A stretch of 64,000 nt of DNA from Myxococcota bacterium. Lineage in GTDB: Bacteria; Myxococcota_A; Bradymonadia; UBA7976; UBA1532. The notes under the pieces are model-generated. The model had not been told where the DNA came from. It ran no database searches and was given only the letters and a program-made list of their open reading frames with translations. The DNA is taken from the NCBI GenBank assembly GCA_036337435.1, contig JAYZEG010000001.1, positions 64,001-128,000 on the forward strand, in the 5' to 3' direction. The first letter of the stretch is position 1; each line of letters opens with the position of its first letter. The translations under genes were made by a program, and so were the position numbers. This document shows, one piece after another, positions 1 through 64,000 of this stretch.

Positions 1-2
1 GT

Positions 3-842
3 GACAATTGTCGCTGCGGGGCTGAATGCATGAGCGGGTTGTGTGTTCCCAATCCGTATCGGCAATTCGCCGGTGAATGCAGCCAGCTCTGTGGACAAGG
101 AAATGGCTGTCCGAGTTCGGCGAGTTGTATCCAAGTATCAGTCCCTGGCCCCAGTCAAAACTGCCCGCCAGCAGGACTTCCTTTCGCAGAAGGAGAGATC
201 ATCTCAGTGTGTGCTGTCAATGAAACCGGTATCCCCTGTCAGTCCGGTGAAAACTGCGCCATTGGGGGCGTCTGCTATCCGCCTCCAAATCCCGTCGTCG
301 GACAAGTTGAAGTACAAGCCGCGTGCGCCGCCCCATGTACCCAAAATAATGAATGTCCCGTTGGCTTTAGCTGCCAAAGGATCCCGACTGATGGTGGACA
401 ATTCATCAACATCTGTGCGCCTGACGCGCAAGTATTTCAATGCCCTGATGGAAGCAATCAAAGTTGCGGCGGTGTCTGTCCTATCGGACCGGCTGATGAC
501 GAGGTCGCCATCAGTCACTGCATTGTATTAGCACCGAATCAACCAGGATATTGTTCATGCTCGTGCAGTTCTGCCGCACAATGCCCCGCCGGCTATGCAT
601 GCAGTCGCAATGTGGTCGATACCGAGGATCCAAGACGACCCGGGATTTGCCTGCCCATTAGTGGATATACATGTCCGCTCGGAAACGAGAGTTGTTTGTC
701 GCAGGGCTGCGCTGGGCAGCTCGATGCTGAGCTGATCAGCCGATGCACAGCCCCCTGTCGCAATTTGAATGACTGCCCAACCGGATACAGATGCATCGGG
801 ATCCCAGGTGAGGACGGGACATATTGCGTGGCCGATCCGTAA
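3..842 (+). CDS. Cys-rich repeat extracellular protein, C-terminal part (5'-truncated by window)
   Basis: Frame is open from nt 3 (DNCRCGAECMSG...). Repeated C-x(3-4)-[DEQ]CP-x-G[YF]-x-C modules typical of myxobacterial Cys-rich surface proteins. Confidence 0.8.
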   Translation, partial: DNCRCGAECMSGLCVPNPYRQFAGECSQLCGQGNGCPSSASCIQVSVPGPSQNCPPAGLPFAEGEIISVCAVNETGIPCQSGENCAIGGVCYPPPNPVVGQVEVQAACAAPCTQNNECPVGFSCQRIPTDGGQFINICAPDAQVFQCPDGSNQSCGGVCPIGPADDEVAISHCIVLAPNQPGYCSCSCSSAAQCPAGYACSRNVVDTEDPRRPGICLPISGYTCPLGNESCLSQGCAGQLDAELISRCTAPCRNLNDCPTGYRCIGIPGEDGTYCVADP

Positions 843-846
843 TGAC

Positions 847-866
847 CGGGGTTCGAAACAACCCCG
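847..866 (+). terminator. Hairpin downstream of the Cys-rich gene, possible terminator
   Basis: CGGGGTT-cgaaac-AACCCCG perfect 7-bp stem 4 nt after the stop codon; no clear U-tract. Confidence 0.35.
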
Positions 867-1042
867 ATTGGACGCAAAGCGGCTGTAAGCACCCAGACGT
901 GCTTTATCAAAATGAACCTGTCTCCAAGCTTGATGAATAGCAACTTGCGAAAATAGCGGATGACGGTAAAATCAAAACAAATAGGGAGGTCAACCAGCTG
1001 TCCTGGTTGGACATTGTTGCTAAGATAAAAGGAGATACAATT

Positions 1043-1588
1043 ATGGGTCGAGCCCGCTCCGCGATTGCGGCTCGTACGAGCATTTCGGTTTTGCAAAAAG
1101 CATTACTAGAATCCTTCTCAATGAAAGAGATAGCCCAAGAAAGTCATGATGATTTCTATGACGCTGTCAATTTTTGTCGTGAAAATAGCGAAGACTTTAG
1201 TGGCGAGGATGGACAAGAGGGCTGGCACTTCTGGCAGGTCGGTGAATGGGCTATCGCGGGTGACATTAGTTTGCGTCTGTGTCGGTCCCAAGAGCAATTA
1301 GAAGCCATCAGCGCGGCGGTTGGCGACCTTGTCGCCGCAGGACTGGACAGCAGTTTCCAGTACGCATTCTTCGCCAAGCTTGAGCAAGGTGAGACCAAAA
1401 GATTACTCTTGCTCGAAGATGATGAAATTGTTGAAGAGGGCTTCGCTATCGCAGCCGAGCGTGGCCAATTTATCGATGACTTCGACGAAGAAGAGGCCGA
1501 GAGATTGTGGACCAGTTTCGGCTTACCAACATTTGAACATGACCCCATCGAAGGCCCATTTGTCTGTGTGAGTGCCCAGTCGACTTGA
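1043..1588 (+). CDS. Acidic hypothetical protein
   Basis: GGAG RBS at 1031-1034 and ATG at 1043; 181-aa protein-like ORF; no family recognised. Confidence 0.75.
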   Translation: MGRARSAIAARTSISVLQKALLESFSMKEIAQESHDDFYDAVNFCRENSEDFSGEDGQEGWHFWQVGEWAIAGDISLRLCRSQEQLEAISAAVGDLVAAGLDSSFQYAFFAKLEQGETKRLLLLEDDEIVEEGFAIAAERGQFIDDFDEEEAERLWTSFGLPTFEHDPIEGPFVCVSAQST

Positions 1589-1622
1589 GGCAGCCGACGA
1601 CAGGTGCCTCCATGACGTACGT

Positions 1623-2549
1623 CTATGGACCCACATCAGACGGTCTACGTTTTTTGAAATGGTTTGTCGGACGACCCCATCGGTGTTGTCCATGGACTAC
1701 AACTGGCTTGTTTTGGCCCCTGGCGATTTTGAGGGACCATTTATGGTCAGCCAACCGATGCCTGAATGAACCCTTTTCCGTTTGCTGATACCCGTTATTC
1801 CGGGCAAGAGACTCGACTGATGCGAAGTCAACGTCCTCCGGATAGGCGATGGTAAATCGCTCGATGTCTGTGAAACTCGCTCCGAAGTGAACACCGTGAA
1901 ATCGAGAATACTCAAAGCCGAGCACAGCCTGTGTCTCTAAGGGAGCTGACCAGGCTGGCTTCTGGCCTACGAGGCTCCAAATCAGACCAGGCTTGGTTAC
2001 ATTTATCGCCCTTAAATCCGCGGTGACTTCAGTTGGGGACTCGGCTGGTTCATCGAATTTCATCACGAGTTGCCCGAACCGTTCATGAACGGCACTGAAG
2101 TGCGACTCGCCAGGCTGCACGCGCCAACCGCGCGTATGCAATTGCTGGATGACAGCACTTCTCAAAACCTGACCACGGGCAAGGGTGATCCATCGGATTC
2201 GATCCAAGCGATGGGTTGGCTTTACAACCGTCAACTGCATGTGATGGTGAATTTCAAACCCAACGATCTTATGCTTTATGCGGGATGGGATTAAGGCTGC
2301 GAGTTCAGGATTGAGTTCTTTGACGGGAGAGAGCCTGTTTTGCAGTCCATATTTGCGCTGACGCTCATGGGTTCGTTTGATATCGACAGACGCGGATTTG
2401 AGGAGGGTTTTCATTCGCGAGTCGCTGGCTTGATACTGTTTTCGTTCCTCAACCTTAGGCACCAATTCGGTCTGATTAGATTGGGTTGGTTTTGATGACT
2501 TACTACACCCTGTCAAACTCAAGATAAGTAAGATCAGAAGACACCGCAT
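1623..2549 (-). CDS. Hypothetical lipoprotein
   Basis: MRCLLILLILSLTG-C lipobox signal peptide; long ORF (alternative start 2561). Confidence 0.75.
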   Translation of the reverse strand: MRCLLILLILSLTGCSKSSKPTQSNQTELVPKVEERKQYQASDSRMKTLLKSASVDIKRTHERQRKYGLQNRLSPVKELNPELAALIPSRIKHKIVGFEIHHHMQLTVVKPTHRLDRIRWITLARGQVLRSAVIQQLHTRGWRVQPGESHFSAVHERFGQLVMKFDEPAESPTEVTADLRAINVTKPGLIWSLVGQKPAWSAPLETQAVLGFEYSRFHGVHFGASFTDIERFTIAYPEDVDFASVESLARNNGYQQTEKGSFRHRLADHKWSLKIARGQNKPVVVHGQHRWGRPTNHFKKRRPSDVGP

Positions 2550-2655
2550 GACTGACCCCATCGTTGGACTTGTGGTCTCAATATCATGCTTGAGTAACTT
2601 CGCCTATGGTCAATCAATGGGAGCAAGGCTTGAGCATCCTTGTTGGGGGTGGTAG

Positions 2656-4476
2656 ATGGGTAGAGACGCCCTTTCGCGAGCAGATGACGTGACAAAGAAA
2701 ATTCTCATAGCTGAAGATGACTTAACCATTTCTGGCGCATTGGAAGCACGGCTAAAGCGACAAGACTACGCACTCCTCTTTGTGCGCAAGGGAGATGAGC
2801 TGGTCGAGACCTTTCAGGCCGAAAAGCCCGATCTTGTCGTCATCAGCCTAACCATCGACGGAGGGACAGGGATAGACGCATGCCGAATCCTGCGGTCCAT
2901 GCCCCTCGGCGCTTTAATTCCTGTACTCTTACTGGGGACAGGAAATGAGTCCATCGCATCTGCACAGCAAGCGATCGCCATGGGTGCGGATCATTTTTTT
3001 CGCAAGCCTGAGCAGCTGACAGACTTGGTGAGTAAGGTGGAAAATTACCTGGGGCGAGGTCAGAACCAAGACCTTGACCTTCATGCGCACGACCCGATCA
3101 CAATACCTCCGCAGGCAACTCAGAGTCCCAATGAGTGGAGTGATTTAGATGATCTACTGAGGCCGGATCCCGAAATTGAGACCTCTTTCGAGACAGACTT
3201 TGCAAACACGAACAACGCACCGTCTCTCTTGGACTTAATGGTTAATTCTCAAGCCGAGACAGACCATGATAAGGCCCAATCAAATGCAGTAGATTCGGTA
3301 GAGAGTGAAACGGAGCCGATTACATCAACGGCAACATCGGCAGGCGACGTTAAACCAGCGTCTTTGGAGCTAAACAGAGCCTTCTCAGCGCCGCGAACAA
3401 TCGCTCAGCCGACCCAGAGTGACATCATTTTTGGACAACCGATCATGCTCGCTGAACGCGGGCTGGAACAGATTCTTTGGCCAATTTCAAAAATGGGGAT
3501 TAATGGTCGAATCGAAATCGCAAGTGGCGGGGTCTTGCGCCGTATTTTCTTCGATCGAGGACGGCCGATTTACGTCGATAGCAGTTCTGAATCTGAAGAC
3601 CTCGCCGCACACTTGTGCAGCGAAGGGGTGATTCCTGCCACAGCCCTCGCGCAAGCCCGACAGTATGCCCATTCGATGGGGGTCAGTGTTGACGAAGTGT
3701 TGATCGAGTCAAATCTTGTGACGGCTGGCGAAATTTACGATCGACTCAAAACCCACATCACGACAAGTCTCTTCGGCCTATTCGCCATCGAGGACGGAGA
3801 AGCCGTCGTGATCAAAGATGGACCAAAGCCACTGGATCCCATCGATTTAGGCCTTTCGATGGGCCGCTTAATTATCGATGGTATCAATCGAAAATTTGGT
3901 CGGCTTAGACTCTACCAAGTCTTTGGGACTGGTCGTTTAGTCCCAACTCGCAAAGGGGGTGCTGCAGCCGGTCAGAACAACCTTTTGACTTCAAATGAAA
4001 TGAAAATACTCGATGGTTGTGACGGCCGCCGGTCGGTTGTAGAAATTGCCAGCAGCATGAACCTCAACGACACTGATGTGCTTGCGGTTTTGTACGCATT
4101 ATCTGTCATCGGGTTCGTCGATGCGCCCGCCATCGGGTCCGGGCAGCAGTTGGCTGTCAATGAGTCCCTTCAACAGCGCGCTCTAGCCCCAAGGACAGCA
4201 GACCAGATGCCTGGCTATTCTGATTTGGTCGCATCCATGTACCAAACCATTTTGTCTACGGATTATTTCAACGTACTCGGGGTCAACCGCGGGGCCACTC
4301 AAGCAGAGCTTCGCGTCGCTTATGAGGGATTAACGCAACGCTTCAACCCCCATAGAGTGGGCCGAGATAGTCCACTTTGGTTTCAGGTCAAAGAAATTGC
4401 GACCGTTCTGGATGAAGCATATCGATTGCTCTCAAACCAGCGACTCCGGGCGCGCTATCAATCGGCGATTTCGTAA
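2656..4476 (+). CDS. Atypical receiver + acidic linker + DUF4388-like + DnaJ-like domain protein
   Basis: N-terminal REC fold (ILIAEDD...GADHFFRKP); central GRIEI...RRIFFDRGRP DUF4388-like region; C-terminal DYFNVLGV...ELRVAY...EAYRLLSNQRLRARY J-like domain. Start may be GTG 2689. Confidence 0.8.
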   Translation: MGRDALSRADDVTKKILIAEDDLTISGALEARLKRQDYALLFVRKGDELVETFQAEKPDLVVISLTIDGGTGIDACRILRSMPLGALIPVLLLGTGNESIASAQQAIAMGADHFFRKPEQLTDLVSKVENYLGRGQNQDLDLHAHDPITIPPQATQSPNEWSDLDDLLRPDPEIETSFETDFANTNNAPSLLDLMVNSQAETDHDKAQSNAVDSVESETEPITSTATSAGDVKPASLELNRAFSAPRTIAQPTQSDIIFGQPIMLAERGLEQILWPISKMGINGRIEIASGGVLRRIFFDRGRPIYVDSSSESEDLAAHLCSEGVIPATALAQARQYAHSMGVSVDEVLIESNLVTAGEIYDRLKTHITTSLFGLFAIEDGEAVVIKDGPKPLDPIDLGLSMGRLIIDGINRKFGRLRLYQVFGTGRLVPTRKGGAAAGQNNLLTSNEMKILDGCDGRRSVVEIASSMNLNDTDVLAVLYALSVIGFVDAPAIGSGQQLAVNESLQQRALAPRTADQMPGYSDLVASMYQTILSTDYFNVLGVNRGATQAELRVAYEGLTQRFNPHRVGRDSPLWFQVKEIATVLDEAYRLLSNQRLRARYQSAIS

Positions 4477-4492
4477 AAAGAAGGCGGTCCAA

Positions 4493-5005
4493 ATGGCCCT
4501 TTTAAAAGTATTAACCTGGCCCGACGAGATGCTGCGCACAGTCGCTAAACCGGTCGACCAGTTCGGTTCAGAGCTCGGTCAACTCATCGACGATATGTTT
4601 GAGACCATGTACGCAGAGAAAGGCGTTGGATTGGCGGCAACGCAGGTGGGTATTGACCGTCGCCTCTTGGTTGTCGATTGCGGTCATGAAGAACGCGAAC
4701 CATATGCGCTGATCAACCCAGAACTCGAATCCTGTGACGGGGAGCTGGTTTGGCCAGAAGGGTGCCTGTCAATCCCTGGAGTGCGTGCTGATGTCACCAG
4801 ACATGCTCAGGTCGTCGTTCGGTATCAAGATGGCAGCGGATGTGACAAAAAACTCAGTGCCCAGGGATTACTGGCCGTTTGCCTCCAGCATGAGATAGAC
4901 CACCTCGATGGCAAAATGTACTTTGATCGGCTGGGCTTGTTGGAACGCCAGTCGGTGTTGAATGCCTATCGTGACTATCTCGAAAACAAGGACGACCAGG
5001 TTTAA
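4493..5005 (+). CDS. def: Peptide deformylase
   Basis: GVGLAATQVG, EGCLS and QHEIDHLDG motifs; directly upstream of fmt. Confidence 0.97.
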   Translation: MALLKVLTWPDEMLRTVAKPVDQFGSELGQLIDDMFETMYAEKGVGLAATQVGIDRRLLVVDCGHEEREPYALINPELESCDGELVWPEGCLSIPGVRADVTRHAQVVVRYQDGSGCDKKLSAQGLLAVCLQHEIDHLDGKMYFDRLGLLERQSVLNAYRDYLENKDDQV

Positions 5006-5007
5006 CA

Positions 5008-5949
5008 ATGACGCCGTTGAATATCTTATTTATGGGTACACCCGATTTTGCAGTCCCCTGCCTCGAGGCCTTAATGAATTCCCATCACAACGTCGTCGCG
5101 GTGGTCAGCCAGCCGGATAGGAAAGTCGGCCGGGGACGCAAACTAGCCAAGCCACCTGTGGCCGCTTTGGCCGTTGAATCAAATTGTCCACTGTTTCAAT
5201 GGGAGCGACTCAACAACGAGAGTTATAATACACTCTGTGAGTTTCCCATCGATTTGGCTGTCGTGGTCGCCTATGGGAAAATTCTACCGCAACGCTATCT
5301 GGATTTACCAAAACATGGCTGCTTGAATGTCCATTCGAGCCTGCTGCCGAAATGGCGAGGCGCAGCACCGATTCAGTGGGCTGTAATCAACGGTGACAAC
5401 CGATCAGGCGTGACCATCATGAAGCTGGATGCAGGGATGGATACGGGTGATATCGCGTCCCAGCGAGAGGTCGAAATCGGACCTGATATGACAGCCGGAA
5501 TGCTCCATGATCAGCTTGCTATCGTAGGCGCAGAGCTCCTCCTCGACGTCGTCGACTCCATCAGTGAAGGTCGAGCTCTATTTCAAACTCAAGACCATAG
5601 CAAAGCGAGCCATGCCAGACGCTTAGAAAAGAGCGATGGGCTCATTGATTGGGACCAAGACCATGCCCTCGTCCACAACCATATTCGTGGAATGAACCCA
5701 TGGCCTGGAGCCTACATCCCCAGTGAATTTGGGCCCATCAAAATCCATCGATCGACCCTGTGCCAAAACACCGGTGTACCGGGAACCATCATTGAGATTC
5801 GACCGGAGGGTCCAGTGCTCGCCTGTCGATCAGGCTCTGTGTGCCTCACTCAGATTCAAAGACCCGGTAAAAAAGCAGTGTCTGGTGGAGAATTCGTCCG
5901 CGCCTACAATCTGGCTATCGGCAAAACCATTCAGCAGGCATTATCATGA
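5008..5949 (+). CDS. fmt: Methionyl-tRNA formyltransferase
   Basis: FMGTPDFA, VAYGKIL, NVHSSLLPKWRGAAPIQWA, DAGMDTG motifs. Confidence 0.97.
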   Translation: MTPLNILFMGTPDFAVPCLEALMNSHHNVVAVVSQPDRKVGRGRKLAKPPVAALAVESNCPLFQWERLNNESYNTLCEFPIDLAVVVAYGKILPQRYLDLPKHGCLNVHSSLLPKWRGAAPIQWAVINGDNRSGVTIMKLDAGMDTGDIASQREVEIGPDMTAGMLHDQLAIVGAELLLDVVDSISEGRALFQTQDHSKASHARRLEKSDGLIDWDQDHALVHNHIRGMNPWPGAYIPSEFGPIKIHRSTLCQNTGVPGTIIEIRPEGPVLACRSGSVCLTQIQRPGKKAVSGGEFVRAYNLAIGKTIQQALS

Positions 5950-7268
5950 AAAGACGGCGGCCTGCTGATGCACGCTCAGTCGCCTTAGTCGTACTCCGGT
6001 CCCTCGAAGACGAATCGACCTTTTTGCAACTTAAGCTCGATAAGGTCGTCAAACAAGCGGGTCTAGACAGCAGAGACCGCCGGTTGGCGTGGACCCTCGT
6101 TCTGGGGACAGCCCGGTGGCGCAGCCACCTAGATGCCCAAATCGACCCCTATTTGAGAAAACGTCGACTGGACCAGCTCGAGCCGGACGTCTTGATGATT
6201 TTAAGACTGGCCACATTCCAGCTTAAATTCATGGATCGCATTCCTGAACACGCCATTGTCAATTCATCGGTTGTACTCACCAAGACATTCGTAGGTCCGA
6301 GAGCCACTGGATTTGTCAATGGACTGCTTCGCACGATGATCCGACGTCCAAAAAACATCAGCTTCTCCAACGCGGCTGATGGAATTGCGCGTCGTTATGG
6401 ACATCCTGCTTGGCTCGTAGAACGGTACCTAGACTGGATGCCAACCGATAAGACCATCGAGAGATGTCAGCTCAACAACGAACCCGCTCCACTGACGATT
6501 CGAATTTGCCATGACGCGGTCGATGAGGTGATAAACGCTTTGATGGACGAGGGCGCGACAGTCAACAAGTGCAAAGTTGCGCCCGTCGGATTTCATATTG
6601 CAGACCATCCCGATCCCTTTGGCAGTGCCAGTTTCAAGGCAAATCACTGGACCGTCCAAGACGAGGCCTCTCAATTGGTCGTTGATTTGCTGGATGTCCG
6701 TCCTCGGCAAAAGGTTTGGGACGCCTGCGCCGCACCGGGTGGTAAAGCCGCCTACATCCGCGACAAGCTGGCTGGTACAGGACACTTGCTCGCAACCGAT
6801 ATTAACGCGGATAAGGTCATGACCCTTGGCCAAACTTTAGACGGCCCAGGGGTTACAGTGAAACAACACGATGCGACCAGCCCACTTCCTCAGACCTTCG
6901 ATCGTGTTTTGGTCGACGCACCCTGCACGGCACTTGGACTCATTAGACGTCACCCAGAAATCCGATGGCGCCGGCAGGCCTCCCACGTCATCGAACGGGC
7001 GCATCAGCAAAGCCGATTGCTCGATAATGTGTCAGACCATGTCTCCAAGGGTGGGATTCTGGTCTACAGCGTGTGCAGCGACATTCCCGACGAAGGTCAG
7101 GCGATCATCGAGGCGTTCCTCGCCAAGCATCATGAGTTTGAACGTGTGCCCCCAGCCGCTGGCACCGCAACCGACGTCTTGACAGATGACGGTCTGATCC
7201 GGTTCGATCCGAATGACTTAAATTGCGACGGTTTCTTCGCTGCTCGATTGCGTAGACGTGCCGACTGA
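5946..7268 (+). CDS. rsmB: 16S rRNA m5C967 methyltransferase RsmB/Sun
   Basis: NusB-like N-terminus; VQDEASQ, DACAAPGGK, DAPC and LVYSVCS motifs; def-fmt-rsmB synteny. Confidence 0.93.
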   Translation: MKRRRPADARSVALVVLRSLEDESTFLQLKLDKVVKQAGLDSRDRRLAWTLVLGTARWRSHLDAQIDPYLRKRRLDQLEPDVLMILRLATFQLKFMDRIPEHAIVNSSVVLTKTFVGPRATGFVNGLLRTMIRRPKNISFSNAADGIARRYGHPAWLVERYLDWMPTDKTIERCQLNNEPAPLTIRICHDAVDEVINALMDEGATVNKCKVAPVGFHIADHPDPFGSASFKANHWTVQDEASQLVVDLLDVRPRQKVWDACAAPGGKAAYIRDKLAGTGHLLATDINADKVMTLGQTLDGPGVTVKQHDATSPLPQTFDRVLVDAPCTALGLIRRHPEIRWRRQASHVIERAHQQSRLLDNVSDHVSKGGILVYSVCSDIPDEGQAIIEAFLAKHHEFERVPPAAGTATDVLTDDGLIRFDPNDLNCDGFFAARLRRRAD

Positions 7269-7307
7269 TGTACGTGTGTCTCGAACTTCATCAGGGAGAC
7301 GTTCATT

Positions 7308-7994
7308 TTGACTCATCCAATTATCGCACCGTCCATTCTCGCTGCTGATTTCGGCCACTTGTATCGCCAAGTCCAAGACGTCGTCGACGCAGGGGCCGAT
7401 TGGGTTCATTTGGACGTAATGGATGCTCATTTTGTGCCCAATCTAACCTTTGGGCCAGCCATTATAAAGGCCATCAGAGGGGCGACCGATCGCATGTTCG
7501 ATACCCATTTGATGATCGAAAACCCCGATCGTTGGGTTGAATCATATCGCCAGGCTGGTTCTGACTCCATCACTATTCACGCTGAAGCGACCCAGCATCT
7601 CCATCGCTCGGTTCAAGTGGTTCGCGATACAGGTGCTCGGGTCGGTGTGAGTCTAAACCCGCATACGCCACTCAATGTTCTGGAATACGTCCTAGATGAG
7701 CTGGACTTGGTTTTACTGATGACGGTCAATCCTGGTTTTGGCGGCCAGAGTTTTATTGAATCGGTGGTGCCAAAGATTGCAGCTCTCAAGGCGATGATCG
7801 ATGCCCGAGGATTATCTGTTGATATCCAAGTGGACGGTGGCATTAAGCCGTCCACAATCGGTGCGGCAGCCGGTGCAGGTGCCAATGTATTTGTTGCTGG
7901 TTCTGCAATTTTTGGGACTTCAAATTATGCCGAGGCCATAACAAAGCTGAGAGCAGGCGCACAAACAGCACCCTCGGTGTCAACGGCGGTTTAA
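7308..7994 (+). CDS. rpe: Ribulose-phosphate 3-epimerase
   Basis: IAPSILAADF, HLDVMD, DTHLM, MTVNPGFGGQSF, VDGG motifs. Confidence 0.97.
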   Translation: MTHPIIAPSILAADFGHLYRQVQDVVDAGADWVHLDVMDAHFVPNLTFGPAIIKAIRGATDRMFDTHLMIENPDRWVESYRQAGSDSITIHAEATQHLHRSVQVVRDTGARVGVSLNPHTPLNVLEYVLDELDLVLLMTVNPGFGGQSFIESVVPKIAALKAMIDARGLSVDIQVDGGIKPSTIGAAAGAGANVFVAGSAIFGTSNYAEAITKLRAGAQTAPSVSTAV

Positions 7995-8007
7995 TGTTTA
8001 ATTTGAG

Positions 8008-9468
8008 TCAACGATATTCGACGACAGAGAGCGTCAACTGCCCCATCAGCTGAACCAAACTTGCCTGTCGGCTGAGGCCACCCCGCACAAATGCAATGTG
8101 TCCGACATCGACGGGCATCTGGCCCCAAGTTGGATCGACACTCAACCAGCCCTCTTTCGTCAACACCTCCGCCCAAGCATGATAACCGAATCGACCGTTA
8201 AGAAAGGCGATGCCGGTGACAAATCTGGTGGGAATACCGATGGAACGCGCCATCGCCACAAACAAGGTTGTATGCTCATTGCAATCACCGCGGCGCGTCT
8301 TCAGTGTTTCCAGGGCACTGGGCACGCCAATCACAGGCGCATCCTCCACCTGATTCGACACCCATTCCATCAGAGCTTTGGCTGCACCTATACTGTCTGT
8401 CGAAGGTCCAACCGCATCGGTCGCCTGTTCACGAATCTCATCTGAATCGCTCTGTATCAATAAGGTCGATTCGAGGTCAGCAGCCCGTTCGGGTCGGGCT
8501 GGTAATTGAAGTCCAGTACTCGACTGTTCTTTGGTCACCTTGAGCAATCCGTCATCAAAAACTTGACGTCTGTCATCCAGGTTAAATCCAGCCAGTTCGG
8601 TCCCTCCAAGACGCAAAGTGAGCGTGTTGAGTTCATCTGCTTTCTTGGGCATACCGGGCGCATTGATCATGGTTTGCTCGATAAAACTGACGTCATCAAT
8701 CGGGGCTGTGGCTTGTAGTTTTGTTTCACGTACGGCCACCATGCCAAATCCTAATTCCTGCCTGAGCATCTCACCGCGCTGGTTGATCCACGCATGAAGG
8801 GTCATGCCGTTGAGAGATTGTCGAATTCGAGTTGCTTTAACCAGTCGATCGACAACCACAACGTCTTCATACCCCTCCACCGTGATGGTCACCCGTTGAT
8901 TACGCTGAGTGATTGGGTCAAAGATGGACATGGTATGGACAGCACCTGGGGTTAAGGCCAGTTTGGCAAGCCGCGGCCCAAGGGTTTCTCTTAACACCGG
9001 GGTACTTTTCAGTTTGAGACTGTCTTGCCGCGTCACCCCCGCCGTTGTGATCGCCAACTTGAGTTGCTGACCCACGACAACCCCACGCCCGGTAATGGAA
9101 GCGGGTCCGGCATCGAGCTCAAACTGAAAACGGGTCAAGGTCATCGACTCGTCGAGAGACGCTGACAACTTAATCTCTATGGACAGCTTTTTATTGAGCA
9201 GTCCCAGTTGTTGAATTTTGCCGACAACTCGATAGTCAACCCCCGGTTTCGCGGCGGTCTTATGAATGTGAAAGTAACCGACACGCTTCTCTTGGAAATA
9301 CAGGCCCATCCATTCGTGGCCTAGGCGCACCTCAGTGCCTTGATCGAGAATATCCTGTTTTAGGTTGCTCGTATCTGACGGCGTTTGAATCGATGACCAG
9401 TAGAGGACACCGGCAAAAACAGCCAGGCCAACCAAGCCGAACAGATCCCATCGGGTGGTGTTTTGCAT
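8008..9468 (-). CDS. Membrane-anchored transglutaminase-like (Cys-His-Asp) protein
   Basis: N-terminal TM segment; GDCNEH...ARSIGIPTR...YHAWAEV...WLSVDPTW core. Confidence 0.88.
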   Translation of the reverse strand: MQNTTRWDLFGLVGLAVFAGVLYWSSIQTPSDTSNLKQDILDQGTEVRLGHEWMGLYFQEKRVGYFHIHKTAAKPGVDYRVVGKIQQLGLLNKKLSIEIKLSASLDESMTLTRFQFELDAGPASITGRGVVVGQQLKLAITTAGVTRQDSLKLKSTPVLRETLGPRLAKLALTPGAVHTMSIFDPITQRNQRVTITVEGYEDVVVVDRLVKATRIRQSLNGMTLHAWINQRGEMLRQELGFGMVAVRETKLQATAPIDDVSFIEQTMINAPGMPKKADELNTLTLRLGGTELAGFNLDDRRQVFDDGLLKVTKEQSSTGLQLPARPERAADLESTLLIQSDSDEIREQATDAVGPSTDSIGAAKALMEWVSNQVEDAPVIGVPSALETLKTRRGDCNEHTTLFVAMARSIGIPTRFVTGIAFLNGRFGYHAWAEVLTKEGWLSVDPTWGQMPVDVGHIAFVRGGLSRQASLVQLMGQLTLSVVEYR

Positions 9469-9612
9469 AGCCGCATTATAGACAAATTCGACTTTAAAGC
9501 TTGTCAATCTATCGAAAAGCGCAAGAAACCCCCGAAAACTCCAGCACTGAACGCTTGAATAGTGTAAGTAAGAGTGCTACCTGTAAGCCCATAATCTGGG
9601 GAAATAGAACCA

Positions 9613-11997
9613 ATGGATACGGACCTTTTTTCAAGTGATGGAGAAGGCGCTGGGGGCCTGATAGAGCCAACTGACCTCTACCAGGCGACTCGGCACCGCT
9701 ACCTCAACTATGCGCTGAGCGTGATCACGAGTCGCGCCCTGCCAGACGTCCGAGACGGACTCAAACCGGTTCAGCGACGAATCTTGTACGGCATGTACAA
9801 GGATCTCAAGTTGCGCGCGGATACACGCTTTTTGAAGAGTGCGCGTGTGGTCGGTGAAGTGATGGGTAAATATCACCCACATGGTGACCAATCCATCTAC
9901 GATGCCATGGTCAGGATGGCCCAGAGCTTCAGTCTGAGGTACCCCTTGGTCGACGGACAAGGAAACTTTGGGTCCATCGATGGGGATGGGGCTGCAGCCA
10001 TGCGTTATACGGAAGCCAGACTTCAGAGTCTGGCCGAGGAACTGCTGGCTGAAATTGGCGAAGGTACGACGCTCTTTCGAACAACCTACGATGGTCAGTT
10101 GTCGGAGCCGATCACCCTCCCCGCACAAGTCCCAAATCTTCTCATCAATGGCGCATCAGGCATCGCCGTTGGTATGGCAACCAATATTCCGCCCCATAAT
10201 TTATGCGAAGTGATCGATGCATTGGTCTCCATGATCGACGACCCACTCGTGGACTCGGATACAGTCTGTCGCCATGTTCTGGGACCAGATTTTCCAACCG
10301 GGGGCGAAATACTCTCCTCGGCAGACGAGTTGAAGGCCATCTATACGACGGGTCAAGGCCCTGTGAAGCTGCGCGGAACGTATGATGTCGAGATGATCAA
10401 CCGAAAGAAATGCGTGGTCATCGACAGCATCCCCTACGGTGTCAATAAGAGCACCCTTATCGAAAAAATTGCCAGCCATATCATCAGCCGCAATGTCCCA
10501 CAAATTGTCGATGTTCGAGACGAAAGCACCGACGATATCAGAATCGTTCTGGAGCTTAAACGCGGCGCAGAGCCTAAGGTTGCGATGGCTTATCTGTACA
10601 AGAATACGCCACTGCAGCAGAACTTTCATGTCAACCTCACCTGCCTGGTTCCGTCGGATGTTCCCGAAGTATCTGCACCGGCGCGCTTGAGTCTATTGGA
10701 AGTACTTCGGCATTTCCTGGACTTCAGAATGGAGGTGGTCACACGCCGTCTTCGCCACCAGCTCGGTAAACTCGAAACAGCGATTCATCGGTTAGAGGGT
10801 TTCGAGATCATCTTCGATGCACTCGATGAATTGATCGCACTCATCAGAGCCAGTGAGGGCAAGGCTGACGCTGCACGAAAGATCATGTTGCGCTTCGATC
10901 TAGATGAAGAGCAAACCGATGCAATTCTTGAATTAAAGCTCTATCGCTTGGCAAAACTTGAAATTCTACTGATCCAAAAAGAATTGGACGAAAAACGACG
11001 CGATGCGGACCGGATTCGTGGGCTGCTGGCGAGCGAGTTTGCGCGCTGGAGCCTGGTTCGATCAGAGTTACTCGAAGTGCGAGAGGCCTACGGTGACCCA
11101 AGGCGTACGCGAATTACCGGCCCGACCAATGAGCAATCCTTCGATCCAGAAGCCTATATTGTGCGCGAGCGGACGTGGGTCATCGTCTCCAAACAGGGTC
11201 GAATTAAGCGGCAGAAAGGGTTTAGCGATGTCGGCGCAATTCGTGTACCCGACGGCGATGAGGTCGGCTGGGTAATCAGAACCGATACAACGCACACAGT
11301 GAGTCTCTACACCCAGTTTGGGTCAGCTTATACGCTTCGAGTGGACGACATCGGTGCTACTACAGGATATGGTGAACCCGTCCAAAGTGCATTTAACTTC
11401 AAAGATGGCGAACGAATCGTCGGGGTCACGACCAGCGATCCGAAAGTGGTGCGTGTCTGTGAGGACGCCGATGCGCTCTTGACCGATGACGACCCCAAGC
11501 CGCCTTTTGCGGTCGCGCTGAGCCGAGACGGTAAAGCCACCCGATTCGCAATCTCAGCTCACTTTGATGTGAGCACAAAGAACGGTCGACGTTTCATGAG
11601 TCTCGGCAAATCTGATGAAGTGTTGGCCGTATTTCTGAGTAGCGGTGATGAGCACGTTGCATTGGCAACGGTCAAGGGACGAGCGATGTTGTTCCGCGTT
11701 GACGAAATCCCGCCGAAGGCGACAGCGATTCGCGGCGTCAACGCAATCAAGCTGGCCTCAGGAGATCAAATCCTCGGATTCACGCTGACCATTAAGAAGC
11801 GACAAGGATTGACGGTTTGGACCAGTCGAGGGCGGGAGCTGATCGTACGTGAGACCAGCTACAAACCAGTCAAGCGCGGGGCTAAAGGTGCAGTCGTTCT
11901 CCAGGTTGGTTCACTCACCAAATGTGATTGGCCACTGCAAATCCTTCAGCCGCCCAGCGAAGAAGACGAGACTGAGGTTGATGAGGTAGTCGAATGA
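9613..11997 (+). CDS. parC: Type IIA topoisomerase subunit A (topoisomerase IV ParC-like)
   Basis: [22 protein letters not shown] and AAAMRYTE (catalytic Tyr); no canonical QRRGGKG GyrA-box at the start of the CTD. ParC vs GyrA is inferred. Confidence 0.85.
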
Positions 11998-13925
11998 GCA
12001 GCAATTACACAGCGAGTGACATCACCATTCTTGAGGGTCTCGAACCAGTTCGAAAACGGCCGGGCATGTACATCGGTGGTGTCGGTAAGAACGGCTTACA
12101 TCACCTCATCTGGGAAGTGCTGGATAATGCAGTCGATGAGGCCATCAATGGCCATGCTAGCGTGATCAATGTGACGCTAGAAGCCAATGGCAAAACGGTC
12201 TCAGTTGAAGATAACGGACGCGGAATTCCGGTTGAGACGCATCCAACAGACAGCCAGAAGCGAAGCACATTGGAGGTCATTTTCACCGAGCTCCACGCGG
12301 GCGGTAAATTTGAACAAGGTGCCTATAGAACAGCGGGTGGCCTCCACGGTGTTGGTGCCAGCGTCGTCAATGCCCTATCGGAGGACCTCCTGGTTCGAGT
12401 GAAGCGGAATGGCGACACATACGAACAACGCTTTAGTAGGGGCCACTCCTTGGGATCCATCGATAAGGTCGGTCCAGGACGAGGTACGGGGACCTTTGTC
12501 CGCTTTACGCCGGATGAGACGATATTCGAATCAACCCTGTTTGATTCGAAACTGATCGCCAGTCGCCTTGAAGTGAAGACCTATCTTCACAAGGGCCTAC
12601 GAATTGTCTTCCGGGATGAAACTGCACGAGAGAAGGACAACAGAGTCCGAGAGTTTCGCCACGAGGGCGGGATTGTCGAATACCTGGACGATTTAATTAC
12701 AGCCCGTAGTCGACGCAAAGTAATCGACACAATTTTCAGCGTGGATCGAGACGAGGCTGACGGGCGAATCGAAATTGCACTGACGTGGACAGAAGCCACC
12801 GACATTGTCGTACACAGCTTCGTTAACGGCATCCCAACTCAAGACGGTGGGACCCACGAAAGTGGCCTGCGTGATGCCATCAATAAAGCGGTTCGAGATT
12901 ATATTGACGTCCATGAACTGACCCCAAGAGGCGTAACCGTATCCGCTGAGGATATCCGCGAGGGTCTGACAGCGTCGGTCAACCTATTCATCGGTGAGCC
13001 GCAGTTCCAAGGACAGACAAAGGACCGTCTCAATAATCCTGAAGTTCGTGGGTTTGTCACCTCTGCAGTCCGACCCGTCTTGGAACAATGGCTGCATCAG
13101 AATCAGACGACATCGGGTGCCATTGTAACCCGAATCATTCAAGCAGCCAGAGCACGCCAAGCAAGCCGGTCTGCAGCAGCAGCGGTCAGACGAAAATCTC
13201 CGGTGAGCCATCGACTTAATCTGCCCGGTAAGCTCGCTGATTGCTCTAGCACGGACCCAGGTGAATCTGAATTGTTCCTGGTTGAGGGTGACAGTGCGGG
13301 CGGGTCTGCGAAGCAAGGGCGCGACAGGCAGACACAAGCAATCCTTCCTTTGCGCGGTAAAGTTTTGAACGCAGAGCAGGCCAATGATCGCAAAGTGATG
13401 TCTAACCAAGAGTTAGCAGATATCGTTAAGGCCATTGGCTGTGGCATGGGCCAAGATCTCGATGAAGACAAACTGCGGTATCACAAAATTATTCTGCTCA
13501 TGGATGCCGATAGCGATGGGCATCACATCGCGACCCTCTTGCTGACATTCTTCTATCGATACCTAAAACCACTGATCGATGGGGGCTATGTATACATCGC
13601 TCAGCCACCTCTCTACCGAGTCGATATCGGTAAACAAACCTATTGGGCAGCAGACGATGCACAACGTGACCAGATCATCTCTGGACACAAAGGAAAAGGC
13701 AAAGTCGAAATACAGCGATTTAAAGGTTTGGGTGAAATGATGCCATCGACCCTGTACAAAACGACACTCGACCCATTGCATCGCCGCTTGCTACAAGTTC
13801 AAATTACAGACGAAGATCGATTGATTACGGAAACCACGATAACAGAGCTGATGGGAAAAGATCCCGCGGCGCGATTCCACTTTGTGATGAATAGCGCACA
13901 TGAGGCAGAAGAACTGGACATTTAG
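11994..13925 (+). CDS. parE: Type IIA topoisomerase subunit B (topoisomerase IV ParE-like)
   Basis: [57 protein letters not shown]; 643 aa, so no large proteobacterial GyrB insertion. Confidence 0.85.
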
Positions 13926-13994
13926 ACTCGATGACGGTGATCACATAAGCGTTGCAAGTGCCAACGTACGACGTGCGATCCAAGGAGGATTGAG

Positions 13995-14666
13995 ATGTTT
14001 AATCGACGTGCATTTCTAAGCCTTGCAGCACTCAGTATTTACCCAATTGGGGCGCGCTCCTATGTCCTGCCCGGGTATGGAATCATCCGAGAGGCGAAGT
14101 CGAAATTAAAGGCGTCAAAAGGGCTAAAAGTCACTTTAGAGACGCAAGTATGGGGTTCTGAAACCCGTCTGATGACGACCGTATCAGAGCGCTGGAACTT
14201 TAGCGGTGCCGGCCAGTTAACAATCCTTGGATCGACGAGCGAGACAGCCTGGTCTTTGGGCATGGACGCTCCATCGGCGTCGACATTTCCCGGGTTGGAC
14301 CTTCGTGTGATTCTCATCGGCCTTTTTGGAATGGGGGGACTTGATTCGGTTTTGTCTCATCTACGGATCGACTCAAAAAAGAGTCGCCTTGGTCTGCTCA
14401 ACAAAACTCCCATGCTTGTGGTCGGTACAAAAACCAAGCAGGAAAGGGCACCAGAAATCTGGTTTAATAAGAGAACCTGGATGGTAGAACGACTGAGATT
14501 TGGGGCACTCCAGACGTCTTACGACCTGCGACTGAGCGATTGGACAGCACCCGCGACACAAGGCATCTTTCCTGGGCGGATGACGCTCAATCTGAATGAC
14601 CGACCGATCCGTCTTTCCAAAACCGTTGGAATAAACAGGCTGAAAGGGCGGGTGAAGGGTGGCTGA
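13995..14666 (+). CDS. Exported hypothetical protein with Tat-like signal (possible LolA-like fold)
   Basis: GGAGG RBS; NRRAFL twin-arginine motif; beta-rich mature region. Fold assignment is speculative. Confidence 0.65.
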   Translation: MFNRRAFLSLAALSIYPIGARSYVLPGYGIIREAKSKLKASKGLKVTLETQVWGSETRLMTTVSERWNFSGAGQLTILGSTSETAWSLGMDAPSASTFPGLDLRVILIGLFGMGGLDSVLSHLRIDSKKSRLGLLNKTPMLVVGTKTKQERAPEIWFNKRTWMVERLRFGALQTSYDLRLSDWTAPATQGIFPGRMTLNLNDRPIRLSKTVGINRLKGRVKGG

Positions 14667-17079
14667 ATTTGTCGAAGTGGCCATACCCGTCCCACTGAGG
14701 ACGACCTATTCATATGCTGTCCCGCCCCCCATGCGTCCACACATCCAGCCGGGTCAACGCGTTCTGGTCTCGTTCGCAAATCGAAAAATCGTCGGCTATG
14801 TTTTGGCCTGCTTAGAGCAGCCACCAAAGGGGATAAAGCTCAAGGCAATCACGCGTATCGTCGATGAGCAAACGCCCACGTTTAGCCCTCAAATGCTGGG
14901 GTTCGTTAAGTGGATTGCGACGTATTACCTCGCACCGATAGGAGAGGTTCTCAAGGGTGCACATCCAGCAGGCACCAACGCCAAAAGTATTCCTGCTCTC
15001 GCTCTCGGTCCTAATCAAAAAGCAGCAGAATTCGCCGCTGGTGTCGATCTAGATCTGGCCTCTTTACTCCTCCAATTGAAAGAAAAAAACAAACCTGTGG
15101 CTCTTTCCGACGTGCCTGGTGCGCCATCAAAGTCTGCCATCAACGCCTGGGTTCAGTCGGGGTTTGTTGAGAGGGACTCGCTCGAGCAAAAGGGCCGTAT
15201 TGCCATCAAGAAAACCAAGACATTCAGAGCTGTAGGCCCCTGTCCACTCGAGCCGCGTGGCCGAGGTGGCCGAGTCCTTCGACGTGATGAAATTCATAGG
15301 TGGTTAATCGGTCAAGGCGACGTTATCCGAGAAGACGTGGAGAAACAATTTCCCAAGTCTCGTCAGCACCTAAAGCAGCTGCTCAATGAAGGCCATATCG
15401 TCGAGGGCTACAAAGAAGTGTACCGAGACCCTTTTATGGGCAGGACAGTTGCGCGTGATCGACCACCACAGCTCAATCGAGCCCAAGAAACGGCTGTAGA
15501 CCTCATTGCAAAAACAAAGGGCTATTGCGGCTATCTACTGTACGGAGTCACAGGAAGCGGCAAGACGGAAGTCTATTTACGCGCGATTTCGCAGGTATTA
15601 AAGGCGGGCCGGGGCGCATTGGTTCTTGTCCCGGAAATCGCGCTCACCCCTCAGCTTGTTGAACGTTTTAGGGCCCGTTTTGGTGATAACATCGCCGTCT
15701 TGCACAGTGCCCTTACCGATGGCGAACGCTATGACCAATGGCGCCAAATTAGACGCCGTGAACTTAAGATTGTCATTGGGGCTCGGTCAGCGATATTCGC
15801 ACCCATAAGTGACCTCGGCATTATCGTGGTAGACGAGGAGCACGACCCGTCCTACAAGCAAGGCGACGGCCTGAGATACCACGCGCGGGACATGGCGCTG
15901 ATTCGGGGGAGTCGAGAACAGGTTCCGGTTATTCTCGGGTCAGCAACGCCATCCCTAGAAAGTGTTTTCAATGTCCAGCATGGGAAATTAAAGCGGCTTA
16001 ATCTGCCGAGCCGAGCCACCGGAAGTGCCTTGCCTTCGGTTGAACTGATCGACCTTTCTACGACGCAGGCACCGGATGATGGTGACCGATTCTTGTCCCA
16101 ACCGGTGAGGGATGCTTTGGCCGAGACGATTCGAAAAGGCGAGCAAAGTATCGTCTTTCTGAATAGACGGGGCTTCAGCAGTTTTGTGCAATGTACCGCT
16201 TGCGGTGACGTGGTCGAATGCCATCGTTGTGCAATTTCAATGACATGGCACAAACGTCGGCGACTGCTGAGCTGTCACTACTGCAACGCAGCCCGACCCC
16301 TGCCAGAGCACTGTGCGTCATGTCAAAAACCGGCATTGGAGCTCCTGGGCCGCGGTACAGAAAAAGTAGAAGACCGAATTATGGCTCTGTTTCCCAATGC
16401 CCGTGTCCAGCGCCTCGACAGAGACACGTCAGCCGGCCGCGGCTTAGAGTCCATCGTAAGCAGAATGCAGAGTCAGGAAATCGACATCCTCGTTGGAACG
16501 CAAATGGTGACCAAAGGACATGACTTTCCCAATGTCACCCTGGTGTGTGTGCTGGATGCTGACGCAGGCCTTAACTTTCCTGATTTTAGGGCCGGTGAAC
16601 GGACCATACAATTGCTCACTCAAGTTGCAGGACGAGCTGGCCGTGGAGGCAAGAGTGGTCGTGTTCTGATTCAGACTTGGGATTCCGCCCAACCCAATTT
16701 GGCAACGCTGAAAACCCATGATTACGGCCGGTTCTGCGATGAAGAGCTCAAATTGAGATCCCTGATTGGATACCCACCCTATGAGTACGCACTCACTGTT
16801 CGAGTAGACGCACGCAATTCGACTCACGCTGAACGCGCCATTCGTGTGTTCGAGCAGGAGGTTTTAAGTCAACAAGACAACTTGCCCGGTCTGACTGTCA
16901 GGGGACCTGCTCCAGCCGCACTGGAACGACTCAAAGGACGGACCAGATGGGCATTCCTGTTGACTGCAAAAAAACGGCAGATTCTCCGACATGCATTATC
17001 GCTTATGAGCATCGAAGATCCCGATAGACCAAAGGATATTCGCGTCATTATCGATGTCGACCCTCATGACATGCTTTGA
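14659..17079 (+). CDS. priA: Primosomal protein N' (replication restart helicase)
   Basis: GVTGSGKTEVY, DEEHD, GSATPS, four CxxC Zn pairs, GTQMVTKGHDFP, QVAGRAGR. Confidence 0.97.
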   Translation: MAEFVEVAIPVPLRTTYSYAVPPPMRPHIQPGQRVLVSFANRKIVGYVLACLEQPPKGIKLKAITRIVDEQTPTFSPQMLGFVKWIATYYLAPIGEVLKGAHPAGTNAKSIPALALGPNQKAAEFAAGVDLDLASLLLQLKEKNKPVALSDVPGAPSKSAINAWVQSGFVERDSLEQKGRIAIKKTKTFRAVGPCPLEPRGRGGRVLRRDEIHRWLIGQGDVIREDVEKQFPKSRQHLKQLLNEGHIVEGYKEVYRDPFMGRTVARDRPPQLNRAQETAVDLIAKTKGYCGYLLYGVTGSGKTEVYLRAISQVLKAGRGALVLVPEIALTPQLVERFRARFGDNIAVLHSALTDGERYDQWRQIRRRELKIVIGARSAIFAPISDLGIIVVDEEHDPSYKQGDGLRYHARDMALIRGSREQVPVILGSATPSLESVFNVQHGKLKRLNLPSRATGSALPSVELIDLSTTQAPDDGDRFLSQPVRDALAETIRKGEQSIVFLNRRGFSSFVQCTACGDVVECHRCAISMTWHKRRRLLSCHYCNAARPLPEHCASCQKPALELLGRGTEKVEDRIMALFPNARVQRLDRDTSAGRGLESIVSRMQSQEIDILVGTQMVTKGHDFPNVTLVCVLDADAGLNFPDFRAGERTIQLLTQVAGRAGRGGKSGRVLIQTWDSAQPNLATLKTHDYGRFCDEELKLRSLIGYPPYEYALTVRVDARNSTHAERAIRVFEQEVLSQQDNLPGLTVRGPAPAALERLKGRTRWAFLLTAKKRQILRHALSLMSIEDPDRPKDIRVIIDVDPHDML

Positions 17080-17127
17080 CGGATACGGCGTCGAGCAGAG
17101 TATTCAGTTCCCAAGGAGGAGGGGTCG

Positions 17128-17736
17128 TCAAGTAAAGCTGCTGACATCGCCGAGCCCAATCCGGAAAACTTCGGGCGGTGCAGTCGTTAAATCAACGACA
17201 CTGCTGACGCCTCCAGGGACATCACCCGCGTCGATCACAGCCTCCAACCCGTGGCCAAAAAACGACTCTACTGTCCAAGGGTCTGTTGCAAGAAAATCAC
17301 TGTCCGGTTCAATAGCACTGGTGACGATCAGCGGTTTTCGTAACGCCTCGATAAGCGTTTGAGGAACGATGTGGTCAGGCACCCGTGCGCCAAATCGCTT
17401 TCGCTTGTCGCCGATAAACCTCGGAAGACTCCGCTTGGACTCGAGGATGAAGCAATAAGGACCCGGTAGGTGACGCTTTAAGATGCGAAACTGGAGGTCA
17501 TCGACCAGCGCGTACTCACTGATGTGTCTGATGTCGCGAAACATGAGGGCCAAAGGTTTTTTGGGATCGAGACGGCGCAACGCGGTCAGCTTTTGAACTG
17601 CACTTTTCCGGTCGGGCAGACAGACGAGGGAGTAACTTGTGTCAGTGGGCATTCCCAGGAGTCCACCAGCCTCTAAGAACCCAACGAGGCGTTCGATCTG
17701 GTAAGGGGATGGATGTGGACTGAGCTGTAAGATCAT
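17128..17736 (-). CDS. Sua5/YciO/YrdC family protein (YciO-like)
   Basis: PTDTSYSL, LPGPYCFIL, ARVPDH, VTSA, SSVVDLT motifs. Confidence 0.9.
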   Translation of the reverse strand: MILQLSPHPSPYQIERLVGFLEAGGLLGMPTDTSYSLVCLPDRKSAVQKLTALRRLDPKKPLALMFRDIRHISEYALVDDLQFRILKRHLPGPYCFILESKRSLPRFIGDKRKRFGARVPDHIVPQTLIEALRKPLIVTSAIEPDSDFLATDPWTVESFFGHGLEAVIDAGDVPGGVSSVVDLTTAPPEVFRIGLGDVSSFT

Positions 17737-17742
17737 GGTGTT

Positions 17743-18108
17743 TTATTTCGCCAGGGGGGCTTCGATGACTTTTCCGGGCAAGCTGATCTCGGGCCTGTGG
17801 ACGCGCCGTCGGTACAAGAGCGCGATCCGGCCGATGGTCTGAGCTAAATGCGCCCCTGTTTTCTCGGCAAGAATTTGTGCATTCTTTTTTCGTTCTTTGG
17901 GTGGGTCTTCACCCATCGAAACCTTGATCAATTCATGGTCTCGAAGCGCGCTTCGCACCGATTCAACGAATTCATCAGTCAGGCCTTTCTGCCCCACCCT
18001 GATAAAGGCTTTCAGGCTGTGTCCCTGAGCCCTCAGGGCGCGTCTCTGCGCACCCGTGATTTCATAGGGCAGGCGCTTAGGATTCGGACTTTCGTTTGTA
18101 TCAGCCAT
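17743..18108 (-). CDS. yhbY: CRM-domain ribosome assembly RNA-binding protein YhbY
   Basis: ITGAQRRALRAQGHSLK...VGQKGLT...HELIKV...QTIGRIALLYR. Confidence 0.92.
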   Translation of the reverse strand: MADTNESPNPKRLPYEITGAQRRALRAQGHSLKAFIRVGQKGLTDEFVESVRSALRDHELIKVSMGEDPPKERKKNAQILAEKTGAHLAQTIGRIALLYRRRVHRPEISLPGKVIEAPLAK

Positions 18109-18223
18109 GGTCGATTCTCCCGAGAAACCAGCGGCGCATCATGCCGATCTCCCACCAGAGTAGCAAGCAATAAGATCGACGGCCGTTTCTAGATGAATGC
18201 CATGGTCTGTTTGGAGCCCGAGT

Positions 18224-18526
18224 TTACTTCTCGACATCCGATTCGCGGAGGGCTTCGACAATCCGCTTTTTACGATCTCGTCTCAGTTCGGGGTTGGCCT
18301 CCAGAGCCGCCAGGATTTCGGCCTCAATTGCAGCTAACTTGGCCGCAACGTCTGCTCTATGCTCTGGGTTAACGCCATCAAGTTTGCTGCCAAGACGGCC
18401 TCGGTCGGGGACGGTCGAACCAGCTCTCATTCGCAGGACGCGTTCTTCTTCAGCAGTCAGCTCGGTTTTCTTCCGGTCGGCTTCTGTTATCACCGTCGTC
18501 GTACGCCTTCTATCCTGCTTCTTCAC
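18224..18526 (-). CDS. Small protein with a sigma70 region-4-like segment
   Basis: 100-aa charged helical ORF; ELTAEEERVLRMRAG resembles sigma70 region 4.1. Confidence 0.7.
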   Translation of the reverse strand: MKKQDRRRTTTVITEADRKKTELTAEEERVLRMRAGSTVPDRGRLGSKLDGVNPEHRADVAAKLAAIEAEILAALEANPELRRDRKKRIVEALRESDVEK

Positions 18527-19047
18527 TGCGACCCCTTAAATACCGAATGGACATGGTCCATTCTCGCCTACTACCCACTCGAGAATCAGACCCGTAGGAC
18601 GTCTGATGCTATCGAGTTCAATGCCGATAAATCGAAGCGTTCATGCTGTGCTGCTGAGCACTCCTGAATACCCCCTTAGTATTAATCGACGCGGGATCAC
18701 CAGGCAAACTTTTGCTTGTTTAAAAACTAAAAAAACTCATGGTGAGACAAGTCGAAGACAGCGCAAACCTATGTAATTGTAGATATTGTGTTGAGAACCA
18801 AGCATCGGTTTTTTTCTGGCAAATTTCGGCCTCAAATACGCCGAAAAAACCATCCTTCACCCCCGGTAATATCAATCCCCACAGATGGGTCATTGGCGGT
18901 ATATGTCGCACTCATCCTGACCTTGTGCCACCTGAGCACACGCGTGTGCATCTTGACCTTCGACGCCGAAGGTGGCACCCAAAGAGATGAAATGCGTAGA
19001 TGACGACGCAGACTACTCAATGCTCGAACAGGAATAGGCAATAGATT

Positions 19048-20187
19048 ATGGCAACTGATCACGACGCAGTCATGTCCGCATTACGCGACATCATCATCCC
19101 AAACAGCGAGACAAAGTTGGTCGATTCAGGTCGAATTAAGGACATCGAATTCGAAGACAACGAGGTGATCATCACGCTGAACATGGATGACATTACTCGG
19201 GACAATCGACACGCCCTCGAAGATACCGTCCTACAAGCCACTGAGGGGCTTGATGGCATTGAAGATGTTTCCATTGAGGTCGAAATGGAGGCGCAAGACG
19301 TGCCCACAGCACCTGACCCTGGCGTATCAGTTCATAAACCAGGTGCACCAGCCGCGGCGGTCAAGCAAAAGGTAACCCCGCTCTCAAAGATCAAGAACCT
19401 CATCGGCATTGCCAGCGGCAAGGGTGGCGTTGGTAAATCGACCGTCTCGGTCAATCTGGCCATGGCACTGAAGGCAAAGGGGGCGCGAGTCGGCATCTGC
19501 GACATCGATATTTATGGGCCATCCATTCCGATACAAATGGGCGTAGCGCAGGCAAAGCCAGGCGTCTCGTCCGACCAAAAAAGATTTCAGCCTGTCGAAG
19601 CGTACGGCGTCAAGATCATGTCGATCGGTTTCTTGGTCGATGACGACACACCGGTGATCTGGAGGGGTCCGATCGTCTCGTCGGTCGTAAAACAATTCTT
19701 GGACGATGTTGATTGGGGCGAACTTGACTATCTGGTCATCGATATGCCTCCGGGAACAGGCGACGCCCAACTCACATTGACCCAATCAGCACCCCTCACG
19801 GGTGCTGTGATTGTGACTACACCCAGTGAACTCGCGTTGGTCGATGCTCAGAAAGGCCTACAGATGTTTAGAAAAGTCGAGGTTCCTGTCCTGGGTTTGA
19901 TCGAGAATATGAGTTATTACGTGTGCGGTCACTGTGGTGAAGAAAGCCAGCCTTTCAACAAGGGGCGGACCAACCGACTGACGGAGCAGTTTGACGTACC
20001 CTTGCTCGCTCGAATTCCGTTGGACCACGACATCCAACGCGGAAGTGATGAAGGCCGTCCGGTGGTTGCCATGCAACCGGACAGTCCACAGGCATTGGCT
20101 TTTTCAAAACTGGCGGATGGCATCATCGAAAAATGTCCGTACGAAGAAAAGAAAAACGGGCTCATCAAGGGGCTTTTCGGGCGCTGA
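19048..20187 (+). CDS. mrp: Mrp/ApbC/NBP35 Fe-S cluster carrier ATPase
   Basis: N-terminal MIP18/DUF59-like domain; SGKGGVGKST, DIDIYGPS, WRGP, DMPPGTGD, ENMSYYVCGHC. Confidence 0.95.
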   Translation: MATDHDAVMSALRDIIIPNSETKLVDSGRIKDIEFEDNEVIITLNMDDITRDNRHALEDTVLQATEGLDGIEDVSIEVEMEAQDVPTAPDPGVSVHKPGAPAAAVKQKVTPLSKIKNLIGIASGKGGVGKSTVSVNLAMALKAKGARVGICDIDIYGPSIPIQMGVAQAKPGVSSDQKRFQPVEAYGVKIMSIGFLVDDDTPVIWRGPIVSSVVKQFLDDVDWGELDYLVIDMPPGTGDAQLTLTQSAPLTGAVIVTTPSELALVDAQKGLQMFRKVEVPVLGLIENMSYYVCGHCGEESQPFNKGRTNRLTEQFDVPLLARIPLDHDIQRGSDEGRPVVAMQPDSPQALAFSKLADGIIEKCPYEEKKNGLIKGLFGR

Positions 20188-20190
20188 GAC

Positions 20191-21507
20191 ATGCTTTTTA
20201 GACCCGCACTTCCTTGCATCGTCCTGGGCATGATGACCTTTACGTCAATGGGTCTGGCTGAAGATGGCGGTTCTACAAACCAGTGGAAGAACACCACCAA
20301 CGCATCTCTCGTCGCACTCCGCGCAGACGAGAAAACCTATTCAATTCTCGCACCGGGACAAGGACTGGAGGGTGTCGGTGCCGATGTGTCCGTTGCAGGT
20401 CGATTTAAAATCGACGAGTGGCTCAACGCGGAACTCAAAACAAATCAATGGTTGCCCTTTCATTTGCGTACCGCGGGTCATTTTCTTGATGCTGTCGATC
20501 CAGGGAAGCCTGGCGATCCGAGTGGGTCAGCCAACCTTTTGGCCCTCAGAGAACTCCCTGTCTCCTATCTGACCCATTGGACGAGCCTAAGTGCAAATTG
20601 GAAATGCATGCTGGCCCGGGCGTCACGGCATGCATCGGACGCCTTCATCGCAAAAATGGTCTCTTTGGTTAATCCACGCACTGACGACCGGACGCAATGC
20701 CAATTGAGAAGCCAAATTGGCGGTCTCGTCGATAACGTAGAAGCGGCCATCGAATCGAATGGCACCAGTATCAATGTCCTGCGAGCTTTGAGTCAGCGAC
20801 CCGATTGGTTGGAGAACCGTGGGCTCTCTAATCGGCTTCTTTTGAGAGCCCTTGGACTCAACGAGATAGCCCCTCCAAAAATACAAGAAACGAAGACGTG
20901 GCTCAAAGAGATGAGCCAAGCACTGGATTTGGGTCGAGAGAACCAGGCGCGGGCCGTCGCAGTACATTTTGCAAGTCAGCCAAGTCATGCCCGTGGCAGC
21001 CAAATACTGAGGCGCATGAGCTGCTCGGTGCTCGACAGCGCAGCAGCCTCGACTCGACGACAGAATCTTTGGTTAGCAACAGAGGCCTATCTCCGGTTGG
21101 CAATTAAGATCTGCGGAGACAAATCAACGATTCGAGAACGAATAGCCCAGTACTACCGTGCGCGAGCCGAAAACCGAACCGCTGCACTGGACCTGATGAG
21201 TGCGGCCGACTGGCTGACTGCTGCATTCTGGATCGCGCGAGATCCAAATGACAAAGCCTTTCTTGCAGATACCTGGGCCGAGCTAGCCATTCTCAGGTTT
21301 AGAGCAGAAGATAACTTCTCAGGGCGGCTGTTCCTCAATTATGCGAGGGACTTAGAGCCGTTGAGACCGAGAGTGCTGACCGCTGCTGAATTTAATCCAG
21401 AGACCGATCCTCGAGCCCGCGTTGGTGTGGCCATCGTCATCTTTTTTTTAGCGGTCTTTTCCTGGAGGCGTTTAAAGCGAGTTCTCTTTGGCGACCTGAG
21501 CCGATGA
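20191..21507 (+). CDS. Exported helical-repeat hypothetical protein with C-terminal membrane anchor
   Basis: Signal peptide, Ala/Leu-rich helical (TPR-like) region, C-terminal TM followed by RRLKR; 3 nt after the mrp stop. Confidence 0.7.
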   Translation: MLFRPALPCIVLGMMTFTSMGLAEDGGSTNQWKNTTNASLVALRADEKTYSILAPGQGLEGVGADVSVAGRFKIDEWLNAELKTNQWLPFHLRTAGHFLDAVDPGKPGDPSGSANLLALRELPVSYLTHWTSLSANWKCMLARASRHASDAFIAKMVSLVNPRTDDRTQCQLRSQIGGLVDNVEAAIESNGTSINVLRALSQRPDWLENRGLSNRLLLRALGLNEIAPPKIQETKTWLKEMSQALDLGRENQARAVAVHFASQPSHARGSQILRRMSCSVLDSAAASTRRQNLWLATEAYLRLAIKICGDKSTIRERIAQYYRARAENRTAALDLMSAADWLTAAFWIARDPNDKAFLADTWAELAILRFRAEDNFSGRLFLNYARDLEPLRPRVLTAAEFNPETDPRARVGVAIVIFFLAVFSWRRLKRVLFGDLSR

Positions 21508-21626
21508 AAGACCCGATTTGTCGAATGTTCAAAAAGATTTAGAATCGAACGGCTGTTGTCAGGTTCATCGGGAATATGATACCGGGTGTACCCTGTAATT
21601 AAGAGTTCTGATCAGGAGGTCACCAA

Positions 21627-22124
21627 ATGACGTTTACGCCCTTCGTATTCATTCTGTTGTTACAACCGACGACGATGCCAACGAGCCAGCCAACAAAAAC
21701 AGTGGCACCCGCCCAAAAGCAAGCCCAGACCAAAGACTGGAGTGAGATCAAACGGGGCGATGCTCTGTCGACCGCGGACACAATCACCATGGATGAACTC
21801 TACAAAAAAGCAGAGACCATCGGTGATAAGACCATCAAGGTATCTGGTGATATTGTTAACGTCTGCCGCAAAAAAGGTTGCTGGATGACGCTTGGCGGCA
21901 AGAATAAGACAGCACGCGCCCGCATTACTTTTAAGAATTATGCATTCTTTGTCCCCCTGGATAGCGCAGGCGCATCGGCAATCGTCGAAGGCAAATTGGA
22001 GCTCAAATCAATGAGCACCGCGGAACGGCAACATCTGGCCGATGATGCAGGCAAAAGCATCGATGACATTCCAAAGCATGAACTTCGAATCATGGCAAGC
22101 GGAGTCAAACTGACGCGAAAATAA
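21627..22124 (+). CDS. DUF4920 family protein
   Basis: GGAGG RBS; VCRKKGCWM and ITFKNYAFFVP motifs. Confidence 0.85.
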   Translation: MTFTPFVFILLLQPTTMPTSQPTKTVAPAQKQAQTKDWSEIKRGDALSTADTITMDELYKKAETIGDKTIKVSGDIVNVCRKKGCWMTLGGKNKTARARITFKNYAFFVPLDSAGASAIVEGKLELKSMSTAERQHLADDAGKSIDDIPKHELRIMASGVKLTRK

Positions 22125-22136
22125 TCGAGAACGGAT

Positions 22137-22820
22137 ATGTTTCCAATCCGAAGTGAGATTCAGTCTGGCAGAGCACTGATCACTTGGGGTCTCTGCTGTT
22201 TTCTGCTCATCTGTTTGCTGATGCAGAGTCTCATGACGGTTTCGCCAGCCGCCCTGTTCAGATCCTTCGGGTTTGTACCAGCGCGGATGACGAGTCCAAT
22301 GTCTTGGTCACTATTAGGTCCCGTCGAACAGCTGTCTAGCACCGTTACCTATATCTTCGTTCACGACGGGATTTGGCATGCTTTGTCTAATATTTGGTTC
22401 CTCGGTCTGTTTGGCGGACCCATTGAGCGTCAGCTCGGTCGACGCAAATATGTACTGTCGCTGCTTATCTTCATCATCTGCTGCGCATTAACGGATCTGG
22501 CCTTGCGACCAAACTCTGTTGTCCCGTTGGTCGGTGCATCGGGTCTAGTCGCTGGCCTGATGGGCTTTTTCCTTGTCGCGTATCCTAGATCTCGACTGCT
22601 TACCGTATTACCCATCGCCGTTCCGTTCCCAGTCAAAGTACCCATCGCCTGGTTTATGGCCATTTGGCTGAGTCTACAAATTGCCGTACTCCTGATGGGC
22701 CCATCGTTCGACGTACAAAGTGCCTGGTGGATTCATCTCGCCGGATTTATCCTCGGTTGTGTTTTTGGCCTCATATCAGCTACACCTGTCGAAATCGAAG
22801 GCGAGAGAACGCAGTCATAA
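22137..22820 (+). CDS. Rhomboid intramembrane serine protease
   Basis: FVHDGIWHALSN, VGASG (catalytic Ser), WWIHLAGF (catalytic His); multiple TM segments. Confidence 0.92.
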   Translation: MFPIRSEIQSGRALITWGLCCFLLICLLMQSLMTVSPAALFRSFGFVPARMTSPMSWSLLGPVEQLSSTVTYIFVHDGIWHALSNIWFLGLFGGPIERQLGRRKYVLSLLIFIICCALTDLALRPNSVVPLVGASGLVAGLMGFFLVAYPRSRLLTVLPIAVPFPVKVPIAWFMAIWLSLQIAVLLMGPSFDVQSAWWIHLAGFILGCVFGLISATPVEIEGERTQS

Positions 22821-22846
22821 GACCAAATCTTTGCTAGGGAAAGCCA

Positions 22847-23656
22847 ATGTCTAATCAAGAGTTTGATCTCAATGCAGGCAACTCCGAATTCTACGTCGAC
22901 CCAATTTATTACGACTATGAGTTCAAGAATCGAACGGATGATGTCGCCTTCTATACAGCCAAGTATCTCGAAGCTGAGGGTCCGGTTTTAGAGCTCGCCA
23001 TTGGAAGTGGTCGAACAGCCCTGAAGGCTGTGTCGAAGGGCGCAAACGTGATCGGTGTAGACCTTGCACCCGCCATGCTGGCCAGAGCACAGGAGCAGTA
23101 TGACAAGCTGAAGACGAAGAATCGTGGTCGACTCGAACTCCATCACGGCGACATGCGTACCGTGCGCCTCGAATCTCAATTCAAATTGGTGACATGCCCA
23201 TTCAATGCGTTTCAACATATGTACACTCTTGACGATGCCGAGCAATGCCTGGAGACCGTCAAGGCTCACTTGGCACCTGATGGGGTCTTCATCATGGATG
23301 TGCTGACTCCTGACTTTGAGTATTTAATGCGGTCGCCCTACAAAGCCGTGCCGGGCGTAAGCTTTCGGCATCCCACCTATAAGGCGTATTACACATACAG
23401 CGAGCGCTCGGCCTATGATCCCATTACCCAACTGAATCAAATGTGGTTCCACTACGAGAAGTGTAATCAAACCGGTGACGGACCAACAGATGTTACAATC
23501 CAATTGTCCCATCGCTATTTTTACCCTGAAGAACTGCTCATGCTGCTTCGATACAATGGTTTTCGTATCGTGGACCGGTTTGGCGATTTCACTGAGGGCA
23601 CTCTAGACGCTGAGAGTGATTCCATGATTCTCATTTGTAAAAGAGCGTCTGACTGA
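22847..23656 (+). CDS. Class I SAM-dependent methyltransferase
   Basis: VLELAIGSGR motif I, GVDLAPAML, GDMR, LAPDGVFIMD. Confidence 0.92.
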   Translation: MSNQEFDLNAGNSEFYVDPIYYDYEFKNRTDDVAFYTAKYLEAEGPVLELAIGSGRTALKAVSKGANVIGVDLAPAMLARAQEQYDKLKTKNRGRLELHHGDMRTVRLESQFKLVTCPFNAFQHMYTLDDAEQCLETVKAHLAPDGVFIMDVLTPDFEYLMRSPYKAVPGVSFRHPTYKAYYTYSERSAYDPITQLNQMWFHYEKCNQTGDGPTDVTIQLSHRYFYPEELLMLLRYNGFRIVDRFGDFTEGTLDAESDSMILICKRASD

Positions 23657-23726
23657 GGCCTGATTACTCCGACCGTCTCGGGTATGACGGGGATCAAACA
23701 GAGATTCATGAGCCGATTAAATTAGG

Positions 23727-24176
23727 ATGTCGCGACCGGTTGAGAAGCGGGGTATGCTGCCAGCCATGTTCTGGCTCCCATCCACATTCAGGCAAAGTTT
23801 ATCGTGCTGCTTATTGCTCATGTCATGTACCGTCAGCGGATGTGCCAGCAATGCGCTCAGTACGGAGGCACCCAATGTCTTGAATGTCACAGCACAACCG
23901 AGTGTTCTGACGACGGGTGAGACCACCAGGCTCGACTTTTACTACTCTGAAACCCTACCGCTCGGAGATGAGCAGCTTGGCCGTCAGCTCGATCCGAGTG
24001 AACTCGAAGCCCTGGGTATTTCAGTTCTTGGCTGGCAATTCGAGTCGGCATTCAATTTCTTTCTGGATATTCAGGTCAGTGAACAAGTCGAGCCAAAGAT
24101 TTACAGTATCGAGTTACCCATCACCAACGAGTTTGAACAGTTTGTGGTTCGATTCAATCTCCAGGTCACTCGATGA
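23727..24176 (+). CDS. Hypothetical lipoprotein (Ig-like beta-rich)
   Basis: LLLMSCTVSG-C lipobox-like signal; overlaps the next gene by ATGA; start uncertain. Confidence 0.65.
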   Translation: MSRPVEKRGMLPAMFWLPSTFRQSLSCCLLLMSCTVSGCASNALSTEAPNVLNVTAQPSVLTTGETTRLDFYYSETLPLGDEQLGRQLDPSELEALGISVLGWQFESAFNFFLDIQVSEQVEPKIYSIELPITNEFEQFVVRFNLQVTR

Positions 24177-25009
24177 TGACGTGCCTCCCACTGGTGATTG
24201 TCTTCCTCAGTACACCACCAAGTCAAAAGGTTCAGGCCGCCGTCGACTGTTTTGAACAGCTCGACTATCGCTGTGCAGAGTTACGTCTTGCAGAGGCACT
24301 GGGTGGCACCCTAAGCGATACCGAGCGAGTCAGAGCGTATTTCTATCAGGCATTGGTCGCAATCGCATGGCGCGAACCGGCTCGTGCGCGTCGAGCCGTC
24401 CAAGCAATTTTCAAGATCGATCCGAACTTTGAGCCCGTTGACGCTCCCAAATCATTGACCAAACTCTTCGATGAAAATCGACCTGCGCAGGCCCAAGGTT
24501 GGATGCCTCAATTTGAATTGAGACTCAGGACCACGAGTCCGACGGACAATCGCGGTGATGCCCTGTGGTGGACCAGCAGTCGAGGTGCGGGCCTTGGAGG
24601 CGGCTTGATGACCGACTCAGGTTATTCTCTCATGCTGGTGGCAAACTACGAATATCATGTCGCCAGAGACCCATCCCTCGGCTTGGATAAATTAACCCGC
24701 TGGTCGTTGGATGTTGAAGGGGGCCGCTGGTTTTTTCAGAATAAGCTGAAAGTGGGCCTTTGGAGCCTCTTGGGCGCAAGCTTCAATCAGATGGATGCTC
24801 AATCTGAATTTGAGACGCTGCGCGCTTTACCTGAACTCGATCCGTTTTTTGGAACCGTTCTGGGCGGGGGCATGATGCTCAAGTATCAACTGAACCAAGG
24901 GCTCCATCTCGTAGGGTCTGGCGGCCTACAGATGATGTTTCGAAGCCATCGACAACAACTGCGTCTTTCGTTTCTGCTACCGGTGCAGGTCGGCATTCGC
25001 TATGAATAG
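24173..25009 (+). CDS. Hypothetical exported protein: TPR-like N-terminus plus predicted outer-membrane beta-strand domain
   Basis: Helical TPR-like segment (AYFYQALVAIA...IFKIDPNF) followed by alternating amphipathic strands ending VGIRYE. Confidence 0.65.
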   Translation: MMTCLPLVIVFLSTPPSQKVQAAVDCFEQLDYRCAELRLAEALGGTLSDTERVRAYFYQALVAIAWREPARARRAVQAIFKIDPNFEPVDAPKSLTKLFDENRPAQAQGWMPQFELRLRTTSPTDNRGDALWWTSSRGAGLGGGLMTDSGYSLMLVANYEYHVARDPSLGLDKLTRWSLDVEGGRWFFQNKLKVGLWSLLGASFNQMDAQSEFETLRALPELDPFFGTVLGGGMMLKYQLNQGLHLVGSGGLQMMFRSHRQQLRLSFLLPVQVGIRYE

Positions 25010-25044
25010 GTGACGCTCAACCAGGACGGAAGGCCAGAAGCCCG

Positions 25045-26931
25045 GTGCTAATCGTACGATATGAAGGACAATCGAGTATTCCAGGGGTACCTATTCGCGG
25101 GGCTGTGACAACCATTGGTCGCGTTGCAGGCAACGATATTGTTGTCAGTGACCCACGGATTTCGTCGAGGCATGGACGCATTCTGCAAACTGGTGACCTC
25201 CATTTTTATGAAGATTTAGGGTCAAGAAACGGGTCGATTGTCGAGTCGGAGGGCGAACGAAAAATTGTTCATGGCGGACAGAAAATTGCCATCCAATCAG
25301 GCGATCGTCTCATGTTAGGCGATCGCGTATCTCCCGTGATCTTGGAGCTCCATTCTGACTCCAAACCCATATTCGACGATGAGGACGGAACAATTCTCGC
25401 GAGCCGTTCAGTGATCGCACCAACCTCGCTGCCCCATGTCATAGACGACTCTCAATCCGTTCGTGAATTGTTCACACTTCTCCATGAGCTGAGCGGTGCT
25501 GTCGAGATAGATGTGGTCTTCGAACGCATCAGCGGCGTACTGGTCAAACGATTTAAACACGCCGAATCAGTCAGTATTATGATGAAGGATGTATCGAACG
25601 AATGGGTCTGCGAATACAGTCACACCATCGACACCGCCACGATGTCATCAATCCCGAGTAAGACTCTGCTTGAACGGGCGTTATCCACTCATGAGATTGT
25701 CTCATACGTCCCTGGACCCGAACTCGATTCGGAAAGTGTTGCGGGTCTCGCTGGGGCTGTTCTGGTCCCGTTGTTGGCGCATAATCAGCCCATTGGTGTA
25801 CTCCATGTCCAAAGTCGCTCGCAGGCATTTCACGCTGATGCCTTGGCTTGGTTTAGCATCGTGGGTACACACATCGCGGCGAGTTTGGCTGCGGCGAGAC
25901 GCTTTCGTGCGCTTGCGCAATCGGAAGCCGAACTGAAAGCAAAGAATAATCTCTTAAAGAGCCAGGTATCGATGCCGAGACCTATCGTGGGCAAGAGCCA
26001 GACCCTGATCACCGCATTAACCCAGCTCGAGCGGGTCGGTCGCACAGACACAAACGTCCTTATTCTCGGGGAGACTGGGACGGGTAAAGAACTCGCTGCA
26101 AGATACGTTCATGCCCACAGTAAACGCGCTCACGGCGCATTCAACCCCATCAATTGCGGTGCGCTCCCAGAAGACCTCTTAAACAGTGAATTGTTCGGTC
26201 ACAAAAAAGGTTCATTTACAGGGGCCGACCGTGACCGGAAGGGCTTGTTCGAGTCAGCTCAAGGCGGCACTGTTTTTCTTGATGAAATCGGCGAGATAAC
26301 GCCGGCTGTTCAAGTTCGATTACTCAGGGTCTTACAGGAACGGGAAGTCCAACCTGTTGGGACCCATACGCCTGTGAAAGTCGATGTGCGAATTGTCGCT
26401 GCCACCAACCGAGACCTCGCCGAAGAGGTCAAAGCGGGCCGATTTAGAGAGGATTTGTACTATCGCCTGGCGGTCTTCTCCGTCAAACTCCCCCCGCTCC
26501 GTGAACGCGCCGGAGACATCGAATTACTCGCTGAGCGCTTCCGGGAAGCGGCATGTGCGCGTCATGACACGTGGGTCGGAGGATTTACAGAAGAGGCCTG
26601 TCGACAACTGGCTAAATACTCATGGCCAGGCAATGTTCGTCAGCTAGAACACGAAATTGAACGTGCTGTCATTATGGCCTCCGACGGCGAATTGATCTGT
26701 TTAGACGACTTAAGCGATGCGGTCGTTGGCGATCGAATCATTCCAGAAACCGGTGAGACACTTCCGAGAGGTGAACTCAAAGATGTGATCAATATCTTGG
26801 AGAAGCGTGTCATCGAACGCTGCCTGGAAGAGCACGGTGGTAACCGAACCCGAGCAGCCGAATCACTAGGCATCAGTCGCCAGGCATTGCAGGTCAAATT
26901 AGCGAAGTGGCGAGATGAAGCGGCTCTTTAA
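25045..26931 (+). CDS. FHA-GAF-sigma54-dependent enhancer-binding protein
   Basis: FHA (IGR...ISSRHG...SRNG), GAF, AAA+ (GETGTGKE, GSFTGA, FLDEIG, RFREDLYYRL, WPGNVRQL) and Fis-type HTH. Confidence 0.95.
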   Translation: MLIVRYEGQSSIPGVPIRGAVTTIGRVAGNDIVVSDPRISSRHGRILQTGDLHFYEDLGSRNGSIVESEGERKIVHGGQKIAIQSGDRLMLGDRVSPVILELHSDSKPIFDDEDGTILASRSVIAPTSLPHVIDDSQSVRELFTLLHELSGAVEIDVVFERISGVLVKRFKHAESVSIMMKDVSNEWVCEYSHTIDTATMSSIPSKTLLERALSTHEIVSYVPGPELDSESVAGLAGAVLVPLLAHNQPIGVLHVQSRSQAFHADALAWFSIVGTHIAASLAAARRFRALAQSEAELKAKNNLLKSQVSMPRPIVGKSQTLITALTQLERVGRTDTNVLILGETGTGKELAARYVHAHSKRAHGAFNPINCGALPEDLLNSELFGHKKGSFTGADRDRKGLFESAQGGTVFLDEIGEITPAVQVRLLRVLQEREVQPVGTHTPVKVDVRIVAATNRDLAEEVKAGRFREDLYYRLAVFSVKLPPLRERAGDIELLAERFREAACARHDTWVGGFTEEACRQLAKYSWPGNVRQLEHEIERAVIMASDGELICLDDLSDAVVGDRIIPETGETLPRGELKDVINILEKRVIERCLEEHGGNRTRAAESLGISRQALQVKLAKWRDEAAL

Positions 26932-27004
26932 CTTGATGATTACAGGGACGAACGAAATTAACGAGAAAAGCCGTTATCAAAAGCGGCCTACAAGGAACTA
27001 AATC

Positions 27005-27364
27005 ATGTCAACAAAACCAAGTCGGGACTTACAGTCGTTCCCAAACCCTAAACCTGAGCGCGACTACGAAATCCATTTTGATTGTCCGGAATTCACCTGT
27101 CTGTGTCCAGCGACCGGCCAACCTGATTTCGCTAAGATCCGAATTCGGTACATAGCCGACCAACGATGTGTCGAGCTGAAGTCACTCAAGCTGTATCTTT
27201 GGAGCTATCGAGACGAGGGGGCGTTCCATGAGGCTGTCACCAATCAGATTCTCGACGACTTAGTGGCCGCGATTTCACCACGGTTTATGGAGATTGAGGG
27301 TGATTTCTACGTACGCGGTGGAATTGGAACCATCGTCATCGCCAGACATGGACAACGACCCTGA
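27005..27364 (+). CDS. queF: NADPH-dependent preQ0 reductase (type I)
   Basis: [28 protein letters not shown] and RGGI motifs. Confidence 0.96.
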
Positions 27365-27402
27365 AATGGTGCCGAAAGGCCAAAGCCCGCGGCCATAGTT
27401 TC

Positions 27403-29055
27403 CTATGTCAAACGCAGAAAATCCAACTGATGCATCATCGCTATGACACGACTCGCATAGGTGCTGTCGATACCAGGCAGGGCTGTCAAGCGGTTGAGCT
27501 GTTCGGACACCGTCAAGCCGTCGGAGACTGAATTCCAAACCCGGAGCTGTCGGGTTCCGAGTCGGATATCACTTAACTTAAGAAATCGGTGCTCAAGCGA
27601 ACTGAGCCTATCGTTGGTATGGGTCGAGATGAAATTGTCGATTTGATTTTGAGGAGTGCGTGCCATAATCCCATGATTAAGCAGTGCGAAAATTGACTGG
27701 TTGGGCGAAAATGTAAAGGTTTGCTCAACCATCTCTCCAGAGAAAAAATAAGGGCCTTTTTCCCGACCACAGAGCGCGAGCAACGTGTCTGAACTATAGG
27801 CCTGTAACGCGTCCAATAATGCGTGATATCCAACCCGACCAAGGGCGACTACACCTTTGATCAAGGCACTTTCATCAGTTTCATCAGAAAGTCCAGCAGT
27901 CACTAAGTCATCGCGACTCACCAAGCCTCTATCCGCGATGTAGTCGGCCAAGCGACTTCCCTGGGCATGGGCGCGTGTCCGAACGATCGTGCCGTCGACC
28001 CAGTGGATATCAACGTGCCCCGAGGCACCGTGGAGCTGTAGTTGTCCGGTCACTCGGGTCACGGCATAACGATAAATTAAGCGGGGCAAATCAATGCCAG
28101 ATACATCACCCTGGTAGAGCGCGTGTTCGGGAATTTCAACCCGTTGGACAGCTGCCACCTTAAAAGCTTTCAAACGAGGCGCACCCATGGCCAAAACCTG
28201 CATGCTGGACTGGGAAATGATGCGGCGTGCCCCATCTGGAATGGAAGCCAATTGTTGTTTCTGGCTTCGTTCTTTTGCCTGTTCGACGGCCCTTTCGCGC
28301 TTGAAGACGGACTCCAGCATCGCGAGGTCACCCGAATCGAACGGAGGACTGACTTCGAGCAGACCTTCGACGAGTTGACCCACTGGTGTCTCCTTCAGGT
28401 CTCGACTGAGGGTCTGTCTGAGCCACTCAGATATCTCATCGGGAATGGCATGACCGGCATTAATTTTATTCGCATTAATCAATGCCGTTCCAAACCAATC
28501 AACAACCTCATCTATCGCCTGTTTTCGGTAATGGTCCATTTTGAATTGGTCCGCCGGCAACACGCGAAGACCGTCCCAACCAACGCGGACACACCCCGTG
28601 TAATCAACCCATAGATTCTCTACATCGAAGCTGGCTGCCCAGACGCGTTCCTGACAACTGAAAAGCGTATCGATAGCGGCCAAAGCTTGGGTTGCTAAAT
28701 GGCACATCAAAGAAATACTTGGCGGCACTTGTAGAGCATCGCATCGACTCAAGAGACGTCCAAGTGTATGCCCAGGAGGGATGTGGCCGGCAATGTAATA
28801 GTCCTTGCCAACCATACCGAAGTCGTGAATTGGACAAAGGGTCTCTTTTGAGGTCTCGCTGAAGGATTCAGCGGTTGCGATCAAGTCTTTTACAATGTTC
28901 TCATGGCTAACCCATTTGCTCTTCAGCTGCTGGACTACCAGATTTTGGAAGCTGTCTTTTTGGACGGAGACCGCGCGCCAAAAACAACCTTTCTGACCTC
29001 GATGACGCTGCTCAAACAAGAGAAAAGGTCCGAATTGTATCATGCCTGGATTCAT
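27403..29055 (-). CDS. Pseudokinase + DUF4388-like domain protein
   Basis: Hanks-kinase-like N-lobe (FGPFLL...IHDFGMVGKDYYIA...GHTLGRLL) with degenerate catalytic motifs; C-terminal YQGDV...DLPRLI...TGQLQL...IHWVDG DUF4388-like region. Confidence 0.75.
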   Translation of the reverse strand: MNPGMIQFGPFLLFEQRHRGQKGCFWRAVSVQKDSFQNLVVQQLKSKWVSHENIVKDLIATAESFSETSKETLCPIHDFGMVGKDYYIAGHIPPGHTLGRLLSRCDALQVPPSISLMCHLATQALAAIDTLFSCQERVWAASFDVENLWVDYTGCVRVGWDGLRVLPADQFKMDHYRKQAIDEVVDWFGTALINANKINAGHAIPDEISEWLRQTLSRDLKETPVGQLVEGLLEVSPPFDSGDLAMLESVFKRERAVEQAKERSQKQQLASIPDGARRIISQSSMQVLAMGAPRLKAFKVAAVQRVEIPEHALYQGDVSGIDLPRLIYRYAVTRVTGQLQLHGASGHVDIHWVDGTIVRTRAHAQGSRLADYIADRGLVSRDDLVTAGLSDETDESALIKGVVALGRVGYHALLDALQAYSSDTLLALCGREKGPYFFSGEMVEQTFTFSPNQSIFALLNHGIMARTPQNQIDNFISTHTNDRLSSLEHRFLKLSDIRLGTRQLRVWNSVSDGLTVSEQLNRLTALPGIDSTYASRVIAMMHQLDFLRLT

Positions 29056-29349
29056 TACTCGTAACCCATTTGGACATCGACTCCGCCGTTTACGGCTGCT
29101 GGTGACGCAGAAGGCTTTGAACGTAGCATACGCAAACTAGAGGCTCGCTGAGAAGAGTAAAGACAGGTCGATGGATCGCGGTCCGGGATGACAACCGTGC
29201 CTGAGATCGTCGACAGCATCCCCAGAGATCACTCAGTAAGGTACGTGCTCAAGCTAAAAAAGAAGGCTAAAGCGAGACTAAGGTTGATCCCGCATAGGTC
29301 CGTCGAATAGACTCTGCGCCCGACCCACTGGTCTTGAATTAGGGCAGCT

Positions 29350-30678
29350 ATGACGGCTCAAACAGATACGTTGATAATTGGTGCAGGCCTCGCTGGCCTA
29401 TCGACAGGCTTACATCTGAGCGGCTCGGACTTCCTGATCGTGGACAGTCAGACCTATGTCGGCGGAAAGGCCCGAAGCGAAAAAATCGATGGTTTTACCT
29501 TTGATGTTACCGGACACTGGTTACACTTACGGGATCCCTATATTCGCAAAATGGTTCTCGAATTGATGGGTGATGACCATTTTCTTCGCATCAGGAGAAT
29601 GAGCCGAATTTGGTCCCACGGGGTCTATACGCGCTATCCATTTCAGGCAAATACATACGGCTTGCCAGCAGAGGTCATCCATGAGTGTGTCATGGGCGCG
29701 ATCGAGGCAGACCGAAAACGAAGTGATGCTGGCGAAGAGAGCGAAGAGCCTCAGAATTTCGCGGATTGGATTCGTTATTACTTCGGAGACGGCATCGCAC
29801 GCCACTTCATGATTCCATATAATGCCAAATTATGGGGCGTCTCCGCTGATACGATCACGAGTCGCTGGTGCCAACGATTTGTCCCCAGACCGCAACTCGA
29901 TGACATCGTGGCTGGTGCCGTTGGCGTCAACGATAACGAAATGGGCTATAATGCCGAATTTCTTTATCCAAAAAGTGGTGGCATACAGACGGTTGCAACA
30001 GCCATTGCAGACGCGATTGGTCATGACAAGATTAGGCTTGAGGCACGGGTCGCTCAAATCGATCTCGACGCTAAGCTAGTGACCTTGGGCAATGGCCAAA
30101 AAATCCATTATCGAAGATTGGTCAATACGATGGCCCTACCAAGCTTTCTCGACGCCATCGAACAGGTGCCAGCCGAAGTACAGTCCGCCCGAGGGCAACT
30201 TGTTGCAAACGAAGTGGTCTACTTAAACGTTGGCATCGATGGACCGTTGGGACAGCCAGACCATTGGATCTACGTGCCGGAAGACGCGTGGCCCATGTAC
30301 CGTGTGGGGTCGTTTAGCAACGCAAATCCTGCAATGGCACCGGCGGGTTGTTCATCGCTCTACATCGAACTCTCTGACCGGGATACACCCCTCAACGTGC
30401 TGCGTCCGAAAATTGAAGAAGGTCTGATCGCGATGGGGTTGATCGAGACGGCCGAAAATGTTCGATTTATGGAGGAGCGTCGCATCAAAAACGCGTATGT
30501 GATCTACGATTTTGACTATCACCAGTCACGCGACACCATCCATGAGTGGTTGCAGGCTGTCGGCGTCTTTAGTATTGGACGGTACGGTGACTGGAACTAC
30601 TCAAGTATGGAAGATGCTCTCATAGACGGCCGCCGAACGGCGGCTGAGATATTGGAAAAGACCCATGACCAAGGCTAA
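29350..30678 (+). CDS. FAD-dependent oxidoreductase, UDP-galactopyranose-mutase-like (eukaryote-type motifs)
   Basis: GAGLAG Rossmann fold; GFTFDVTGHWL, PYNAKLWG, FLYPKSGG, YRVGSFSN, GRYGDWNY. Confidence 0.85.
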   Translation: MTAQTDTLIIGAGLAGLSTGLHLSGSDFLIVDSQTYVGGKARSEKIDGFTFDVTGHWLHLRDPYIRKMVLELMGDDHFLRIRRMSRIWSHGVYTRYPFQANTYGLPAEVIHECVMGAIEADRKRSDAGEESEEPQNFADWIRYYFGDGIARHFMIPYNAKLWGVSADTITSRWCQRFVPRPQLDDIVAGAVGVNDNEMGYNAEFLYPKSGGIQTVATAIADAIGHDKIRLEARVAQIDLDAKLVTLGNGQKIHYRRLVNTMALPSFLDAIEQVPAEVQSARGQLVANEVVYLNVGIDGPLGQPDHWIYVPEDAWPMYRVGSFSNANPAMAPAGCSSLYIELSDRDTPLNVLRPKIEEGLIAMGLIETAENVRFMEERRIKNAYVIYDFDYHQSRDTIHEWLQAVGVFSIGRYGDWNYSSMEDALIDGRRTAAEILEKTHDQG

Positions 30679-31411
30679 GAACGGTCAGACCTCCCCAGAG
30701 GTAAGTATCGTTATACCCGTGTACAATGAAGAGGGAATCCTGTCGGCGAGCTTGTCGGACTTGGTTCGGCAGCTGGGTCACGAATCCCTCGATTACGAAA
30801 TCATCGTAGCAGAAAACGGGTCGACGGACCGGACCGTAGAAATCGCGAGTGCCTTCGCGGAAGACCATGAGCAGGTCCGCTTCTTCAGTATTGGGGAGCC
30901 AAATTATGGAAAAGCGTTGCGCGAAGGGATCAGACAAGCCCGAGGGGAATTCGTGATCTGTGATGAGATCGACCTGTGCGACGTGGCGTTTTACCGAGAA
31001 GCACTTCCGCACTTACGGGATGGGTGCGACCTGGTCGTGGGCAGTAAAAGAGCACCGGGCGCACGGGATCGACGACCAGCCTATCGGAGGTTCGCAACTC
31101 AAATTCTCAATGGCATGCTGAGGGTCGCCGTCGGGTTCAAGGGCACGGACACCCATGGGCTAAAAGCGTTTCGTCGCGAAGCATTACTCGGTGTCGTCAA
31201 TGACTGCGTGGTCGATAAAGACATGTTTGCAAGCGAGTTTGTGGTACGAACCCACCGCTCCGACCACTCCTGGATGGAAGTTCCCATCGACCTCGTTGAG
31301 AAACGACCACCGTCTGTTCACTTATTTCGACGCGTCCCAAATGTGTTGAAAAATATTGTCAGACTAACAGCGATTATTCGGCTTGGTCGCGATCTTCCGA
31401 AACGGCGATGA
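30665..31411 (+). CDS. Glycosyltransferase family 2 (polyprenol-phosphate glycosyltransferase-like)
   Basis: SIVIPVYNEE, ENGSTDRT, NYGKALREG, LVVGSKR, DTHGLKAFRR. Confidence 0.92.
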   Translation: MTKAKNGQTSPEVSIVIPVYNEEGILSASLSDLVRQLGHESLDYEIIVAENGSTDRTVEIASAFAEDHEQVRFFSIGEPNYGKALREGIRQARGEFVICDEIDLCDVAFYREALPHLRDGCDLVVGSKRAPGARDRRPAYRRFATQILNGMLRVAVGFKGTDTHGLKAFRREALLGVVNDCVVDKDMFASEFVVRTHRSDHSWMEVPIDLVEKRPPSVHLFRRVPNVLKNIVRLTAIIRLGRDLPKRR

Positions 31412-32325
31412 CCATCAAGACAGCCAGTGTCGGTGTAGACGTCGACAGCCTACACCATTATTACCGTATCCATGGACTTGAAGAATCAAAAGCAAGCAAC
31501 GCTGCATGGGATGTTGGCGTCAGCCGCTTCCTTGAGCTCTTCGATGAACTGGGCATCCAAGCGACATTCTACTGCATTGGTGAAGATCTCGAACTTGGTG
31601 AAAACCAAAAACGAATTCGAGAGGTCGCCGACCTAGGACATGAAATTGGAAATCATTCGCTCAATCATCGATACGATTTAACCCAGCTAAATCGAGACGC
31701 CATGTTGGTTGAAGTGGCTCGTAGCAGGGCCGTTTTAGGCGAGGCTGCGGGTGCGGATGTCGTTGGCTTCCGGTCACCCGGATACAATACCAATCAACAA
31801 CTGCTCGAGGTTGTTGAAGAGTCCGGTCACACCTATGACTCAAGCGTCTTTCCATGTGTTCCCTATTTTCTGGCCAAGGCCTCTGTCATGGCCTGGTTGG
31901 CCGCACGCGGAAAACCATCGAAGAGCATTCTGGGCACTCCGAAAGTTCTTGTTGCCCCAAAGCAGCCCTATCGAATGAATGCTCGTAATCCCTATCGACG
32001 AAGTGCCAAAGGATTGCTTCAGTTTCCGATTTCAGTGTTCACTGGATATCCATTGATTGGGACGGCATTCACAGCCCTGGGTCAGGTCAGCTCAACTCTA
32101 GTTGCGAAAACAGCGGCCAAATTTCAGTCTCATCTGACTTTAGAATTCCACGCAGTCGATCTTTTGGGTTTAACAGAAGATGGCCTCGATGAGCGCCTTG
32201 CGGTACAACCAGATCTCAAAGTCGGTGTTGAGCGGAAGAAAAACATCTTCAAGAGTGTTCTCAGCGCTGTCTCAAAGAGTCACAAATTCGAGAGATTAGA
32301 TCATCTATCAAGTCGATTTGAATGA
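31408..32325 (+). CDS. Polysaccharide deacetylase (NodB/CE4-like)
   Basis: VDVD, ATFYCIG, GHEIGNHSLNH, GFRSPGY, YDSS motifs. Confidence 0.9.
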   Translation: MTIKTASVGVDVDSLHHYYRIHGLEESKASNAAWDVGVSRFLELFDELGIQATFYCIGEDLELGENQKRIREVADLGHEIGNHSLNHRYDLTQLNRDAMLVEVARSRAVLGEAAGADVVGFRSPGYNTNQQLLEVVEESGHTYDSSVFPCVPYFLAKASVMAWLAARGKPSKSILGTPKVLVAPKQPYRMNARNPYRRSAKGLLQFPISVFTGYPLIGTAFTALGQVSSTLVAKTAAKFQSHLTLEFHAVDLLGLTEDGLDERLAVQPDLKVGVERKKNIFKSVLSAVSKSHKFERLDHLSSRFE

Positions 32326-32728
32326 AGGGTTTACCATGAAATTAAACCTGTATTTCGCCGGTATCACCATCACCAGTCTCTTGCTCGCTGGCTGCGGCTT
32401 GGTCTCGGAAGTCAGCCACTATCAACCCCGCTCAGCCAAATCAGCCGCCCGGGCATTTAGCGATGCCTTTAATGCAAAGCAACAACGGCAAATCGCCCTG
32501 CTCATTCACCCGGCGCGCCGGGATATTTTCGAAGAAAACCGAGTCAGAGAGCGGAACCGAATCAAGACGTGGCGCCTTGTCAGATTCACCATCGGCGATG
32601 CTGTGATGGTCCGCAGAGGCCTGCCTGGACGAGCCGTTCGCTTCGAATATCACGATGGACGACGCTCAAATGTCGTAGACGGGTCAGTCGTCAAAGTTAA
32701 AGATCAGTGGTGGATATGGCATTACTGA
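32318..32728 (+). CDS. Hypothetical lipoprotein
   Basis: LLLAG-C lipobox; overlaps both neighbours in the operon; start may be 32336. Confidence 0.7.
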   Translation: MNEGFTMKLNLYFAGITITSLLLAGCGLVSEVSHYQPRSAKSAARAFSDAFNAKQQRQIALLIHPARRDIFEENRVRERNRIKTWRLVRFTIGDAVMVRRGLPGRAVRFEYHDGRRSNVVDGSVVKVKDQWWIWHY

Positions 32729-34557
32729 CACTGACAGTGATTCTAGGCCAATTCGCTCCGCTTATTGGACATGATGCGTCCAGACGTTTCTGCACGGGCG
32801 CGTGCTCTGAACTCCAAGGGTTCTCACATCTGGCACCGGCCGATCTGACAACCCGACCCGTCGCCCATCAACCGGTGGCGGTCGCATCGCCAAAGGATGT
32901 TCGGCCAAACCTCAAAAGCCTCCGAGTCGACATTGTTCTCAATGAGACCGTCCGAAGCCATATTCGGAAGTTCACACAAGGGCGAGGTCGATACACATTT
33001 GCGGGCTGGTATGCACGCATGGGACGATATGAGGTCATGATGAGATCAATTCTGGAGGGCCATGGATTGCCACCAGAAATTATCTACATTTGTATGATCG
33101 AAAGCGGGTTTTCTCCAGATGCTGTGTCACGTGCAGGTGCTGTGGGTCCATGGCAATTCATGCCCGATGCAGGTCGTGTGTATGGTCTGCGCCATGATGA
33201 TTGGGTCGATGAGCGGCGAGATCCTGTCAAAGCAACCCATGCCGCAGCAAAATTACTGAAAGACCTGCATCAACGTTTTGGTACGTGGCCCTTAGCATTT
33301 GCCGCGTACAACGCGGGCCCGGGTGCAATCATTGGCCCCATCCGTCGGAATGGAACGAACGATTTTTGGCGACTTGTGGAATTAGGAGCAATTCCCAAAG
33401 GGGCTGCATGGTATGCATCACGCGCCATGGCGGCGATGGTTGTCGGTCATAACATCGAACTCTACGGGTTCGATAAAGTGAGAAAAGCCAAAGCGATTGA
33501 TCCGGTACGTGTCGATGTACCCGGTGGCGTCGATTTGGCTGCTATCGCTCGGAAGATTGGGATGAAACGGAGCCAGCTAGCAGATTTAAATCCGGAACTC
33601 CGCCGCGGATTTACGCCCACCTATCCCAGCGGATATGCCCTCAATGTACCTCGGTCTAAAGCCAAACGATTGATGGACAAAGTCGTCGATTTGGAGAAGC
33701 GGAAAACACGTGTTTATCAACCCTACATCGTTCGCTTTGGAGAGCGTTTAAGCGACATTGCCTATCGCTTTCAAACCACTCGATCGACGCTCATCGCATT
33801 GAACAATATCCCGAACCAAGAGCCATCTGCTGGGCTGGAGATCATGGTCCCTCGCAGAGTTCCAAGGGCCGATCGGGTATCAAAACTATCGGTGCTCCAA
33901 GACCCTAAAATTCAGTTCAATTATCCGAATCGACAGCTGGCATACTTCCCTGTGCGACGCCATTTATCCCTGGTTGAGATCGCCGCTTTCTTCGACGTAT
34001 CCACAGGGATGCTCTCGATGTGGAACGGACTCGACCCCAATCTGCCGGTCCAGCGAGGCATGGTCTTGAGGGTCTACTTGAAAAAAGGATTCGACCGAAG
34101 TCGCGCTCTCTTGGTCAATCCAAGCTCTTTGACGAAGGTTGAAGCAGGCACGCCAGGTGCCCAAGCAACCCTGCGGTTTCTTCGCTCATCTCGCTCCGAG
34201 AATCGGACCATCAAATTACACACCATCAAACGGGGCGACAATCTCCGCAAAATTGCACGGAAATATAAAGTTGATCGCGATGCGATTCGCGCGGTCAACG
34301 GAGGGAAAAAACGAATCCGCATGGTGGTCGGCAAAACCATTCGGATTCCGGTGAGCGATGCAGGCCGGCCCAGAGGCAAAGCGGCAAAGCGGAGACCCAA
34401 GGTAGAGATACGTGGCAAGCGCTACACCGTCAAGAAGGGTGACACCCTGTCCAAAATCGCTAAGAAATTTGGCGTGGGTCTGAAGGCGCTCAGGAAAAAG
34501 AATCGAATTGATAAGCGGGGCCGCATCCGCATCGGCCAAGAATTGGTCATGCCATAA
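32707..34557 (+). CDS. MltD-like lytic transglycosylase with multiple LysM domains
   Basis: IES, AVGPWQF, ERRDP, AAYNAG SLT motifs; four clear LysM repeats (e.g. YTVKKGDTLSKIAKKFGV) plus one LysM-like linker. Confidence 0.93.
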   Translation: MVDMALLTLTVILGQFAPLIGHDASRRFCTGACSELQGFSHLAPADLTTRPVAHQPVAVASPKDVRPNLKSLRVDIVLNETVRSHIRKFTQGRGRYTFAGWYARMGRYEVMMRSILEGHGLPPEIIYICMIESGFSPDAVSRAGAVGPWQFMPDAGRVYGLRHDDWVDERRDPVKATHAAAKLLKDLHQRFGTWPLAFAAYNAGPGAIIGPIRRNGTNDFWRLVELGAIPKGAAWYASRAMAAMVVGHNIELYGFDKVRKAKAIDPVRVDVPGGVDLAAIARKIGMKRSQLADLNPELRRGFTPTYPSGYALNVPRSKAKRLMDKVVDLEKRKTRVYQPYIVRFGERLSDIAYRFQTTRSTLIALNNIPNQEPSAGLEIMVPRRVPRADRVSKLSVLQDPKIQFNYPNRQLAYFPVRRHLSLVEIAAFFDVSTGMLSMWNGLDPNLPVQRGMVLRVYLKKGFDRSRALLVNPSSLTKVEAGTPGAQATLRFLRSSRSENRTIKLHTIKRGDNLRKIARKYKVDRDAIRAVNGGKKRIRMVVGKTIRIPVSDAGRPRGKAAKRRPKVEIRGKRYTVKKGDTLSKIAKKFGVGLKALRKKNRIDKRGRIRIGQELVMP

Positions 34558-34561
34558 AGCC

Positions 34562-35794
34562 ATGATCAGCATCGATACCGCACAGTCCATCATCCTTCAT
34601 CACCTTCAGGCACTGGACGAAGAGAACTCACCGCTCGTAGACAGTATCGGCAGGGTCTTATCGTCCGATCTCACCGCAAACTACACATTGCCTGGTTGGG
34701 ACAACTCGGCAATGGATGGCTTTGCCGTCCGATTTTCCGATTTAAGCGGTCCAGACCCAATCTTAATCATCTCCGATGAAATCGCTGCCGGCGATGGATC
34801 TGAAAGACCCTTTAAAGCCCAAACGGCCGTTCGAATCTTCACGGGCGCACCGGTCCCGCCGGGTGCTGACACGGTCGTTATACAAGAAAACTGTCGTGTC
34901 CAAGAGAATCGGGTTTGCATCCACACGAAACCCAACTTGGGTGCAAACATTCGCAAACGCGGCTCAGATCTAGACATGGGCGACATCTATCTGAAAAAAG
35001 GTCGAGTCCTCACGGCTGGTGACATCAGTCTGGCTGCATCTCAAGGACGGGACTGGCTGCCAGTACATCGTCGAGCATCGGTCGCGATCGTCACGACGGG
35101 CAACGAACTCATTGAACCAAAAGAAGCACCACCGGCACGTGGACAAGTCGTAGATGGAAATTCAATCGCGCTGGCAGGCTGTGTCCAGGAAATGGGCGGT
35201 TTACCACATAGACTCGGCTCACTTATCGACGACGCTGACCTCATTTATGAAAAATTAAATGAATTAAAAACAGACATTGTGATCACGACCGGTGGTGCCA
35301 GTGTCGGGAAATTTGATCACGTTGCAGCGACAATAGAGCGGCTCTGTCAGGCAGGCTTCGGCTTTAATAAAGTCGCAGTTAAACCAGGTAAGCCTGTGAT
35401 CTTCGGACGCAGAGGTCGACAGCTTTTCTTCGGTCTACCCGGAAATCCGGTCAGCGCATTAGTCGCATTCGAACTCTTCGTTCGACCTGCGTTGCGTCAA
35501 CTACATGGGCATCGTTCTATTTTCAAAGCACCCATTGATGCCACCCTCGATGCGCCCCTTAAATCGGGCGGCCGACGGGTCGAATATAGACGAGGCCGTT
35601 GCTGGAATAGAGCAGGCCAACGAGTTGTTCGTGTCGAGGACAAGCAATCCAGTGGTGCGCTCACAAGCATCGCAGGACAGGACGTTCTGGTGCGAGTTGA
35701 TGTGGGCCAAACGGCATTGATGGCTGGCACGACAATTCAAGTTTTGCCACTCAATGATGAGTTTGGTTACACTGAAGAGTTCAAATCAGGCTGA
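34562..35794 (+). CDS. moeA: Molybdopterin molybdotransferase MoeA
   Basis: NSAMDGFAV, IFTGAPVP, TTGNEL, TGGASVG, KPGKP, GLPGNPVSA. Confidence 0.96.
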   Translation: MISIDTAQSIILHHLQALDEENSPLVDSIGRVLSSDLTANYTLPGWDNSAMDGFAVRFSDLSGPDPILIISDEIAAGDGSERPFKAQTAVRIFTGAPVPPGADTVVIQENCRVQENRVCIHTKPNLGANIRKRGSDLDMGDIYLKKGRVLTAGDISLAASQGRDWLPVHRRASVAIVTTGNELIEPKEAPPARGQVVDGNSIALAGCVQEMGGLPHRLGSLIDDADLIYEKLNELKTDIVITTGGASVGKFDHVAATIERLCQAGFGFNKVAVKPGKPVIFGRRGRQLFFGLPGNPVSALVAFELFVRPALRQLHGHRSIFKAPIDATLDAPLKSGGRRVEYRRGRCWNRAGQRVVRVEDKQSSGALTSIAGQDVLVRVDVGQTALMAGTTIQVLPLNDEFGYTEEFKSG

Positions 35795-35840
35795 CATCGA
35801 CCCACATCAGATGTTATGAGCGGCTTACGACGAGTAGGGA

Positions 35841-37997
35841 GTGATTATGTATCGCAGCGCATTTACGAGTATTCTATTGGTTTGCATCTGCTCAATGGGA
35901 CAGGCTGAACGGTCTAATTATGGTTATAATTTCGCCTCGAACCTGCCCTTTGCGCATATCATTAATTCGGGTCCCGTGGCCGACGCCAGCCAAATCGGTT
36001 TTGCGAAGTATGCACGCGACTTGTCTGGTAAGTGGAAGACAGGTGTAACTCATAAAAACCGGTCAGCGGCCTACATACCCGGCTTGCAGAGTCACCTGTG
36101 GTTGCCCACAGGCGGACATTTGAGCAATCAGGATCTGGCGATCGAGTTCATGATCGACCCCCTAGGGTCGGACCAAAGACTAGATATTTTCGTCGCCGGC
36201 AAGAAAATCGGACACAAAGTGCTCAAGCCAGGCTGGCAAACCCACACCATTAAGGTGCCCAATAATTTGGTTAAAAAATCTGACCTCCATGTGAGGCTTC
36301 ATTTTCGACGAACCGTTGCTCATCGCGGTCGAAAAACCGCCGCAGCCCTCCGCTATATGCGCCTAAAATCCGCGACATCTCCAGAGCTCCCCATCGACGA
36401 GTCATCACTGAAAAATGTACTTAACATCGGCGATCTCACGGCCATCCGAATCTCACGGCAAACTGGCCTTGACTGGTACTTGGTTCCAGTAAAGGGTAAT
36501 CGCTTTACCGCAAATTCAACCGGCAGCCCCGTACAAATTTGGGCTCAAACAGATGGATCAAAGCCCAAGAAGCTCTCTCAGGGAACCACGCTCGATGTCG
36601 ATCTGTCACGCTACGCAAACAAAGCCGTTCGAATCATGCTTAGGAGTGCTGGGGACGCAACCATTCAAGGCGCACAGTTGACGGGCGGAACCCCGGGGGC
36701 GCCGAGCATCAATAAAGCACCTAAGCATGTGGTGTTTTGGCTGATCGACACGCTCCGGGCAGACAAACTCTCAGTCTACAAACAACGCAACGCAAATCGC
36801 CGCCCAAAACCCAGAACGCCTCATCTTGAGGCTCTGGCAAAAGAAGGCACAGTCTTCCAGAACTTCTGGGTTCAAGGCAATGAGTCAAAGGCCAGCCATG
36901 CGAGCCTGTTTACAGGGACATATCCTGCCGTTCATCGGGTGATTAATCACAAAGCAAACCTGCCAGGCAAACTCACGACCATCGCAGAAGCTTTCACAAC
37001 CCAGGGCTATCTCAGCGGCGGCTATGTCAGCAATGGCTATATCAGTCAAAAATGGAACTTTGCTCAGGGCTTCAACAAGAAAGTCTTCGTCAATAACATC
37101 CGAAAAAGCAGAGCCAATAATGCGAGAGCCATCTTGCGACAGGCCAAATCATTTATCGATAGATACAAAACCAAGCCCTTTTATCTCTATCTGGGTACGT
37201 CGGACCCCCACGTCACATACCGACGCCACAAAAACCTGATTAAACGCTATGACAACAAACCGTATTCAGGCCTATACCAAAAGAGTCTCACAGGAACGGA
37301 ATTAGGTGAAATCAAGAGCCGCAAGACACCACCATCCAAGCGGGATCAAACACGGATCGAGGCTCTGTATGAAAATGAAATCGAATTTAACGATATCCAT
37401 TTTGGCAAGCTGGTCGCACACCTGAAGGCCGCCGGTATCTATGATGACACGATGATCATCGTGTCGTCCGACCACGGGGATGAATTTTGGGAACATGGGT
37501 CATGTGGTCACGGACAGAGTTTGCATCAAGAACTCATCAGCGTGCCGCTCATTATCAAAATGCCCGGTTGGTTTCCAAAAGGTAAAAGGGTCTATTTTGG
37601 GACCGATGGAGTCGATTTGCTACCCACCATCCAGCGGGTACTCGGACAAACGCCAGCCGGCGATATTCAAGGGGAGGATGTCCTTGGGAAAGTCTGGTCA
37701 AAGGGACCGATTTATCCCATCGCTCAGGTGGCGAGCATGGGCGTGAAGAAATATGCGCTGCAGGTCGGCCCAGCCAAAGTGATCATGGCCGGACCCAGTG
37801 CGCTCAGCGTGTATGATACGGGCAACGATCCGGCCGAACAAAAGAACGTACTCAAAACCAAACCGATCTTGGTACGCGCCGCCATGGATCCTTTAGCGAT
37901 ATTCGCGCCTCGGGCATCAAAATGGAAAAAGAAGACCTGGGGTGCTGCAAACAACCTGGATCATCAATTTACTCGAGATAACGCGGGCCAGAAATGA
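35841..37997 (+). CDS. Exported sulfatase-fold (alkaline phosphatase superfamily) protein, atypical active site
   Basis: IDTLRAD, SHASLFTG, DPH, SDHGDEFWEHG, VPLII motifs; about 290-aa N-terminal beta-rich extension. Confidence 0.88.
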   Translation: MIMYRSAFTSILLVCICSMGQAERSNYGYNFASNLPFAHIINSGPVADASQIGFAKYARDLSGKWKTGVTHKNRSAAYIPGLQSHLWLPTGGHLSNQDLAIEFMIDPLGSDQRLDIFVAGKKIGHKVLKPGWQTHTIKVPNNLVKKSDLHVRLHFRRTVAHRGRKTAAALRYMRLKSATSPELPIDESSLKNVLNIGDLTAIRISRQTGLDWYLVPVKGNRFTANSTGSPVQIWAQTDGSKPKKLSQGTTLDVDLSRYANKAVRIMLRSAGDATIQGAQLTGGTPGAPSINKAPKHVVFWLIDTLRADKLSVYKQRNANRRPKPRTPHLEALAKEGTVFQNFWVQGNESKASHASLFTGTYPAVHRVINHKANLPGKLTTIAEAFTTQGYLSGGYVSNGYISQKWNFAQGFNKKVFVNNIRKSRANNARAILRQAKSFIDRYKTKPFYLYLGTSDPHVTYRRHKNLIKRYDNKPYSGLYQKSLTGTELGEIKSRKTPPSKRDQTRIEALYENEIEFNDIHFGKLVAHLKAAGIYDDTMIIVSSDHGDEFWEHGSCGHGQSLHQELISVPLIIKMPGWFPKGKRVYFGTDGVDLLPTIQRVLGQTPAGDIQGEDVLGKVWSKGPIYPIAQVASMGVKKYALQVGPAKVIMAGPSALSVYDTGNDPAEQKNVLKTKPILVRAAMDPLAIFAPRASKWKKKTWGAANNLDHQFTRDNAGQK

Positions 37998-38860
37998 AAC
38001 AAATCAATGCGGTTGTGTTGCTAGCGACGTTAGGCCTGCTGGTCTTGACGAATGTCGCGACCGGCCAGGGCAGTGTCGTCGACAATCCCCGCGGCGTCGC
38101 CATGGGTGCTTTGTCGGCCGACGCCATCGGAACAAGTGGTATCATCCACAACCCGGCTGGCTTGAGCCGTGCTTACGTCTACCAAATCGACCTTGTCTAC
38201 CTGCGGAATGATCCCGGGAAGTTGAATATCACGGGTGTCAATATCGCCGATTCAAAATCTCAACCTGTTCTCGCGGCCGGCCTCAGCTATGGATTTCACT
38301 CCACAGACAAAGGGTCAGAGTTTGAACAAAAAGGACATGATGCTCGCTTGGGGTTCTCCCATCCAGCGATTCCAGACAAATTGCACCTCGGCGTCGGATT
38401 GCGGTACTTGGAAATCGAGCGAAGTGCGGACGACCTACAAGGTTTCACGGTTGACGCCGGTCTCATATTTAGTGCCACGAAGGGCTTTCACATCGGCTTG
38501 GTCGGAAAAAACTTAGTCGACCTTGATGACCCAATGGCGCCGAGACAAGCGGGCGGTGGGTTTGCGTTTACTGGAGATGCAGTCACACTCACAACAGATG
38601 TTCTCATCGACTTTAACCGTCATATCGACGGTCCAAAGCCCATCTTCGCAACCGGTTTAGAAGGTCTTATGGGTGATGCGATTCCCATTCGCATCGGCTA
38701 CACGAACGACCGAGTAACGGCGCATCAATTCATAGGCGGAGGCCTCGGCTTTATCGTACGCGAAGGGGGCGGTAACGGGCAGCTCATGCTCGCCTACCGA
38801 CATAACCTAACGGAAACGTCTAACTATACATTCGGCATTGGCCTGACCATGTTTTTGTAG
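37994..38860 (+). CDS. FadL/PorV-like outer-membrane beta-barrel protein
   Basis: Signal peptide; RGVAMG...HNPAGL plug motif; amphipathic strands ending FGIGLTMFL. Confidence 0.75.
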   Translation: MKQINAVVLLATLGLLVLTNVATGQGSVVDNPRGVAMGALSADAIGTSGIIHNPAGLSRAYVYQIDLVYLRNDPGKLNITGVNIADSKSQPVLAAGLSYGFHSTDKGSEFEQKGHDARLGFSHPAIPDKLHLGVGLRYLEIERSADDLQGFTVDAGLIFSATKGFHIGLVGKNLVDLDDPMAPRQAGGGFAFTGDAVTLTTDVLIDFNRHIDGPKPIFATGLEGLMGDAIPIRIGYTNDRVTAHQFIGGGLGFIVREGGGNGQLMLAYRHNLTETSNYTFGIGLTMFL

Positions 38861-38878
38861 CCGTTTTGAGTCGAGATA

Positions 38879-39454
38879 ATGTCTGAAAATGCCTCCAAAA
38901 ACCGAGACCATGACTTTCGCCGGTTCTTAAAAAACATCGCGTTTACCGGGTTGGCCCTGGTTTTTATATTCATCATCACCCGGCCAGATGGTGGACCACA
39001 ACTCGGATCAATGGCCCCCGATTTTAAAACCCAAACACTCACGAGACAAGCGGTCTCCCTCGACCAATACAAAGGACAGGTGGTCGTTTTAGATTTCTGG
39101 GCGACCTGGTGTGCACCCTGCCGTAAGACCCTGCCAGCACTCCAAATTCTGCACAAACGCTATCAAAACAGTGACCGTGTCCAGATCTTGTCGGTCAGTA
39201 TCGACTCGGCACCCAACTTGGCGCGCTATGTCGGCGCCTTTATGAAGCAGAACCAGTACAGTTTCCCAGTGATCCTAGATCCCAGCCGGGCCCTTGCGTC
39301 TCGATATAAAGTCAAGACGGTACCTACGATGGTTGTCATCGATAAATCCGGTGCCGTGTCCACCGTGCAAATCGGCTTGCTCAGCCCCCGAGTTAACCAA
39401 CTCATCGACCACATCGAAAAAGCCATCGCACAAGCAGAAGATTCCTCCAGCTAG
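38879..39454 (+). CDS. TlpA-family thiol-disulfide oxidoreductase
   Basis: N-terminal TM, APDF, DFWATWCAPC, VPT cis-Pro loop. Confidence 0.94.
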   Translation: MSENASKNRDHDFRRFLKNIAFTGLALVFIFIITRPDGGPQLGSMAPDFKTQTLTRQAVSLDQYKGQVVVLDFWATWCAPCRKTLPALQILHKRYQNSDRVQILSVSIDSAPNLARYVGAFMKQNQYSFPVILDPSRALASRYKVKTVPTMVVIDKSGAVSTVQIGLLSPRVNQLIDHIEKAIAQAEDSSS

Positions 39455-39544
39455 CGTCGAGCCGAGCGGGAGGAATTGAACCTAAGATGACTGGTCTCCC
39501 AAGAGCGAGGGACAGACAAGCCTAAGTTATGATATCGTCATCGC

Positions 39545-40864
39545 GTGAAACACTCGTCGACAAGATTCAACTCGATCGCTTTTTTGACATCGGCCATCCT
39601 CTTGTCCGTGTGGCCATGCTTTGCCAACCCTTTCTATATCGGTCGTTTTGATGGTTTGCGGAGCGGGGCCCTGAATCAAAGTGCCTTTTCAACCTATTGG
39701 AATCCAGCCGGATTAACCACCCAAGACACGCGGCTCAACTTGCATTTACTCGGTGTGAATCGGAGCGCGAGTTTTGACCGTTATGCTGAGGAAAATAATG
39801 TCCCAGACGAGTTCAAAGAGGCAAACGCAGGCGAAAACACCACGGGCGCATTTGGGCTGGTTCCCTCAGCGGCAATTGCTCATGGAATGAACCTGGGGGA
39901 TTTTGATCTAGGCGTCGGGCTCGCTTGGTTTATTGATCGAGCAGGAAAAACCAAATGGAAGAAAAATTTAGCGGCACCTGCCGAATTTCCGGGTGCCATT
40001 GATGGTCCCCAGCGGTGGGCCACCATCAATACCCAACTCTTGATCATGAGCACGGGGCTCGGCATGGGCGTCGGATACCGTCCATGGGGACTGAGCATCG
40101 GCGTCACACCAGTCTTTAATTATACACGTCTCAGTACCGTCCGTGCCCGGAACCCTGACAGCGGCGATCGACTAATCGATGAGTCAGGAGGCCTAGCCGA
40201 AGGCCGCATTCTATTCGAAAATGGGGAGGCTTCTGCACTCTCGTGGATCGTGGGAACTCGTTGGCAACCATCACCAAATTGGGGTTTTGGCGTAAGCTGG
40301 AGTTCGGGTATCTCCTATGATGTGAAAGGACAAGTTCATATCTCCTTTGGTCGGGCCGATGAAACCCATGCGAATGCGCGCTTCGACTTACCCGTTCCAC
40401 AAAGCGTTCGCCTTGAATTGGGGATGGACTTCGGAACCATGATAACGCTGCGGCCCCAAGTGACCTGGACTGAATGGTCGGTTTTCGAGAAACAAGAGGC
40501 TGTTAATATCGAAAATGATGAAGTCTTGCTCAGCCAGGAGCGGAACTTTGACGATGTCATTAGTTATCGCTTGGCATGCGATTTAGCCATCAATCAAAGA
40601 TTAACTCTTCATACAACCGGTCAATTTGAACACGGCGCAACACCCGTGGACACGTTTGAGCCCGGTTTGGCAGAATCGAACAATTGGGAACTCGGACTGG
40701 GCGCATCGGTTCAGCTCACCGAGGCAGTAGACTTGTCGGTGAGCTTTACATGGCAACAATTTGTCGATGTTGAGGTGAGAAACAGCGTTCAACAACCCAC
40801 GATGAATGGTTTTTATACCGATGCACGCCAATACATCACTGTCGATCTCGAGGTTTCGCTATGA
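39545..40864 (+). CDS. OmpP1/FadL/TodX family outer-membrane transporter
   Basis: Signal peptide, YWNPAGL plug motif, WTEWSVF, long run of amphipathic beta-strands. Confidence 0.85.
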   Translation: MKHSSTRFNSIAFLTSAILLSVWPCFANPFYIGRFDGLRSGALNQSAFSTYWNPAGLTTQDTRLNLHLLGVNRSASFDRYAEENNVPDEFKEANAGENTTGAFGLVPSAAIAHGMNLGDFDLGVGLAWFIDRAGKTKWKKNLAAPAEFPGAIDGPQRWATINTQLLIMSTGLGMGVGYRPWGLSIGVTPVFNYTRLSTVRARNPDSGDRLIDESGGLAEGRILFENGEASALSWIVGTRWQPSPNWGFGVSWSSGISYDVKGQVHISFGRADETHANARFDLPVPQSVRLELGMDFGTMITLRPQVTWTEWSVFEKQEAVNIENDEVLLSQERNFDDVISYRLACDLAINQRLTLHTTGQFEHGATPVDTFEPGLAESNNWELGLGASVQLTEAVDLSVSFTWQQFVDVEVRNSVQQPTMNGFYTDARQYITVDLEVSL

Positions 40865-41979
40865 CACGTTTGCTTTGCCTCATGATTCTGCTCACGGGCT
40901 GTGCTGCCGAGACGCCGAAGGACGATTATCGGAATTATCGACAACGCACAGAGACGGCTCGCACCGACATCTGTGCACAATCGACCGGCTCAGGACAACT
41001 CAGCGACCTCACGGGAATGTGGCTCATTCGAGCATTGCTCAACGGCGGTATTACCCTCGGTTTACGAATTGAAATTCGTGCTGCTGAGGGTGAAACAGCA
41101 GTGCCACCTAAACGGATTGAGGCTCGTTTCTGGCTGGAAGAAAACCCCCTCGACATGGAGCCAGTGGTGACCACGGTGGCAGATATTGGAGATGATGGAC
41201 GGTTTGTCATTATCGCCGATCCCCTTGAATTGGGACCTGAAACCTTGGGGTCGCCGTCGACGGTAGCCGCCAGAGTAGAGCTGCATGGCCAAGCAATCGA
41301 TGCTGATGGCTGGTGCGGCATCGTCTTTGGTAATGTGGTCAGTCCGCTGAATTTGAACTTGGAGGGCTCGACATTCGGTGCCAGTCGGCTCACCGATGGA
41401 CTCAACTCCGATTCAGTCCCCTATCGCTGCCCTGGTGATCCCTGTGTACCCGATGCCAGCCCACCTGAAGATACAGGTCTCGTGCCTGATGCCGGTGTGT
41501 CTATTCAACCAAATAGGCCCGCCTTCGACGTGGCGAGTGGACAGCGACATAACATTACGGGCGACTGGTTTCTCCAGGCCAATTTGTCTGGCTTACCCCT
41601 CAATTTGTGGATCTCACTCAATTATCGAAGCGGAGATGAGATCACCAGTCCGGCCTCCCTCGATGGCAGTCTGCGTTTGGCGACAGATCCCATCGAGCAA
41701 CCCGCTCGACTGACTTTTTCCGCACAGGTCAACGAAGACGGTGAATTCGACCTCTGGCTACCAAATCTAGAACTCGATATCGGAGCCTTAGTCGTCAGGG
41801 GTGATATTTTATTGTCAGCAGCAAGCTTTGACGATGGCTGGTGTGGATTGGCTGCTGGCAACGTCACCGATCCCTTCGAAATTGATCTCACTGGCTCGAC
41901 TTTCGGCGCACTGAGATGGATGCCCGGAACCGAGGCACCAGACGAACCGCTCAGTGCATGTCCATCAGATGACCAGTGA
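40861..41979 (+). CDS. Lipoprotein with two tandem homologous beta-rich domains
   Basis: LLTG-C lipobox; internal duplication (DLTGMWL...GWCG...GNVVSP...LEGSTFGA vs NITGDWF...GWCG...GNVTDP...LTGSTFGA); ATGA overlap with the FadL gene. Confidence 0.85.
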   Translation: MTRLLCLMILLTGCAAETPKDDYRNYRQRTETARTDICAQSTGSGQLSDLTGMWLIRALLNGGITLGLRIEIRAAEGETAVPPKRIEARFWLEENPLDMEPVVTTVADIGDDGRFVIIADPLELGPETLGSPSTVAARVELHGQAIDADGWCGIVFGNVVSPLNLNLEGSTFGASRLTDGLNSDSVPYRCPGDPCVPDASPPEDTGLVPDAGVSIQPNRPAFDVASGQRHNITGDWFLQANLSGLPLNLWISLNYRSGDEITSPASLDGSLRLATDPIEQPARLTFSAQVNEDGEFDLWLPNLELDIGALVVRGDILLSAASFDDGWCGLAAGNVTDPFEIDLTGSTFGALRWMPGTEAPDEPLSACPSDDQ

Positions 41980-42535
41980 GCGTCCCGCCGAACAACCACT
42001 TTGGTTTTTCGGATATGGTTCACTGATATGGCGCCCAGACTTTCCGTTTCTGGAGCAGCAGCCGGCTCGTCTTTCCGGATTTATTCGACGCTTTTGGCAA
42101 GGGTCACCAGACCATCGGGGTACGCCCTCAGAGCCAGGTCGCGTGGTCACTTTGGTCCCCGACCCTACGGGACATTGTGATGGGGTTGCTTTCAGAGTGT
42201 TGCCCGACCATCTGCAGTCTATTCTTGAGTACCTAGATGAACGAGAAAGCGGAGGCTACACGCGCATTATCTCACCAATCGACATGGGGCACATTGTGCA
42301 CGCCACAGTCTATGTTGCAAACCAAAACAACCCCCATTATTTGGGTCCAGCTGACTTAGACCAGATGGCCCAACATATCGTCAGAAGTCAGGGTCCGAGC
42401 GGAACCAATCTTCAATATCTGACAGAACTGGCTCGCAGCCTGGACAATTGGCGCATCAAAGATAAGCACGTCCTGGATTTACACGCTCAATGTCTACGGA
42501 TACAGCACTGCGAGGGCGTCTCGGATGAGCGCTAG
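41969..42535 (+). CDS. chaC: ChaC-like glutathione-specific gamma-glutamylcyclotransferase
   Basis: WFFGYGSLIW, RRFWQGSPDHRGT...PGRVVTL, YLDERE, GPSGTNLQY. Confidence 0.93.
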   Translation: MTSERPAEQPLWFFGYGSLIWRPDFPFLEQQPARLSGFIRRFWQGSPDHRGTPSEPGRVVTLVPDPTGHCDGVAFRVLPDHLQSILEYLDERESGGYTRIISPIDMGHIVHATVYVANQNNPHYLGPADLDQMAQHIVRSQGPSGTNLQYLTELARSLDNWRIKDKHVLDLHAQCLRIQHCEGVSDER

Positions 42536-43135
42536 GCTTCCCGCTAACCGGTGGTCATCATCGGCCTGAAATAGAGACAGGACGCCTGGCGAACGCCTGG
42601 CTACTGACACGCTCTCACTTAAGGGAATGACGGCGTCATGTGCCCCATGGATGATCACAGTATTGGCCTCGATTACAGTTCGGGATGCGGCTCGGCACTC
42701 GGTCCAAAAAGAAAAAGGTAAGTCGACAAGCCCGCCAACAGCCGCATGCTGATACTGTATGAATCCACTCGACGACCATTGAGAGAAAGCCTTTTCTCCT
42801 AGCCTGTTCCGAAACGACTCATGCACACCGAATGCGGGTGCGAGCAAGATGGTTTTGTAGGCGTCTGAGGGCCGATTTGATAGTGCAACTGCCGATGCGA
42901 GACCACCCATGCTCGAGCCAACGAGCAGAGAGATCTCAGGGTGTAAATCGAGGGTTTCCGAGAGCACCGAGACGTGGTCTGAAAAACACCACCCCTGACT
43001 ATGAAGGGTAGGTGCGACCACCTCCATACCAAGGGAATCACGCAGGTAGGTTGCTTTTCGTCCGTTAGGTCGGCCCTCGAAACCGTGGGCAAAAATAACC
43101 TTTTTGGGGACAGTCCCTGTGGATTTCATGGTCAT
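42494..43135 (-). CDS. YqiA/YcfP-type alpha/beta hydrolase (esterase)
   Basis: FAHGF, GSSMGG nucleophile elbow, IIHGAHDAVI, DDDHRL; ATG 43135 overlaps the upstream gene's TGA. Confidence 0.88.
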   Translation of the reverse strand: MTMKSTGTVPKKVIFAHGFEGRPNGRKATYLRDSLGMEVVAPTLHSQGWCFSDHVSVLSETLDLHPEISLLVGSSMGGLASAVALSNRPSDAYKTILLAPAFGVHESFRNRLGEKAFSQWSSSGFIQYQHAAVGGLVDLPFSFWTECRAASRTVIEANTVIIHGAHDAVIPLSESVSVARRSPGVLSLFQADDDHRLAGSLALIRDALAVLYP

Positions 43136-44619
43136 CTTCGCAGCGTCCTCCTGGCCGTCCCAATGGAAATACACCAGAGGATGACTGTCGCAATGGCCGG
43201 CCCTAAAATGCCCATGCTAACGAAGACTGCTGTCCATCCCTCGACCTGCCCATGTAGAGAGATCGCTTGGACCGTCGACAGTACAAAATCCGTAAGGGTC
43301 GCTCCGGCTAAGAACATGCTGAGTCGAGGTGCTGTCGCATGTTGGACTTTGAGTAAGGCACTCAGCGAAAACAACCCTGTCGCCAGCAGACTATTGAAGA
43401 CGATCCAAGCCACCTGAATGCTTTGGTCACCAAACCAAAATGAACCGTCCACATTGGCTAAAAGCCCAGTCCAAAGTATGAGAATTAAACATTGAACCGC
43501 CAATAGAAGAGACCAAAACTGGGGGGTAACTCGTGCGAGCAAACGTCTGAAACTATCGAATAAAAACGCCCAGGTAGATTTTGGGGCGAAAGCTTTTAAG
43601 AGAACTGCAGTGGCTTTTACACCACTGGTTTCCCGAGTCTTCAACAGATACTGGGGCACCCAGCGATGTGGATTGAAACGACCTTTAAATCGATATAGCC
43701 CGTCAAAATCGTAAAGACCCTTTACCCAATTCAACATTTTATAACCGAAAGGCCCGATGACACTCGCCCCCCTCGAATCCGTCGACAGCCGAGCTAATGG
43801 TGCCAGGCCAAGTGTCGCAAAACTGGACCCGGTCGATTGAACATCGATCATCGCCGTGTGGATTAAGAGTTCACTGGTGCCATTGGGCGCATCAGGCGTT
43901 CTGATGACATCTTCAAAAAACCAACCCTGTCGACCGTACACGGGGACAGCGGCTAAAAAACCTACGGGCTGCCCACCGTGCAGAGCAAGAAAGTAGCGTT
44001 TCTCATTGGCAAAAGAGAATGGCTCTAAACTGACCATGAATTTGAGAATCCCGATTGGCCGAGCGTCCATCCAGCGTTTCATAACATGGCGAATCGCAAG
44101 TTTCGCCGTGCCCTCAAATTCACCCGATGGCAAAGCCTGTACCTTTTGAATTGATACATTCTTGTTTTTGGCGCGATTGATCTGCGCTCTCAACGTTTTA
44201 TTCTCAGCACCCTCAATGGTGTAATTCTGGCAATCCCATTCGGGTTGTTCTCCGATTTTGACGATATCGAAATGGTCTAATTCAGACCCAAAGTGAGACA
44301 AGGCCCATTCTTCCACACCTGCCAGAAGCACACGCCAACCATTGGATTCGGAAAATTGCCTAAACGCAGACAAGGCCATGCAGAGTCGGTCTTGAGACAC
44401 GATGGGTTGGCCGACAACGACGGCAAAACCACCGGTCACTAAGTATGCCACAGCGCATTCATGTCCATCATCGTCAGACCAAAACCAATAGGTGTATCCT
44501 TCTTCGAGCGCTTGAAATGCACTGGCAAATCGGCCGTGCTGACGGATAAGCGACAAAACCCGTAGACGGTCTTCGGCAAGGCTGGCTTCGTTGATGAGCC
44601 TGCTGTCAACGGACTGCAC
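43132..44619 (-). CDS. DUF2156 / MprF-C-like tRNA-dependent aminoacyltransferase domain with C-terminal TM helices
   Basis: VVVGQP, KIGEQ, LRAQINRA, RTPDAPNGTSELLI, TLGLAPLA, YDFDGLYRFKGRFNPHRWVPQYL; about four TM helices at the C-terminus. Confidence 0.88.
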   Translation of the reverse strand: MQSVDSRLINEASLAEDRLRVLSLIRQHGRFASAFQALEEGYTYWFWSDDDGHECAVAYLVTGGFAVVVGQPIVSQDRLCMALSAFRQFSESNGWRVLLAGVEEWALSHFGSELDHFDIVKIGEQPEWDCQNYTIEGAENKTLRAQINRAKNKNVSIQKVQALPSGEFEGTAKLAIRHVMKRWMDARPIGILKFMVSLEPFSFANEKRYFLALHGGQPVGFLAAVPVYGRQGWFFEDVIRTPDAPNGTSELLIHTAMIDVQSTGSSFATLGLAPLARLSTDSRGASVIGPFGYKMLNWVKGLYDFDGLYRFKGRFNPHRWVPQYLLKTRETSGVKATAVLLKAFAPKSTWAFLFDSFRRLLARVTPQFWSLLLAVQCLILILWTGLLANVDGSFWFGDQSIQVAWIVFNSLLATGLFSLSALLKVQHATAPRLSMFLAGATLTDFVLSTVQAISLHGQVEGWTAVFVSMGILGPAIATVILWCISIGTARRTLRR

Positions 44620-44906
44620 TGAGTCTACGCCCCTATCACTGGTTACAGACCCAAATAACCTAACTCGAAACTGGTAGCTGAGAAATCATAAATAGACCCC
44701 ACTGCTTTGGCGTTTCCATCGATGTTCGTGTTTGTCGACCAAAAATCAGTCTGATTTCTGTGAGAACATGGCCAAAAAATGATTTTCGAGTTAGCTTTTA
44801 TTGGTCTTTTGAAAAAACCTGCCCCCATACAACCCGCAGTGGAATTAGGGGCTGGCCAAAGTTCAAATGACGGTTTTGCCAAAGTCGGCGAGGAGATATC
44901 GTCAAC

Positions 44907-47900
44907 ATGAGTACGATGGACGACAAGAACGAACAGGACAAGGCTGAGGTAACCGAGCCAAACCGAGAGCAGTCGACGCAATCTAATTTCTTTGATGAAG
45001 ACGATATCGCGGAAATTGCGGCCGAGGCCGATGACGTTCTGAATGCACTCTTCGCCGAAGACGCATCGGGGATAGACGACATCCCCGCCGATCCAACTGA
45101 ATCGGAAGATCCCCCAGAATCTGACTCCATGTCTGCGACCATTGCCCTTGATGAATCTGACATTGATGAGGCCTTGGACAATCCAGCTTCAGGGCTCGGT
45201 ACAATCGCCCTTGATGACAACGACATTGATGAAGCACTCAGCCAAGCTCAATCCGGCGGCGCGACAATCGCCCTCGATGATTCGGATATCGATGCTGCCT
45301 TAGATTCAAATCAGGTTTCGCCAACACAGACCATCGCCCTCGACGAGCGTGATATCGATATCGCCTACCTGGTTGGCGACGAGCAAAATGAAACCAAACA
45401 AGCAGAGAGTATGGAGCCCGATAACGGTCCGTCCGACCTAGATAAAACCTTGCTTAGACTCGATGCCGTAAAAGGAAATGAGGCTGATGTCTCCGGTCAT
45501 TCAGAACCAGCGGGAGGATCAGCAGAAACTCAGTCCAATATCCTCGAACTCCAACAAGCACTCAAACTCGCCACAGAAGAGGTTGCCCAACTTCGCATCA
45601 AGGGACGAGAGCAGAAGGTCGAAGAAACGCGCCTTCGAACGGAAATCGGTCAAGTCCGCGATGAACTTCTCAAAGCAAAGCAGGACTTGAGTGAATTTAA
45701 ATCATTAAGTGAACAAGCCAACGAGCAGTTGGAAGAATCAAAGGCGTCTAGCAAGAAACTGCAATCATCGACGCGATTGATCGAAGCCCAGTTGAAGGAG
45801 CTTGATGGTGTCCGAGCTGAGGTGGAATCAGAGCGTGACCAAGCTCGCTCGGAGATTTCAACTTTGCGAACGAGAATGAGCGAACTTCGGGAAAGACTGG
45901 AGAGGACGCAAGCAGAAAGCGAGCGGCATTATATCCTAGTCACAGAAACTCAAACAAAAGCCCGCTCTAATGATGAACGACTCCGAACTGAGTTGGCCGA
46001 ACTCCAAGAGAAAGCAACGGCAGACACGCTGGACTTATCCAATCAGCTCGCCGAGTTGAAGGAAAGCCAAAGCGCGCTGGAGGACCAACGGGAAAAAGAA
46101 ACCAGCGCACTGGTTCGAGAGCGTGACCAGACCAAAGAGCGGTTGGCCGAGCTGAGGACGACCAGTGATGAACAGATCGCGCAGCTCAAAGCTGAATTGG
46201 CGCGCGTTCGCGACTCGTTAATCACGGAGCTCGGGGATGCGAAGCGAAATACAGAAACCATAGAGCAGGAGCTGGGGGCGAAGACGGCTGGTCTCCAAGC
46301 TGAAGTCGATCACCTGCGAAACAATCTCTTAGAGGCGGAACGAACACATGCGGATCGATTGACTGAAACCCGGGAACAAAACGAGGCCACTCTCAAAGCC
46401 CTGCGAGACGCCCATCGGGAAGCCATTGAAGAAATTCAAGCCGATATGGAAGCTCGTCTAAAGCAGCAGGCTGACGCCCATCTCAACGCAATTGAATCGA
46501 TTCAAACTGAGCATGCTAACGAATCTGATGAAGAAAAGAGCCGGGATGAATCTCTTGCAGCATTGCGGTCTAAGCATGCAAAAGAGCTGGAACGCATCCG
46601 CACCGAACATATTGCTGAGACGCTTGGTCTAAAGCGAAAACACACGGAAGCTCTTGAGGTTCGCGAGCGGGAATTAAAACATACTGAAGCTGAAAAAATT
46701 GACCTGCTGACAAAGCAACATAACGCGTCCATCGAAGCTCTAAAACGAAATTCAGATGGGGAAATCAAAGAGATAAAGGCTCAGCATGAGCGCGCGATGG
46801 CGACACTCCGAAACGACGGTGCTGGTCAATTAGAGCGACTGCGTGATGGCCACCAAAAACGTCTTGACGAGATGAATGCGGAACAGCGAAAAGCCACCGA
46901 GGGCTTTCACGATGCCTTACGCAAAGCAATTGAAGATGTGAATGGAGAACACCGATCAACCATTAATGAACTCAACCAGGTTCACAGTGCCGCACTAGAT
47001 AACCAAGCAAAACTGATGGATGAACGGCTGGCCGACCAAGCGAAGACACATGAAAAGACAATTGAAGCCCTAAAGGCAGACCATGCGAAGACCATCGGCT
47101 CACTCACTCGAGAGCATGGCTCGGCTTTCGATGAACTTGAGAAACGACATTCGTCTCAATTGAAGGCCACCATGGAGGAACATGGCACATTGGTCGAAAC
47201 GCTCACACAGGATTGGACGAATCAACTAAAAGAGTCTGAATCAAACTTAGCGACCGCACGTGACAACCTCGAAAATGCAGAGACTCGCTTGGCTGCCGAG
47301 CAAGAACGCATCTGGCAGGGCAAACTAAACGAAATGATCACCGAGCATAATCAAGGACTCGAATCCCTCCGTGTCGAACAGGCCGATGCGATGGCGGTCA
47401 TCGACTCCGAACTGAGCGCAGCCAAAAATGAACTGGCGACAAAGACTGCGCTGCTTGAGGCGAAATCTCAGGAAATGCGTCGAGCCGCGGAAGCTTCGGA
47501 AGCCCAAAACGTATCCCTAGAGAAGTCTGTTGAGGTCCTGCGGGCTGAAATCAATCAACTCAACGGGCACCTGTCCAAATCAAATCAGGACTTAGAGGCC
47601 AGCCAACTCCAACTTAGGCATATCACCAGTCGGTTTGAAAACGCGGATAAAGAGTTAAAAGAAACGGCCAGACGCCTCGCAAACGAGCAAAGCGCAAAAG
47701 CCGACGTCGAAGTTGAATTCGCTGCTCGACGGGCTGATCTAGAAGCCAAGTTTAACATGGATACGGAACGGCTATCTGAACTTGAGCGTGCACTGGCGAA
47801 CCTCAATGAAACACTGGCCGAGCAGGATGACAAAATGCGAGCTGCTCATGCTCGTGCAGACACTGCAGAAGCGCACGTCATACAATTACGGGCAGAAACA

Positions 47901-48035
47901 GCGGAGCTGCGTGAACAAGCGACAGCCCGAGAGGAGAGCTTCAAGAAACTCCGGATGGCCATAGCCGTTGCCAATACCTTCGCAGGACAAGTGGGCGATG
48001 ATGAAGCGTCTCAGGGTGGAGAACACGAGTCTTGA
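44907..48035 (+). CDS. Large coiled-coil protein with acidic repeat-containing N-terminus
   Basis: GAGGAG RBS; 1042 aa; about 200-aa acidic disordered head followed by continuous heptad-rich E/L/A/K/R/H sequence. Confidence 0.9.
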   Translation: MSTMDDKNEQDKAEVTEPNREQSTQSNFFDEDDIAEIAAEADDVLNALFAEDASGIDDIPADPTESEDPPESDSMSATIALDESDIDEALDNPASGLGTIALDDNDIDEALSQAQSGGATIALDDSDIDAALDSNQVSPTQTIALDERDIDIAYLVGDEQNETKQAESMEPDNGPSDLDKTLLRLDAVKGNEADVSGHSEPAGGSAETQSNILELQQALKLATEEVAQLRIKGREQKVEETRLRTEIGQVRDELLKAKQDLSEFKSLSEQANEQLEESKASSKKLQSSTRLIEAQLKELDGVRAEVESERDQARSEISTLRTRMSELRERLERTQAESERHYILVTETQTKARSNDERLRTELAELQEKATADTLDLSNQLAELKESQSALEDQREKETSALVRERDQTKERLAELRTTSDEQIAQLKAELARVRDSLITELGDAKRNTETIEQELGAKTAGLQAEVDHLRNNLLEAERTHADRLTETREQNEATLKALRDAHREAIEEIQADMEARLKQQADAHLNAIESIQTEHANESDEEKSRDESLAALRSKHAKELERIRTEHIAETLGLKRKHTEALEVRERELKHTEAEKIDLLTKQHNASIEALKRNSDGEIKEIKAQHERAMATLRNDGAGQLERLRDGHQKRLDEMNAEQRKATEGFHDALRKAIEDVNGEHRSTINELNQVHSAALDNQAKLMDERLADQAKTHEKTIEALKADHAKTIGSLTREHGSAFDELEKRHSSQLKATMEEHGTLVETLTQDWTNQLKESESNLATARDNLENAETRLAAEQERIWQGKLNEMITEHNQGLESLRVEQADAMAVIDSELSAAKNELATKTALLEAKSQEMRRAAEASEAQNVSLEKSVEVLRAEINQLNGHLSKSNQDLEASQLQLRHITSRFENADKELKETARRLANEQSAKADVEVEFAARRADLEAKFNMDTERLSELERALANLNETLAEQDDKMRAAHARADTAEAHVIQLRAETAELREQATAREESFKKLRMAIAVANTFAGQVGDDEASQGGEHES
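45138..45370 (+). repeat. Four intragenic TIALD[ED]xDID repeats
   Basis: TIALDESDIDEAL, TIALDDNDIDEAL, TIALDDSDIDAAL and TIALDERDIDIAY at about 21-22 aa spacing. Confidence 0.9.
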
Positions 48036-49318
48036 AATCAGACGTCGAATTAATTGCCGATAAACGGAATGGATGTACCCTCAAACCCGAGGACATTAAA
48101 CGGTTTGTTGCCGATTACGCGACCGGAAAAATCCCTGATTATCAAATGGCCTCAATGGCTATGGCGATTTACTTCAGAGGCCTGACATCAGAGGAGTTGG
48201 GACCGTGGACAGAAGCCATGCTTCATTCTGGGCGGGTCATCGACCTCAGCCATATCAAGACGATGAAGGTAGACAAGCACAGCACAGGGGGTGTGGGTGA
48301 TAAAATCAGCCTTCCATTGGCCCCCCTTGTCGCCGCCTGTGGCGTCCCGGTGCCGATGATCAGTGGCCGTGGTCTCGGACACACAGGTGGGACATTAGAC
48401 AAGCTGGAGAGCATCCCCGGCTTTAGGACAGACCTCGATGTCGAGCGGTTCATCAGCCTAGTAGAGACCATCGGGGTTGGACTCATCGGCCAGACAGCCG
48501 ATGTCTGTCCTGCGGACAAGAAACTCTATGCATTACGCGATGTGACGGCCACCGTCGAATCGATCCCATTGATCTCAAGTTCGATTATGTCGAAGAAGCT
48601 TGCCGAAGGGATCGATGCACTCGTCCTCGATGTCAAGGTGGGTAGCGGGGCGTTCATGAAAACCGTTGAAGACGCACGAGAACTGGCCCAGACGATGGTG
48701 GGCATCGGTGAATCGATGGGCAAACGGACGGTGGCTCTGCTCACGGATATGAACCAACCCCTCGGGCGAATGGTCGGTAACGCATTAGAAGTTCGTGAGA
48801 GCATTGATATTTTAAGTGGACGTGGACCCGAGGATGTTCGAGAGCTAACGCTGGCTTTGGCCGAAGTCATGCTCGAGCTGGCAGGCGTCGAACCGAGCCT
48901 GGCCAAAATCCGTCTTGACGATGGCTCAGGTCTCGCCCGATTTGCGGATATCATTGAGGCTCAAGGCGGAGATCGACGGGTTATCGAAGAGCCGGGACGA
49001 CTGCCCACAGCAAAGGAACAGCTCGTCTTTACCGCACAACAAAGTGGGGTTATAGAATCCATGGACACCCGAGGTATCGGTATGGCAGCGGTGCTGTTGG
49101 GTGCAGGTCGATTACGAACCGATGATCTCATCGATCCCAGCGTGGGTATCGAACTCGATGTTCGCTTGGGAGACCGGGTCGACAAAGGTCAGCCGCTCGG
49201 GACAATTCATCATAACGGTGACGGGGCATCCATTGCTAAGAATCGGCTCGAGAAGGCCATCGTGATTGGAGACGGGACGGCCATCGATGGGCCCCTCGTC
49301 ATCGAGCGCATTGGCTGA
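48032..49318 (+). CDS. pdp: Pyrimidine-nucleoside / thymidine phosphorylase
   Basis: DKHSTGGVGDK, SGRGLGHTGGTLDKLESIPG, LYALRDVTATV, SSIMSKK. Confidence 0.96.
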   Translation: MKSDVELIADKRNGCTLKPEDIKRFVADYATGKIPDYQMASMAMAIYFRGLTSEELGPWTEAMLHSGRVIDLSHIKTMKVDKHSTGGVGDKISLPLAPLVAACGVPVPMISGRGLGHTGGTLDKLESIPGFRTDLDVERFISLVETIGVGLIGQTADVCPADKKLYALRDVTATVESIPLISSSIMSKKLAEGIDALVLDVKVGSGAFMKTVEDARELAQTMVGIGESMGKRTVALLTDMNQPLGRMVGNALEVRESIDILSGRGPEDVRELTLALAEVMLELAGVEPSLAKIRLDDGSGLARFADIIEAQGGDRRVIEEPGRLPTAKEQLVFTAQQSGVIESMDTRGIGMAAVLLGAGRLRTDDLIDPSVGIELDVRLGDRVDKGQPLGTIHHNGDGASIAKNRLEKAIVIGDGTAIDGPLVIERIG

Positions 49319-50699
49319 AGAGATTCCCTGCGAGGCACTCCTCGACGAGGCACTCTTCGACCCCGATCCGGTGGTCCGAGATCGAGCGAATCAAGCACTT
49401 GCCGAGCGGGTCGAATCGGACTGGCTCTTGAAGACGATCGACGCATTGGATGCAGCCAGAGATCTGACCCGCAGACGGGCTCTGAGACTGCTGTCAAATC
49501 TGCCGCCAAAACACTCACACAAACACCTTAAAGCTGTCCTCACGAATCCGGATGCAGCTGTCCGGATCCGCGTGGCTGCAGCTCGTGTTCTCACAGCAAC
49601 ATCAGATGGTGAGATTCAAGAATTCAAGACGGCTTTAACAGCTGATCAGGTCAAAATTAGACGTGCATCCGCAACGGTATCTGCTCCAAAAGCAGCTTTG
49701 ATGAGCGCACTTTTTGATACCGATACCGAGGTTGTGAATCGAGCCGCCCATGCGCTTTTAAAGAGAGAAATTAAACTGCCACGGGCGCTCTTGACTCGAT
49801 TCGAATCGGTCTCAATTCAGCCGTCTGAAAATCTAGTGCGCTTGATTGCATTTTCGGACTCAGAGTCACATCTACTCCACGGATTCGCCCAGCTCGGTAT
49901 CAACGCTGCCTACGACTACTCCACCTCTGTAGACACACTCGCTGATCGACCCATATTGAAAGCCTGGGCTCTGGCCGAACAAGGCCGGTTTGACCAACTG
50001 CAAGGGGGTCCGAAAGAGCCCTATGTGAGAGCATGTCTGGCACGACATCTTCCAATAGATCACCCACAACTTCAGAGGCTCATCCATGATGCTGACACGG
50101 CGGTCTCCTGGTTCGCTGAGCAAAATCTGGCAGGCCGATATGCTGACGACCAAATGGCAAAGCGCCTAGAACCCGATCCGATCCAGTTGTCACCCAGCAG
50201 TCAAGCACCCTACGGACTGAGGGCGTCCGACAGGATAGGACCCACCCAACGAGTCGACGCGTGCCTGGCTCTTAACCAGCCCCGATTTAATATGAATCTT
50301 GGGGTCGCGATGCGCAGTGCAGAAGCCGCCGGGATCAATCGAGTCGTGTTTGTAGGCCGAGGTGATTTCATGCGGAGTCCGGCCCGTGGTGCCGACCTGG
50401 CACTAGATGTGACAACGTGTTCAGACGCCGCAGCACTGGTGACCTTCGCGCGGGAAAACAATTACCAAATTGTCGCCATACAGCAAACGGCGTCCAGTGT
50501 GGATTATCATCGAGCCACGTATCCACCCAAGCCCCTGTTCGTGGTCGGCTCTGAAGATGCTGGTATGCCAAAAGCACTCAGAGAAGCGGCTGACTTGGTG
50601 GTTCAGATCCCGCAATTTGGCCTGATTGACAGCCTCAATGTAGCTACGGCTGCGACGGTGGTCCTCTTTCATTGGCGTGTCCATCTCACAAATAGCTAA
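49311..50699 (+). CDS. HEAT-repeat + SpoU/TrmH RNA methyltransferase fusion
   Basis: HEAT-like repeats (LFDPDPVVRDRA, LFDTDTEVVNRAA, LIHDADTAV); SPOUT motifs NLGVAMRSA, VVGSEDAG, IPQFGLIDSLNVATAA. TTG start at 49311 is inferred (ORF open from 49266). Confidence 0.85.
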   Translation: MAEEIPCEALLDEALFDPDPVVRDRANQALAERVESDWLLKTIDALDAARDLTRRRALRLLSNLPPKHSHKHLKAVLTNPDAAVRIRVAAARVLTATSDGEIQEFKTALTADQVKIRRASATVSAPKAALMSALFDTDTEVVNRAAHALLKREIKLPRALLTRFESVSIQPSENLVRLIAFSDSESHLLHGFAQLGINAAYDYSTSVDTLADRPILKAWALAEQGRFDQLQGGPKEPYVRACLARHLPIDHPQLQRLIHDADTAVSWFAEQNLAGRYADDQMAKRLEPDPIQLSPSSQAPYGLRASDRIGPTQRVDACLALNQPRFNMNLGVAMRSAEAAGINRVVFVGRGDFMRSPARGADLALDVTTCSDAAALVTFARENNYQIVAIQQTASSVDYHRATYPPKPLFVVGSEDAGMPKALREAADLVVQIPQFGLIDSLNVATAATVVLFHWRVHLTNS

Positions 50700-50826
50700 G
50701 CGGTTGAGACGGGGCTGCAGTCTTCTTCGAAATGCCGATTCTGTGAGAGTTCTAAGTCATTCAGAGAGCCACAGTTGATCCCGAAAGTCAGCCGGGATAG
50801 GGTCAACCAATTGATTGGAGGATGAC

Positions 50827-51651
50827 ATGTTCCTAGCTGCTTGCATTCAACTCAGATGCACGATGGATATCGAACGGAATCTACAGATGACCGAGACCTT
50901 GGTGCGTCGGGCGGCGAAAGCCGGTGCGAAACTGGTTGCGACTCCAGAAAACACGTCGCTCCTAGGCCCCCAGTTCCATAAGGTCGATTTGGCTCAGCCG
51001 GTCGATGGGGAGATCGGTCAAAGACTCAGCCGACTGGCAATGGAAACGGAAACCTATCTTTTAATCGGGTCTCTCAATGAAGAACGTAGATTGGTCAACG
51101 GTCAGATCGACACCCAGCGCTGCTACAACACAAGTCTCCTATTCGGCCCAGATGGACACCTCATTGAGCGCTATCGTAAGATTCATTTGTTTGATGTGGA
51201 TGTGCCAGGGGGTCTGTGCGTGCGGGAGTCAGACACCATTTGTCCGGGTGACACCGTGACAGTTGCCGACACACCCCTAGGCAAACTGGGGATGAGCATC
51301 TGCTACGATCTGCGGTTTCCAGAACTGTTTCGTATGCATGTGGACAAAGGTGCAGACTTCATCGCGATCCCGTCCGCATTTACCCTCACAACAGGCAAAG
51401 ACCACTGGCATGCCCTACTGCGAGCACGCGCCATCGAGACCCAGTGCTGGGTCCTCGCACCAGCTCAGTGGGGCATTCACGACGACGAGGGTAAGAGACA
51501 CAGTTACGGACACAGTGTCATCATAGACCCCTGGGGAACCATCGTTGCTGAGTGCGGCGATGGAGAGGGGATTTGCTTCGCCGAGATTAATCTGGAGTAC
51601 ACCCAGCAAGTCAGAACAGCGATTCCCGTCCGAAATCATCGACGGGTCTGA
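50827..51651 (+). CDS. Carbon-nitrogen hydrolase (Nit1/deaminated glutathione amidase-like)
   Basis: GGAGGA RBS; TPEN, YRKIHLFD, ICYDLRFPE, HWHALLRARAIETQ. Confidence 0.93.
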   Translation: MFLAACIQLRCTMDIERNLQMTETLVRRAAKAGAKLVATPENTSLLGPQFHKVDLAQPVDGEIGQRLSRLAMETETYLLIGSLNEERRLVNGQIDTQRCYNTSLLFGPDGHLIERYRKIHLFDVDVPGGLCVRESDTICPGDTVTVADTPLGKLGMSICYDLRFPELFRMHVDKGADFIAIPSAFTLTTGKDHWHALLRARAIETQCWVLAPAQWGIHDDEGKRHSYGHSVIIDPWGTIVAECGDGEGICFAEINLEYTQQVRTAIPVRNHRRV

Positions 51652-51860
51652 CCGAACGAACCGCAACATTTCAAATCACCGACAGAGTCTAGGTTACCTA
51701 AATTTAGACTATTGTTTTCAGGCTGTTGTATACTGCTCTAGGCATTGGCTCTGCGTCGGTCCAACCGCTGCGGTCAACAGCTCATACGGGACCAGGCTGA
51801 TACCCCCCGTCGACTCTAGATGAGCTTTAATTAGCGAAGTGCAGAAGGCGTTTGAGCGCG

Positions 51861-53879
51861 ATGACTATGGGATTTATTAGAACGTCAGCAGCCATCCCGC
51901 AAAGTCGGGTCGGCGACATAGACTTCAACTGCGAACGCATCCTAGAGTTGTGGCAAAATGCGCACGAAGCGGGTTCTGCCATCGTCGTCTTCCCCGAACT
52001 CTCAGTGACCGGCTATACCAGCCGCGATCTCTTCTTGAATGATCACCTATTGGAGTCCTGTTTATCGGCATTGTTGTCTCTGGCAAAAACCGGCTGCAAA
52101 CTCGATCCTTTGGCATTTGTGGGGCTCCCCATCAGGCATCACCTCGGCGTCTTCAATTGCGTCGCGGCCCTCCATAAAGGGCGGGTCGTCGGCATCTGTC
52201 CAAAATCTTATCTACCGAACTACGGTGAATTTGAGGAAGAGCGCTGGTTCCGATCCGGCCGGATCATTCGTCCAAACGCAACCATCCGACTGGATGATGA
52301 GGAGGTGCCTTTTGGCTTGGACATCCTTTTCCAAGCATCCAACAAACGGGAGCTCATGATCGGCGTTGAAGTTTGTGAAGACAGCTGGGTTCATGTGCCT
52401 CCATCACTGGACCAGATTTCTGCTGGTGCATCGATCGTCTGCAACCTGTCCGCTTCAAATTTTGTGGTCGGAAAAGCGGAGACAAGACGTCTGTTGGCCA
52501 AGGCTCATTCGGTGCGTGGCAAATGTGCCTACATCTACGTTGCTGCCGGCCCAGGCGAGTCATCGACGGACTTAGCATTTGATGCGGATGCATTCATTTG
52601 TGAGCAAGGGGCCATCCTGGCAGAATCAACGCGGTTCTCTCGTTCGGACCAATTGATTACCAGTGACATCGATTTAAACGCTTTGCTGCACAGTCGAGTG
52701 GCAGCAAATACATTTGGCGAATGTAGTGCTGAATCCCAACGAAAATTCAGATACATACCCTTCGCTTTGAGCGAGGGTGACCAATACACTCGCGCTATCG
52801 ACCCACATCCATTTCTTCCAAAAGACCAAAACACGCTCGCAACCCGTTGCTGGGAGGTCTTTGAGATTCAGAGCAATGCCTTGGCGACGCGGATGCGCGC
52901 CATCGGTTCGCCAAAACTCATTCTCGGCATTTCAGGCGGCCTCGATTCAACCCATGCGGCATTGGTCGCAACCCAGGCCATTAAATTGTGCGGCCAAGCA
53001 TCAAATGAGCTGATTTGCGTAACCATGCCCGGCCTAGGAACGACATCGCAAACGGAAAACAATGCGAAGTCGCTGGCCGATCAACTCCAAGCAGAGTTGC
53101 GCATTGTTGATATCAAGGAGGAAAGTTTAAGCCTGTTGAAAGCAATTGGCCATCCCGCAGCCTCTCAAGCAACCAATACCGATGAATTAATCGACGCGCT
53201 AAGACAACACGAGCAATGGGCAAACGTGACTGTAGAAAATGTCCAGGCAAGACTACGGACGCTCATTTTGATGTCCCTTGCGAACCAAGAACACGGGATC
53301 GTTGTTGGAACGGGTGATCTGTCAGAAAAGGCCTTAGGTTGGTCTACATACGCAGGCGATCAAATTGCAATGTATGATGTCAATGCGGGTGTACCAAAGA
53401 CATTGATTCAATTCGTTGTCCGTTGGGTTGCCAATGAGCGCCTACAATCTTGGTCGAATACGCACAAAGACTCCCTGCGGAAAACCTTATTTTCTATCCT
53501 CGACACACCCATTTCGCCTGAACTTCTGCCCGCTTCGACAGCCGGTCAAATCTCTCAAATCACGGAAGAGAAAATCGGACCGTACGAACTGCATGATTTT
53601 TTCTTATTTCATTTTGTTGGTCATGGTCGACCGCCCAAACAAATCCTGGATCTGGCATGGGCCGCATTTCAAGGCACCTACGAGCGACAAACCCTCACGC
53701 TATGGTTTTCAGTTTTCATAAAGCGATTTTTTAGCCAACAATTCAAACGGTCATGTACAGCTGATGGACCAAAGGTTTTAAGTGTCGCCTTGTCACCTCG
53801 GGGTGATTGGCGCATGCCCTCTGATGCACGTGCTGACATTTGGTTAGATGAGATCGAAAAGTGGGGTCGATCAACATGA
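51861..53879 (+). CDS. nadE: Glutamine-dependent NAD+ synthetase
   Basis: Glutaminase triad FPEL / PKSYLPNY / EVCED; synthetase SGGLDS, ENVQARLR, GTGDLSE, FKRSC. Confidence 0.96.
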   Translation: MTMGFIRTSAAIPQSRVGDIDFNCERILELWQNAHEAGSAIVVFPELSVTGYTSRDLFLNDHLLESCLSALLSLAKTGCKLDPLAFVGLPIRHHLGVFNCVAALHKGRVVGICPKSYLPNYGEFEEERWFRSGRIIRPNATIRLDDEEVPFGLDILFQASNKRELMIGVEVCEDSWVHVPPSLDQISAGASIVCNLSASNFVVGKAETRRLLAKAHSVRGKCAYIYVAAGPGESSTDLAFDADAFICEQGAILAESTRFSRSDQLITSDIDLNALLHSRVAANTFGECSAESQRKFRYIPFALSEGDQYTRAIDPHPFLPKDQNTLATRCWEVFEIQSNALATRMRAIGSPKLILGISGGLDSTHAALVATQAIKLCGQASNELICVTMPGLGTTSQTENNAKSLADQLQAELRIVDIKEESLSLLKAIGHPAASQATNTDELIDALRQHEQWANVTVENVQARLRTLILMSLANQEHGIVVGTGDLSEKALGWSTYAGDQIAMYDVNAGVPKTLIQFVVRWVANERLQSWSNTHKDSLRKTLFSILDTPISPELLPASTAGQISQITEEKIGPYELHDFFLFHFVGHGRPPKQILDLAWAAFQGTYERQTLTLWFSVFIKRFFSQQFKRSCTADGPKVLSVALSPRGDWRMPSDARADIWLDEIEKWGRST

Positions 53880-54292
53880 AGCTCTTCCACTTAGCATTCC
53901 CGGTCGATGATCTTGAGCGGACCAGAGACTTTTATGTCAATGGCCTTGGTTGTAGCGTCGGTCGAGAAGCGGAAACCTGGATTGATTTTGACCTTTTTGG
54001 CCATCAGATATCAGCTCACCTACGACATGGCACTGTGACCGACTCAGACAAAAATGAAGTCGATGGAGACAGCGTGCCTATTCCACATTTCGGCTGTATC
54101 CTGGATCTAGAGAGCTGGCATTCACTCAAAGAAAAGTTAGTCGCTTATGGGGTCGAATTTGAAATCGGACCTCGGATCCGATTTGCTGGACAACCCGGTG
54201 AGCAGGCGACGATGTTCCTACGCGACCCAAGCGGCCATGCACTTGAATTCAAAGCGTTTGCCGATATCAGACAGGTGTTCGAAACCGATTAG
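53876..54292 (+). CDS. VOC/glyoxalase family protein
   Basis: FHLAFPV, WIDFDLFGHQ, PHFG, GEQATMFLRDPSGHALEFK. Confidence 0.92.
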   Translation: MKLFHLAFPVDDLERTRDFYVNGLGCSVGREAETWIDFDLFGHQISAHLRHGTVTDSDKNEVDGDSVPIPHFGCILDLESWHSLKEKLVAYGVEFEIGPRIRFAGQPGEQATMFLRDPSGHALEFKAFADIRQVFETD

Positions 54293-54933
54293 TTCCGGTT
54301 GTCGATGGTGATGGGATCACCCGCATCGTCGAGACCACAACTAATTTGATCGCATGGTTCGCCGCCAACAAAGTCGTCAAGGTCGATCACTCGAATTTGG
54401 AAAAGAGGCTGTGCACAACCATCTTCGATGGCCTGTTCAAGGGCTCGGTCTAAAATAATTGTCAGGTCATTGAGCTCAGAACACGTGCGTGCAGCAGGTA
54501 TGCCGTTATGCCCCTCGACGAGGATGCCCTCGCAACTCAACTTAATACAGGCTGCTGAGCGCCGAACGAGGTTATAAGGGGAGCTTTCATTGAGCCGGTC
54601 CTCCTCATCGAATTGCCCACACCCGACGGCGGTCGATGTGTCCCGAATGAATGTTGTCATACGCTCAACGCATTGGTTGAGTCGGTCGGTATTGCTTATG
54701 GTCGCCGAATCTGGACGAACAGGCGGAATGTAACGGTCTCCCGACATCCCAAGATCAAGTGCTTGCGATGACGGACGCGTCTGCGCGTCGAATCGAAGAT
54801 TCGACTCTGGCCCTGGACTTGAATCAAAGCCGGTTGGACTGGTCGACCGCTGGACATCCATGTCGGCATCATAGATCGCCTCGCCAGCGCAGCCGCTAAC
54901 CACAAGATAAAGCAGCATTTGAAACACTCGCAT
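54289..54933 (-). CDS. Hypothetical Cys-containing lipoprotein
   Basis: LLYLVVSG-C lipobox; Asp-rich linker and Cys-rich C-terminal half. Confidence 0.7.
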   Translation of the reverse strand: MRVFQMLLYLVVSGCAGEAIYDADMDVQRSTSPTGFDSSPGPESNLRFDAQTRPSSQALDLGMSGDRYIPPVRPDSATISNTDRLNQCVERMTTFIRDTSTAVGCGQFDEEDRLNESSPYNLVRRSAACIKLSCEGILVEGHNGIPAARTCSELNDLTIILDRALEQAIEDGCAQPLFQIRVIDLDDFVGGEPCDQISCGLDDAGDPITIDNRN

Positions 54934-55138
54934 ACACCCATCTCCACTCGGTGAGATGGTTTAGAATAGCACAGGCAACCAAATCCAGTTGTTCAAATTA
55001 AATCGAGTCGTCAGTAAAAAAGGATCCGCAGTTGATTTTATGTTGAGGGGTGATAATCACGCAGAGCATCACAGACTCCGCATAATGTGATACTGTTGGC
55101 ACCTGGGACTGATGAGATACTCGGTGCGATGGAGACTT

Positions 55139-57481
55139 ATGAAACGCCAATCTTTTTTTCCGGTTTTCCTATCCGTAATGCTCTTATCAGGCTGTTCAGA
55201 ATCTGGAAATGACGGCCAGCAACTGACTGACCAAATGGATGGAACAAACAATCCAATCATCGCCGATGGTGGGCCACTCCCCACACAGCCAGATGCTGAT
55301 GCGGCGGATGCGGCCACAAATCGGGATGCCGCTCAAATGAGAGATCAAGATGCGGCCGTAACGATGTCTGATATGTCAGTTCCGCGACTCGATGCACAAA
55401 CAGCACTTGACCAGGCTGTGACAATCGATACGGCCATCATCGATATGATGCCTGCGGACGATGCAGAGCCCACCAGCGAAGATACTGGCCCGATGATGGA
55501 TACTGATAATTGTCGACCCATCGATGAGATGTGCAACGGCCTCGATGATGATTGCGATGGCAGGACGGATGAAAATGCAGGTGATGCTCGGTTGGACTGC
55601 CAAACCAATTTACTCGGCGTATGCCAGGCGGGCCAAACCCGATGTAACAACGGTCAGATCCAATGCGTTGCGACCCGAAATCCAGGTCGGGAGGTCTGCG
55701 ACTCCTTAGACAATGACTGTGATGGCACAACCGATGAGAATGCGCCCAATGTGGGCGATATGTGTCAAACCGGAGAGGCAGGGATCTGTGGTCCAGGAAC
55801 GCGCCAATGCGAAAACGGGCAAATGCTGTGCGTCTCGAATTCCAATGGCGAAATCGAGACCTGTGATCGAAGCGATGAAGACTGCGATGGGCGCATCGAT
55901 GAAGATGCTGCGGGTGCAGGTGAGCTTTGCGACCCCGGGTGGGCAAGACCTGACTGCCCACGGCGCGCAAGGACAGTATGCCAAGGGGGGCAGTTGATTT
56001 GCGAGATGGACCCACATCCGGCAGACCCTTGCAATGGTGAAGATGATGATTGCGATGGCCGAATCGGAGAGGATGTACGCGGTCTCGAATGTGACACTGA
56101 GCAACTGGGCCAATGCGCGCAGGGTTCACTGATTTGTGAAGCCGATGAATCAGAGTGCGTCGCCGCTTTTGAGCCAAATTGTGAAGTCGTGAACCAATTA
56201 GATGACGACTGTGATGGGGCCGTGGATGAAGCCGCAGACAGATTCTGCTCGCCTCCGGAACGACAACTCACTCGTTTCTGTCTTACCGACAATAATCAAA
56301 ATATTGCGTTGGATATGACCGTCGACCCATTGGGCGAAATCTTTGTGACGCGTGCATCTCTCATTCAGGGCCATTTATATCTCACCCAAGTCAACCGAGA
56401 CGGCACACATTCGAACAGTCGAATTCAGAGTCGAGTGGCCCTTTTTCCCAACCGCCCAATTTTCGACACGGATGTCACCATTGCCAACCAAGTCCCCCAC
56501 GTTTGTTACAGAAATGCTCGGTCCAGTACCTTGTATTACGCATACAGGTCAGCCAATGGAGATTGGGTCACAGAAACGGTCGCCGAGAACGGTGACGCAG
56601 GCATAGACTGCGCGGTCGCTGTCCACAATGACCGAGTTTTCGTCGCATACCGCCATGCAGGCCAGCTGTTTGTTGCGAATCGGAGTGCCGATGGGCAGTG
56701 GTCGAGGGACATAGCCGATTCGGTTGCTAATTCGATCGTTGGAATCGAGCTGGACATGGTCATGGTGGACGGGACGCCATTTATTGTTCATCGAGACTCA
56801 GGCCAGCGTAGCTTTCGCATCACGACCAAACAAAATAACCGCTGGGTATCAGTTGCGGCCCCCGGCGGCGTTTTCGACAACGGCATTGGTTTTAGGCCGC
56901 GCATCTGGGTCGACGATAACCAAGTGACGGTCATCCACGGTGATGTCCCACCCGATCCGGACATCGGCAGCGACGGAAATCTATACATTTCAAGTATAGG
57001 ACGGGACCTAAACGGTGTCTTCAGGACCGAGAACCTGGACGCTGAGGGCCACGGCGGAGGACAGGCGGTCATGAGTTTCGAGACTGGTTTGCTGATCGCT
57101 GGGCGTTACCGATTGCGCAGTGCTTTGGGTTTTCGTGAGGATGGTCTGGAACTGTATAAACTCACCGACGTCTCAAGCATCTATTCCCTAGAAGCGTACA
57201 CCATTGCAGACCGACGACACACGTTTAAGAGACTCAGTTTAATGAGCGATCCGTTCGGACTTCCTATCATTGGATTTGCCGACGAAGGCAGTCGTTTTGG
57301 TGGTGATAATGGCTTTGGGCGCGTGTGCTTTTATCGGCCCAATGATGCCGATGCAGACCATGTGCCCGACGTAATAGAGGACGAGCTGGGGACAGACCCT
57401 GACCGCTCAGATACCGACGGCGACGGCCGCACTGACGGTGAAGAAATACTCATAGACGGTACAGATCCCCTGCAGCGTTAG
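55139..57481 (+). CDS. Lipoprotein with five Cys/Asp (MopE-type) repeats, a propeller-like domain and a C-terminal Ca-binding DxDGDG motif
   Basis: GGAG RBS; LLSG-C lipobox; ExC[ND]xxD[DNE]DCDGxxDE repeats; beta-blade region (PHVCY, VFVAY, PFIVH); LGTDP...DTDGDG...DGEE tail. Confidence 0.88.
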   Translation: MKRQSFFPVFLSVMLLSGCSESGNDGQQLTDQMDGTNNPIIADGGPLPTQPDADAADAATNRDAAQMRDQDAAVTMSDMSVPRLDAQTALDQAVTIDTAIIDMMPADDAEPTSEDTGPMMDTDNCRPIDEMCNGLDDDCDGRTDENAGDARLDCQTNLLGVCQAGQTRCNNGQIQCVATRNPGREVCDSLDNDCDGTTDENAPNVGDMCQTGEAGICGPGTRQCENGQMLCVSNSNGEIETCDRSDEDCDGRIDEDAAGAGELCDPGWARPDCPRRARTVCQGGQLICEMDPHPADPCNGEDDDCDGRIGEDVRGLECDTEQLGQCAQGSLICEADESECVAAFEPNCEVVNQLDDDCDGAVDEAADRFCSPPERQLTRFCLTDNNQNIALDMTVDPLGEIFVTRASLIQGHLYLTQVNRDGTHSNSRIQSRVALFPNRPIFDTDVTIANQVPHVCYRNARSSTLYYAYRSANGDWVTETVAENGDAGIDCAVAVHNDRVFVAYRHAGQLFVANRSADGQWSRDIADSVANSIVGIELDMVMVDGTPFIVHRDSGQRSFRITTKQNNRWVSVAAPGGVFDNGIGFRPRIWVDDNQVTVIHGDVPPDPDIGSDGNLYISSIGRDLNGVFRTENLDAEGHGGGQAVMSFETGLLIAGRYRLRSALGFREDGLELYKLTDVSSIYSLEAYTIADRRHTFKRLSLMSDPFGLPIIGFADEGSRFGGDNGFGRVCFYRPNDADADHVPDVIEDELGTDPDRSDTDGDGRTDGEEILIDGTDPLQR

Positions 57482-57489
57482 GAGAATTT

Positions 57490-58269
57490 ATGGGTACTCA
57501 ACTCATCGACAGCCATGCTCACCTCGATTTCGAAAACTTCGACCATGACCGTTTGGCTGTTCTTGAAAGAGCGCAAGCCGTCGGCGTCTCCAAAGTGATT
57601 TCCATCGGGACAACCATCAAATCGTCAACACAAGCCGCCGCACTCGCGGACCACTATCCGATGGTCTTTGCAACGGCCGGTATTCACCCCCATCAAGTTG
57701 ATGAATTCGCCGAGCAAGACTGGCCGTATTTAGAGGCACTTTGGGCATCTCCAAAAGTCGTTGGTGTCGGTGAAACGGGTCTTGATTACTTCTATGATCT
57801 CTCCAGTCGAACGCGGCAGAAAACCATTTTTGCGAAGCATCTCAAAGCGGCTGAGAGATTAGATTACCCGTGTATCATCCACGTTCGAGATGCATTTGAC
57901 GATGCGTTTTCGCTGATTGAAGATATCGGTGTCGGTCAACGGGGCATCATCCATTGTTTTACCGGTGGTCGAGATGAATGCCAGCGCGCCTTGGACCTCG
58001 GGCTGTACATCTCGCTGTCTGGCATCGTGACCTTCAAAAATGCCAAAGAACTCCGAGAGTCGGTGTCCATGATTCCAGACGACCGCATCTTGGTAGAAAC
58101 CGATTCACCCTTCCTGGCACCAGTCCCCCATCGAGGCATGCGAAATGAGCCCAGTTTTGTTGAGAAAACAGCGCGTGCTGTCGCTGAACTGCGGGGTCAG
58201 ACCTTTGAGGATTTAGCAAACATCACCAAACGCAACACAGAGCGTGTATTTCGTCTTCCAGCGACTTGA
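57490..58269 (+). CDS. tatD: TatD family hydrolase/nuclease
   Basis: IDSHAHLD, GIHPH, GETGLDY, IHVRDA, IIHCFTG, LVETDSPFLAP, RNEP. Confidence 0.96.
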   Translation: MGTQLIDSHAHLDFENFDHDRLAVLERAQAVGVSKVISIGTTIKSSTQAAALADHYPMVFATAGIHPHQVDEFAEQDWPYLEALWASPKVVGVGETGLDYFYDLSSRTRQKTIFAKHLKAAERLDYPCIIHVRDAFDDAFSLIEDIGVGQRGIIHCFTGGRDECQRALDLGLYISLSGIVTFKNAKELRESVSMIPDDRILVETDSPFLAPVPHRGMRNEPSFVEKTARAVAELRGQTFEDLANITKRNTERVFRLPAT

Positions 58270-58283
58270 TTAAACGCTACAGA

Positions 58284-58307
58284 CAGGCCAGCAGGAACGA
58301 TGGCCTG
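58284..58307. terminator. Hairpin between convergent tatD and the giant lipoprotein gene
   Basis: CAGGCCA-N10-TGGCCTG 7-bp stem in the 43-nt convergent gap; no U-tract. Confidence 0.35.
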
Positions 58308-58312
58308 CGCTA

Positions 58313-61300
58313 TCAATCTCCCGGTGGCGCCCATTCAATGGCACCCTGGTCGCTGGCAGCACCTTCGGGCCGTAGGAAGCTGTTTAAATCATAGGCCGGA
58401 TGCACACTGTAGGGTGTGTCATATACAATGGTGTCTGGCGTCTCGGTGATAAAGTGTTCATCGCCCAACAGGATCAGTTCAATCCAATCTGGTGCACCAT
58501 CGTTGTCCGTGTCTGTGACTGTATCGACTTCACAAAGCCCATCCTGGTTACAAATATCTGCGTTGAGGTTCCACTTGGAATCTCTTGCGTTGGCCGTTGT
58601 ACAACCATCGTCATTAATACAAATGCAATCATTGCCAACACATTGGCAGTCTGCATTGTCCACACATTGAGCGGCTGACAAGGTCACTGGTCGAGGATCT
58701 GGGACTGGTGTGAGCTGGCCAGCATCGATGGCTGGCGAACCGGGCCTGAGGGCCAAGTTGTTGGACTCAGCGTTGACCAAATTCAGATTAATCTGAACGT
58801 TGTCGCTCGCAAATGACCGGCCATTGAGCCGCTCCGCTGTGCCATACCCTGACCGGTCGGTTCGAACCAATGGGTCATCATCATCGAAAATATTGTTGTA
58901 GATAAAGGTATCTTGCTCCGCTTGTGAATGGACGAAGAGGTAGGTGTCATTGGTTTCTTTAGCGAATAAATTATTGGCGATGATCACCGACTTGTTGACG
59001 TTTTGGTGGACGTAAATGTGATAGTACGAGTTTCTTGAAAAACTGTTGTAGTTCACCAACGCCTTGCCATTGGCTTGAAGGTACAGACCACCGCCCGTGT
59101 TGTTGGAGAAGACCGTATTTTGAAGGGTGAGCTGCGTGCTCGTATGAACAAGAGCCCTCACGCTTCCAGGCGCATCACCGACATCATTGTTTTGGAAGGT
59201 CACCCGGTCGATGACAGTGCTGGAGATCGCCCCACCGTTGCGCTGGGTCGTCGCCAATACAAGGCCCCGAGGACCGCGGCCTTCACAGCTCTCGACAAGC
59301 GTGTCCTCCAATAAGATATTGGAATTACCAAAGACAGCCACCGGATACTCCGTATCGGCGCGAGATTTGACGATCTTGAGATTTGAAATCCTCAAATTCG
59401 TCTGACGCGGTGCCTCAAAAACACCATTATTGAGCGTGGTCACAAACAGAGTGGGTTCTTCAGTCCCGATTCGGTTGCGCGTATTACTCCCTCGGAGCAG
59501 GGTCATATTTGACAAGAGGTTCCGTGATCCATGAGCCCCCCACCTCGGCTGGCGAGACAAGAACAGATAATTTGGGTCACCAGGCTGCATGCAGCGCACA
59601 TCATCGAGGGTGTAGCAGGTTCGACCTCGGGCCATCATCGGCTGGTCATCCATGTTCTCAGCCCGGACCAGTTGGCCGCCATCGGGCTTACGCAGGATGT
59701 CACAGTCTGGGTGGAGCTCGGTCAGAAAACAGGCCAGCATACCCCCGTCTATCACCACGTGATCGATGGATCCATCGCCCACCAATTGAACCTTATCCTG
59801 CATGCGAATGGGCAAATCCTCCCGCTCTGATTCAGGCATTGAGCACAAACCACCTGCGCACTGCAGCTCAGGGGAGCAGACGCATTCAGCGCATCGCTCG
59901 ATGGTGCGTGGATCCCCGTTGGTCTCACAGGCGATTGTATGCGTTGCACAAGAATCATTGCTTGGGTCACCGTCTCCATCACCATCGCATTGCTGAAGGT
60001 CGACCCATTGGTCTGATGAATAACGACCCGGCTTGACGTAGATTCGAGCCGCGTATTGCGTGCTATCGATGCGACCGTCGAGTGCATGACTCATGGTTCG
60101 CCATGGATTGCCTTCGGTCCCGTCACCGGTCGAATTTGACCCATTCCGATCGTCGACATAGAAGGTCTGAAAGCATGTCCCGCTGATACACGATGCGTTC
60201 GGCAGTTCCTGACCTGGATTAAAGGGGTCTGGGTCTCGACAATCAGTGCCGCATGACCCACAGTTGGTGACGTCATTTAACTTGTCGAAGCCGTTGTCGA
60301 CAATGCCATCACAATCGTCGTCTCTATCATTGCACGTCTCTTCCACAACGGCGTCGCCAATACAAACGGTGCCACCTGTTTCAAGGTCACAGGCGACGGT
60401 TCCGTTGGTGCATTGGTCGGCATCATCGCCATCACATGGGTCGCCTAAGCCAAAGCCTTCGTCGGCGGTACCGTCACAGTCGTTGTCCAATTCATCACAG
60501 GTCTCTGGTGACGAAGGCGTGTTCTGAAAGCAGCTAATTTGTCCATTACAGCGAGTTGTGCCGGCGTTACATGTACCCGGAAGACCCATTTCGCAGACCT
60601 GACCCGCTCCGGGGTTGCCTTCGTCTTCCTGGCCATCACAGTCATTGTCGATGCTATCGCAGACTTCTTGCAATTCCCCTGGTGTAAACCTTGGGACTAA
60701 AACCAATTCACCGTCGACGCATGTGCGGATGCCAATATTGCAGACACCTTGTGCTCCTGGAATCAATTCGACGGCCCCGCCGCCCGGATTTCCTTCATCG
60801 ATGAGCCCATCACAATCATCGTCGTAGCGGCTGAAGTTATCGTCGACAGGAGGGACGGCATTACACACCTCTTCACGGGGCTCTCCTGGGACAGCATCGC
60901 AGCCCGCGGTGCCGTCTTCCAGGCACACGGTTCTGCCATTTTGCCTACAACGACCTTCACCAACGCTGCAATCATCACCCACACCGTAGCCTTCATCTGT
61001 GCGCCCGTCGCAGTCGTTGTCGATGGCATCACAGAACTCGTTTTGTGGAACGCCAGCAGTGACGCTACATTGGGTGCCATCTTGGGCGTCATTACACACC
61101 AATTGGCCATCCTCTGAGCACGCACCAACGCCTTCGGTGCATGGATTGCCGAGAGGAAACGTCTCATCAACACGGCCGTCGCAGTCATTGTCCAGACCAT
61201 CACAGAGTTCAACGGCAGGTTCGTTGACACGGTCACAGACAAGGACCGCGTTTCGACAATTTCGGATACCCGCTTGACAAAGACCGTCGAATTCAGTGTT

Positions 61301-63289
61301 GCAATTGCCTCCGCTCTCCGGATTGCCCTCATCAGATGTGCCATCACAATCATTATCTAGGCCATCGCAGAGCTCAATGGTCGGGGGCCCCGGAATACCC
61401 TGACATTCGACGTCAAGCCCGTCAGCAGCACAAACCATTTGACCGGCAACCTCACACGTCCCAACACCCACAGTGCAAGGTTGTCTCAGGTTGAAGGTCT
61501 CATCGACCCGTCCATCGCAGTCATTATCCACATCGTCACAACGCTCAGCGCCAGGCGAACCCGCCGTCGCTGAGCAAACAAGGCCACCGCCATTGGAGCA
61601 AACGCGCTGACCGACACGTCGGCAGGCACCGATCCCAGCCGAGCAATCCTCACCCACGCCTGGTACTTCGTCGATGATGCCATCGCAATCATCGTCATCG
61701 TTATTGCAAAATTCATCGATAGGCTCAGACGAACGTACGCATTGAAGAGCACCGTCAGCACAGGTGAGCGAACCAATGAGACACCGTCCAAGCTCACCGG
61801 TCTCACAGGCCGCTCCAGCCCCGGGATTGCCCTCGTCGGTCCGACCATCACAATCATCATCTTGGTTGTTGCAAACCTCAGCATTGGGCTGACCCGCTGT
61901 AGCAGAACAAACGACGCCCACCCCGATTTCACAGATCTGAGTGCCGTTGGTCTGGCACAAGCCAACACCAGCACTACACGGCTCACCAACGCCGGGCACT
62001 TCATCAATTCTCTGGTCACAATCATCATCGACGCCATTACAGACTTCAGCAATACCATTGGCCTGCGGCACACAAATGAGCCCGCCCTGGACACACGTCA
62101 CGATGCCAGGGCCACACCGTCCAGGATTGCCCGAATCGCAATCGGCACCGCCGTCCGGGTTACCTTCATCAACAACACCATCACAGTCATCATCCAGGGC
62201 ATTACAGCTTTCGGCCTCGAGAGGCTCTCCTTCTTGAACGCTACAGACCACCTCGCCTGTTCCGTCAGGATTGCATCGATTTTCACCGTCACGCTGACAA
62301 ATGCCGCGGCCGACAGAACACACATCGCCTAAGCCAAGCTCTTCATCAACCACACCGTCGCAATCGTCATCCAGCTCATTACAGGTCTCAGCGCCCGGCA
62401 TCCCAGCTTGGGCATTACAACCAGCTGTGCCATCGGCATTACAGATGATGGCACCGGCCGCTTGACAAACACCTTGGCCAACGGTGCACATGCCGTCCAA
62501 GTTAAAGCCTTCATCTTGTAGACCGTCGCAATCGTTGTCCAAGCCGTCACAAATTTCATCAGCTGCGTCGCCGGGCTCTCCGACACACGTGGTCTCCATT
62601 TCATTCGCCGCACATACGGTCTCACCGCCGACGCGACAAATCCCTTGGCCAACTTGGCAGGCAGCATCGAGATCAAAGGTCTCATCGATACGCTCATCAC
62701 AATCATTATCGACCGAATCGCAGCGCTCAACGTTTCCTGGAAAGTTGATGGCGTTGCCGTCATCGCAGTCATCGCAAACGCCAACACCGTCGCCGTCTTC
62801 ATCGATATTGCAATCGATTTCCGGACGGCAGTAGGGCATGCCGTATTCGGGGTCTGCCTCGTCTAAATTGCAGTACACTCGGCCGTCTCGATCGAATCCA
62901 CGGTCATCGGTATACTTGCAGGTTCCACCCAGAGTAAAAACCTCATCGGTAAGGCCATCACAGTCATTGTCTTTCTCGTCGCAGAGCTCGTCGATCGGGT
63001 CAACCGACCCCATACAAGGCCCATTCCACAGACCATTTTCACTACAAACCTGCAAGCCTTCGAGGCACTCACCGACGGCCGTACCACATGAACGGGTCTC
63101 TCCTGCTTCGCATTCACGGATGACCATCGCACCATCGAGACGGAGGGTATCGGTCATCGCTGCCATGTCGGTGATTTGTCGAACGAACATGTCGCGCTGC
63201 GGTACAGTCGTGCCAACGGGGTCTTCGCAACCGCCAAAAACAATGAGCCCTAGTAGTCCGAGAGTTGATAACCCTCTACGCGTTGTCAT
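58313..63289 (-). CDS. Giant surface lipoprotein: 16 Cys/Asp repeats + DUF1565-like + beta-helix + choice-of-anchor-Q-like tail
   Basis: GGGGAG RBS; MTTRRG...VFGG-C lipobox; 16 ExC[DN]xxD[ND]DCDxxxD[EN] units; FYVD...GDGTEGNPWRT; Asn-ladder beta-helix; LRPGSPAIDAG...DQGAIE. Confidence 0.9.
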   Translation of the reverse strand: MTTRRGLSTLGLLGLIVFGGCEDPVGTTVPQRDMFVRQITDMAAMTDTLRLDGAMVIRECEAGETRSCGTAVGECLEGLQVCSENGLWNGPCMGSVDPIDELCDEKDNDCDGLTDEVFTLGGTCKYTDDRGFDRDGRVYCNLDEADPEYGMPYCRPEIDCNIDEDGDGVGVCDDCDDGNAINFPGNVERCDSVDNDCDERIDETFDLDAACQVGQGICRVGGETVCAANEMETTCVGEPGDAADEICDGLDNDCDGLQDEGFNLDGMCTVGQGVCQAAGAIICNADGTAGCNAQAGMPGAETCNELDDDCDGVVDEELGLGDVCSVGRGICQRDGENRCNPDGTGEVVCSVQEGEPLEAESCNALDDDCDGVVDEGNPDGGADCDSGNPGRCGPGIVTCVQGGLICVPQANGIAEVCNGVDDDCDQRIDEVPGVGEPCSAGVGLCQTNGTQICEIGVGVVCSATAGQPNAEVCNNQDDDCDGRTDEGNPGAGAACETGELGRCLIGSLTCADGALQCVRSSEPIDEFCNNDDDDCDGIIDEVPGVGEDCSAGIGACRRVGQRVCSNGGGLVCSATAGSPGAERCDDVDNDCDGRVDETFNLRQPCTVGVGTCEVAGQMVCAADGLDVECQGIPGPPTIELCDGLDNDCDGTSDEGNPESGGNCNTEFDGLCQAGIRNCRNAVLVCDRVNEPAVELCDGLDNDCDGRVDETFPLGNPCTEGVGACSEDGQLVCNDAQDGTQCSVTAGVPQNEFCDAIDNDCDGRTDEGYGVGDDCSVGEGRCRQNGRTVCLEDGTAGCDAVPGEPREEVCNAVPPVDDNFSRYDDDCDGLIDEGNPGGGAVELIPGAQGVCNIGIRTCVDGELVLVPRFTPGELQEVCDSIDNDCDGQEDEGNPGAGQVCEMGLPGTCNAGTTRCNGQISCFQNTPSSPETCDELDNDCDGTADEGFGLGDPCDGDDADQCTNGTVACDLETGGTVCIGDAVVEETCNDRDDDCDGIVDNGFDKLNDVTNCGSCGTDCRDPDPFNPGQELPNASCISGTCFQTFYVDDRNGSNSTGDGTEGNPWRTMSHALDGRIDSTQYAARIYVKPGRYSSDQWVDLQQCDGDGDGDPSNDSCATHTIACETNGDPRTIERCAECVCSPELQCAGGLCSMPESEREDLPIRMQDKVQLVGDGSIDHVVIDGGMLACFLTELHPDCDILRKPDGGQLVRAENMDDQPMMARGRTCYTLDDVRCMQPGDPNYLFLSRQPRWGAHGSRNLLSNMTLLRGSNTRNRIGTEEPTLFVTTLNNGVFEAPRQTNLRISNLKIVKSRADTEYPVAVFGNSNILLEDTLVESCEGRGPRGLVLATTQRNGGAISSTVIDRVTFQNNDVGDAPGSVRALVHTSTQLTLQNTVFSNNTGGGLYLQANGKALVNYNSFSRNSYYHIYVHQNVNKSVIIANNLFAKETNDTYLFVHSQAEQDTFIYNNIFDDDDPLVRTDRSGYGTAERLNGRSFASDNVQINLNLVNAESNNLALRPGSPAIDAGQLTPVPDPRPVTLSAAQCVDNADCQCVGNDCICINDDGCTTANARDSKWNLNADICNQDGLCEVDTVTDTDNDGAPDWIELILLGDEHFITETPDTIVYDTPYSVHPAYDLNSFLRPEGAASDQGAIEWAPPGD
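60293..62989 (-). repeat. Array of 16 intragenic Cys/Asp repeats (mostly about 55 aa)
   Basis: Counted from the translation, ELCDEKDNDCDGLTDE to ETCNDRDDDCDGIVDN, mostly separated by four-Cys spacers. Confidence 0.9.
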
Positions 63290-63460
63290 ACATCGCTCCC
63301 CTGTAACAGACTGTTGTCCATCGGATTGACGACTTTCAATCAAGATGTCCAACTGCCTACTGCGGTTTACCACAAGGTACCAGTCCACTGCTAGCGTACC
63401 TACACGTCCGCCGGCGAATTGTACATCGAGAATCAGGCAGCCCTAAAAAAGATAGGGAAT

Positions 63461-63862
63461 TCACCTCAATAATTTTTGTATCCTAGAGAGGAGTTTTCGA
63501 GGAGAGATCGGTTTCACTAGATAGTCGGTAATGCCAATTTGGAGTGCTCGATCGATGTCCATAGGGGAATTGGATCCCGTGAGAACAACAACCGGAATAC
63601 TGGCTGACGTCTCGTATTTTTTCAGGAGTTCGAGGAGTTGAAAACCGTCCATCCGCGGCATGCGCAAGTCGAGAATAATCAAGTCAGGTCTGGCTTTCTT
63701 CAGAAGCTTGACCGCACCAACGCCGTGCTTGGCCAATGCCGCCCGATAGCCAGCTCGCTGAACAACTTCACCGACCAAGCGCAGTGTTTTCGCGTCGTCC
63801 TCCGCAATCAGGATTAGCGGAGACTGAGCTGGTGTTTTTCCATCTGTTCCGGGCTCGCTCAT
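63461..63862 (-). CDS. Single-domain response regulator
   Basis: ILIAEDD, PDLIILDLRMPRMDG (Asp intact), VLTG, DYLVKP. Confidence 0.94.
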   Translation of the reverse strand: MSEPGTDGKTPAQSPLILIAEDDAKTLRLVGEVVQRAGYRAALAKHGVGAVKLLKKARPDLIILDLRMPRMDGFQLLELLKKYETSASIPVVVLTGSNSPMDIDRALQIGITDYLVKPISPRKLLSRIQKLLR

Positions 63863-63999
63863 AAATCAGCACCTGCCCGATGTCGAACGATGTCCATGAG
63901 GTCATGTGCCAAGCTAAAATGAGGCATCGATAAAGCGAGCTTTTCGAGGACGGGCTTCGCTTCCTTGTATTTGCCCAGTTCAATTCGGACTCTCGCCAA
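63859..63999 (-). CDS. C-terminus of a TPR-like protein (5'-truncated by window)
   Basis: Hand-translated open frame LARVRIELGKYKEAKPVLEKLALSMPHFSLAHDLMDIVRHRAGADL*; its TGA overlaps the response regulator ATG (ATGA). Confidence 0.7.
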   Translation of the reverse strand: MARVRIELGKYKEAKPVLEKLALSMPHFSLAHDLMDIVRHRAGADL

Positions 64000-64000
64000 G

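Follow-up and report, generated by a model that had tools for sequence, protein, structure and literature searches.

An inverted DUF2156-membrane protein architecture and its lineage-specific coupling to an esterase gene in Bradymonadia: a putative system for tRNA-dependent lipid aminoacylation

The stretch of DNA analyzed here (the window, 64,000 nucleotides in all) carries two overlapping genes on its minus strand. The upstream gene (44619..43132, an open reading frame with a GTG start and a TGA stop) encodes a 495-residue protein that combines a DUF2156 domain with four transmembrane helices and is referred to below as the DUF2156-4TM transferase. The downstream gene (42494..43135, with its ATG at 43135 and its stop at 42494) encodes P0002, a 213-residue UPF0227-like alpha/beta-hydrolase, a putative esterase that is predicted to be cytoplasmic. 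The two reading frames share the tetranucleotide ATGA (43135..43132, minus strand), in which the transferase stops and the esterase starts; a preliminary description of this DNA had placed the overlap there, and it can be read directly at that position. A hexamer resembling a Shine-Dalgarno sequence, AGGAGG (43152..43147, minus strand), is also read directly inside the transferase gene, 11 nt upstream of the esterase ATG, and would presumably function as such. Promoter and terminator scans gave signals at the level of shuffled sequence. Both genes are real: they have many conserved homologues and their products yield AlphaFold2 models of high confidence (pLDDT 92.4 for the transferase and 94.8 for the esterase). 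The source organism is a marine, predatory-type bacterium, and the transferase is the sole PF09924 match in its genome, which is 87% complete.

The N-terminal part of the transferase (residues 24-326; 43642..44550, minus strand) matches PF09924, LPG_synthase_C, over almost the entire profile (positions 3-297 of 298, E 1e-35, 123.7 bits against a cut-off of 27.5) and is a predicted cytoplasmic tandem-GNAT aminoacyl-tRNA transferase domain. The NCBIfam model for MprF (NF033480) finds only its own C-terminal part in the protein (model positions 520-836; 100.9 bits against an equivalog cut-off of 600). Profile matches among proteins of solved structure are the Rhizobium LpiA/MprF (7f47, 6lv0, 6lvf), the lysyl-phosphatidylglycerol synthase (LysPGS) of B. 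licheniformis (4v36) and the alanyl-phosphatidylglycerol synthase (AlaPGS) of P. aeruginosa (4v34), with E from 3e-34 to 5e-26. The AlphaFold2 model (pTM 0.88) has the tandem GNAT fold, with target-normalised TM-scores in Foldseek of 0.78-0.83 against 5vrv, 4v36, 4v35 and 6lv0. Its best Foldseek matches are 5vrv, 4v36, 4v35, 9goe and 7duw, and FemX ranks behind them (E about 1e-19 for the synthase domains of MprF and the other aminoacyl-phosphatidylglycerol synthases, aaPGS, against 1e-9 for FemX). By sequence comparison and predicted fold, then, the catalytic domain is clearly nearest to the aaPGS/MprF synthase domains and not to FemX.

Ten residues of this domain (E236, R240, N246, G247, G271, P274, F305, K312, P317 and W320) are invariant across 65 sequences of the family. 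R240 is aligned to the arginine of the "DLMR" motif of MprF, and a catalytic arginine polarises the aminoacyl ester in aaPGS enzymes (PMC6103681). The model also has a basic helix (residues 138-152) with an invariant R149 and a nearly invariant R144, K153 being nearly invariant as well; its location between the two GNAT halves suggests that it is the counterpart of helix 5 in the solved enzymes. DUF2156 enzymes use a positively charged helix for the tRNA's acceptor stem (PMC6103681).

Behind the catalytic domain comes a family-specific membrane domain (the 4-TM domain, residues 366-494; 43138..43524, minus strand), delimited by hydrophobicity and by the AlphaFold2 model, which places its helices at 366-389, 399-424, 430-455 and 462-494; hydrophobicity also gives four. 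The domain order that had been read from the sequence, DUF2156 first and about four helices last, is thereby borne out. Charges are distributed as for an N-in/C-in protein: averaged over the 65 sequences, lysines and arginines number 2.8 ahead of TM1, 2.5 in the tail, and 0.7, 1.8 and 0.6 in loops 1, 2 and 3, a positive-inside pattern that puts the GNAT domain on the cytoplasmic side. Within the membrane domain W383, D444 (in the middle of TM3) and P474 are invariant in the 65 sequences, and a predicted periplasmic loop, DGxxWFGD, is conserved. At position 382 the window protein has a leucine where 64 of 65 homologues have proline, and this is counted against the explanation favoured below.

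No Pfam family, rhomboid included, was found for the 4-TM domain at E <= 10 beyond a sole match to DUF3681 at 0.037, and the features assigned to it in the ESM Atlas scored below 0.8. A search of 1.84 billion representatives returned 42 matches, 28 of which were scanned with Pfam: 10 of these are C-terminal pieces behind PF09924, 15 are short and belong to no family, and three are VWA/phosphatase repeat proteins; the remaining matches have the full length of the family (459-529 residues). On that search the domain appears confined to positions behind DUF2156, or to fragments. A circular permutation of MprF was considered and rejected (hhalign probability 0.2% for the 4-TM profile compared with the TM domains of MprFs from six Myxococcota sequences), and a stretch that HMMER aligned to MprF TM residues 330-430 was not significant. 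Because it is conserved at the residues listed, restricted to DUF2156 proteins and unrelated, as far as can be detected, to the flippase of MprF, the 4-TM domain looks like more than an anchor.

The transferase has 111 database matches, of which 64 (clusters) cover at least 90% of its length, and a search of species-representative genomes with 16 transferase sequences as query located 121 loci. The family ranges over Myxococcota (including Bradymonadia), Acidobacteriota, Eisenbacteria and Planctomycetota; its members occur mainly in predatory and soil Myxococcota. The inverted order, in which DUF2156 precedes the membrane helices and a PF03706 domain is lacking, is genuine and conserved. No description of it was found in the literature searched, and the portion of a review of these enzymes that was available (PMC6103681) has membrane domains at the N-terminus only, with 2 to 14 helices. 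The preliminary description had proposed a third architecture, and as regards the order of the domains this is supported. Judged from their sequences, the DUF2156-4TM proteins are a real and undescribed family whose novelty is architectural, the kind of enzyme being already known. Seven sequence types of aaPGS are reportedly distinguished by Smith et al. in 2015, and one of these may include the present architecture.

The absence of a flippase had likewise been claimed, and with a partly different outcome. There is indeed no PF03706 domain in the protein, but the claim overlooked the invariant intramembrane and periplasmic-loop residues of the 4-TM domain as well as two stand-alone PF03706 proteins encoded in the same genome. 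We do not assign the latter to the transferase system, since their genes lie beside CpsB/CapC and sugar-epimerase genes, in polysaccharide contexts.

The esterase matches PF05728, UPF0227 (E 4.1e-10, 40.3 bits against a cut-off of 21), and falls far short of the YqiA equivalog (NF008291; 17.7 bits against 252), so that it resembles YqiA and the small UPF0227 hydrolases without being a YqiA orthologue. It shares the minimal alpha/beta-hydrolase fold, the GxSxG elbow and the Ser-Asp-His triad with these and with ABHD10 (6ny9), which leads its Foldseek matches (E 9e-12), followed by feruloyl esterases and monoacylglycerol lipases; its sequence identity with proteins of known structure is only 15-23%. 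The triad S75 (in the GSSMGG nucleophile elbow), D167 and H195 is invariant in 15 aligned homologues. The protein has no signal peptide and no N-terminal hydrophobic segment, and its orthologues begin directly at the HGFEG strand. An intact serine hydrolase lacking a signal peptide is what had been described, and the transferase domain and the esterase are both predicted to face the cytoplasm. Among genomes of the phylum that have no transferase, UPF0227-like paralogues (25-35% identity) are frequently encountered.

The coupling of transferase and esterase extends less far than the preliminary description had proposed. Among 80 loci fetched with their neighbourhoods from other genomes, an esterase homologue lies within 4 kb of the transferase in eight, all in one Bradymonadia subclade, and is lacking within that distance in the other 72. 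When the window is added, the esterase is adjacent or near in 9 of the 15 tree rows of this subclade; it is beside the transferase in none of the other 65 tree rows. Seven rows (the window, L058, L059, L060, L061, L071 and L077), falling in two branches of the subclade, have the genes on the same strand with a spacing of -4 to about 45 nt, and by their coordinates L058 and L060 share the 4-nt overlap. Four further genomes of the subclade (G096, G106, G111 and G116) possess both genes, but unlinked, on different contigs. Thus, the esterase coupling is lineage-specific and no general property of the transferase family.

How the two proteins compare with characterized systems is best considered one partner at a time. 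PF09924, the tandem GNAT fold, a basic tRNA-binding helix and the conserved motifs are common to the transferase and to MprF and the aaPGS enzymes (Rhizobium 6lv0, 6lvf, 7duw and 7f47; B. licheniformis 4v36; P. aeruginosa 4v34/4v35 and 9goe). As in those enzymes, the catalytic domain would be cytoplasmic and attached to the membrane, and the chemistry expected from its sequence is transfer of an amino acid from aminoacyl-tRNA to a lipid hydroxyl. Unlike MprF, the protein has its synthase domain from residue 24 onward, without a PF03706 flippase ahead of it, and its four helices have no detectable similarity to the MprF TM regions.

For the pair, the closest precedents in logic are fungal. ErdS/ErdH and ErgS likewise present a DUF2156 transferase with a neighbouring Ser-Asp-His alpha/beta-hydrolase, both lacking secretion signals in the accounts available (PMC7334510, PMC8913301). 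Since neither ErdS and ErdH nor the window pair carries such signals, a writer and an eraser working on the cytoplasmic side are suggested; aminoacyl-glycerolipid hydrolases carry secretion signals (PMC7334510). The parallel has its limits: ErdS is fused to an AspRS, has no TM helices and acts on a sterol, ErdH belongs to PF07859, and the fungal genes are divergent while those of the window overlap. Bacterial precedents are AhyD in Firmicutes, VirJ/AcvB/PA0919 in Proteobacteria and PesT in Corynebacterium, hydrolases whose genes share an operon with that of an aaPGS and which are, like the present esterase, semi-conserved and lineage-restricted (PMC6103681). VirJ is periplasmic, unlike P0002, which matched neither PF06057 (VirJ/AcvB) nor PF07859 (ErdH) at E <= 0.01; AhyD and PesT were compared with P0002 by description. 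A scan of the genome for PF06057 returned nothing, but neither did its control, so that it counts neither way. As to the claim that the eraser belongs to a different family, the novelty is slight: three unrelated types of hydrolase beside aaPGS genes are already known, AhyD and ErdH both being alpha/beta hydrolases (PMC6103681, PMC7334510).

The reading that we favour, at a probability of roughly 0.6, is that the DUF2156-4TM protein is an aminoacyl-tRNA-dependent lipid transferase of inverted build and that in Bradymonadia it is coupled with a putative cytoplasmic eraser esterase. Here we infer the dependence on tRNA, the lipid acceptor, a role of the 4-TM domain beyond anchoring and the substrate of the esterase. 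The transferase would be a membrane-bound member of the MprF/aaPGS (DUF2156) superfamily with its catalytic tandem-GNAT domain in the cytoplasm, and would most likely esterify an amino acid from a charged tRNA onto a membrane-lipid hydroxyl at the inner leaflet, perhaps that of phosphatidylglycerol or of some other glycerolipid. The 4-TM domain would anchor the enzyme and probably also handle the lipid substrate or product, as the invariant Asp in mid-membrane and the conserved periplasmic loop suggest. In the Bradymonadia lineage of the window the two genes would be co-transcribed and probably translationally coupled, and the esterase would most likely cleave the aminoacyl ester from the cytoplasmic side, serving homeostasis or turnover in the way that fungal ErdH does for ErdS. 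This eraser role is plausible but unproven, and specific to the lineage. A bolder version, which we consider unlikely, makes the 4-TM domain a minimal lipid-handling module that replaces the 8-14-helix MprF flippase and either selects the acceptor or translocates the product, with Asp444 pairing with the amino group; the whole would then be a compact "inverted MprF" with, in Bradymonadia, a writer/eraser cycle as the bacterial counterpart of ErdS/ErdH.

It is possible, if on balance doubtful, that the esterase is instead a functionally unrelated housekeeping enzyme that has inherited its place in a syntenic block beside the transferase, at some loci along with a shared transcript. Transferase and esterase belong to a longer stretch of conserved gene order (thymidine phosphorylase, a receiver/coiled-coil protein, transferase, esterase, pntBA and a PF13480 GNAT gene), so that their adjacency may be just such an inheritance. 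In G106, G116 and G111, three of the genomes in which transferase and esterase are unlinked, the esterase directly adjoins a PF13480 GNAT gene, and in L054 it overlaps that gene by 1 nt. The restriction of linkage to part of one subclade and the wide occurrence of UPF0227-like paralogues without a transferase point the same way, as does the lack of a Rosetta-stone fusion: no esterase-DUF2156 fusion was found, the two longer matches both being esterase plus coiled coil, though such a blank is weak evidence. A prediction of the complex of the two proteins scored 0.00 and counts neither way. Against mere housekeeping stand the retention of the 4-nt overlap in three genomes with 49-80% identity among their transferases and the recurrence of hydrolases beside DUF2156 genes in other lineages (PMC6103681). 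Co-occurrence also argues against it: in the 17 sampled genomes of family f1, close esterase orthologues (E <= 1e-45) accompany all nine full-length transferases and are absent from all eight genomes without one. As kin are not independent, this may be a single clade-level event.

Two other proposals change the acceptor or the task of the esterase. That the transferase acts on a non-glycerolipid bound by its 4-TM domain, such as an undecaprenyl-linked precursor of cell wall or polysaccharide, or some other small molecule bound to the membrane, we regard as improbable. DUF2156 and tandem-GNAT acceptors are certainly diverse, extending to fungal sterols (PMC7334510, PMC8913301), peptidoglycan precursors and antibiotics (PMC6103681), FemX and Sbb17-type enzymes appear among the lower-scoring Foldseek matches, and a membrane domain unrelated to that of MprF, with a conserved periplasmic loop, would suit a different acceptor. 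The full PF09924 match, the greater nearness to aaPGS/MprF than to FemX and the absence of a conserved cell-wall or polysaccharide gene neighbourhood weigh on the other side. Still less probable is an esterase that shapes the product, altering the accumulating aminoacyl lipid by trans-esterification or selective hydrolysis. The model is PesT, a putative esterase of Corynebacterium glutamicum that shares an operon with alaDAGS and is needed for Ala-PG alongside Ala-DAG (PMC6103681); the window has the same two-gene logic and tight coupling, but the likeness is one of description, and the rest of the transferase family does without the Bradymonadia esterase.

One of the main ways in which bacteria adjust the charge of their membranes and withstand cationic peptides is the aminoacylation of lipids at the expense of charged tRNA. 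To our knowledge, the bacterial enzymes described so far all carry their membrane or flippase part ahead of the synthase domain, and we know of no study of the aminoacyl lipids of predatory and soil Myxococcota. A family of the opposite order, with an unrelated four-helix domain, raises the questions of how little membrane machinery the chemistry needs and of whether and how its product reaches the outer leaflet. The invariant Asp embedded in the membrane offers a direct mutational handle on these questions, and the Bradymonadia transferase and esterase constitute a simple two-gene system for a putative bacterial cytoplasmic eraser.

The wider gene context is variable. Outside the Bradymonadia subclade the neighbourhoods of the transferase are not conserved, and the Pfam content of 115 neighbouring ORFs (17 loci) and of 48 same-strand neighbours (further loci) disclosed no recurrent partner genes apart from the Bradymonadia block and the CLC/CBS genes that adjoin some Kofleriaceae copies. 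At one locus (L087) the gene immediately upstream of the transferase is an Abhydrolase_3/BD-FAE gene, and a fused Abhydrolase_1-DUF2156 protein (P0099) is another association of a hydrolase with this superfamily.

Two overlapping genes on the reverse strand carry this analysis. The transferase gene (an open frame of 495 aa encoding a DUF2156 domain followed by a four-helix membrane domain) runs from a GTG at 44619 to its stop at 43134-43132, and the esterase gene (an open frame of 213 aa, protein P0002) from an ATG at 43135 to 42494; the ATGA at 43135..43132 is common to the stop of the one and the start of the other, and an AGGAGG lies 11 nt ahead of the esterase ATG. The preliminary description of both genes proves right in every item by ORF reading, Pfam and equivalog profiles and hydrophobicity: the profile search and membrane prediction that it proposed match both families, PF09924 and PF05728, and place four helices at the C-end of the transferase.

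The catalytic domain of the transferase genuinely belongs to the DUF2156 family of aa-tRNA transferases. PF09924 (LPG_synthase_C, formerly DUF2156) matches residues 24-326 over nearly its entire length (E 1e-35; 123.7 bits, cut-off 27.5). The AlphaFold2 model, made from an alignment of 65 full-length family members (A1), has a mean pLDDT of 92.4 and a pTM of 0.88, and Foldseek places at the top of its PDB matches the solved DUF2156 domains 5vrv, 4v36, 4v35 and 6lv0 together with full-length MprF (9goe, 7duw and 7f47; E 2e-19 to 8e-13), with FemX and other tandem-GNAT aa-tRNA transferases following more weakly (E about 1e-9). All of these alignments are ~330-350 columns long and thus confined to the catalytic domain. 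A profile search of PDB sequences concurs (7f47 at 2.7e-34) and aligns the family motifs EDVIR, PDAPNGT, LGLAPL and FxGLxxFKxRFxPxW with those of MprF. E236, R240, N246, G247, G271, P274, F305, K312, P317 and W320 are invariant (65/65). The region of helix 138-152, with conserved R144, R149 and K153, fits the basic helix that PMC6103681 describes as common to aa-tRNA transferases. The possibility that the transferase is itself an MprF, the known aminoacyl-phosphatidylglycerol synthase (aaPGS), is ruled out because the N-terminal flippase domain that defines MprF is absent, as the preliminary description had held; the MprF equivalog model is matched only in its C-terminal third (100.9 bits, cut-off 600).

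Hydrophobicity places four helices in the C-terminal part of the protein and none in the N-terminal part; in the model they occupy residues 366-389, 399-424, 430-455 and 462-494. Averaged over the 65 sequences, the number of K+R residues is 2.8 before TM1, 0.7 in loop 1 (with 1.7 D+E), 1.8 in loop 2, 0.6 in loop 3 and 2.5 in the C-terminal tail, a clean positive-inside pattern which predicts that both ends of the membrane domain, and hence the GNAT domain, are cytoplasmic. L380, W383, D444 (in the middle of TM3) and P474 are invariant in the same sequences, P382, T384, F396, W405 and A477 nearly so, and loop 1 carries a DGxxWFGD motif; given this conservation, the membrane domain seems to be more than a hydrophobic anchor. 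(At position 382, in the PWT motif of TM1, the window protein has Leu, encoded at 43474-43476, and the other 64 of 65 have Pro.) A Pfam scan of the membrane domain finds no family, rhomboid included, and an Atlas search no convincing neighbor. A full HMMER pass of the domain over 1.84 billion representatives gives 42 matches, 28 of which were scanned with Pfam: 10 are C-terminal pieces following a PF09924 match and 15 are short and without a family, the 11 of these that were read being C-terminal-type pieces or starting inside the conserved membrane region or shortly ahead of it. The remaining three are VWA or phosphatase repeat proteins and are taken as spurious. The matches beyond these 28 have full family length (459-529 aa). 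Profile-profile comparison of the domain with the TM domains of six Myxococcota MprFs gives a probability of 0.2%, and the sequences accordingly offer no sign that the inverted build arose by circular permutation of MprF.

Judged from its homologues, the family to which the transferase belongs is real and conserved. Among 5.8 billion clustered proteins 111 match; 64 of these, counting the window protein itself, align over 90% or more of the query and are 437-518 aa long. The few named members come from Myxococcota, Myxococcales or Kofleriaceae MAGs. Within a phylum sample of 401 genomes, 74 are matched at E <= 1e-10, about 30 of which match through the membrane part at the C-terminus. When one genome for each of 185,579 species was scanned by pattern, 121 loci were confirmed; 80 of them were retained. 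Those closest to the window lie in Bradymonadia and 'Myxococcales' MAGs and the others in Kofleriaceae, Polyangiales, Haliangiales, Thermoanaerobaculia and other Acidobacteriota, Candidatus Eisenbacteria and Planctomycetota, the last including one complete genome, that of Pirellulaceae bacterium SH501. The window's genome (4.38 Mb, 87% complete) has no second PF09924 match. As a pattern, the open frames of ~850-980 aa matched in the phylum sample belong to genomes that do not have the inverted form; these matches lie near the search threshold, where some could be missed. The six that were read are of MprF length with hydrophobic N-terminal halves. Four genomes of family f1 of this sample (G071, G076, G121 and G126), which have neither an orthologue of the transferase nor the esterase, carry a different DUF2156 gene, matched in its catalytic domain alone (E 1e-23 to 1e-28; open frames of 568-659 aa).

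In aaPGSs, according to PMC6103681, the cytosolic synthase forms the C-terminal part and a membrane domain of 2-14 helices the N-terminal part, and seven sequence types are recognized; PMC8913301 describes free-standing fungal DUF2156 enzymes and ascribes an N-terminal TM domain to most aaPGSs. Full-text literature searches found no DUF2156 enzyme described as having its membrane domain at the C-terminus, but one of the seven aaPGS types may cover this family. The main reading, to which we give a probability of about 0.6, is that the transferase synthesizes aminoacyl lipids as a membrane-bound enzyme predicted to face the cytoplasm, and that its new C-terminal domain serves in lipid handling or as an anchor; our confidence in the transferase part by itself is higher than in the whole statement. 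The conserved four-helix domain, with its invariant buried Asp, is an unexpected and testable feature. What had been put forward as a third writer/eraser architecture survives as an enzyme of known kind in a new architectural variant, less general than proposed.

P0002 matches PF05728/UPF0227 (40.3 bits, cut-off 21) and general alpha/beta-hydrolase families, and scores far under the YqiA equivalog cut-off. Its close orthologues (39-77% identity) keep HGFEG, GSSMGG (S75), D167 and H195 and start right at the first strand, with no signal peptide; P0002 likewise lacks an N-terminal hydrophobic stretch. Its AF2 model (pLDDT 94.8) is a minimal alpha/beta hydrolase. In the PDB it comes closest to ABHD10 (6ny9, 9e-12), to feruloyl esterases and to monoacylglycerol lipases, with identities of 15-23%, so that the predicted fold goes no further than 'esterase or lipase'. 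Many other genomes of the phylum that lack the transferase have weaker UPF0227-like paralogues, at 25-35% identity (16 of 35 in family f3 and 9 of 19 in f25, for example). PMC7334510 assigns N-terminal secretion signals to bacterial aminoacyl-glycerolipid hydrolases and describes the fungal ErdS/ErdH writer/eraser pair, which includes a PF07859 alpha/beta hydrolase and has no membrane segments.

An esterase homologue lies within 8 kb on either side of the transferase gene in 5 of the 20 best genomes of the phylum sample: it overlaps the gene in G321, is tens of nt away in G151 and G346, about 1 kb away in G341 (with a 199-aa ORF between) and about 2.1 kb away in G241 (with an opposite-strand PAP2 gene between). 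Eight of the 80 species-representative loci, several from these same genomes, have one within 4 kb, adjacent in L058, L059, L060, L061, L071 and L077 and near in L069 and L070; adjacent spacing ranges from a 4-nt overlap (window, L058, L060) to ~45 nt. In a maximum-likelihood tree of 80 transferases (the window and 79 loci, L088 at <400 aa being dropped; quick IQ-TREE, SH-aLRT only), every row with a known esterase orthologue falls within one 15-row subclade (support 87). The esterase is adjacent in seven of its rows, within 4 kb in two and elsewhere in the genome in four, its status covering 13 rows with L066 and L073 left out; none is nearby in the 9-row sister subclade or in the other 56 rows. 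The linkage first noticed in the window thus holds in part of one Bradymonadia subclade (the window and 8 of 80 loci) and was not found in the tree rows outside it. Whole-genome searches of the 17 sampled f1 genomes find close esterase orthologues (E <= 1e-45) in exactly the nine with a full-length transferase and in none of the other eight, but these genomes are relatives, and the co-occurrence may go back to one gain or loss event. Among longer proteins, a search finds this esterase in two only, both joining it to a coiled coil, and no DUF2156 fusion.

For Bradymonadia alone, a cytoplasmic eraser is a plausible role of the esterase; against mere synteny, an inherited gene order, it stands at roughly even odds. 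Adjacency alone cannot separate function from inherited order, because the pair sits in a larger conserved block that in Bradymonadia relatives runs thymidine phosphorylase, a divergent receiver or coiled-coil protein, transferase, esterase and, on the opposite strand, pntB/pntA. Inherited order is favored by the narrow distribution of the linkage and by four genomes in which transferase and esterase are unlinked; in three of these (G106, G116 and G111; loci L053, L054 and L055) the transferase is elsewhere and the esterase is directly followed by a same-strand PF13480 (FemAB-like GNAT) gene of 337-362 aa, with a 1-nt overlap in L054. This GNAT gene lies about 3 kb past the esterase in G241, adjoins pntAB on another contig of the window's genome (G000:C13:38565-39509; L148:4066-5034), and is found in 24 of 27 family genomes, with or without the esterase. 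The tight stop/start coupling, repeatedly kept, and the joint retention of both genes speak instead for an eraser, as does a general precedent, for hydrolase/DUF2156 associations recur with unrelated hydrolases. In a Thermoanaerobaculia MAG the gene for a 686-aa protein that matches Abhydrolase_3/BD-FAE and Peptidase_S9 (L087:1864-3921) ends ~20 nt ahead of the transferase gene, in the same orientation; PF07859 is the family of ErdH in fungi. The metagenomic P0099 (705 aa) fuses an N-terminal TM segment, Abhydrolase_1 (68-309) and DUF2156 (356-648), with no four-helix tail.

Pfam assignment of 115 neighboring ORFs in 17 loci and 48 same-strand neighbors in further loci finds no family-wide recurrent partner. 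At four Kofleriaceae-type loci (L083, L094, L109 and L117) CLC chloride-channel/CBS or CBS-domain genes directly adjoin the transferase gene on the same strand. The divergent gene of the window (44907-48035, forward strand) encodes a 1042-aa coiled-coil protein with N-terminal acidic, IALDxxDIDxAL-like repeats; at its position L037, L039 and L043 have a gene with a response-regulator receiver domain. A ChaC-like gamma-glutamylcyclotransferase gene (PF04752, E 4e-54; 41954-42535, forward strand) is convergent with the esterase gene, their 3' ends overlapping by 42 nt. Downstream of ChaC, also on the strand opposite to the pair (37994-41979, forward), is a run of envelope genes, for an unassigned 288-aa protein whose N-terminus resembles a signal peptide, a TlpA-like thioredoxin (AhpC-TSA), a FadL/TodX-type outer-membrane transporter and a 372-aa protein without a Pfam family, whose order is kept in G321 and G151.
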